From the NCBI RefSeq assembly GCF_000315625.1, contig NW_005434559.1:1-51061 (forward strand): DNA of 51,061 nucleotides, given 5' to 3'. Within the stretch, counting starts at the first letter, position 1. Every line of letters begins with the position of its first letter. This DNA is from Guillardia theta CCMP2712. Lineage: Eukaryota > Protista > Cryptophyta. Shown piece after piece: positions 1-51,061 of this stretch. Under the pieces are notes generated by a model that saw only the letters and a program-made list of their open reading frames with translations, was not told where the DNA came from and made no database searches. The translations under genes and the position numbers were made by a program.

Positions 1-217
1 ATCATGCATTTGAGCGCAACGTGCAACGCACTGCAATTTGAAAGAAGGGTCAATCAGAGTTGATTCTGTTCAATGGTGTATCCATTATTAGTTCCTTACC
101 TGTTCATAAAAATGTCATCATGTCTTCGAAGCATATTTGCAAGTACACTCGCGGATTGTATGAACCAAGGGCACATATTACATTACACGCTGGATGATTC
201 AAACCTTGGCCCAACCT
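1..217 (-). pseudogene. Degenerate copy (exon + intron) of the sequence at 40373-40576; runs off the left window edge
   Basis: Bases 1-204 align without gaps to 40373-40576 with about 20 mismatches by hand count. The minus frame reads FESSSV*CNMCPWFIQSASVLANMLRRHDDIFMN here and FESSIVYWNMHPWFKQSGSVLANILRRQDEIFMK in the other copy, so this copy has an in-frame stop. Both have a GTAAG donor. Confidence 0.6.
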
Positions 218-726
218 GCAGAGTTGAGAAAGAAGCTCGATCATCTCTTACAGATGTGATATGAGATCTTCATCTCATTTCTATCTCAGTTGGGTTGGAT
301 TCGAAGTCTCTCAATATCAAGGTTCATCCTCGCGAGTCAGGAAGGCACCATTTCATCGCCTCTTGCTCGTCCAGGGAGAGGGGGCTTGGGGAATGAGAAA
401 AGGGGGCTACCCCCCACCCCCTATTACGCAGTTTCAAATTCTTTCAAAGGTGGGTGGTTGAGGGTGCTCCATGCCTACCCCACCCCCCAACAACAGTCAA
501 ATGGAGGGGTTCTCGGAAGTCGAAGTTCCGACCAGTTTGGCCCTCATTTTGTACCATGTAAGAGCTGCAATTTTAAGTTGGTACCACAGATACTCCTAAA
601 ATGCGTACTTTTACATTGGTTTGGCGTGGTGAGGTGTCCACGCCACCAAATTCAAATCACCCTACCCCTCTTTGGCCCTGCACAGCAACGATTTTCATGA
701 GAGCGACTACCCTCCCACATGACTTC

Positions 727-3700
727 TCAAAGGAGGGTACTCCCAATTGGCATGGAATGAAGGGACCCCTCAGGTCCTTCGAAAAAAAAAAAATATTGCC
801 AATTTTTCCTATGAGCGCCCGGCCGGAAAAGCAACGCTATGGTGATCCGTCTTGGGGCCACGGTTGTGAACGACTTACATTTTGTGCAGTACGGGGTAAT
901 CCCTCCCCCTCCGATGGTCTCGTCGCTTGAGTCAGCCAAGGGGAGCATACATCCGATGTTTGAGCATTTTGAGCAGGTCCCTTGTTTCGTGCATGCGTTG
1001 ACGCTGAAGAAGAATCGTGTATGGTCCGCGTCCTCTAGCTCTCTAACCTTCTGCATTGGGAGATGATCCGTGAGATCACGGTATCCTGCTATCTCCCATG
1101 TTGTTTTATCCGATTCTTCTAGTGCTACAATTGCTTTCGTGATTGTGTTTGCAGGTAGCAGTGATAGAAAGATCCAGTCATCTGTCCCCTCTCGCTCGAT
1201 CCCAATCATCAGTTGCTGGTTTGCACTCCAAAATGCTCTAACGCCCCTCGTGTCTTCGCTAGATAGGGTTGCTTCGATTTGGTTGATGAGCTCGTCGGCA
1301 TTGTCGACTATCTTGCCGAGCAGTCGAAGAGCCAAGCCTTTGTGGCAACGAAGGGAGTTAGGGTGTTTTTTCTTGATGTCTTGACTTATCATCGGTTCTT
1401 TGGGAATGAAATCATTCTTGCGTCCCATTGCATTCTGGGATTCACGGCTGCCTACCGTGCCTAGCCGTGTTTGCTGCTGTTGGCAGATCTCTTGGAAAAC
1501 TTCGTTGTTTTGTTCTTCACATATCGTTCTGAACCTCTCGATCTTAGTTCGCAATTCTCTTTGTAATGTAGCTTCCGTAGGTACTCCAGTCGCTGGGCTT
1601 TGCTGTGATGCTTCCCTAAGTTTAGTCCGCAAGTTGCGGATCGATCTCTTCAAATCCATTTGTTCTTTGTTCGAATGTCGCCTTCCTCCCGTTCTGATTT
1701 TCACCTCCTTTAGTGGTAGAGAGTTGGCGAGCATCTCACAAATGTTACATTCTTGCGCCTTAGCTCGCATGTCTCGTATGTTTGCATCTAGTTGTTGCGC
1801 CCATTCGATCTTCTTCTCCTCCCACGAATCGCGATCCAGCACCCATCTGCTTTTAGGGGTTTCCCCCTTCTTCTGTCGTGAATTCATCTGGTGCACTTCT
1901 ACTCGTGGGATTAGCTGCGTCTCCTCGGACGTGAACTTGGTGTGTACTTGCACCACCAGGGCTCTGTGATCAACTGCTCCCCCTATCACACAGCCGTCGA
2001 CCGTCCACGATTGAAGGGAGATGTTTGGAAAGTTGTCCTCGTCACTTGGGGGGTGAATAGCGAGAACTGCGTCGAGTTTGGCTTCTATCAGTTCTTGTTT
2101 GTACCATGTTGAGAAGGTAAATGTTGTCCCAGTCTCGCTGATCTGTTCATATGAGAGTGTACGGTGTGCGGAAAGGTCTGCCAGGAATTTCTCGAATCTC
2201 TCATCTGCTTTTGCGGTGATAGATGAGGGGGAATATCCTCTCCGCATTGGTGTTGTTGTGTTGGTTCTTGCTGCATTAAAGTCTCCGGCTATGATGTGTG
2301 TCTCTCTCGTTCCCAGAGCGAGGTGTAGCAGCTCTGCCCACAGTTCCCCTTGCTCTCGAATCGCATTTTCCGCAGGTACCTGATGGAGGTTTGTGACTAA
2401 GAAAGAGTTTTTCCCTGTTCCGACTTTGATCGAAAACACTCGGTTTCGATATTTCTTTTCTTTGTTGCACGCCTGGTGAGCGGCAGGGGAGGGTGACGGC
2501 GACAGGGCCGCATGTACCAGCGTTACCAACCTCAGGTCTCCTTTCCCCTTCTTCGCATTGATCTTTGCAGGCCCCAGGAAGATTCTGTAGCAGGCCCAGT
2601 TCTCCTTGATCATCTTCCTTAATTTGTTCTCGTCGCGGGCCGAGACCCTTACCTCTTGTAGTAGCACAACCCCAGGTTGGAAGGACTGGATTAAGTATGC
2701 GAGGATGTGCTTGAGAACAAAGTGATTGCAACCATTCACATTTTGTGAGATGAGGAAACCTGGGTCTGAACTTTTTCGATGCATCTGCGCCCAATCATTG
2801 CCCCTTTGCTCCTCCTGCCTTTCCCCCCTCCGCTCCTTCCCTCTCTGGGAGGTTTTCTCTCCTGATTGTGCATTCTCCTCCATTTCCTCACCCAGATGTC
2901 TTGGTTGGGGCTTCGTGGAGGTCGCCTGCCGCTGGATTGCGATCGGCTGTACCTCCTCCTCAAGCTTTGTCGTCGAGGTCATCAGCCGCTGGATTGCGTG
3001 TGGCTGTACCTCCTCCTCAAGCTTTGTCGTCGAGGTCATCAGCCGCTGGATTGCGTGTGGCTGTACCTCCTCCTCAAGCTTTGTCGTCGAGGTCATCAGC
3101 CGCTGGATTGCGTTCGGCTGTACCTCCTCCTCAAGCTTTGTCGTCGATGTCAAGTTCTCTTGCACCCTCGCCTCCTTCGGCAGAGATCGCAGAATTACCT
3201 GGGCCGTTTCCTCCATCTTCTCCAGATGGGTGAGAGCTTCGATCAGTTGTGTTCTGGTTTGCATCAGCCATTCTTGCGGAGGTCTTAGTCTTGTCCTCGT
3301 TTCCATCGTTGCTAGCCAGTCTTGATTTGTCTCGCAGAGCAGTAGGGTGTGAAGGATAGCGAACACTCCGCAGTTGAAGTTATCTTCCTGTTGGAAGGCT
3401 GAGCACCACTTTACCTGCCATGGGGCGTTGGTCTGATCGTCAAAGATGTGTTCGATCACTCCGATTGTCAGCTCAGCCATTTCTCTTGCTCCGTGCTCCC
3501 CCGTTGTTGCAAGATTCCTCGCTCCCTCGATCCCTCGTGGGTCCCTCGTTGTGCTCGTTCTGTCCTCGCAGAGAGGGTCCAATATGTACGCGCATCGCCG
3601 ATCATATCTTAATGCAATTAGAATCCAGTGGTTGCTGTGGATGATAGTTGGAAACAGGAAGGTGTGTTGCTCATCTCTCAAGCTGCTGAGGTGAAATCTG

Positions 3701-4086
3701 TTCCCGACTCTCAAGCGGGACGCCTCGTCTCGCAGACTGGATATTACCCTTGGCAAGAAGATGATGTTCCGCGTTTGCTGGTCCTCGTGGGCTCTCCCTT
3801 TGCGTACCATGTGTATTGCTCGTCCTCCTTGAAGAGCCTTGCTCATCTCATTGAGAGTAACTTCGATCATGTTCTCGCATAAAAATCCGCTTACTCCTCG
3901 ATTGTTCAGGGCAGTGATGCCAAATTCCTTGTCGCCTCGTTTGTCTGACCATGGGATCTCCTCGATCCAATCAAAAAAATACAGTGTTCTATCTACATGT
4001 TGCGTTTCCTTTGAAACCGTTTCCATCTCCCCCCCTTGCCTACTCCCGGCACTCCCCCCTTCCTCCTCCCTTCCTCCTCCTGTCAT
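727..4086 (-). CDS. Retroelement-like polyprotein: Ulp1/C48 cysteine protease + 19-aa repeats + apurinic-like (EEP/APE) endonuclease + CxxC/CxxC Zn-ribbon; 3'-truncated, no RT seen
   Basis: Intronless 1119-aa ORF. The Ulp1 triad is seen in HSNHWILI (~3630), YILDPL and QQEDNFNCGVF (~3370). APE motifs occur in the correct order: SQNVNG (~2740), LLQEV, VTNLH, IIAGDFNA (~2280), TFTF, KLDAVL, VDHRAL (~1970). CSKC...CTKC lies near the C-terminus. Confidence 0.85.
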   Translation of the reverse strand: MTGGGREEEGGSAGSRQGGEMETVSKETQHVDRTLYFFDWIEEIPWSDKRGDKEFGITALNNRGVSGFLCENMIEVTLNEMSKALQGGRAIHMVRKGRAHEDQQTRNIIFLPRVISSLRDEASRLRVGNRFHLSSLRDEQHTFLFPTIIHSNHWILIALRYDRRCAYILDPLCEDRTSTTRDPRGIEGARNLATTGEHGAREMAELTIGVIEHIFDDQTNAPWQVKWCSAFQQEDNFNCGVFAILHTLLLCETNQDWLATMETRTRLRPPQEWLMQTRTQLIEALTHLEKMEETAQVILRSLPKEARVQENLTSTTKLEEEVQPNAIQRLMTSTTKLEEEVQPHAIQRLMTSTTKLEEEVQPHAIQRLMTSTTKLEEEVQPIAIQRQATSTKPQPRHLGEEMEENAQSGEKTSQRGKERRGERQEEQRGNDWAQMHRKSSDPGFLISQNVNGCNHFVLKHILAYLIQSFQPGVVLLQEVRVSARDENKLRKMIKENWACYRIFLGPAKINAKKGKGDLRLVTLVHAALSPSPSPAAHQACNKEKKYRNRVFSIKVGTGKNSFLVTNLHQVPAENAIREQGELWAELLHLALGTRETHIIAGDFNAARTNTTTPMRRGYSPSSITAKADERFEKFLADLSAHRTLSYEQISETGTTFTFSTWYKQELIEAKLDAVLAIHPPSDEDNFPNISLQSWTVDGCVIGGAVDHRALVVQVHTKFTSEETQLIPRVEVHQMNSRQKKGETPKSRWVLDRDSWEEKKIEWAQQLDANIRDMRAKAQECNICEMLANSLPLKEVKIRTGGRRHSNKEQMDLKRSIRNLRTKLREASQQSPATGVPTEATLQRELRTKIERFRTICEEQNNEVFQEICQQQQTRLGTVGSRESQNAMGRKNDFIPKEPMISQDIKKKHPNSLRCHKGLALRLLGKIVDNADELINQIEATLSSEDTRGVRAFWSANQQLMIGIEREGTDDWIFLSLLPANTITKAIVALEESDKTTWEIAGYRDLTDHLPMQKVRELEDADHTRFFFSVNACTKQGTCSKCSNIGCMLPLADSSDETIGGGGITPYCTKCKSFTTVAPRRITIALLFRPGAHRKNWQYFFFFEGPEGSLHSMPIGSTLL
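2915..3150. repeat. In-frame 57-bp tandem repeat (~4 copies) encoding TSTTKLEEEVQPHAIQRLM between the protease and the endonuclease
   Basis: Directly visible in the DNA and in the ORF translation. Confidence 0.95.
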
Positions 4087-4367
4087 GATTCGGTTTTAGA
4101 GTTGAGAGGCATCTCGGTTTTAGAGTTGAGAGGCATGATTCGGTTTTAGAGTTGAGAGGCAGTTTCGGTTTTAGAGTTGAGAGGCATGATTCGGTTTTAG
4201 AGTTGAGAGGCATGATTCGGTTTTAGAGTTGAGAGGCATGATTCGGTGTTAGAGTTGAGAGGCATGATTCGGTTTTAGAGTTGAGAGGCATGATTCGGTT
4301 TTAGAGTTGAGAGGCATGATTCGGTTTTAGAGTTGAGAGGCATGATTCGGTTTTAGAGTTGAGAGGC
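4084..4367. repeat. 26-bp tandem repeat CATGATTCGGTTTTAGAGTTGAGAGG, 11 copies
   Basis: Counted directly, with a few variant units. The leftmost unit's CAT is the start codon of the 1119-aa ORF. Confidence 0.95.
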
Positions 4368-4368
4368 A

Positions 4369-4440
4369 CTAAACCCTAAACCCTAAACCCTAAACCCTAA
4401 ACCCTAAACCCTAAACCCTAAACCCTAAACCCTAAACCCT
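4369..4440. repeat. Interstitial telomeric tract (CCCTAAA)~10
   Basis: Perfect plant-type telomere repeat; the G-rich strand is the minus strand. Confidence 0.97.
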
Positions 4441-6467
4441 GCTCAAGCTCAGCAGCTGCCGTTGCCCGTGGCGAGACCGCGCTGCCCCTCCTTGCCTTCT
4501 TGCTCTCTCCTTGCACGCGAGTCCAGCGCTTGCTCTGCAGCCACTTCCCCAGCTTCTCCTTGAGAACGTTGCGCCCAACTCCCTGCTCCTCTGGCATCTT
4601 CGCCCACTCTCCCAGCGACATGAACTCCAGGCTCCCCGGAGAGTAGAACGTGTCGTGGAGGTTGCCAACGGCCTTGTCCAGGACCAGCTTGATCGGCTCG
4701 CTCGTCCCCGCCTCGTTCAAAGAAGCTGCATCTTCGATGACTGCTGACAGCTCGCTGACGAGCTGCATGTCCTCTTGGCTTGACGGAGATGCTGCCTCCA
4801 TTGTGATCCTCTCCAGGTCTGTAAACTCCAGCCACTCTCCCTCGCTCTCCTCCTGTCGCTGCGCTGCGTCGCTGGTGCCCCGCTGACCAGCCGCCTCAGA
4901 GTCAGGCTCCTTGTCGAAGCCGACTGCTTCGAGCTTGGTTGCTGCGCCTTCGAGATAGAAGGGCAGCTCCTTCATCATGCGTCGAGCATCCTCCGTGGAG
5001 CCGAGGAGGATGCATAGCTTGGACCCGTTCCAGGACTTGGTGTTCAAATCCTCCTCCATGTCGATGCCTTCAACGTTGATCTCGAGCCTGTTAGCGATCT
5101 CCAACAAGACTCTCTTGACTCTTGCGATAGACGTGTTGCCGCCGTTGCACAGCCCCTCCATCTCCTTCCTCGTGAAGCGACCAGATGCCGCCGTCGACTT
5201 GATGATGATCTTGATCTCCTTGCCGTCCTTGCCGCCTGCCTTCTTCTGCAGTCTTGATGCCTTCTTCAACTTATTTCTGGACACAAAGCGATCCGCTGTC
5301 AACTCGACTGCGAGCGCCTCTCTGATCTTCGGGTCCTCGCTGAACAGAGTCAGGTGTACTCCCTCCATCGCTTCGCTCTCTCGGAAAGCTCGAAATGCTG
5401 TATCATTCGCCTCTGGGCAGCTCGAGGAGACGATCCACTCCACCTCCCTCTGTCTCCAGATGACGTTGGCCCCTACAGCGATGAAGCCTTTCTGACCTAA
5501 GCCTTTGTGGACTTGCTGTCCTGGCGCCCCAGCGACCAGCATGCCTGCCAGCGGCTGGAGCTGTACCGCTGCAAGGGACTGGCGCAGCAGCTGATAGCGA
5601 TAGACGGCAGCTATCTCAGCCGTTGTCATGCCGCCCAAGGTTAGCAGGTGAGTCAGCTCTGCCAAGCTGCCCCCTTTGCCCCAGGGTCCTCTCTTGGCTC
5701 GAATCTTGAAAGATCGATCGTGCACGATGCTCACATGTACAGCTGTGAACTTGCGACCATCGATCGCGAAGTCCTCTCTTCCCTGCCAGAGCTTCTCCGC
5801 TTGTGCATTGCGGAGGAAGGAAACAGTCACCGGGATCTCCTCAGCACTCGCTATCTCGGGTCTATACGGAGCCTTCCACATGATTGCTTTACTCTCTTGC
5901 ACTGAGTCTACGATCAGTCCGATCTCTTCAAATTTCTTCTTCAGCTTTTCTTCATACCGAGGAGATGCCCAGGAGAGTCATGGAGATGAAGGAAGTCACC
6001 TCGTTGCCTGCTGAGGCGGTGTATGTCTCGACCTTCTCTTTCTTGGCTTCTTCAATCTGCTGCATAAACCACTCTCTGGATGCGTCACTCCATCCAGCCA
6101 TCGCTTCTTGCAGAAGCTCACGTCGTGCCTGCTGACATGTCGAGCGGATGGCTTCTGCGATAGCGTCGGGGGTGCATCCCTCCACAACCTTGCAAGCCTG
6201 GGCTGTCCTGCTGTTCGGATAACGCTTCGCGAAGCTCTTCACCCTCTCGACGAGATCAGCTTCGAGGACAGAGGCATCCACAAGTCCGCTCTGCGTGTAT
6301 TGGCATGATCTCCGATACAGCAGGTTGCGAACATTTTCATCATACTGAGGAACCATACTTAGAAAGCTATTTGAAGTATACAAACCTCTTGCTTGCAGCT
6401 TCCTTGGCGCCCTGGCGGCTTCCCCTACACCTGACGAGGAGCCATGCTGCCGAAAATAACGGCGCCT
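4441..6467 (-). pseudogene. ORF1-like retroelement protein, copy A (two RRM-like segments); one frameshift; both ends cut by telomeric tracts
   Basis: ORFs 5952-6383 and 4418-5902 join through one frameshift near 5955-5975 (...SMTLLGIS / RYEEKLKKKFEEIGLIVDSVQ...). RRM-like patterns are LKKKFEEIGLIVDSV...VTVSF...A...IDGRKFTAV and IDMEEDLNTKSWNGSKLCILLGSTEDARR. The C-terminal GLGFRV is translated telomere repeat. Confidence 0.65.
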
Positions 6468-6545
6468 CCTAAACCCTAAACCCTAAACCCTAAACCCTAA
6501 ACCCTAAACCCTAAACCCTAAACCCTAAACCCTAAACCCTAAACC
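6468..6545. repeat. Interstitial telomeric tract (CCCTAAA)~11
   Basis: Perfect repeat. Confidence 0.97.
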
Positions 6546-7040
6546 AGGGATCTCGTGACCTGGCAGTTCGGCCCGACTTGGCTGGCCCCTATGGCAGCCT
6601 TGCTTCTGCTCTGCTCCCTTGTCTGATTATACTTCAGTGGTCTACCCCGGCGTCAGCCAGAGGAGTTTCCTCCGCTGGCCTTGGCCTGGGTCGTCCATGC
6701 TTTCAACTTGTGTTGCTTCCTCGGCTCCGACACACCTTGGCGGTCTCGGCCGGCCTTCGGCCAGTGAGTGAATGAAGGATAAGGTGGTAGGTGGAATGCG
6801 TATGGGTCTCTGGGACTCACGTCCCTTCCCCCGGGCCTCGGTCCGGACCGGGCCCGAGAGCCCGGCCGGCCTCCGCCCGGCCTCCTCCTCCCGGCCCCTC
6901 TCCCCCCTCCCCCACCGGCTTACCTGCCCTTACCTTCGTTGCTTGCCCCATGACCACCTGCTTTATTTCTTCCTCCTTCCCCCCTTTGGGCCCACAGCTC
7001 CGCTCCGCCTCTTGTCCACCTCTAAGACTTGCCTCGAGCC

Positions 7041-8332
7041 TCAAGCGCGAGAAAGGCCGGCGCCGGCCTCCTCCTCCACGCCCTCGCCCTCCTCAGCCTC
7101 CATGTCGACTTCCTCCCTCATCATCAGCCGCAGTCGGTCTTGCTTGTCGACCTTGCCCGTGCAGCTCAACCCATGGTGCTCAGCAAATTTACTGATCGCA
7201 AGAAACAAGAGGCTTACAGATCGACTCTCGATGTCATCGCTCTCGGCCTCCTGCTCGAGTGCATCAGTCGCTGCTGCCCTTGGAGAGAAGGCGCTGCCCC
7301 TCCTCGCTGCCTTGTTCCCTTGCACCCGTGTCCAGCGCTGCTCGCCGAGGTACGCTCTGAGCTTTTCTTTCAACATGTTTCGCTTCGATCCCAGCGTCGG
7401 CGTGGCTGCCCAAGCTCCGAGCGTCATGAACTCCACGTTGCCCGGCGAGCAGAAGGTGTCATGCAGCTTGCCAACACTCTTGTCTAGCTCCAGAGAGATC
7501 GGCTTGCCAGCTAGCAGCTCCTCCTCTGATGTCTCCAAGAGCATCGTCGAGAGGCCCGAGCAAGACCTGTTGATCGACTGGCCCTGACGGTGACGCTGCT
7601 TCCATGGTGATCCTGTCGATGTCGCTGAGCTTCAGCCATCCAGCCTCTTGCTGCTGCCCTTGGGGCTCTTGGGCTTGCTCCTCGCTGCTCGGGCTGCTCT
7701 CCTCCTCATGCTGAGGGTTGAGCTTAAAACTAGGGCCACCGCTTCGAGCTTGACTTCCAGGATCCCTTCCAAGTAGAAGGGCATGTCGTCCATCAAGCGT
7801 CGAGCACTCTGCCTTGGTCGCCAGGGAGAGAGCTATCAGGCTCCCATCCCAGCTGAGCGTGTCACGATCCTCCTCGACCTCGACGCTGACCAGCCTAAAC
7901 CCTAAACCCTAAACCCTAAACCCTAAACCCTTGGTCGGGAGAAACCCTAAACCATAAACCCGAAACCCTTAACCCGCGACTCTGAGCTCCATTCGCTCAG
8001 AGAGTCTTCAAACAGGTCGCGTCTCGCCTGCCGACATGTCGGTAGTGCATCCCCCCTCAGCTCTGCAAGCATGAGCTGTCCTACCGTACTACCAGGATAT
8101 CGCTTCGCGAAGCTCTTTATCATCTCGACGAGGTCGGCGGCCTCTTCGACGTGGCCTCCAGAGCGCACGCCCTGCGTGTATTGGCATGATCTCCGATACA
8201 GCAGGTTGCGAACGCTCTCATCATACTGTAGTACCATACTAAAAAAGCTTTTTGAACTATACCAGCACTTGCTCCGACTCGCAGCTTCCTCCGATCCCCT
8301 TGTGCTCCCCCTACGCGCCTTAGGATCTGCAT
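7041..8332 (-). pseudogene. ORF1-like retroelement protein, copy B; frameshifted, with a ~1 kb internal deletion filled by telomeric repeats
   Basis: Homologous to copy A: QYDESVRNLLYRRSCQYTQ vs QYDENVRNLLYRRSCQYTQ, MPFYLEG..KLEAV vs LPFYLEG..KLEAV, and LDKSVGKLHDTFCSPGNVEFMTLGAWA vs LDKAVGNLHDTFYSPGSLEFMSLGEWA. Confidence 0.8.
7894..7975. repeat. Interstitial telomeric tract: ~5 perfect CCCTAAA units, a 10-bp insert, then ~4-5 degenerate units
   Basis: 7894-7931 is perfect. 7942-7975 reads aaaccctaaaccataaacccgaaacccttaaccc. Confidence 0.92.
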
Positions 8333-8349
8333 CCTAAACCCTAAACCCC
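8333..8349. repeat. Short telomeric tract (~2.5 units) at the 5' boundary of ORF1 copy B
   Basis: cctaaaccctaaacccc. Confidence 0.8.
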
Positions 8350-8642
8350 AAGAGGATTTCATAGCTAAGAACTGTTGCTCTCTGCTCATCTTTCGCCTAT
8401 TCATCCGTCTGAAGGGGTTCCCTGGGAACCCTAGAACACATATTTAACTAGTTCATAAAATATTAATCATCGGTCCGCGGCATGACCAATGCTCAAAAGG
8501 TTTCTCAGGGAGCTCTCAGCATCGCTCTTGGCTTGATTTGCTTCAGCTCGGCATCTGCCTGGCATTGTCTTGAGTACAAGCAGAGGGCGGCTTGGAAGCG
8601 CTGCTGCTTGCGAATACGAGGGGAGGGGGCTCATTGACAAGT

Positions 8643-9164
8643 ATGCTCGATAAACGGTTTGCTCTGACAACAGTAGAACAAGAGATCATACGCGTAGAAG
8701 AAAAGATTAAGGAGGTAGACAGAGAGATTGGGAGAGTGGAAAAAGACATCTCAGCGTACAAGGCACGCAGTCCGATTACACAATGCCTGCTTTTCGAGCT
8801 TTTCTTTTGCAAGAAGGTGCAGTACGGGTTGAGCCTTACCTATCGGGGATCACCAGAGCCCACGCAAATGGATGGAATATCTAGTCATCACCTTCGATGC
8901 AAAGGGAGGCATACAACAACTTCCCAACCACAGAACTTGCTTGAGGCTCGTGAACCCCCAGCAAGGAGGCTACAACGCTTTCATATTAGAGCCTCACAGG
9001 ATGTCAGTAGAGTTTGTGCTGCTGACAAAGGCAAACGTCCATCCTTTCAAGCTGACTTTGTTTGCAGAGGCTCTCACTGGGCTTGGTATCCTTGCAGCTG
9101 GGTGGAAGGTGAGGGTAGTGTTCATGGTGCCGCGAGACTGAAAGGCTCTAGAGCTTTCGGATAG
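8643..9164 (+). pseudogene. Crinkler/RHS-like relic: short coiled coil followed by a frameshifted C-terminal restriction-endonuclease-like segment
   Basis: Coiled coil VEQEIIRVEEKIKEVDREIGRVEKDI, then LLFELFFC, then in another frame NPQQGGYNAFIL...VEFVLLTKANVHPFKL...VRVVFMVP. This resembles from memory the CRN C-terminal pattern NQGGYDA...VQVT...H.FK...FVVP. Confidence 0.4.
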
Positions 9165-11067
9165 GCAAAATCACGGGCTGCGGTGCGCTGGAGAAGTACG
9201 GATGGAAGCGAGGGCACGAAGAGAGGCAGGCAGAGGTAGCGGTCAAGGATGTCGCGTGAGCTCACCGGCGTTAGCAAGGGACAGCCGGGGAGGCGTGTGG
9301 CAGACGAGGCAAAGATCCGATCAGGAGCGGCGGCTCAGTCGCACAGGGGCTTGGGAAGATGATCAGCCTGATATCTACAAAAAATGACTAGCAGGGTAGT
9401 GTAGAGCTTGAAAGGCAACCTACTTGATATGATGAATCCTCTGGTCATAATTTCGAAGTCCTTCGTTCATACTAACTGTCTCATTCTTCAGCAAAGGTGA
9501 TTGTATGTGTGAAGAGCCAGTTTCAAACACTTTGCAGCAGCATGAAGGAACACTTTATTCGGTTGCTTGCCCATATCTTTGAAGAAAATGCAACGACTTC
9601 AAAACCAATATATCAGCGAGACTTTCACGATTGTTCAAGTTGCTAAAGTTGGAGTCACATGACGCTCGCCGACAACGTTGACTGTTCGAGCTTTCACATA
9701 GGGCTATCCCTCTGCCTGCTGATGAAATATGCAGAACACGTTGCCTGCCAAGGGATTGGATTCAAACTTCACCATGTCGAGTCATCAAATTTTGCATCGT
9801 TGCCTTATATCCACTGCATGCTCCATGATGTCAATCGCAGTCGGGGAGGCTCCGTGAGAGACGCTGCTTGCGTCGGGCAGTGCCGCCGACTCGGTCTTCT
9901 ACGGCCGGTTTTGGCACAAATCATACTTTAGTATAGTTTTGTATTTTGAAATCTGTAACCTTTTTCTGGACACATCAAAGAGCTTTGGATTTGCTTCTGT
10001 TTTTCTCACCGTGCTTTCTATGTCTATTCTCACAAGAAATTGTTCTATTACTCTATCTATCCTTACAAAACATTGACTACTTGGTAGGATTCTCCATGAA
10101 AAACTAAACAAACTATATGAGGTTTCAGATCTTGCTCACATCAACATGGTAGGCATTTCCTTCAACAATGAGCTATACCTTGCATGCTGCAGAATGTCAT
10201 TCCTGACTACCTATACATAGAAGTCAAGTAAGCTTGCCATAAGCTCTAAATGAACCAAATGTCTTGAAACACAATCGCCTTGGTTAAGCTCCATCTCTTC
10301 GCTCCTTCTATTCTCTCGCAAGTTTGCCCATGTCCTCGTATGCCCTCACGCTCGCCATCGCTCTGGGGAAAAAATTATAAGTGTTTTAACAAAAGGGCCA
10401 AAGAACCCCTAAATTACAACTTTACAGGACTTACGGAGGGCAACAATTCCAAACGATGTGGTTTGAGCCGCCACTCCGCCCCCTTCTCTTCCCCCATCGA
10501 TCAGAGGCAGCAGAGGGCTCGGGAGAAACTCGTCGCGCCGTGATGCACGAGAGGCAACAATTCGAGGAGATGTGAGTCCAGCCTCCTTCCGCCTCCTTCG
10601 GACTCTCAGGGCCTTCTAACCACCACCGCCGCCGGCGGGCTGGGCCTCGCCGCGCCTGTGATCGGACTCCGGGCCGGCATTTCAAGTTTTGTACGGTCAA
10701 TGAGGGTCTCTTCAACTTAACTTTGAGTAAAAAGAGGGTGCTTTTGCAATCGGATTCGAACTTCGAGAAGCCTGAGGTACCATTTTCCTTTACTCAAAGT
10801 ACCCGTACGCTGGACCCGCGGCCCGGGCCCCGGGGCCCCCGCCGGGGCGGGCGGCCGGATCCGGCGATGATCTTTTTGCTTAGTTGGCGTACTAATTTTT
10901 AACTTAATTAAATTTGAGTAAAGAAGTCGGGCTAGTACAGGGTGACTGAGCCCCGGGCCCCGGCACACTACTGAAGCATCGGAATGACAGGAGCGGTCAA
11001 GTAGACTGCGGCGGTCAAGTGGGGAGGTGAAGAAACAGCGGCGTGATAAACTTCATCGCCTCTCGCA

Positions 11068-14000
11068 ATGGGCCATCCTCTCTTTAACTTAGTAAGATTC
11101 AGAAGAAGAGCCAACCATCCCTGAGAGACCAGAAGTCATTCATCAAGGACATTGATTTATCCATAGACTGACCAGCGCGACGAGCTGTGAGATTGTGAGA
11201 CTGTACGGTGGCCTTAGTATAGCGTGAGGGGATGAGGGAGGGAGGGAGAGAGAGTGACTTGAGGGTGTCAGATGAACAAGACAAACTTGAGCAGTGATGA
11301 CATAAGTGAGGCTGTCCGCGCTATGTTTGGAAGCCCTGGGCGAAGGATGCCGGTACTGACAAAGCATGCCTGTACATCATCATCTCCTTGCCTGTACATC
11401 ATTATCTCCAAGCTTGCTCCTCGTTGCGGTTCTCTCTTGAATTGTTCTGCATCGTGCAGGTCAGACTGAACCTTGAGAAGCTGAAGAATGAGAGTCGCGA
11501 CGACATGCGTTTCTTGAGCAAGACAATGAGAGACAAAGCCGCGAGAACAGGCAGTGTCTCTTTTTCGACGCGATGCCCTGACAAGCTTTTAGCACGAGTA
11601 TCTTCCTCGCGAGTCCTCGGTCAATCCACGAGGAGGCCAAGGCTGTGGGAGTTCCGAGCAGACACGCCCCTGTCAAAAGAAGCTCTGAAAGGTTCCTGTG
11701 ATTCCTATGATAAAGAGATGACTCCCTTCGTGATGTTTCTTCCTTCTCGCCTCTCACTGTTCAGAGTTGGGACTGAAGGATCATGATATCGCCCATACTC
11801 CTCTGGAAGAAATCATTGCTGAATGTAATGGCAATCGTCAAGAAGCCGAGATAAAGTATGATCGCCGGATGCCAGAAAGATATCTTACCAAATCCTTGAA
11901 TTCTCATTGTGTCGCATGCTTTGCCAGATTCCAGTTGTTTGAACGCAAACGCCTATCTCTCATAGAACAAGCAGTTGAAATCAGAAATCGACTTGCAATC
12001 GTGAGCTGTTCTTTGAACCTAGCGGCGTCAGTCAAAATGGCCTTGTAGATGGAAGTACGACTGTCTGGTATCGACGATGCGCGAGTTTTGGTCCTTTTCA
12101 ACAAATTTGCCATAGGCAGAACGTCTAGAGTTGGCCTAGTGGTCAGGCGACTCCTGAAACTGCTCGTGTCACCCAGATGACGATTTTTCAGAAGGACGCA
12201 AGTAATGGATTGGTCACCCTCGAAGCTTGGTTGAATTGTCTAAAGGTAAGACTTTCAATCTTACTCATCTCTGCGTTCCTTCCTGAGCACACTTCTAGCA
12301 TCTGAATTATGTTCCGGAGAAGATGGATGAAGCGGATGCAATAGAGGTACGAACATTGGGAGGTGCGAGGATCTGACAGTTTGTCAGATCTTCAGGTCGT
12401 TCCGTCAAGCTAGTTTGAACCTGGGATTCTTCCGTAGCTCCCTTCAGATGATCGTCCGCAAGATTGCTCAATCGGTTTTCTCCTATTCCTTGTTATTTAA
12501 GTGCATACCGCACCCACTTCATCTATGCAGGAGGAAGTAAAGCACCGTCATAGAAAATCCTTTGAGGCAGCTGCTGTCTTACCTTAACTCTATCTCATGA
12601 TGCTTCAGGACCTAGTGAAAGAGCGGAGAAAGCGTTTCTCTCACTTCGAACAGATGCAGAATCGTCAGTTGCTGAGGTCTGAGGCAAGCGGGAAAGTCTT
12701 TATGCTTGGGTGATGGTAATTGGCAGGGAGCTTGACGATGAGGTCTCATCCCGTGACAGACTGGTGAAGATGAAAGACAGATTTTACAAGGCAGATGCAA
12801 CCTTTAGAAATCTAATGGAAGAAAGGAAGAAGAAGTTGACAGAACGACTCGCGTATCTGAAGCAGAAGCATGACGATCAGATAAGGCATGTCGAGGCGTA
12901 CAGAGAACGAATCGAAGAGGAAAAACGTCTCAAAGCCGAGAAAAAGAAAGAGATTCACAGAGAGCTGATGGAGAAGTTGGCGAGAGACAAGGAGCAGCAG
13001 GCAGCGATCAACCAATTTCAGCAGGCTGTCAAGGAAGATCTGAAGATGCGTCACCTTGAGCAGGTCGCTCGGTCACAGGAGTACAAGCGGTCAAAGCTCA
13101 TGGCGAAGCTGGAGAAGAAGGCTAAGGTGCCGCTTGAGATGGCGAGTCATAAGGCAGCCTTCAGAGAAGAGCAAGCTATGGATCACTTTCACTGGAAGAT
13201 CCAGAAAGACAAGCTCGAGGTCGTCAAGGCTGACTTACGCTGGAAAGGAAAGCTTGTTGGACTTCCTAAGGAACTTGAAAGCTACTCTGTATTGCGATCC
13301 TTCCTTCACAATCAGGTACCTTACATCAGCGCCACTTCAGTTTCATTTCATCATTTACCTCTATGAGACCTTCACCTTCATCCTTCACCTCATTGCATTC
13401 TCCTTTCATTCCATTTCGCCTTCCTTCCCACTTCTGCTGTTCTTCAATTTTATGAGCAACTTCCACCGATTGCAGAAACTCAATGCGTGCCTTGACGATC
13501 TGAGCCCCGAGCTTCCGCCAGTGCAGGAGGGAGAGGTAAGCTGACGTTTCTCCTTTCCTGTTCTTAGACTATCGTGGCAGTGGATCCCCGGGAGGGTAGA
13601 GAAAGATCTCATCTCCTCCTACAAGTTGTTTCTGTCCCCTGACAGTGGGCAGTGCACCTTGAGGATCGAGGTCAGCTCGACAGTACCTGGGCAAGAGCTG
13701 AGCTGACGTGAGTTGGCAGCTCAAGCTCCTGCAGGGTTTGGCGGATGTGTACGTGGGGAATGGAACTCTTCCTTTTCCGACTCAGCAAGAGTATCACTGG
13801 AGCTCCTGCGGCCTGGGAGCTAAGAGGTGACGGGGAGAGGTGCAGGAAGCGAAGGTAACGAGAAGCACAGGCTTGCTATCCAGTTCTTCGACCACCACTT
13901 CATGCTCGGATACTTCTATATATCCGTGTTGGGAACCAAGAACGCGTTTCAAAGCTGCTGCGAGTATGAGCTGCGATGGGATTGCAGGAAGGTAAGAGAG

Positions 14001-14086
14001 AGTGAGTTGGAAGCTGATTGCTCTGACGCTGATGTCAGTTGCAATCGCCTCTAGCAGAAGTCGGCGACATGTCTAAGACCCATTAG
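11068..14086 (+). CDS. Multi-exon coiled-coil protein of unknown function (start uncertain)
   Basis: Spliceable exons include TPLSKEALK/LGLKDHDIAHTPLEEIIAECNGNRQEAEI/RFQLFERKRLSLIEQAVEIRNRLAI, a long charged coiled-coil exon at 12727-13315, and a last exon LQSPLAEVGDMSKTH*. Confidence 0.6.
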
Positions 14087-14527
14087 AGGAAATAGAGAGC
14101 GATAATACCTCAATGAGCTTTCGCGTTCGAGTGCTTGATGGAAGTAGCTCTTGTTGTTTGTAGACATAGCACTAGTGTTTGGTTGATATACAAAGCACTT
14201 TATTCCGAATTGCTTCTCCTCTCTGAGTTCATTTGCCTTCTATACAAACAAACATTTCCCCTTGTTCCATGCCTTTTAGGTTACGAGTGAAGCTCCTGAA
14301 TTTCAAGCTCTGTCAAGCTCTGATCGTCTTCTTATCTCGTTCGCTATGAATCTCCTTGCTTTGTGAAGCATCTTCTCCATGAAGCTCCAAGCTCTGACCA
14401 TCTCCTTCTCTCCTTGTCTATAAGCTTCTTCTCCCTCCCTCTCCTCTCGATCCTACCACAAGTCCATCTTGTGTCATTGGCTTTCACTCTGAGGCGGAGT
14501 TGGTTTACCCGCCAGGGTGCAAAACCA

Positions 14528-16902
<2,375 letters not shown>

Positions 16903-16978
16903 AAATTTACAAAAACGAAAACAATTATCTTGACGCCACGACTAGACAGAGAGAAACGAGGAGCTGACGAGAACTGAC

Positions 16979-19900
16979 TCATGGCATCCGCATGGGGAAG
17001 AAGACGTTCTGAGGGTAGATGGCCTGCGAGAGATTAAGCAACGAGTGATAGTACAAGAATGCCAGCAGTCATAGAGGAGGAGATTAAGCAACGAGTGATA
17101 GTAGAAGAATGCCAGCAGTCATAGAGGAGGAGATTAAGCAACGAGTGATAGTACAAGAATGCCAGCAGTCATAGAGGAGGAGATTAAGCAACGAGTGATA
17201 GTACAAGAATGCCAGCAGTCATAGAGGAGGAGATTAAGCAACGAGTGATAGTACAAGAATGCCAGCAGACATAGAGGAGGAGATTAAGCAACGAGTGATA
17301 GTACAAGAATGCCAGCAGTCATAGAGGAGGAGATTAAGCAACGAGTGATAGTACAAGAATGCCAGCAGTCATAGAGGAGGAGATTAAGCAACGAGTGATA
17401 GTACAAGAATGCCAGCAGTCATAGAGGAGAGGATTAAGCAACGAGTGATAGTACAAGAATGCCAGCAGTCATAGAGGAGGAGATTAAGCAACGAGTGATA
17501 GTACAAGAATGCCAGCAGTCATAGAGGAGGAGATTAAGCAACGAGTGATAGTACAAGAATGCCAGCAGACATAGAGGAGGAGATTAAGCAACGAGTGATA
17601 GTACAAGAATGCCAGCAGTCATAGAGGAGGAGATTAAGCAACGAGTGATAGTAGAAGAATGCCAGCAGTCATAGAGGAGGAGATTAAGCAACGAGTGATA
17701 GTACAAGAATGCCAGCAGTCATAGAGGAGGAGATTAAGCAACGAGTGATAGTACAAGAATGCCAGCAGTCATAGAGGAGGAGATTAAGCAACGAGTGATA
17801 GTACAAGAATGCCAGCAGTCATAGAGGAGGAGATTAAGCAACGAGTGATAGTAGAAGAATGCCAGCAGTCATAGAGGAGGAGATTAAGCAACGAGTGATA
17901 GTAGAAGAATGCCAGCAGACATAGAGAAGGAGGAGAGATTTCCAAGGAGAAAATGAAGCGCGAACAAGGAGAACTACACATGAGCCCACAAGTTCTTCAC
18001 CTGCTGGTTCCAGGAGGCGTTGGACGCAAAGGGCTGCATGGCCATCGGGTAGGACATGGCGAAGTCCGGGGGCTGCAGGAAGGGCAGACCGAAGTTGATC
18101 ATGCCAGGGTAGAGCTGCTCGGGGGGGGGAGGAAGCGGAGAGACGAGCGACTGCGATGTGATCAGGCAAACAAGAAGGCAGGAGGAAGGCAAATGAGAAA
18201 CACAGCAGCATGGCGGAAGGGGGGGGGGAAGGAGGAGGAGGAGGAGGAGGAGGAGGAGGAGGTTACCGCGGTGTACTGTTCCTTCAACAATGTCTGAACG
18301 ATCATCATGCTTGACATCTGCATGGTCGTCACGCCCCACAAAGATGAAGGTGATATGCAAGAAGATCGACAGCTCGACGACAACCATGCAAGGCAGGGAA
18401 GGGGAAGGCAGCTAAACGATCAGAGGAGGAGAGAGCATGGGAGGAGGAAGTGCAGAACGGAAGAGGTGGAGGAGGTGGTGGTGGTGGTCGTAGAGGAGGA
18501 GGACCTGTGCGCTTCTCAAAGAATTGAACTTGAGCTGATTCTTCTCAAGAAACGCAACGAGATCGTCTCGGTTTGTGCATCTGCTGTCACTTGAGTCGAT
18601 CAAACTTCAGCTCTCGCCCAGCTCACAGTGAGGACACGAAGGGTGCGTCGTCCTCAATCATGACACAGACAGGTCTGCCGGGGTCCTGCTGGATGTTAAA
18701 GATGCAAAGAATAGCATTGAAGAGAGGACGTAGGAGGCCAGGGACGAAAGGCACAGAGACGAAAACAGCGAGGAGAAGAGGAGAAGAGGAGAAGAGGAGA
18801 AGGGAATCAGAAAGCAGAGGAGGAGTCAGAAAGGAGAGGAGGAGTCAGAAAGCAGAGGAGGAGTCAGAAAGGAGAGGAGGAGTCAGAAAGGAGAGGAGGA
18901 GTCAGAAAGCAGAGGAGGAGTCAGAAAGGAGAGGAGGAGTCAGAAAGCAGAGGAGGAGTCAGAAAGCAGAGGAGGAGTCAGAAAGCAGAGGAGGAGTCAG
19001 AAAGCAGAGGAGGAGTCAGAAAGGAGAGGAGGAGTCAGAAAGGAGAGGAGGAGTCATGCTGCTTGCCTGAAGCGAGGCGCTGAAGATGGTAGAGATGTCG
19101 ACGAGGGAACTGCTTAGAGCCGCCTCCTTCATCCTCCCAGAGTCGTCATAGGGTGAGAGGTCGGCGATCTGAAGACCTGAAAGAAGGGAATGAAACATTG
19201 TCGCAAGGAGATGAGAGAGGAAGATGAAGTCAACGCAGCAGTGAAGTAGCAAAGGGAGACATTGAAGTAGCAAAGGGAGGCATGGGGAAGTAGGAGGGAG
19301 CAAGAGTCAGGTGAAAGAAGCCAGAACGCAACAAGGAGGGACAAAGGAGGAGGAGGAGGGAGGTGACAGGAAGGAGGGAAGGGCGAGGCAGAAGGTGAGA
19401 GCAAGAAGACGAGGAGGAGGAGGAGGAGAGGGGAGAGATCGAGGAATATGAAAGCAGCATCTACTTGTCCGCCGTTGTTGCTACTCGATGCGCCATCAGA
19501 ATCTCCGTTCCTGCTCTCAGTGTCACTCCCTTGCTGTCGAGCTCACAGGACCCGACATGCTCCCTCCATTGCCGTCGTCGCCGCTCCCACTACAAGCCTT
19601 GTCAGAAAAAAGTTGCTCAATAGGGCAAGAGAAGATCGAGAGAGAAGCAAGAGTGAAACGGAGAAGGGAAGAGAGCGCAAACTGAAGAGAAGGAAAGAGG
19701 AAAGAGGACAGCAGAACAGGATAGCAGATGAAGTGTAGTGGAGGAGAAGCATGCAGGTCTATCACGAACCTGCTTGGTGAGTTTGAGGAATTTGAGTTCC
19801 CATTGGTGGAGTCTGTTTGAACAACATGAGAGAAGATGTAACGCGGAACACAAAACAAGTGATGAGTTTGCTTGCCTGTTCCTGAATCTCGCAGAGAATC

Positions 19901-22900
19901 CAAGGATCCAGCTAGAAACATGAAGTTACGATGAGATGAACAAGCAAGAGAAGCAGCAGCAAAGGAGCTAGACAGAAGAAAAGGCTCAAGAGTCTTTCAA
20001 GAGTCTTGAAAAAGAAGAGGACAAACGAGACAAGAGAAATTTCTCGCCTGCAAGAAAGTTTGTCTGCTCGGGAGAAGACTTGCTTATGCTTGACTCTTTG
20101 TTCGCTTGCTTGCTCGCACTCTGCTTTAGGGGACGATCACAAACTCACCTTCTCCTCCTTCCTCCTTCCTCTCTTACTTGGATACCCGTTACAATGTTAC
20201 TTGCCATCCCTTTCTCAAGTAGCCGCTGCCAAGACAATTACGAATAGAAGGCAAATCAAAGATGAAGAAAAGAGAAGAGGAGGTGTGGGAAGAAAACTTC
20301 ATGGAGAGAAGAGAAGCGCAAGATAGATGAAGAGATCGTAAGAAAGATAAGAAGGCCTAGAGGAAGGGCAGGGAGCAAAGAGGACGACACGACAAGAGGG
20401 ATAAGAACTGATGATCGACTTCCACAGCATTTATACTCACTTTGTACCACTTGGCGAGATGCGAAGAAGTTCGCAAACGAACATTGAGCGTGCGGTAGGC
20501 GAAGATGTAATTCTGAACGAGGAAGTGGAGATGAGAAGAGCAACAATGGGCAAACAAACTCAGCAGCAAAAAGAGCAGCTCGGGTAAACAAGGAAGAAGC
20601 AGTCTCGATTCTATTTACCTTCTCCTCGATGGGGGCAGGTACGACTATGTTAACAGCGAGAAATCCTCTGCAGACAAAAGTCAATAAAAGACAAGGAGAG
20701 GAAAAGCGTTGCTTGAAGGTGAGAGGTCGGGGAAGGGGAGAGGGGTTTGATCGGCAAAGGAGGAAGACAGTGAGAAGGAGGAGGAAGAGGTGTTAGTGTT
20801 GGTGATCGTGAAGGAGGAAGAGGAAGGGGGAGGGCATGAAGCTGAAGAAGAACAACGGTCATGAAAGAGCAAGGCTCATCAAACCTCATCTTCGCCCACT
20901 CCAAGTACGCCAACGTGACGGCAGTGAGAATGTCCTGAAAAAAGTTGACAATAAGAACAGAAAGAGACAGAGACGACAAGAGACATTGCAACAACTTGAC
21001 GTTACCTGTCGTTCAGTTCCATTCTCGTCAGCGTAAAGAGGTGTACTGTCGATGCATTCGATGACGATCTGAGTCGAGAAGATAAGCGAGCGAGGGAGTA
21101 CGACAGGCTGAGAGGAGGTGAAAGGCAATGTTGCTGACCTGGTCGGGATTGTCTGGTTTTGCAGGGCCGAAATGTTCTTGAATGTACATGGCAAAGATCA
21201 AGATTTCTCCGATCGCTTGTGAACTCATGAAGAGGAAAATTGTCTTGCAGCTGAAATCTTGTCATGGTCAACAGAGCAGGAGCAAGTCAAACCGGTATGG
21301 GCTACTTCGATTGCTGTTGGCGCTTGAGGCTGGGGGAAGATGAGGACAGGAACGAAAGCTTGCGACTAGAGGCATACGCTTGTGCCGTAGCGCGTCAGAA
21401 ACTAGCTTGACGACGATGCGCTTATGGGAAGGACAAGCAACTTGCACCTGCGGGGTCGTGATGAGCGGGGTCGTGATGAGAGTCCAGAGGCGGTGGAGGA
21501 CGGGGGGGGAGCAAGAAATAAGCAGGAGGAAACAAGAGAAGCAGAGCAACAAAGAATGAGCCAAAGCAAGATTGAACATGAAATGGGCAGGGATTCGCTA
21601 TTGCCTTGGAGGTCAGATACTGTCCCAACCGACTCTCGTGCAGCTGGAAGCAAGAGACTGCGGCTAGTCAGCATGCGATTCTCTTCCTCCTCCTCCCCTA
21701 CCTCGGCCCGCAGGCTCTCGAGCCACGTCAGTCATCGCCCTGCAGGCAGTCTCAGCACCTCCCAGCTCCTCGCTCATAGGATACGCGTAGGGAGCTGGCG
21801 GCTCGCTGGCTGATCTGCTGGTGGACCCGCTGGTTCCCCCCAGCTGCCTCGCCGGCTCCCAGTCCTGGCAGGCGATGAGGTTGAGACAAGAAGCACGCAG
21901 AGCGACCAGTGTGGAAGACGGCAGGAAGGGGCCGTATCTCGCTGTGGTGAAGGGCAGCTGGACAACGATCTAGCGAAAGTGACTGGAGGGAGCTGAGAGC
22001 AGGAAGAAAGACCTGGTACTCGTCCACCAGAGCAGTCAGCTGCGCCGCAAACTGCTCTACGCTCATGGTTTGCATGTAGCTTGACACGGCCTGTCGATGC
22101 GATGAAAGGAGAGTTAGGGGGGGGGATGGGGGATGGGGGGGAGGGGGGGGGGGGGAGGGAGGAGGAGGGAGGAGGAGGAGGAAGAGAAAAAGGNNNNNNN
22201 NNNNNNNNNNNNNNNNNNNNNNNNNNNNNNNNNNNNNNNNNNNNNNNNNNNNNNNNNNNNNNNNNNNNNNNNNNNNNNNNNNNNNNNNNNNNNGAGATTT
22301 CCAAGGGGAAAATAAGCGGGAACAAGGAGAATTTCACATGAGCCCCCACTTTTTTTTCCTATTGGTTCCAGGAGGCGTTGGTCGCAAAGAGGTGCATGGC
22401 CCTCGGGTAGGACATGGCGAAGTCCAGGGGCGGCAGGAAGGGCAGCCGGAAGTTGTTCATCCCAGGGTAGAGGTGCTCGGGGGGGGGGGGAAGCGGAGAG
22501 ACGAGCGACTGCGATGTGATCAGGCAACCAAGAAGGCAGGAGGAAGGCAAATGAGAAACACAGCAGCATGGGGGGGGGGGGGGGGGATGGAGGAGAGAGG
22601 AGGAGGAGGAAGAGAAAAAGGATCGAAGCATACAGCTTTCAGCTTGTGGAGGCCGTCAAGAGGAAGTTGAAGCTGAAGGGTTTTGAGCGACATTGCGAGG
22701 TAGCGGCCTGTCTCACTCATCGTCATCTGAGCACTCAAGATGCTTGTAGCTCCCACCGAGCTTCCTCGTGTCAGGCCCATCCATCCCCCAGAATCTTCGC
22801 TTCAGCGCCTCCTGCCATGCTCTTCAGTGGAGCTCATTGGAGCTGTTCCTCACTTGTCTCCGTCGGAGGTTTCGCTGCAGCTCTTCCGTTGAGATCTGCT

Positions 22901-23556
22901 GGGCCGGGGCAGGTGGCTGCGAGCAATCAAGACCGGACAAGCAACGTACCATGCACGCGTTACCCGCGAGTTTGGGTCCTCGTACCCCGGGTCGTTGTTT
23001 GCCGACTGATCGCGCGACTGAGAGCTCCTGGCGCCTCCTCCATGTGACGAGGACGCGCCTCGTGTCTCAAAGAGCTGCCCGAGAGTTTTGCTGGGCATGA
23101 AGAGTGAGATGAGGAGGAGGGAGGAGGCGAGAGGTTACAGGTACCTGTAACACGTGTAGCACTTGATGAAGGAGATGAAGTCATCCGTGGAGAAGTTGTT
23201 GCTCTGAACACGCAGGCGGTCAAGATTTCGACCGCAAGTCAGCATCCTCACCCTCCACGAGGATAGACAAGTCTGAAGCGCTAGACGAGCCCCAGTAGGA
23301 AGCTCCTGCAACACAGTAAGACTCGAGAGGTTGAAAGCTCAAGGACCTGGAGGATCAGAGTGAAGTGATAGGGAGTGAGAGGAGATGGATACAGCTCCTC
23401 CTCCTGCTCCTCCTGCAGCTTCTGCTTCTTATTGTCGCCGCTCTGTGCGCCTCCGATGGCAGGGCCATTCAATTCTTCTATCCTCAGAAACTCTTGACGA
23501 GGCGAACCGCTTGGCACACATCGCCTGTGTTTCCTGCCCTCCTTACCTTGTGACAT
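16979..23556 (-). CDS. Large multi-exon hypothetical protein spanning the N-gap
   Basis: An in-phase splice crosses the gap: ...LHKLKA|gtatg...acag|AVSSYMQTMSVEQFAAQLTALVDEYQ. The last exons read ...ASWNQQ|AIYPQNVFFPMRMP*. No domain recognised. Confidence 0.55.
17030..17925. repeat. 50-bp minisatellite, ~18 near-identical copies, inside the last intron (17024-18000) of the hypothetical gene
   Basis: Unit GAGATTAAGCAACGAGTGATAGTACAAGAATGCCAGCAGTCATAGAGGAG with an exact 50-bp period. Confidence 0.97.
18805..19056. repeat. 19-bp intronic minisatellite GGAGTCAGAAAG(C/G)AGAGGA, ~13 copies
   Basis: Directly visible. Confidence 0.9.
22194..22293. other. Assembly gap (100 N)
   Basis: Run of N. Confidence 0.99.
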
Positions 23557-25496
23557 AATAATGGAATTTGACAGAGAATGACAAGATTTGTTTCTTTCAC
23601 ATGCTTCGTTGTGATCTTAACATCGAATGTACCGCAGATGTTTGCCAGGATTGGTTCGGTCTGTGCTTGAGGGGGGTTTTCACTCCCATGCCCCCACCTT
23701 TACTTTTGCGATTGAACAAAATTCGAAATGATTGCAATCTAAGCAAAACAACTTGTCAGTCAATCACGCATTTCATCTGAAGCAATGCGAACACCCGTGA
23801 TCTCAATTGCGAAATTTTCGTGTCTACAGGATCCCAAGAGTAGGTCTTACCTATTACTACTCCTCGCCTTCAAGACATCATATTTTCGAGTTCAAGACGT
23901 GAGATTTGATTGTTTTATCTCGTCTCAGATGTTTCCCTCACTCACAGTCATTATTCTACCTCTCCTGTACCCGATTCACGAAAAATCGACTCCCAACATT
24001 TCAAATCAAAACACCAGGCGTACATTCTTCTGCGTGCATGCTTGATACAAATCCTCGTATGATTTTGGATTGGTCTCTTCTCTCTTCTTCCTGCTTCCCT
24101 TTCCTTCTCCTTCTCGCACCATCGCACCCACACGTCCTTAGCGCTGGTGTTGTTTTCGACATTTCATTGCTTCCGACACCCACACACCCACCCACCCACC
24201 CACCTACCCACCCCTTCTAAAACCTACCATGCAGAAATGTACCGTCATGACCTTTAAGTACCCCCTTTTTACCCATAAATCTGCGATCATTAAGAGGGTA
24301 GTTTTGTAGGTCTGTGGTCCACCACCCCTTTCAATGTCACAATTATGTACCCCTAACCCTTTCGTCCGATTACCCCACCCCCATCGTGAGAGCCGGAGAT
24401 CCACCCCGGGAGATCTAGCGGTATCTCGTTTGCAATCTCCTCTATAAATATTTATAGATATTGGCTCGATATTTTACATGAATATAAACAAAGTAATAAA
24501 TTGTTGCGAACTTTCTTCTATAAAAGTTGGAAATAAGAGTTAATATTTGAACATTACTTGACAGCTCCACAATGTTTTAAAACTTAAATATTATTATTCT
24601 TGCCAATTGAGAATGCGTCACTGATACTTAAAAGAATTTCAGGGTCTCGAAATACTGCTGGTGCATGGGAACTATGGTGATTGTTTCCTGATAAATTCAA
24701 ATTTGAAAAAGAAATTTGAGCTGATGGGTTGAAACTTGATTTGACGGAGTCGACTGCCCCCAGACCGAGCTAGGTTTTTATTCTCAGTTCAGACCGACTT
24801 GTAAGTGATCCGCTAACCTGATCCAAACTAAACTAAACTACTGAGTCCTTTGATCCCAAACTAGTCAATCACTGTCACGTTGAGTAAAGGCTTGGGCAGC
24901 TTCCGAAAAGTACTACAGTAATAACACAGTCGCAGTCGCATCAATTAAACTTTCAGTTCCTCCGCCGGCCGGCGCCGTCCGAAACTCAGTTTTTCAAGTC
25001 TGTGACTTGAGGTATACTAGTCTTTTCTTTTTAACTGAAGTTGCAACTTTTCATCCTTTTACGCCGAGAACATCATAAAATAACTGCCAAATGCAGTGCG
25101 GCATGATGAATCGGGATGACTCTGAGTCTGATGCCACTGGCCGGCCTTGGGCCCGGCCCCCGGCCCGGCCGCCGCGGCCGCGCACACGCCGACCTGTTTA
25201 CTCAAAGTTAAGTTAACGGTGACCAGTGGCGCCCCGCCGCCCCGCATTCAACGTTTGCTCATACTGCGGTACCGTAAAGCGAAGAGTACGGTACATTCAT
25301 AGTTCATATACCCAAAAGTTGTACCAGATATTTTAGGTATTCCGGCCTCCTGGTACAAATGTGGTACAAATGACTTAGTAGGGATTTACTACTGTAAAAC
25401 CTCTGGGGGTCGCATCGCAAACGGCGCAACAAATGATGGCGGAGAAAGAAACAAGTAGGGACAATGAGAGACGACGGCGACGACGGCGACGACGAC

Positions 25497-25560
<64 letters not shown>

Positions 25561-25999
25561 AGATGAGACGATGATAAAGACGAAGCCAGACCGGACAGAC
25601 GGAGATATGCTGGTCAAGAGGCGTCAGAAATTGAACTGGCCATCAGTTCTGAAAAGAAAGACAAAACGAGAGGAGAGATGAGGAAACGAGCAAGGCAAAG
25701 AGCAAGTAGGATCCTCGGGGAGGGATCGTGACATTGAGATGAGCCACAGTAGCTATCCAGGAGTCAGGAGAGGGGAGAAGAAGTGGGCGGAGTGGGGGGG
25801 GCGGGGGGGGCGGGGGGGGCGGGGCCAAGGGACCGAGGGAGGGAGGAGAGCATAGCTAGATGGACAATCCTAGTCCTTGACGTCGAACTCAGGTCTTTAC
25901 TATCGAAACTTTGATCAGCAATGCGCGTCGCACAGGTTAGTTTGGCTCATGTTAATTTGACCATGTCTGTTCTTACCTTGCGACCAGGTATCCCAAAAA

Positions 26000-28818
26000 A
26001 TGCTCCGAGGAGTCTCTCGGAATGTTGCAAGGCGAACGTTCTTCAATGCAGCATATGGTTTAGCTAAGAAGGTCATGCCTAAGATATCAGAGACGGAGGC
26101 TGCTGCATTGAACTCCGGAAGCGTCAGCTTTGATGGCGAACTTTTCAAGGGCGACACATCAAGCAAGCATCTGCTAGAAAAGTATAGCCTGAAGCTGACG
26201 CCCGAAGAAGAGGCATTTTTGAAGAATGAGACTGAACAGCTGTGTGAGATGCTGAACAATCATCAGATCGATGTCGATCAGAACCTTCCTCCGAATGTTT
26301 GGCAGTTTATACGCGAGAAACGATTCATGGGTATGATCATTCCAAAGAAGTATGGTGGTCTGGGTTTCAGTGGCCATGGGCATGCTCTCGTAGTTGAAAA
26401 GATTGCCGGACGCAACGGGGCAGCAGCTGTGACCGTCATGGTCCCTAACTCACTCGGTCCTGGTGAACTCTTGTATCATTACGGAACAGAAGAGCAGAAG
26501 AACCACTACTTGCCTCGCCTCGCCAATGGAATTGACATTCCATGCTTTGGCCTGACGGGAGCACCCAATGGTTCGGATGCAGCAGGATCTATGGTCGACG
26601 AGGGGGTAGTTGTGATGGAGGATGGAGTATTGGGAATGAGAGTTAACTTCTCCAAACGGTACATCACTCTCGCGCCTGTCGCTACCTTGGTTGGTCTCGC
26701 CTTTAAGCTGAAGGACCCATCAAAGCTGCTCACCAAAGGAAAGGAGGGCATTACAGTAGCTCTGCTTCCTACTTCTCCGAATCAGTTCGCTCCCAGTGGT
26801 ATTCAAGGCCTGAAGACAGGAAATCGCCATGACCCGCTGGGAACGCCTTTCATGAACGGAACAGTGCAAGGCCAGAACGTTTTCATACCCATGTCATGCA
26901 TTATTGGCGGAGAAGAGCGAGCAGGTTTACAACCTTGATGATAGTCGTTGATTAGTCTGATTCGTAAATTCCAGGTTACGGGTGGAACATGCTTGTTGAG
27001 TGTCTTGGTGAAGGACGAGGAATTTCGCTCCCAGCAGGCTCGATAGCTGGAATGAAACTCTCTACTCTTGCCGTAAGTTTAAAATTTCTTTGCACGAATC
27101 TCATGCACTTTGTCAGGTTGGAGGGTATGCCCGCATCCGCAAACAATTCAAAGTTCCCATTGCCGACATGGAAGGTGTCCAGGAGAAGCTTGCCGTGATC
27201 GCGAGAAACAGTTATCAATCTATCGCTGCTCAGCATCTCTTCAACGCTATCCTAGCGACAGGTCAGAAACCACCTGTGCTCTCAGCTATCATGAAGCAGC
27301 AATGCACCGAGAAAGGAAGGGAGTCAATCAACGAGGCCATGGACATCATCGGTGGTGCTGGTATCATCAAAGGTCCCTCCAACTACCTGGCGAGTGGCTA
27401 TCAAGCGATTCCTATCGGCATCACCGTAGAGGGAGCCAACACGCTCACGCGCTCACTGATCATCTTCGGTCAAGGACTGAATCGCTCGCACCCTCATCTC
27501 CTCGACCTCATCCAGACCATCCAGAAGGGCAACGACTTGCAAGGCTTCAACCGCGAGCTCACGCTGGTCTTCAAGCACGCTTTCACCAACTTGGGGCGAT
27601 CCGTGTCTCGAGGATTGTCTGTGCAGCTTCAGCCCAAGGGGGGGAACATTGTTGGTTACCATGAAGCACAGGTGAGCTTGTTATTGTTATCTGATTCTCG
27701 CATAGCTTGTCATTGTTATCTGAATACTCGCATAGCTTGTCATTGTTATCTGAATACTCGCATAGCTTGTCATTGTTATCTGAATACTCGCATAGCTTGT
27801 CATTGTTATCTGAATACTCGCATAGCTTGTCATTGTTATCTGATTCTCGCATAGCTTGTCATTGTTATCTGAATACTCGCATAGCTTGTCATTGTTATCT
27901 GAATACTCGCATAGCTTGTCATTGTTATCTGAATACTCGCATAGCTTGTCATTGTTATCTGAATGCTCACTTGGTTGTCATCACCATCCTAACACTTATT
28001 GTGCTCAGTTGCACCGATTGACTGCCTGCTTTGCGTTCTTGTCCGATGTTGGAATGATACTGGGAGGAGGCCTCAAGACTGCTGAGTTTGTGTCTGGCCG
28101 ATACGCTGATATCTTGGGAAACCTCTACATTGGATACGCTTGCCTCTGGTTCTACCAGAATAATCGCAACGTCAAGGATTTGGCAGTGTTGTTGGACTAC
28201 GCGATGGCAGACGTTTGTCACAAGATTCAGGAGTCTATGTTTGGTCTGTTTGACAATTTTCCCGTTCCTCTCGTTGGTCTTGGTATGAGGTTGGTCACTT
28301 TCCCTCGAGGAAGAGAGTATTTTGTCGCGAAGGATTCGCTACGAAAGAAAGTGTCAAACCTCATCACCACTCCGACAGAGGTGCAGCCCTGAAACGCTCG
28401 TCGGGTGCTTTGAGCTTGACAGACGTGCAGGTCCGAAGCCTCATGACAGAGAATGTCTTCATCTCCAAGAGCCCAGGAGATCGAGTTCATCAGATCGCAC
28501 ACGCTTTCAACATCTGCATCTCTGCTGACGAGATCGCTCGAACTATCCGGCGTGAGAAGCGAGAGGTACGACAAGGAGCTCAAGTCCTCATGCTCACGCG
28601 CACCGACAGGCGACTGCCGAGGAATCAAAGGTGCTGGCCGAGGCAGACAAGCTGCGAGACGAGATCATTCAGGTTGGTCACGATCGTGACTTGAGCGCAA
28701 CTGACGTCTGGCTCAGGTCGACACCTTCGAGACTCTAGCAGGGAAGGACCATCGCGGTCAGTTCATGACTCCCACTTGGTCTGTGTCGGAGACCAAACAC
28801 GAGAAGAGCGCCATGTGA
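26000..28818 (+). CDS. fadE: Acyl-CoA dehydrogenase, FadE-type (with DUF1974-like C-terminus), about 7-8 exons; final exon uncertain
   Basis: Motifs MPKISETEAAALNSG, TVMVPNSLGPGELLYHYGTEEQK, IPCFGLT..GSDA, KRYITLAPVATLVGLAF, GWNMLVECLGEGRGISLP, RIRKQF, IPIGITVEGANTLTRSLIIFGQG and SGRYADILGNLY. GT-AG introns at 26925-26974, 27073-27116, 27672-28008 and further downstream. Confidence 0.92.
27690..27967. repeat. 30-bp intronic minisatellite TCTGAATACTCGCATAGCTTGTCATTGTTA, ~9 copies
   Basis: Lies inside the intron at 27672-28008. Confidence 0.95.
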
Positions 28819-28898
28819 GAAAAGGCAGTAGGACGCGCGTCTTTACCAACGAATTTACACAAGAAGAGCATCATAATAGACGAAGCAGCAAGCCCTGC

Positions 28899-31800
28899 TC
28901 AATGTCGTTGGTTCCACCCCTGACTTGGCGGCGGCATCCTCCCCTGTCCGCCCATCCCTTGACTGCCCCAGTCGCCTCCTGGCCTTTGGCCCCACGTGCC
29001 TCCTGCCTGAGACTGAGAGGGCATCCTCGGAGCTCCAGGCGCTCCCCAGGTGCTGCCGTTGGAGGGCCACTGACCCCCAGGAGCGCCCCAGGTGCTCTGC
29101 GGCTGCGCGTAGGGAGCTGACGAGACGGTCAGCATGCGAAGAAGAGACAAGAAAGCAGCTGGATCAGGATCGGGGGAGAGAGGAGATCGGGCGAGGGGCA
29201 AGATCGGGGGAGAGAGGAGCATTGGCGTACCTTGAGGGCCGCGGGAACGATTCAAGAGCTCCATGGGGTTTTGCTTGAAGTGGTTGATGACGTGATCAGG
29301 CGACTTGAAGATCTGACAGCCTGTTGGAGGAAGAACAAGGAAAGGAGAGAGGAGAGGACGGCGGGGAGGAAGGGAGGAAAACCAGGGAGGTAAAGGGGGA
29401 TCAAGAGAGGGCGAGGAGGAGGATGAAGCTTGTGAAACCTTTTGGCGGAAACGGAATCCATCAACAACTGTTGTAATTCGCTCCTCCTGCACGTGAATCA
29501 GCTCCTCCCGTCTCTTCTCCTTTCCCCCACCTGCACGGTCTTGGTGCCGGGCAACCAGAAGAGCATGAAGCCCCCCTAAGAAGCATCAGCGATCCTCCTA
29601 ATCGTTGCCCCTCCTTCCTCCCTCCTTTTCTTTTTCCTTTTGTTGCTTCGCCCCCTCATCTCTCCTCCTCTTCCCCACCCCTTCCTTTACTGTTCCTGCC
29701 CTTCCTCTCCCCTACCTGCATGTCCGGGTTGATCCCAATCAAGTAAGGTGTTCCCCTTGCGTTCATCTGTCGTTGGAACGGTCACCGAATGAGTCACCAG
29801 AAGGGGAGGGGGAGGCAAGGGCAGAAGGAGGGAGCAGCGAGGAGGGAGGAGAGAGGAGGGAGGAGCAGCGCTTGCCTGCTTCTGTTCGATGAGCTTGTTC
29901 CGGATTTCAGGGGCGGAGGCTGTAGACCAGTGAGGGTTGGGGAGCTGCAACAACGGCTGCTTCACCGTTACAGAACTTCGCGTGCTCGATCATCTTGGCT
30001 TCATGGGAGCCGAGAACTTCGATGTAGCTGACAGAAAGAGGAATGAGGCAGGGAAGGGGAGGGAGGGAGGCGGGAGGGAAGAGAAGGGAAGGAGAAGAGA
30101 TTGGGAGTGAGCAAGCGGGAGGTGACGTCAGCAAAGAAGGGTTACCCGATGATCAGCTCGTCAAGGTTCTCGAAACTTCTGTTCTCAATCTTGTGGCACC
30201 GTCACTCAACGACCGGATCGCCTCCACCTCTACCTGCAGTCGCTTGCCCAACTCATACGGACTCGGCTGAGAGGAACGTCTCGGTCAGCAGAAGACTTGA
30301 TAAAAAGCAGAAAGAGCGAGAGGGAGGGAGGGAGGGAGGGAGGGAGGGAGGGAGGGAGGGAGATACGGACGAGGCATGACAGATAGAGGGAGGAGTGATA
30401 GAGGGGAGAAAAGGATGGAGAGGGAGAGGGAGAGGGAGAGGGAGAGGGAGAGGGAGGAGAAGACGAGATTCTCATACCTGCTCGAACATCTTTATCTGCA
30501 CCTCCTGGTATACGGGCATGATAGCGCCATCGTCGCCGATCGGAGCATCGCAAACTTTCCGAGTGACAGACAACGTGTCCAACCCTGAGCGAGCGTATCA
30601 TCAAGGAGATGGTGGGGGAGAGCACGAAGAAAGAAGAGGAGAGGAAAAGAAAGATACATAGAAAGGAGAGGAAAGGCGATGGATCGAAGAGAGGAATGGA
30701 AGGAGGTAGAGACAACCGAGAAAACGAGGAAGATAAAGGATGCAACGCCAAGAAAGCAGGAGAGGGGGGAGGGAAGACAATGGAGGGGAGGGGAAACAGT
30801 TCGGTACCTTGACTCGAAGGTCGGATGATAAACTCTCCAGCTTCTCTCTCCTACGGTCAAGATTAGCCGGGCCTCGTCCTTCTCCTCTCCCTCCATTTTC
30901 TCTCCAACCTCAAGGAGTCGACGGGCCTTCATCCTCGGCACGTTGGAGAAGCTCGGGTGATCAATCAGCCTCGTACGGATCTGACCGGCCTGACCAACAG
31001 CTTCTCGTCAGGCTGCCTGCAAAGTCTTCCTTGCTTTCCACCCCCTCACCCCACACATCCTCCTCCATTCTATTCTGCTGCCTCCTTCCTCCTTCCTCCT
31101 AGCTTCCACCGTCATACTCAACCCCGCCAACCCTCCCGCTGCAGCCCGTTCCCCTTCCCCTGCCCCTGCCCCTGCCGCTTCCCCTGTCCCTGTCCCTGCC
31201 CCTGCCCCTGCCCCTGCCCTCCATCGCATCGGGGGGCCTCTCACGAAGAGCAGGTTGCAAACGCAGCACACGTACCTTCTTGCCCTTGACCTCCTTCTTC
31301 ATGACTTTCTCGACTTTTCGTATCAGCGACTCCCTGGCCGTCTGCGACTCCTCAGCTTCCTCCCTCCAGACTCCTCGCAACTCACCAAGTCTACCGAGAA
31401 CTCTTCATACTTCACGTCCACAATCATACAGCTAAGAATGTCATTCTCCTTCACCTTCTGCAGGTCAAGTAGTCAGCACAGCCCCCTCTGCCTACCTCCC
31501 CCCCCCCTCTCTTCTTACGCTCTGGAGTGTTCGCTTGTCAGCATCCGTATCCCCGAAATTCATTTCGTCCAACACGCCGATGAGCCCGTTTTCGAGCTTA
31601 CAGATGATCTGCTCTCGATCAGCATCCCCTCTTTTGTCTCATCCTCCCCTCCCCATTCCCCTCTCCTCCTTCCCTCTTCCCATTCCTGTTCCCTGTTGGG
31701 TCCTTCCCCTCTCCACTCCATCCCCCGCCACCTCCCACTTGCATCCGAGCAGCTACAGACCTTGTAGGGAGGGAGGGGAGGGGCGTCGGGGTCTTCACTG

Positions 31801-34800
31801 CGCGAGTGCGGGCGGACGAGCTTGGCGACGCGAACGTGAACGACTTTGTCTTTGAGCGTCGAGACTTTAGACCCGTCCGGCTTCACCCTGTCGCTCTCCC
31901 CCGTCAGCAGGTTGAACTCGCTTCGCTTGTCCAGCTCCCATGGCAACAGCCCATCGTCGAGTTGCTGGCACGTAGGTGAGCAGAACTGGACTGAGAGCAT
32001 GGAAGGGGAGGGGAGGGGAGGGAAGAGAGTGGGGAAGAAGGGGGGGGGTTGAGCCCTATGGAGCAGCACAAGAGAGCAAATTGGAGTGAATGGAGTGAAG
32101 GTGGCGGTAGAGGGCAACAAGCAAGGATGTAAGGGGCATGGAAGATGAGAGAGGAGGGGGAGGGAGGCGGGAGGAGAAGACAGGACGAGGAGGAAGGTGG
32201 GGCAGTGTTGAGAGGAACACCTCTAGTTTCCGGCTGTCATGAAAGGGATTCAAGATCTCAGTTCGAATGTCCTGAAGAGTCTCCGTCTTCCTCTCTCCTG
32301 TCGACTGGTAGATGATCTTTCCGTAGCTCTCGAGGTCCTGCTCCCACAGCGCCTCCGAGATTTGCCTGCACCCTCGTCAGCATCCACCGCTGCAAAGGGG
32401 ACGGAGAAAAGACCGATGCAGCTCTTTGTCCGGATGGAGCGCGCGGACCAGAAGGTTCCAGTCGTCCTCCTCCTCCAGCGCGTCTGAAATCTGCCATGGT
32501 CGGTGAGAGGGAGCTGAGCGGGGGCTCGACTACCCACCATCTTCCTGGCGAACCTGTACGACTCAGGGTGTATCCTAGTAGTCTCGAGCGGTCCTCCTCC
32601 CTGCTCATTCCACTTCGCCTGGTTCTCCTCGTGGTCCTTGTACTGCCCCACCTGCTCTGCCCTTCAGTTGACACAAGAGCGGTGGAGGGAGAGGAGTGGA
32701 CGAGGGAACGAGCAGTGAGGAGCAGAGAAAGCAGGTGGGCGGTCGAGCAACGAGCCATCGAATAAGAAGAGGCTGAGGATGGAAAGTGGATGATGCCGGT
32801 GTAGGAAGGCGGAGGGGCAGGAGGGAGGGAGGAAAGAGGAAGGGGGGAGGTCTAGGTCGAGTCAACATGACCTCAAGGTCGTCCATCCACATGGAAGTGT
32901 TCTTGGTTATCTTCATGAACGCGGAGGCGTTGTAGAAAGTGACTTCCTTGAAAACTGTGCGGACGTTCCTGTCCTCCAGCAGCGCATTGCGATACTGCCA
33001 GCTCGTCACTCCCCGCACATTCGCAGCTCCTCCCACCAACCTGCACACAACCGTACTGGCTGATGATTCTCAGCAGCTCCTGCGCCTTCCTGGGGCCCAG
33101 CCCAGCGACGAACTGCAACGTGTTGCCGAAGATGATCTGCTTGTCAGCAGCAAGGTTGATATCGACCCCAACGTCGTTGACAACATTGATGAAGGCTCTT
33201 TGCGTGAACTTGACCCTCTCATGCTTGTCCAGCATCCCCTGCAGCTGGTGCAGGTTGAGCGACAGGATGTCCTCAGACAAGCCGATGCACAACCCCGACA
33301 GCTCACGAAGAGGATCCTGGAGCTTTCGAGCAAGCGACACGGCCATGAGGCGTGTGGGCGGGTAGCGAGGAAACTCCTGCATGCTCCTGGGCGAGTGCGA
33401 GTACTTATACGCCACCGACTGCTCGCTAAGGAGAACGTCGATGGTGCGATGAAGGATCCCCTCCGACTCGCACGCTGAGACGAGCCGCTCGAACTGGGCC
33501 TTGAGGGTCCTGCACTTGAGCCCTCCTCCAGAGCCGATCACAATCACATCAGGTCGTTGCTCGTCGAGGAAAGACATGAGCTGGTGGGCCTCGTTGTCCT
33601 TGAACGCTGCGTTGATGTGGTTTCCGCTGAAGGGGACACTCAGGTTGATCGACTTGTAGCTCACAACCTCCCCCTGCTGATTGATCACCACGATCTCCGA
33701 CGGCTCAGCATAGCACAGCGCCATGATGTTCTTGGGCGTCTCGGGGGTCCCATCCACGGAGCGGTAGACGTAGGGGGGAACCCGAAGTTGGTTCTCCAAC
33801 TCCATCTGCATCTGCTTTCCCACTCGGTCCTTGGCCTTCCTCTGACGAACTTCCACCAGCATCCTCTCCATGGTCGGGTACAGGTTGGTCTCCAATGCCT
33901 CCTTCAGGATGCCTACCCTCAAGTCGTTCCATTCTTCCGAGCAAGAGTTCTGCTCGTCGCTCTTGTAGCAGCGGATCAGTTCATCGAGCAGGCGATCGTG
34001 GCTTCTTGGGTCCATCCTTATCTCAACGTTGAGATACTTCTCGCTCCGGCACTTCATGATCGTCAGGAAGTCTTCGTCGCCGATGTCTCGGTCGGGAACC
34101 TGCGAAATCAACTCAAAGTCGCTTTCACGTCAAACAGCAGACTGAGGCACTTGTTGACGAACCTGTCTGTAGTTGCGGAACTCGTGGTGAATGGTCTCCC
34201 CAGAATCCTCTCCCTGCTTCGTCTCGGAGCAAGTGACCGTTGCGGACCGCAGGAAGAACTCTTCCCGCACGTAGCGGCGGATCACCGGGTCAGCGGCAAT
34301 CTCCTTTGCGGCACTGAACCGGATGGCTGACAGCAACGCATTCACGTCCTGTAAGCCATACTCCCTCGCATCCTCCACGTAGTCAATCAGGAATTCCACT
34401 GGGCCCTCAGCAGGGTCTGGCGGGGTGTGGACCTTATACCCAGCAAGGTTCTCCGCAAGTTTCACCGGGTTCAGCACAAAGCGCTCAAGGATCTTAGTGA
34501 TTCCAGCCTTCTTGCAAACTCTGTACCTCGAGTACTTGACTGGGCGCTTGAAACCTTTTTGCTCTACTTGCTCCTCTTCAGCTTCAGAGTTCCTCAGCTC
34601 CATGAACGCCTTGACGTCGCTGAGTTCCTCCATCGAAAATGCTTTCTGCAGGACGTTGAGCGATGCCGTGTCGTTTGCCGCCTCAAGGTTCAACTTTAGT
34701 TGTTCCTTCCTCTGCTTCAGGAAGCAGTAACGCGCATCTAGATCGTAGATGGTCCAGAGGTCCTCTGCCCGCAACTCAGGCTTCCAGTACTCCTTGCGGT

Positions 34801-36201
34801 AATGGGCGATGAAAGGAATATCGAAAATGATCGACTCAGGCATGGCAGGTTGTTCAACATCCTCGGTGGACGTTTCCCACCATTTGGGGATTCCCTCGAA
34901 GAAGTGTGAGGCCGTATGATGGATGTCCTCCTTCTCAACTCCACGGAAGAAACAGATCACGTTTGTTATTTTCGACACCAACCTCGCCCTGAGGTCCCTC
35001 GCGCGTTCAGAACGTGTGACCTTCATAACCTGCTGCTGCTGCTCGTCGTCTTGCTCTTCGATGGGAATAGGCACCTCCACCATGTCATCTCCAAACTCCT
35101 CCAGATACTTCCAGTCGATGAATTTAATATCCTTGGCATGCTGCTTGACAATCCATTCAGCCTCGTCCTTCACCTCCTCCAATGTCGGGGTTGGCCCTCT
35201 CTTCTTCAAATCGATTTGTAGGCGCTCTGGAGCATCTGTTTTCCGGATTTCATCATCTTCTTTGCTGAGGAAGTACTCCTTGATCAAGTGTGGCTCGTAG
35301 AGCTTTTCAAAACTCGGGCCTTCCTCTTTCTCATCTGCCGCCTTCGATTCTTCGTCGTACTCGTCGTCGTACTCATCATCCCCGAACAGGTCAACGGCTC
35401 TATCGATCTTCTCTAGCTCGTTGTCGTTGACGGACGATCGGGGCCCCTTTCTTCTCCTCTTGCCAACACCTGCCCCTAGCTCCCTGCCACGATCCGATGT
35501 CAAACGCAAACCAAGATTGAACAAGACATCAATACTCAGGTTCATCGTCTTCGATGAAATCACCCATCGAGTCATCAGATTCGTCATCTAGTATTTCGTC
35601 AGTATGCTGTATGAATTCCTGACAGAAACATCTCACCATCGTAGCTGTGAGATCTGCCTGGCCTCTCATCATACTCCCGCTGGTCCTTCCAAGAGGTCTG
35701 GGCACGCTTGATGCGCTTTCTCGCCGGCTCGTCATCTCCACCCTCATCATCTTGATCGCTGTCATCGGCAACATCCGCATGATCGATCTCCGCATCAAGG
35801 TTGAGATTCTCCCTCACAAGTTCGAGGTCATCCCTCGTTGCCTTTTTCTCAGACTCAGAGATGCGGATCCTCTCTCGCGGGCGTTCCTCCTCTTCGTCGT
35901 CATCGACGATAAACGCTCCTTTGGACTTCCCGTCGTTGTCATCTAGTTCATCGTCGTCCTCATCATCCTCATCATCGTATGCTTTGACTCCACCATCATC
36001 ATCTTCCTCCTCAGCTGCATCATCAATGTACCTCCTGGCACCAGTTCTGCCCTTGCCTTTTGACCTTTTACGAATTGGTTTCTGCTCCCGCTCGTCGCTG
36101 TCATTGCCTTGATCATTATCGTCATCGTCGTCATCATACTGTCCAGAGTCCCCTTGATTCTCTTCATCCTCCCTCTCAGAAGCGCTTTCGTCTGACGGCA
36201 T
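28899..36201 (-). CDS. SPT6: Transcription elongation factor / histone chaperone SPT6, multi-exon
   Basis: Acidic N-terminus, then EIRKTDAPERLQ, DIPFIAHYRKEY, CSEEWNDLR, AVSLARKLQDPLRELSGL, VVNDVGVDIN, LQFVAGLGPRKA, FYNASAFMKI and LETTRIHPESYRFARKM. SH2-like exons and a Gly/Trp-rich tail follow. Confidence 0.95.
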
Positions 36202-36741
36202 ACCTGATGAATTCTCCCTTCCTACAGGGGTCTACTGGTGGAAGGCAAACCCTGTACCAGGAACGATAAAAAAATCTGTCAAATGAATTCGTCAACAATC
36301 CTTGATAACAACCACTTACTCAATCATTTAAAAAGCTAATGAAGCACAAATGTACAAACTCTGTGAAGGAACTAATTTCGAGCTGCTAGCTGCTGCCTTG
36401 ATATCATGATCAGGAAGAAATTGCAGAAGCGCTCTCTTTCTCGTTGTTGACCCTCCTAATTTATACTCCAACATATCTTCCTTCATGTACTAGAATTCTA
36501 GTCTGCACTTCCTTCTCTTCTGAAAAAGCTTCCCTAATTTCAGTCATATTCTTCAACACCGTTCTTCTTCCTCCTGTCCCCCGCGAATCTCCCCATCCTC
36601 CTCATCTGGACGTCTCCTCCATCTCCTCCACCACTTCATCCCCCCTCCCCCCATCAGCATCAGCATCAGCATCAGCATCAGCATCAGCATCAGCATCAGC
36701 ATCAGCATCAGCATCATCGTCTTCGTTATCTTTTTCATCCT

Positions 36742-36776
<35 letters not shown>

Positions 36777-37650
36777 TTCCCTTGTTGCTTGCTTCCTACT
36801 CCTTGCTCAGAGGTTGTTTCTCTGCCATCGCTTTTCCCTCAAAAGCACCCCTCACCCCTACCCTACCTTTTCACCCCTACCCCATCGATCAGAGACATTT
36901 GTACCTTGGGTCTACCCCATGGTCTCTATTCTCTTAAGTGAGGTTCTGGTTTCATAACTGCCCCCATCTTCCTGTGTCATACATCAGGACTACCCCCACA
37001 GGGAACTACCCTTCATTATCATTACCCTACCCCCCTGGAAAGACTTCCGCGTGAGTTTCAATTTTAAAAATGTATCACATTCTTTGAAAATTTGATGATA
37101 TTTCAAATTTTATACAATATTTATGAAGACAGATTTCAAATTCTGCATTTGGGTAGGCAGCGAACTATTCCAGGTCAAAGCTGGAAAAGTTTGCTTCTTG
37201 ATTTGAAATTTATATGGGATGCCACAACTTTCCTGCACAATGGCGACGAAATTGAGCCCAAAATGTCTTGGGTTGCGACTGTGCTTTCGCAGGGAGAGGA
37301 CGACGGAAGGAGGGGGGAGGCTGGGGGGCGGGGAGAGGAGGAGCACGGAAGGAGGGAGAGGATGGAGGTAAATCATCGACAAAGGTCTTCAAGCCCGTAG
37401 AGAAGAGAAGAGAACTGCATTAACAACGTGTGGAGAAAGGACACAAAAATAGAATGAGCTGGGTGAATGTCTCTCTCTTTCCTACCCCGCTTCCCCTCCC
37501 TCTCTCCCTCCCTCTTTACTGCTCTGCTTCCTTCCCCCTTCCCCACCCCATCCTCTCCCTTTCATACACAGTTGCTCTCTTTGCTACTTACCTACCTCGA
37601 TCTCGCGAGTCCCTAATATCCAACTCTGCCCCTTTGCTCTAGGTGTGAAA

Positions 37651-39316
37651 ATGAAGAGGACGCAGCTGGCTTGCAAGCCCTGCAAGGACATCAAAGCTAA
37701 GTGCGACAACTTCCAGCCTTGCACAAGGTCACTTCTGAGCATTCTTCTCTTCCCTTTGTGTCCTTCTCCCGGCAAAGAAGGAGGGGAGGGGGAGAAGGAG
37801 GAGGAGGGTTGCATCCTCGAACCTGACCGCTGTTTGTTGGTGTAGATGTCTACAGTCAAACTTAGCAGACCAATGCATCAGACTAAGAGTGGCAAGGGGG
37901 CCTAGGAAGAGGAGTTCCATCGCATGTGTGGCATGCAAGCGATCAAAGCTGAGGTGTGATGAGGAGAGGCCTTGCTCTCGCTGCAAACGGCTCGGCAGGG
38001 AACTGGACTGCATTGATGAGGAACTTCAGCTCATCCCTGCGCAGTTTGTTGAGCCGGATGATCACCAGTTGTGTGTGTATGAGATGCTTCCTGCCGACAG
38101 GTCGGATCATTTGCAAGGATTACAGGTGGAGCGTCCGCTGAACTTCAGAGTTCGGAGCCTTTCCTTTGAAGAGCCTTGCCATATGCGAGAGCGAATGAAC
38201 TCAATGGGATGGCCAGATCGCGTGCTATCACGGCACTTCGAATTCGGGCACAGCTCGAAAGATATGATGAACATCTTCGTCAGCCTGCCTCCTCAAGTGC
38301 AACACATCACGAGGCGAGCGTTGCAGGCATTGGAGGTTATCGTGGAAGATATGGCGGCGAAGAAGCAGGCGCAGGCTGTTGCAGAACATCTCCTGACAGA
38401 TAATTTGACGTGCTCAAAACAAGAGATCGAGCTGGAGAGCTCTTTCTATGAGCAGCAAAACTTCGGAGTAATGTCTCAGCATGTCTACCCGTGGACAGGG
38501 AAGCGGGCGCATGCGTACCTATCGTCCTCAGTTTGCAAGATGATGGGACTGCACGCAGAGGAGGCGCTGGCTAGGCTAGCGAACAGAGAGCTGCCGCTCC
38601 TGAGCACGGAGTTCAACTATTATTTCTACGTCATGTTTGGAACCTGGTCATTTGCCATGCATCCAGGCCGCCCGCTTGATTTGATGACCCCCATCTGCGT
38701 CCGCGGGGAGCATGGCGACAGCTGTATGATGGTGAGGGTAGTGCAGCAGCAAGAGTTTGACTGCCAAGGATCCCTGAAGGCCATCAAATCGTTCTTGATT
38801 CCGGTGAGACGGGGGAGAAGTTGCCGAGTTGGAGAAGTTGAGGGGAAAGGAGTTGTGATAGAGGAGTAGACATATGATAGGCAGAATAAGCCTGAGCTCT
38901 GACGCATGTCCTGACAGCTAAGTAGAGAAGAGTACGAGACTCGCGTGAAGGACCCCAATGATACGTTCGTGCGGCTGATGAAAGTCCTGAACCAGAACAG
39001 AAGCTACGACATGTGGCTCAAGGACTTCGAGGTTGATATGTATGCGGTGAGAGCACAAAGAGCACAGATGACTGAAGATCGCTGCTTTGCTGACTTGTCT
39101 TCTACCACAGGGAGAGACGATCCTGGGTTTGCAGAAGTCAAGACAGGGCGAAGAACGATTGCAAAGACTAGCAAAGGAGCTGGAGATCCTCTATCGTCCC
39201 TTCGTGGTCAAGGCCGAGCAAATATTGACTGCAAGAGAGATGAGCAAAAATCGGGGCCACGATCACTGAGTCTGTCTGAGGGTGACCGTCACTGCAGTGC
39301 GGCACGCTATCTGTGA
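37651..39316 (+). CDS. Transcription factor with two tandem Zn(II)2Cys6 binuclear clusters
   Basis: First cluster ACKPCKDIKAKCDNFQPCTR|CLQSNLADQC (split by an intron); second cluster ACVACKRSKLRCDEERPCSRCKRLGRELDC. The 3' end is uncertain. Confidence 0.85.
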
Positions 39317-40372
39317 TGCATGACAGGGAAACTGAGTTGGAGTAAATGGATGGAAGTTACACACAAGACGATAGGGAATCGTCTTCAGATGGTGACTGGA
39401 TTGTTCAAAAGCTGTACAGTCACCAGTGAGCTCAAGCTGTACAGTCACCAGTGAGCTCAAGAAAACATGCCTTCACGACGATGTCTGATAGGTTCGCAAG
39501 AAATACAGTGCATTTTAGCAGTGAGCTGCTCGATTGCTTGAAGCAACGATGATTCACAGCACTATCGAATGATGACAAGCAAGTCCAGTGGTTTGTGAAG
39601 GATTCTTCATCCGATTTTCAAGGATGTGTTTGAACGATGAAATATTTTGCAAATGGCCAAGGTCTATGCCATTTCATCAAATGATTCATCATGTAAATAT
39701 TACTGGTGTGAGCTTGTATCAGATTGTGTTCATCAATGAGCCGCTGCCAAGCAGATAATACGGTCACAGCAAACATGAGCACTTTGAAGATGCTGATATT
39801 CCAGGCCGTAGAGCATTTATGATGTGGCCACATGTCATATGCTTCCTGGTTAACATAGATACACCTTCGCCAGGCAAAAGATGGAACGTCGTCAGGATTA
39901 CAAGGAGGTCAGTTGTGCTTTTACCCAGATTGAAACGCTTGTAATAAAGATATGATCACCTGAATGTGGGATTCTGTTTATTGATTCACAGTGCTTGTGA
40001 TTCGTTTACAATCATCGAGTGCTTGCTATGTTCAACAAGGCACTCCTCTGTAGAGCCACATGAGACAAGAACTCTATGGTTGCACGGTAGCATTGCGAAC
40101 TGTCAAAACAAAGCAGGATTGATTCGAAGAACATCTCATTTATTGATACTCACTCTACAGTCATGTATGCGGGCAGGTAAAGTCACTCCTTTGTGCAAAT
40201 GTCTCTTCATGCATAGTTGAACGGTTGAGTACAAAGCCTTGCCTCTATAGAAAAGTGAAGTGCATGAATCCTGACCGTAAGACTAGCAGAATTGAAAGTG
40301 AGTGATGACATGAAAACACATTTCTTGACAGAAAAGTCGCTTCAGGTACAGCTGGATACAAATTTCTCACAA

Positions 40373-40743
40373 ATCATGCATTTGAGCGCAACGTGCAACC
40401 TACGTTAATGTGAAAGAAGGGTCAATCAGAGTTGATTCTGTTCAATGGTGTATCCATCATTAGTTGCTTACCTCTTCATGAAAATTTCATCTTGTCTTCG
40501 AAGAATATTTGCAAGTACACTCCCGGATTGTTTGAACCAAGGGTGCATATTCCAGTACACGATGGATGATTCAAACATTACCTGCCATATGAACGCCGAG
40601 CTGGAGTAGCAGAGGCTTCTTCCCGGATAATAATGATATATATCTGATGTCTTGTCCTCTATCCCGTCCTCGGATATGAGGTTGATCGTGGTCTTGGTGG
40701 CGCTGCGGTCGTCTGCGAACCAGTCTACGAAGATCTGTAACAT
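40373..40743 (-). other. Exon/intron segment of an unknown gene or dispersed repeat, paralogous to 1-204
   Basis: A 91-aa ORF ending at a GTAAG donor, about 90% identical over 204 bp to the window start. Confidence 0.5.
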
Positions 40744-42584
40744 GGTTCGTTTGTTCTGTGTCTTTCGCCTTGTGCGCGGTCGTCACCCGCTTATGAAGGT
40801 CCTTGATATAAGTGGGATTCCGCTGCGGTTGTATCAGACATGTGGGCTGGGTATGAGGCATTGCACCCGGGCGGGTCGGAGCCCTTTTTTACGTGGGAGG
40901 CTTTCCTGGTACGTGTAGGTGTGATGCCTTACGCCCTCTTATCCCTTTCTCTTTTCCCACTGACACCCTCACAGTTGTGGGACAAGTCGTTGTCAGCGTT
41001 GAAGAACCTCAGGAGCGGCAGAGACACGATCGAGCAGGCGCAGGCGAAGGCGTCTGCCTCGGAGGAGGTGAAAGAGAAAGTCCAGCTGGACCTCACGAGA
41101 GAGTCGGAGGCAGATGCAGCACTCGTACCAGTCTTGATCGCCCGGATGCTCCTTCTGTCGGTGATGTCGGGTTCGGTGCTCCGTCTCGTGGTGCGGTGGT
41201 TGGGGTTGGACGTCGAGGGCTCACCTAGTGGCTGTCGCGTGTTGTCGGCTCGTTGGACCTGCTTGTGATCCACGTGTTGATGTGCAACGCTATCGCCTTC
41301 CCCTGCATGTACGTAGGCTCTACCCGACTCACCGTCTTTGTTAGCATCGGGCTGTATAGGGTTGTGCGGAACTGGGTCTTGGGGATGTCTGTTGTTGTTG
41401 CAATCGGTGTGGCCCTGACTTTCATTGCCGCTGGAGAGGCGTCCGTATCGGGCATACCCGTCGTGTCCAGAGGGGAGAGCGAAAGTGAAGAGCGGCATGT
41501 ATGTCTCTTTCCCTGTGAGCTCGAGGTGTTTGTGGGCTTACCCGCTCGACGAGCAGCCTGACGCTGTCGGAGGCCTGCGAGCCAGGCAATGAGAAGATGA
41601 AGTCAGGCCTGCATAGGCTGAAGCAGTGGATCCTCGATGTTGAGATCGGTAGGGGCAGGAATAAGGTCGGGGATGGTTTATTGTTCTAAGATTCAACCGC
41701 CCCTCAAGCCATAACCTCGGTCTGTTGCGGCCGCATGGGTGGATGGTTGAGCCCTATGGCGCCCTTGCCCCATAGGTAGCGAACCTCCATCATGTACTGC
41801 AGGGCGCGGATGACGTAGACGCCGACGGTGTTGGAGGAGGGAGAGGAGAGGAGGAAGAGGAGGGAGAGGAGAGGAGCGGAGGGAGAGGAGAGATGAGGTG
41901 AGGTAAAGTGATGTGAGGTGTAAAGTGAGACTGAAAAATAAAGCTTAGCGTGAAAGACAGGTTACAGAAACCACACAATTGCAAAGGACAAGAAAGGACA
42001 AGAAAGCTCCGACAAGACACGATCAGACTGAAGGAGAGACCAGAAAAGGGAAAGGGACAACCGTTGTCTTGCAAAGCGATCGACGAGCTGTTTTCAATGC
42101 CGAAAGAGAGATGCCCTGACAATCGAATTAGAACGAGGAGGGTTTGCAGGATGAAGACAAAGTGGCATGATCGCTCGAGAAGCTGCTGGGGCAGGCGCAG
42201 ACTTGCGCAGAGACAGGCGCAGGGGCACTGCAGCAGCGGCAGTGGGAGCAGCTGCAGCTGCAGCCGGTCTTAGTGCGTGGTTCCGTTCCGAAGGATATGG
42301 GCAGGAGAGACAGAGGAAAACCCCATGAGGTCGAAAGCGCCCTCCCCCCCTCACCAGCTCTCTTGCCGCTTCAGTTGACGCAGATGAAACAAACTCCAGA
42401 TCTTGGCCTGGCGTCAGTGAGGGCCAGGGCCTCGTTGCTCGACGGGGCATGGCCACGAGGATAAGCCCATGCTGGCTTAGGTTTGGTTGCAGATAACAGA
42501 GATTTGCTTCAGGGTGGGTCGTCAGTCCGTCAAGAGTTCAGACTGTGGTTCAGATTTTCAGTGTCAGTTACCCGGACCCAATCG

Positions 42585-42680
42585 TTTGACACTTGAAGTT
42601 TGACAGACTCGAAGTTTGACAGACTTGAAGTTTGACAGACTTGAAGTTTGACAGACTTGAAGTGTCACGGACTTGAAGTC
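42585..42680. repeat. 16-bp tandem repeat GAAGTTTGACAGACTT, ~6 copies
   Basis: Directly visible. Confidence 0.9.
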
Positions 42681-42921
42681 TGCTCCATGCCGGAGGTAGA
42701 GTTGTCCCCCTGCTCTCACTTCCTGACGTGAATTCTGAAAGAGATGAAGCAAAGGTCTCGTGAAATCATCGTTGATGTATCAAGCCTTTGCAAGGTTTTG
42801 CACACTGGTTCGGATGAAATCAAGGCGAACGTTTGCTTGCAACGTCACAGACTCTTGTAGGAAGAAAGTTTCTTTATGGAAGAAAGTTTCTTTATGGATC
42901 AAGTCTATCCCGACAACCACA

Positions 42922-43433
42922 TCAATGATGAATACTCTCTTGCGCTACGTAAAGAGCTACACATATTACCGACATGAGAATCCAGCTGGAAAGGGATCTT
43001 GGAGCAGCGCTATATACATAACCTCCCTCTTTGGCAGCTGTCTCTGATGTAGCGCATCCTTGATACCTACCGTACGTGTTGAAGTTCGATGGCTCACACA
43101 TTCGGAGTCCATCAGAAGGAAGTCTGTAGTCGAGGTTGGTCCCAACAGGAGTTCCCGTGCAAGCATCGGACGTGTAGGATTGCCAAGTAAACTTTGATGT
43201 GTTGGTGTCACAAGACATTTTGAGATGGTATGTCACATCGCTGCCGGCGCTATCCTTGGTCTTGTAGGGATAGCAATTCCCAGAGGTCTTGGAGGATCCG
43301 ATGATCTGTGCGAAGGTTTGGTCATGCACGTAACGCTTCTCAGACACACCAAGGCAGGATATGTCATTCTCTGCATACTCGAGGTACTTGTAGTACACCT
43401 CCTGTGCTCCCACCGGAGCAAGGAAGCAGAGGA
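42922..43433 (-). CDS. Small secreted/surface Cys-rich protein with a C-terminal hydrophobic tail (first exon not resolved)
   Basis: End of a signal-like peptide (LCFLAPVGAQE), six Cys in the mature part, and the tail SWILMSVICVALYVA. Confidence 0.6.
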
Positions 43434-45354
43434 CTTGTTGTCGGGGTGGCAAGCAGGGGGTAGACGCTTGTGACAGATGACAGGGGCGAGACAAGGATCT
43501 TGCGGTGGGAGCACCCTATGAGGTAGCGAGCCCCTTGTTAACTTTCGAAGGGGTGGGTGCTGAGGAGGCTAGGACCAGGCACAGCTTGTGGTCGTAGGGC
43601 GGGTCATAGGCAGTCTGTAGGGGGGCTGCTGAAAAACTTGAGTCTTTTCTTAAATCATATTGTTTCCGTGCCAGTGGTCACCGGGTTGCGGCTTGCCTGC
43701 CGCGGTCACGGCTGCGGCGGGGGCCGGGCAGTGCCACGCCGTGTCAGTGGGTCGCCGGGCCGCTTCCGAGTTCGGAAGTTCAGCTCACTGTCAGTCGGAC
43801 GCCGCAGTGAATGGCATGTCGGCCGCGGGCCGCGTGACAGAAGTTATGGGACGTGCCAGGCTTGTCGCCGCTTCTTTTTCTCAGGTGCTGAGAGTACGGT
43901 CGGCGAGTCGGATGCCAGCCTGCCAGGCTGGCAGGCCCTTGGCGGCCTACCGTACGGTCACTGTACTACTACTGGCAGCCTGAGCCCGGGCCGCCCGGCT
44001 CGCGACCCCTTCCGAACTGAAGTTTCCCCTGGCCCTCAGCACGGCTCCGGCTTGAATCACGGTGATCCGACACGCAGCGGCGCTCCGGGGACCGTCCGAC
44101 TCCTGGCCGGCCCCCGGGGGTAGCTTGCCCTCAGGCCGTCTGAGGGTGCCAGTACCGGCGCGGCTAATGATTCCAGAGCGCCCCCGCCTGCGGCACTGTG
44201 ACCGTGACGGTGGCACCCGGCCCAGTGCAGCTCACTGCCAGGGTTCAACGGCCGGCGGCGCCGCCCCCGCCGCCGGGCGGCCCGGCGGCGGCGTGCCGCG
44301 CAGTGCCGGGCCCCCCGGCCGGGCGGCCGGGCCGGCCGGGCCTTAGTTCTAAGCCATGATGACTGCTAATCCGCGCGGCCCGGTTCGGGTCGGCAGTTGA
44401 GTTCTCTTGGCTTTCTTTTTACTCAGCGAAGAGGGAGCAAGACCAGGGAAGATCAGGGGATACCGAATATTTCTTATCAGTACACCTATAAAATATCTTA
44501 CCTGTCCTATATAAGATTGTTACCCCGTTCTCGTGCTCCTTCGGGAATTGGGCCAGGGATGGAGTTGGGGCAGCATGTGCAGAAGGCGGAGAGGGGGGGT
44601 GGGAAATGAGTGTGTAGGGGTGGGGAGGAGGACATATAGGGATAGAGCCATAGGGGGTAGTGTTGTTCATAGTAGGGGTCCATTGTAAAAAATCTCAAAT
44701 GGAGGGGTGGAGTGATCGGGTGGGGTAGGGAGTGTGGCGGTGGGTATGATGTAAGAATGAGGTAGGGGGTAGGGGTGGTAAAATAAAGCTCCTTGCGGTC
44801 GCATGTCGGGTGGAAGGAACACATGGATGCGACGGAGGAAGGGAGGCGAAAGCGGCAGGCCATGCAGGAGAAGAACACTTGCTAGATCATGCCGGTTTAA
44901 GCTCTGACTGTACGCCAATCTTGCAAGAATGAGAGGAGAGAAAGATATGGATTGTTGTACTCTTGTCATGAAAAGGCCTCAAAAACGCACCTGTGAGGTG
45001 TGAGGGAGGTTATTGTGAGCATAGCAGACCAGAACATGTTGTCTATCAATGTCACAGGTTGACGATCATATCTACAGAATCGATCGCAAATGTTGATGTC
45101 AAGCTCATAGATATAAAGACCCTTTTTTCCTTGAGCCATGCTCAGTTGTGCTGAAAGCGTGTAGGCCAGAAGCGACAAGTGGATTTATCCCTGCATGATT
45201 TTGGTTCGGTTGTACAGTAGATGATCAGCTTTGCATAGAGATACAGTACACTCAGTGTTATTGAGATTCATGAGGCTAGGAAAGGGGGGCGAGGGGAAGA
45301 ACGTTGAAACAACGATACATCCGCTGATGGCGACGTTGACAGGCCTTAGCAACC

Positions 45355-47337
45355 ATGAGCGAATTTCCCAATGCGGAGAAGATCAAAGCAGACGAGATCG
45401 CAGCTGTACATCGACACGAAATCAAGAAGACGATCGATGAGCTAGCAAAGGTGATGCGACTTCTCCTCTGCTCTTCCTGTGAACAGCTTGTAACCTCTTT
45501 TTCTATCAGAAAGGGGTCACTCCCCTCCTGGTTGGCTTTCTAGCCAATGGAGACGTTGCTGCCAAGAAGTACGCAGAGGTGACTTGCATGGCGCATGTGC
45601 ATGGCGCATGCGACGGCAGGACGTGACGTTGGAGTGCAGTGGACCATGAAAGCTTGCGAAGCCGATGGGATCCGGTTTGAGGTGCGGGAGGTGGACAAGA
45701 TGGAGCTCGAGGAAGCGCTGATGGCTGCCAACCGCGACGACTCGATTCACGGCATCATGATCTACTACCCCTGCTTCGGCAACGCCCCCAGCTTCTACGG
45801 AGGCAACATGGACGACTACCTGCGCGACACGGTGCCGGTGGAAAAGGATGTCGAGGGCCTCTGCTACACTTACCGCCATAACCTTTACCACAACATCCGC
45901 TACATCGACACTCAGGTGAAGATCACAAGCGTTGATGGCCGTTGACATGCCGATGTGAACCCGTTCAGGTCTCACACTACAAGGGAGGGATCAACACTCC
46001 CACTGGAACTAAAGGAGAGAAGAAATGTCTCCTGCCATGCACTCCCCTTGCCATCATTAAGATTCTCGAATACCTCAAAGTCTACGATGAGAACCTTCCT
46101 GTTGGAAATCGCATGCATGGAAAGAACGTCGTTGTCATCAACAGGAGGTACCGCGCCTTCCCTCCCTCTCCTTCTCTCCTCTCTCCTTTCTGCTGCCTGC
46201 CCTGCTGGCTTGCTGGCTGCTGTTGCTAACAGACGATGCGCAGTGAGATTGTTGGACGCCCTCTTGCTGCCCTGTGAGGCTCGAGAATAGGAATGGGGGA
46301 TGTCTTACTCGTTGTGACAGGCTTGCGAACGATGGAGCAGATGTTTACAGCATCGACCTGAACGGGGTGTATCTGATGTAAGCAAATCTCTCTCGTTGCT
46401 GTATCCTAGATGCCTTCTTCTTTCACATCGTCCTCATCGTTTTCCTCCTCATCATTATCTCCTGTCATGATGATCGTAAATCATCGTCATTGACATTGTC
46501 TTCGTGTTTGAGTGTTCCACTGCTCTAGTTTCTTGCATTGATTTCTGTTTCTCAGGCGACGCGGGAAAATGCTGGAGGTTGCGGAAACCCAGGAAGAACT
46601 ATGCAAGAAGTCAAGAATTATCGTGAGACCTGAGCTTGCACTCCTCTCCCTCTCCTCCGTCCCCCTCACTGTCCCCCCCTCCGTCCCCCCCCTTCCTTCC
46701 TCTTCCTCCTTCTCCTCCTCCTCTCCTAACCTTGAGCTCTCGCAGGTCACTGGTGTCCCCACCAAGGATTACAGGCTGCCAACCGAGTGGGTCCAGCCTG
46801 GCACTGTGGTACAGGAGCTCCAGCTCAGCTTCTGCTGGGGTTAACACAGCCGCAGGTGATTAACGTCTCTCACTTCAAGAACGTCGACGAGGACGCGCTC
46901 ATGCAGGTCCCTGGTGTCAAGTACGTCCCCCTTGTCGGCAAGGTCTGTGCTCGCACCTCCCCCTCCTCTTTCGTTCCTCCTCCCTCCCTTCCTCCCCTCC
47001 TTGTCCCCCTCCCTTTCCTTCCTCCCTCCCTTCCTCCACCTCTCTCCCTCCCCCCTCCCCTCCATCTCTCCCTCCCTGCCTATTCTCCCCTGAAACTTTC
47101 CCTTCTCATCCTCCTCGTTTGCCTCTTTGCCGATTCACATCCTCTGCTCTGCTACCCGTTCTTTCTTCCTCTCGTCTCGTCTCCTCTGTCCACCCTCCCT
47201 CCGCACTTTCCTCGCACTTTTCGTTCCTGTCTCTCCCTCCTCCTTCTCTCCCTCTGTGACGCGCGCGCCAGGTCACTGTCGCCATGCTCGAGCGAAATTT
47301 GCTCAGGTTGATCCAGAACTTCCATCTCAAGGAATAG
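45355..47337 (+). CDS. MTD1: NAD-dependent methylenetetrahydrofolate dehydrogenase (yeast Mtd1-type), multi-exon
   Basis: Motifs PLLVGFLANGDVAAKKYAE|WT..AC, IHGIMIYYP, KDVEGLC...NLYHNIRY, LPCTPLAIIKILEYL, VINR|SEIVGRPLAAL|LANDGA and VGK|VTVAMLERNLLRL. Confidence 0.92.
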
Positions 47338-47409
47338 AAAGCAAGAGAGAGGCGGAGACAGCGCAAGGAGGGAGGAGGAGGAGGAGGAGGAGGAAGGGAG
47401 GAGGAGGAG

Positions 47410-47787
47410 TAAGATGTTGCCTCCAACGGGCGGAACTTGACCATCGTGATAAAGGATGAAGAGAATTTATAATGCTTGCAAGCGCGAAGAGACTCCTTCT
47501 CTGAGCCCGAGGAACCCACGGGCATACGGCAGGAAGAGGAGGGAGAGGAGAGGGAGGAGAGAGGAGGGAGGAGGGAGGAAACTCCAAAGAGACAGGTCAA
47601 ACACTTTGAGTTTGTCAGTCAGCTTGAGCGAGGAAGGGACGAAGGTCTTGCTGCTTGCCGCGTACGAGGATCTCAAGAACCTGACTCCACCCTCGCACAC
47701 TCCGATCATCCTTGATAAGCGCACTGAAGCCTTTGATGATGGTGCTGGATATCCGCTCCCTGATCAGCAGCCTATCGTCAGGTACTT

Positions 47788-47825
<38 letters not shown>

Positions 47826-50800
47826 CCTGCTCCACCACCACTTCTTCCCCTTCCTGCTCCTCCTGTTCGTGCTGCTCTGTTTCCTCCTGTTTCAATCTCC
47901 CTCCTATTCCTCCTCTGCTTGCTTCTCCTCCTTCTCCTCCTCCTTCCTTTCCCATCTCACTTTCCCCTTCTGCATTCCCCTTCCTCCTCCTCCTCCCCTC
48001 CTCACCTCAACGCCGCATCTTTTCCCAGTTTGACTGCAATGCGAATGAAATCCTCCAGGTCGCTTGCGATGAGCTCTGAAGAGAAATGAGAGGACGAGAG
48101 GGCAGGGGGAGGGAGGAGATTGAGATGTAGTATAGAAAGGCAAGGGAGGAAGAGCAGGAGGAGAAAAGGATTGAGAGGAGGTTGATGCAGAGAGAACAAG
48201 CACAGGGGGCAGGGGCAAGGGAAGGGGCAGGGGCTGGATGAGGAGGAGGAAGAGGAGAACAGGAGGCTGAAGGAGGGGGAGGCTGGAGGAGAGGGACGAG
48301 GAGGAGGAGGAAGAAGAGGGGGATGGAGGCGGCTGGGGGAGGCGGCTGGAGGAACAACCTTGGAGTCCAAGAAAGGCGAGGAAGCCTTGTGTGCATCGTC
48401 CCGACATGAAGTCCGTGGGAAGAGTCACGATGGGACGCCTGCAGGAAGTCAGAGAGAGACGAGAGGGCGAGGGACATGGCAGGAGGAGAAATCACCCGAC
48501 TGCGAGGGCCTCCATGGAGGTAGTGTGCCCTCCGAAGGGATAAGAGTCGAGGATGACGTCTACAATAGCGAACATGTCCGAATAATCCGCGTCATGCATA
48601 GCCTGCTCCCTGTCAGCCCCCTCCCTCGTGGCCAACAGCTCATCGTCCTCGTTCTCCCCTTCCCCCTCCTCCTTCTTTCCGTCTCCCTCCTTGTCTTCGT
48701 CCTCTTCCTCGTCCTCTTACTCTCCCTCTTCCTTCTTTGTCCATATATTCTCATCCATCTCCCCCTCATTCTTCCTTGTCAATCTTGCCTTCTTGTCCGT
48801 CTTCTCCTCCTCTTCAATCTCCCTCCGCTCTTCTCTCCTCTTCCTCTCCTCCTCTTCAATCTCCCTCCTCTCTTCTCTCCTCCTCTCGCACCGGCAGAAA
48901 CTTGATCCTCGCCATCTCATCCTCCGTCAGTTTGCTCTTGTTTCTCATTCTCTCCAGCACCTGCTTCCCGCACTGTCGACGCGGAGTGAGGAAGCGAACA
49001 ACCAGACAAGGAGGGGGAGGAGAGGGAGGAGGATCTGTAGGAGGGGGAGACAAGAAGAGCCGAGGGTGGGGAGGAAGCGAAGGGGACGGAAAGGGAATTC
49101 GGAAAGGAGGACAGGCAAGCACAGAGGAGGAACGAGAGAAACAAAAGGAGAAGGAGGAGAAGGAGAAAGAGCAAGAGAAGGAGCAACGAAGAGCAAGAAG
49201 AGCGACGAAGAGGGAGCAGGAGGAGCAAGGCGGAGGAGGAAGGCGGAGGAGGAAGGAGGAGGAGGAAGGAAAGGAAGCGGGGAGGGAGGGGGCAAGGGAC
49301 CTGGTCAGTCATCGGGAGCTCCTTGAACATGATGATGCTGTTGGGATCCTCGTTCAAGATCCTCTTTGCCACGAAATCCATCTTGGGGCTGGAGGATACG
49401 ATGAGAGAGGAAGAGAGGGGAGAGGAGAAGGGGGGGACAGGAGTGGAGGGAGGAGAAGGGGAGGGGAGGGGAGGAGAGGAGGGAGGAGAAGGAGGGAGCA
49501 GAGAGGGGGGCGAGTCAGAAAGCAAGAGGAAGAGAGAAGGGAGAAGAGGGAGAGGGTGGAAAAAACAGGAAAGGAAGAGCGATAAAGCAAGGAGGAGGCG
49601 CGGGAGGAGGAGGAAGAGAGTCAGTTGGCAGCACCTGACTTTGAAGATCGTTTGTAGGCATGCGTAGACTGTAGCGCGAGGAGGTATGTTGTAGCGCGAA
49701 CGGAACTGAAGCCTCCCGTCCTCCTTCGCGGAGTCAACGGACGCAACACGATCATGAAACAGAGGGAGATCAAGAAGTGTGTTGAAGATGAAGATGCGGA
49801 GGAGGAAGAGGAAGAGGAGGAGGAGGGAGGGGGGGGTGGGGTGGGAGGAGGAGGATCAGGGGACGAGGACGACGAGGATGAATGAAGTTCAGCAGGAGCA
49901 GCAGGAGCAGCAGGGAGTACGGTCTTCATGGCCGGAGACACGTTGAATGGAAATTCCTCGTAGAAGCGCGTGAGAGGCGTGAAACCGTCGAGGACGATTA
50001 GCCTACGACATCTCAGAGGGGAGGGGAGACGGGAAAGAGCAGAGGAGGAGGAGGCAGTGAGGAGGGAAGGAGAGCAGAAGAGGAGGAGGAAGGGAGGGAG
50101 GAAGGGAAGGGGTAGAAGGAGAGGAGAGAAGGACAGCAGTAGAGAGGGAGAGGAGAGGTTATAACTACGATCTTACTTCTCTGAATAGTGCGTTTGAGCC
50201 TGTGGCTCTGAAAACCCCTGGGAGGAGAAAGCAAACATGAGCGAAGATTGAGAAAGAGGACAAAACAAAACGAAGCAGAGGGAGAGGGGGGGGGGGGGGG
50301 AAGGACGAAAAGCAGAACGAGCAGGAGGAGCGTAACAAGGAGACAAAGAGGAGGAGAAAGACGAAGAGGAGGAGGGCGGGAAGGAGGAGGAAGAGAAGGA
50401 GGAGGTAGAGGAAGAGGAGGACCTGGTAGGAGACATAATAGTCTATCGAGTCTACCCCCGTAGTAGAGGCATGACCATGCATGGCAAGCTGAAGAGACGA
50501 TGAGTTCAGATCCGTCTCCCCCTCCTCATCCTCTTCTACCTCCTCCTCCTCCTCCTCCTCCTCCTCGCCTAACTCCTCCTCCTCCTCCTCCTCGCCTAAC
50601 TCCTCCTCCTCCTCCTCCTCCTAGTCCACGTCTTCCTGGTCCCCGTCCGCTCTTTCACAACCTCTGACTCATCGTCATTCCTGTCTTCCTGTCTCCTTTT
50701 CTTCGTCGTCTGCTCCCTATCTCACGCATCTTTCTCGTCCTCGTCCTTCTCGCTTCTCCTCACGTCTTTCTCACCTGTACAGGGGCCTGGCGGCCGAAGG

Positions 50801-51061: not shown

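Follow-up and report, generated by a model that had tools for sequence, protein, structure and literature searches.

The start of a Guillardia theta CCMP2712 contig is a subtelomere in which perfect telomeric tracts alternate with pieces of non-LTR retrotransposons. Judging from the junctions, we consider it reasonably probable that repeat-specific elements have been stacked here at a chromosome end, with constant 5' junctions and with 3' truncations that would derive from erosion followed by telomerase healing. The window, i.e., the whole stretch of 51,061 nt that was analysed, is the first 51 kb of the contig (C115:1-51061), and its tracts therefore lie 4.4-8.3 kb from the contig end.

The original prediction described four telomeric tracts of one polarity; four perfect tracts and one degenerate tract do lie at the positions given, and the quoted flank strings are correct (Table 1). 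A pattern search for a telomeric 14-mer returned 25 matches where chance would give 0.01. CCCTAAA is on the plus strand at all five tracts, which is the orientation of a native left telomere; genome-wide, this strand is plus near left contig ends and minus near right contig ends. The repeats are thus truly of the telomerase type, lie at a contig end, and run in the direction of a native telomere, which supports this part of the earlier interpretation. They do not have the setting of interstitial telomeres left by fusion or repair, since all are at most 8.4 kb from the contig start and in terminal orientation. The short filler beside the degenerate repeats has an 8-nt motif in common with an element-internal site in another copy (L048). 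We also considered C124 as an allelic contig, given a 15-mer that occupies identical coordinates on it (C124:8335-8349); as nothing on C124 matches the proximal 5.6 kb, the shared coordinates were judged a coincidence.

Table 1. Features of the subtelomeric array, from its inner side to the contig start (slash, junction)
Feature	Position	Strand	Description
3' UTR fragment	8349-8445	-	Stops ~38 nt before the point where an intact copy has its (TAA)n tail; runs into T4
Tract T4	8333-8348 (16 nt)	-	Perfect TTTAGGG; ends TTTAGG/ at the next element's 5' end
Segment 4	7977-8332	-	First 356 nt of an ORF1-only element, second family; 3' end missing
Degenerate tract	7942-7976	-	TTAAGGG, TTTCGGG, TTTATGG, TTTAGGG; old repeats
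Non-telomeric filler	7932-7941 (10 nt)	-	Follows degenerate repeats
Tract T3	7894-7931 (38 nt)	-	Perfect; ends TTTAGG/
Segment 3	6546-7893	-	ORF1-only, second family; 5' end cut inside ORF1
Tract T2	6468-6545 (78 nt)	-	Perfect; ends TTTAGG/
Segment 2	4441-6467	-	ORF1-only, main family; canonical 5' end AGGCGCCGTTATTTTCGG
Tract T1	4369-4440 (72 nt)	-	Perfect; ends TTTAG/
26-mer tandem array	4084-4368	-	Period 26, 11.1 copies
Segment 1	842-4086	-	Autonomous non-LTR ORF2; Ulp1-like N-terminus, APE endonuclease
Unrelated sequence	1-841	.	Replaces the rest of segment 1's element up to the contig start

The DNA between the tracts consists of non-LTR retrotransposon pieces whose sense strand is the G strand, and two kinds are present: a copy with an APE endonuclease, and relatives that lack a reverse transcriptase (RT) and have ORF1 only. 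The innermost fragment was aligned to a copy on contig C1 (L031) that goes on to a (TAA)n tail, and more than 15 subtelomeric loci match its positions 8349-8422 at 86-92%; on this inner side the array has no sharp boundary. No other piece is as diverged as segment 4, which starts ~24 nt inside the 5' end of a C1 copy and is 82-83% identical to other copies (83% to C1:5085-5455). Segment 3 stops 87 nt before a (TAC)n tail; it is 96% identical to L031 3605-4662, a copy that reaches its (TAC)n tail at 3518, and at least 12 copies match it at 94-96%. Segments 4 and 3 were also considered as one interrupted copy, which was rejected on their identities to the same reference (83% vs 96%) and a gap of ~135 nt. 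Segment 2 is 97-98% identical to at least six copies and is cut inside ORF1 at its 3' side, with the last ~635 nt absent; its reading frame, a single one of ~743 aa in an intact copy, is broken near 5902-5952. ORF1 of this type is homologous to that of the autonomous element (35% identity, E 2e-43).

A profile search found Exo_endo_phos in the segment 1 ORF (E 1.9e-8), which is homologous to other copies up to residue 1082 and so not as far as the RT domain. Over residues 1-1082 its identity is 96-100% to copies that lie near contig ends and have open frames of ~2500 aa, and a 96%-identical copy on C7 has Exo_endo_phos as well as RVT_1 at residues 1147-1307. The element therefore encodes both an endonuclease and an RT, the latter seen in the C7 copy and not in segment 1. 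By eye, the post-RT region of a C11 copy, read over part of ORF2, showed no clear restriction-like endonuclease motif. ORF2 has ~50 matches; most are no more than 20 kb from a contig end, and they point outward at both end types.

None of the five copies in the array has a tail: four are truncated into repeats, and the outermost runs into unrelated DNA, with no telomeric repeat in 1-841. Two of them (segments 3 and 1) are 5'-truncated as well. Divergence follows position, with inner pieces 82-92% identical to their best relatives and outer ones ~96-99% at the DNA level; the outermost ORF2 protein is up to 100% identical to relatives. The array thus looks like the stack of former chromosome ends that had been suggested, older copies proximal and younger ones distal, and the proposed tight link of the tracts to one retroelement group also held. 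The breakpoints had all been placed within open reading frames, which is right for 4441, 7893, and 7977, all in ORF1, but not for 6546 and 8349, which lie in 3' UTRs. Nor are the distal sides of the tracts breakpoints for the most part; they are mostly element starts, with 6467 and 8332 at or near natural 5' ends and 4368 ~25 nt upstream of the ORF2 start codon.

Intact elements end in a (TAA)n or (TAC)n tail that is joined to the repeat as TA/GGG. This tail/target junction is fixed: TAATAATA/GGG, i.e., TAATAATA/GGGTTTAGGG, has 100 matches genome-wide, and the other phase tested, TAATAA/GGG, has none. The orientation within the repeat is likewise single, with the sense strand on the G strand in all segments here and at the 21 contig ends to which flank-level analysis was applied. 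At these ends, more than half of the tract-followed copies are truncated. The 11 truncation junctions obtained from them, judged against intact copies, have 0-3 nt in common with the repeat. Ten of the 11 share 1 nt or more (p 5e-5), and in six the shared bases start from the A of TTTAGGG (A, AG, or AGG). Since intact copies share so little with the repeat, most of the GG/GGG seeds that had been assigned to the flanks are added telomeric sequence; the bases supplied by the elements are AGG at 4441, one G at 6546, none at 7977, where the homology of segment 4 ends, and a non-matching G at 8349. Repeats that start at a truncated end with short pairing are the pattern of de novo telomere addition, a pattern that is not exclusive to telomerase. 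A profile search of the genome gave a Telomerase_RBD match above the curated cut-off at C21:562211, contig ends bear perfect terminal repeats, and tract starts are non-uniform genome-wide (p 1e-22). It is probable that eroded elements were re-capped by telomerase and that the variable starts of the tracts record this; for these starts, the earlier idea of telomerase-written scars is preferred.

In the explanation that we favour, telomerase-made (TTTAGGG)n would have been invaded repeatedly by non-LTR elements that insert only there, with the sense strand on the G strand and the element 3' end outward. The element endonuclease would nick the C strand, whose ...CCCTA-3' end would pair with the UA of a (UAA)n or (UAC)n tail and prime cDNA synthesis, and the G strand would then be cut after TTTAGG, or sometimes after TTTAG; this would produce the two fixed junctions, TTTAGG/AG... 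at the 5' end and tail-TA/GGGTTT at the 3' end. We infer the nick sites, CCCTA^AA and TTTAGG^G, from the junctions only. The ORF1-only elements without an RT share the target site and presumably borrow the enzyme of the autonomous element. Because the element 3' end faces outward, losing a short terminal tract exposes the 3' part of the element, and we infer that erosion or breakage followed by telomerase addition would leave a 3'-truncated copy running directly into new repeats. The new tract would be the next target, and repetition of this cycle would stack former chromosome ends with the oldest innermost. Very short, doubly truncated fragments (the 10-nt filler 7932-7941 and pieces of 73-141 nt at other ends) are awkward for a model of erosion alone. 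Priming by the G overhang on an antisense transcript, which would also explain 3' truncations, was rejected on two grounds: the intact tail junctions fit C-strand priming, and 5'-truncated copies exist.

The best surviving alternative, which we regard as possible but doubtful, is internal initiation, in which the nicked C strand annealed to a telomere-like site within the element RNA. Truncated copies would then never have been full length, and the tract beyond each would be an old one, site-specific insertion being otherwise unchanged. There is a precedent in SART1Bm: when its poly(A) tail is short or lacking, initiation takes place 394 nt upstream, at an AGG inside the element (PMC7265360), and the junctions that result are much like those described here. 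The 1-3 nt shared with the repeat at 10 of the 11 truncations would be expected, and abortive cDNAs explain the very short fragments more easily. However, the invariant canonical junction (100 vs 0) implies a ...CCCTA-3' primer, and only three of the 11 truncations fit this primer end, six being one base short. A failure rate affecting more than half of the tract-followed copies would be unusually high. The two truncation junctions tested in the window (6546, with one base in common with the repeat, and 4441, with AGG) are each unique in the genome, which indicates no hot spot, unlike in SART1, and the gradient from old inner to young outer copies fits sequential growth of the end.

Erosion and healing, as favoured above, concern the starts of the tracts; their ends are better explained, from the sequences that follow them, by site-specific insertion than by a telomerase template boundary. 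The original prediction had all four perfect tracts ending in one register. This holds within one ambiguous G; by longest telomere match, three end in TTTAGG/ and one in TTTAG/, and the chance of finding all four in these two registers is ~0.007. Genome-wide figures on registers are pattern counts only (87.1 Mb, 669 contigs) and include some within-tract variant repeats. On this basis, the 692 tract ends comprise 273 in TTTAGG/, 140 in TTTAG/, 98 in TTTAGGG/, and 181 in the other four registers, so that TTTAG(G) accounts for 60%; the non-randomness expected earlier is therefore evident (chi-square p 7e-94). At the 21 contig ends, almost every TTTAG(G) end has one of the recurring element 5' termini after it (TTTAGG/AG...), and the internal repeats of 5' arrays show that the element starts with AG, which places the tract end at TTTAGG. 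Registers at 5'-truncated copies are more varied than at full-length 5' termini. Since the constant register is found together with the 5' termini of the elements themselves, it is best taken as an insertion junction rather than a telomerase stop, and support for telomerase scars does not extend to these ends.

It is accordingly improbable that telomerase alone wrote both ends of each tract, starting at a G seed and stopping at the ...TTTAG of its template, with the element joined to the physical end. Such a scheme would account for strongly non-random end registers, and an Arabidopsis-type template (CUAAACCCU in the Arabidopsis telomerase RNA; PMC11406999) would yield ...TTTAG ends and align A, AG, or AGG seeds as in six of the 11 junctions. 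However, the commonest end, TTTAGG/AG, lies one base past such a stop (273 vs 140 for TTTAG/), and the register is tied to full-length 5' termini. In addition, the elements encode an endonuclease, and a 3' end on the G strand cannot prime the element sense strand from mRNA; the orientation of the elements requires a C-strand primer, made by nicking within double-stranded repeats. Stopping of telomerase at TTTAG may nevertheless play a part in the end register.

Repair of element breaks onto a distal tract by end joining or recombination (microhomology or unequal exchange), with neither telomerase nor RT at the junction, is more improbable still: 0-3 nt of microhomology is typical of it and tracts are abundant nearby, but it predicts random registers, in conflict with the six of 11 junctions that begin at the A of TTTAGGG and with the non-uniform tract starts. 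We hardly credit an assembly artefact, in which the tracts would be false joins of repeat-rich reads; the contig does end inside the array and many contigs stop in similar ones, but the architecture recurs at most of the 21 contig ends with precise junctions, such as the 100 identical tail junctions, and the copies here differ in family and divergence.

The 26-mer array bears on a more far-reaching idea. Its unit is the 26 nt with which the 5'-truncated autonomous copy (segment 1) begins and is single in an intact copy (L037), just before the ORF2 start codon. A pattern search found the unit-to-unit junction nowhere else in the genome, so that the new 5' end of segment 1 would have been amplified into a private array. 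Because this 5'-truncated copy bears 11 units of its own, variable 5' arrays might arise when the element RT re-copies the last 19-26 nt of the RNA 5' end in a telomerase-like manner. We put forward only tentatively this re-copying together with an obligatory LINE-telomerase cycle that would keep the chromosome ends here.

Telomere-targeted retrotransposons alongside active telomerase are known from few lineages, and our literature search found no published report of telomere retrotransposons in Guillardia or cryptophytes. Since the elements face outward, the loss of ends, their repair by telomerase, and renewed invasion may all be legible in the array, and a culturable alga would open the study of telomerase seed choice in vivo and of substrate sharing between LINEs and telomerase. 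For annotation, such "interstitial" telomere tracts would be subtelomeric insertion scars rather than fusion points or assembly errors.

In the silkworm, SART1 has its sense strand on the G strand, as do the elements of the alga. The latter resemble SART1 and TRAS1 of Bombyx mori in combining an APE endonuclease with an RT and in using one repeat position and one orientation, a likeness in way of life that does not imply membership of the clade. They differ in their cryptophyte host and its TTTAGGG repeat, in their tails, which are (TAA)n or (TAC)n instead of poly(A), in the Ulp1-like N-terminus of ORF2, in the variable tandem arrays at their 5' ends, and in their abundant ORF1-only relatives without an RT. 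Insertions of SART and of TRAS are oppositely oriented, and SART1 requires a few repeats as its target (PMC7265360). Many copies in the alga are 3'-truncated and repeat-capped, whereas Bombyx telomeres are reported with full-length elements only (PMC4700185).

The array shares with Drosophila HeT-A/TART/TAHRE the head-to-tail terminal arrangement and the partnership of an enzyme-coding element with a Gag-only one. Drosophila, however, has neither telomerase nor telomeric repeats, its elements join the free end 3' inward, and erosion trims their 5' ends. The MoTeR elements of Magnaporthe oryzae, reportedly described by Starnes et al. in 2012, are said to be alike in targeting telomeres in a telomerase-positive host, in having repeat-capped truncated copies, and in their unstable ends; unlike the elements here, they reportedly have the 5' end outward, so that 5' ends are capped, a restriction-like endonuclease, and variant telomere repeats at the 5' end. 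De novo telomere addition is similar in that perfect repeats start where non-telomeric sequence is broken, 0-3 nt being paired, and the register is often the one expected from template alignment; in the alga, the ends that appear to be healed are copies of telomere-targeted elements, and each tract would be the next target.

The window holds four perfect telomeric tracts and one degenerate tract (see table), and a telomeric 14-mer occurs 25 times in it, compared with 0.01 expected by chance. Since the window begins at position 1 of contig C115, the tracts lie 4.4–8.3 kb from the contig end and are oriented like a left telomere. A search of the genome (87.1 Mb, 669 contigs) returned 2142 occurrences of a telomeric 21-mer, those near left contig ends on the plus strand and those near right ends on the minus strand, commonly as multiple tracts inside a few kb. 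On the minus strand, here the G strand (TTTAGGG), the flanks quoted in the original prediction are right. When the longest possible telomere match is taken, three of the four distal tract ends read TTTAGG/ and one reads TTTAG/ (the slash marks the junction of tract and element); the single end register ascribed to all four thus holds only within one ambiguous G. A 10-nt non-telomeric filler (7932-7941) separates degenerate from perfect repeats; an 8-nt motif of the filler recurs at an internal site in a related element (contig-end stretch L048), and the filler may be an abortive mini-insertion.

Telomeric tracts and 3′-truncated element copies in the window
Feature	Position	Strand	Missing relative to intact copy	Supplied by element at break
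Perfect CCCTAAA tract	4369-4440	+
Perfect CCCTAAA tract	6468-6545	+
Perfect CCCTAAA tract	7894-7931	+
Perfect CCCTAAA tract	8333-8348	+
Degenerate telomeric tract	7942-7976
Truncated copy	cut at 4441		~635 nt	AGG
Truncated copy	cut at 6546		87 nt	G
Truncated copy	cut at 7977		most of element	nothing
Truncated copy	cut at 8349		38 nt	one non-matching G

Every long ORF in the tract region is on the minus strand; the sense strand of the elements is therefore the G strand, and their 3′ ends face the chromosome end. The ORF at 727-4086 (minus strand), ORF2 of an autonomous non-LTR retrotransposon, encodes an APE-type endonuclease domain. Residues 1-1082 of this ORF show 96-100% identity to about 12 copies with ~2500-aa open frames, almost all near contig ends and pointing outward; in the copy on contig C7, RVT_1 lies at residues 1147-1307. 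Homology of the window copy is lost at about position 841 (residue 1082), before the RT, and the sequence from there to the contig start (1-841) is unrelated to the element and non-telomeric; it may derive from an insertion, from a rearrangement, or from an assembly join. Upstream of its APE domain, ORF2 also carries a cysteine-protease motif that is Ulp1/C48-like (the Pfam C48 match is weak and found only in the related C11 copy), and between these two domains a 57-bp repeat (2913-3152, 4.2 units) encodes a 19-aa repeat. Two further families lack RT. Segment 6467-4441 (minus strand) matches many copies of an element of 2.66-2.9 kb at 97-98% identity; this element has one frame of ~743 aa, and the encoded protein shares 35% identity (E 2e-43) with the autonomous element's ORF1. 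Segments 7893-6546 and 8332-7977 (minus strand) belong to a second RT-less family; one complete copy of it, on contig C1, is ~1.96 kb long and has a (TAC)n tail at its end. On the proximal side of the last tract, a stretch of 74-97 bases (8349-8445) comes from the 3′ UTR of yet another element. Outside the tract region are a dispersed repeat (8749-9428; more than 10 copies, some in each orientation and many on contig C84, 79-84% identity) that is unrelated to the telomeric elements, and two large tandem arrays (17030-17932 and 27675-27968), the first with 18 copies of a 50-bp unit at 98% identity and the second with 10 copies of a 30-bp unit.

Tract ends were counted genome-wide in all seven G-strand registers for tracts of at least 15 nt, a count that includes some variant repeats within tracts: TTTAGG/ 273, TTTAG/ 140, TTTAGGG/ 98, GGGTT/ 66, GGGTTT/ 53, TTTA/ 32, and GGGT/ 30. 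Two of the seven registers take up 60% of the 692 ends (chi-square p 7e-94). The random genome-wide registers that would have refuted the original prediction are thus not what is found, and the pattern is real. In the 21 contig ends used for flank-level statistics, TTTAG(G) is nearly always followed by one of a few recurring sequences, for example AGGCGCCGTTATTTTCGG, AGCGCCGGTTATTTC, AGGATCCCTTTATCT, and AGACCGCTGGAG, which are natural 5′ termini of element families. Several families open with tandem 19-20-mers whose internal unit boundaries place the element start at AG, and hence the tract end at TTTAGG. In 5′-truncated copies the registers are more varied, with microhomology of 0-3 nt; such variation and short microhomology are usual at LINE 5′ junctions. 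Given the adjoining 5′ termini, the start at AG, and the more varied truncated copies, the constant tract end is best read, on sequence grounds, as the junction that site-specific insertion makes at the 5′ end of an element. The original prediction took it for the telomerase stop; however, the dominant TTTAGG/AG lies one base past where an Arabidopsis-type template (CUAAACCCU; PMC11406999) would be expected to stop and is tied to element 5′ termini. Likewise, the distal sides of the tracts are mostly element starts rather than breakpoints.

Arrays of 19-20-mers at the start of full-length families range from 1 to ~30 units: a copy of the main ORF1-only family in a contig-end stretch (L035, C5:1-2357) has ~30 units of a 19-mer at its 5′ end (580 nt), whereas the window copy at 6467 has only one. 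At 4084-4368, the first 26 nt of the 5′-truncated autonomous copy form a tandem array of 11 copies at its start. This unit is single-copy in the intact element (cf. contig-end stretch L037, 6130-6160 and 8300-8510), the 26-mer array was found nowhere else in the genome, and the TG at the unit start equals the two bases after the unit in the native sequence. The pattern fits a reverse transcriptase that would re-copy the RNA 5′ end repeatedly, and on this view the 5′ arrays seem to form afresh when an element inserts instead of being inherited.

Intact elements end in a (TAA)n or (TAC)n tail joined to the repeat as TA/GGG. The junction TAATAATA/GGGTTTAGGG occurs 100 times in the genome, and the other tail phase searched, TAATAA/GGGTTTAGGG, 0 times. 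Such an invariant junction fits target-primed reverse transcription in which the C strand is nicked and its ...CCCTA-3′ end would pair with the UA in the tail; combined with a putative G-strand cut after TTTAG(G), such a nick would give a 3-4 bp target duplication.

Start registers are more widely spread genome-wide than end registers: /TAGGG 185 (canonical tails included), /AGGG 141, /GGG 104, /TTAGGG 95, /TTTAGGG 77, /GG 75, and /G 54. No tract start in the window is preceded by an element tail. Comparison with intact copies (see table) indicates that the G seeds formerly assigned to the flanks are mostly added repeat. Eleven truncation junctions were sampled; they have 0-3 nt in common with the repeat, at least 1 nt in 10 of them (p 5e-5 versus chance). 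In six of the junctions the anchor is the A of TTTAGGG (the shared bases are A, AG, or AGG), just three are compatible with the canonical primer end, and two window junctions searched genome-wide are each unique.

We lean towards erosion followed by telomerase healing as the origin of these 3′ truncations. Loss of the short terminal tract would expose the outward-facing 3′ end of an element, which would be eroded or broken and then healed by telomerase with new repeats. Favoring this are truncation registers unlike the invariant insertion junction, the A/AG/AGG anchoring, which a template with a ...CCU-3′ alignment end would produce, the lack of a truncation hot spot, and the truncation of more than half of the copies. 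Inner pieces are also less similar to their best relatives (82-92% identity) than outer ones (~96-99% in DNA, up to 100% in ORF2 protein), and the genome has a telomerase RBD gene. Its sole Telomerase_RBD match, C21:562211-562372 (minus strand; E 8e-12), contains one in-frame TAG and is likely the TERT gene. Reverse transcription that starts internally, at telomere-like sites, would leave similar junctions but seems a rather unlikely origin; it is documented in SART1Bm with a short tail (PMC7265360), and fragments that are very short and truncated at both ends, the 10-nt filler among them, speak for it. The observation behind the original prediction is confirmed, and three of its ideas appear largely right: that telomerase wrote the tracts, that they mark fossil chromosome ends in a stack, and that there is an interplay of retroelements with telomerase.

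A literature search for telomere-specific retrotransposons in Guillardia or other cryptophytes found no report; LINE/Dualen repeats are listed in cryptophytes with telomeres unmentioned (PMC12747079). Added here are the register counts across the genome, the tail junction that occurs 100 times against 0, the microhomology at capped truncations, and the private 5′ array. The orientation of the Guillardia elements, with the sense strand on the G strand, is that of SART1. It argues for insertion into duplex repeats, since a nicked C strand, not a G-overhang, can prime cDNA that becomes the sense strand. SART and TRAS insert in opposite orientations, and SART1Bm cleaves the silkworm telomere repeat at one fixed site, TT/AGG (PMC7265360). 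Telomere-specific LINEs are known from insects, Giardia, Chlorella, and fungi (PMC4640811, PMC4700185).
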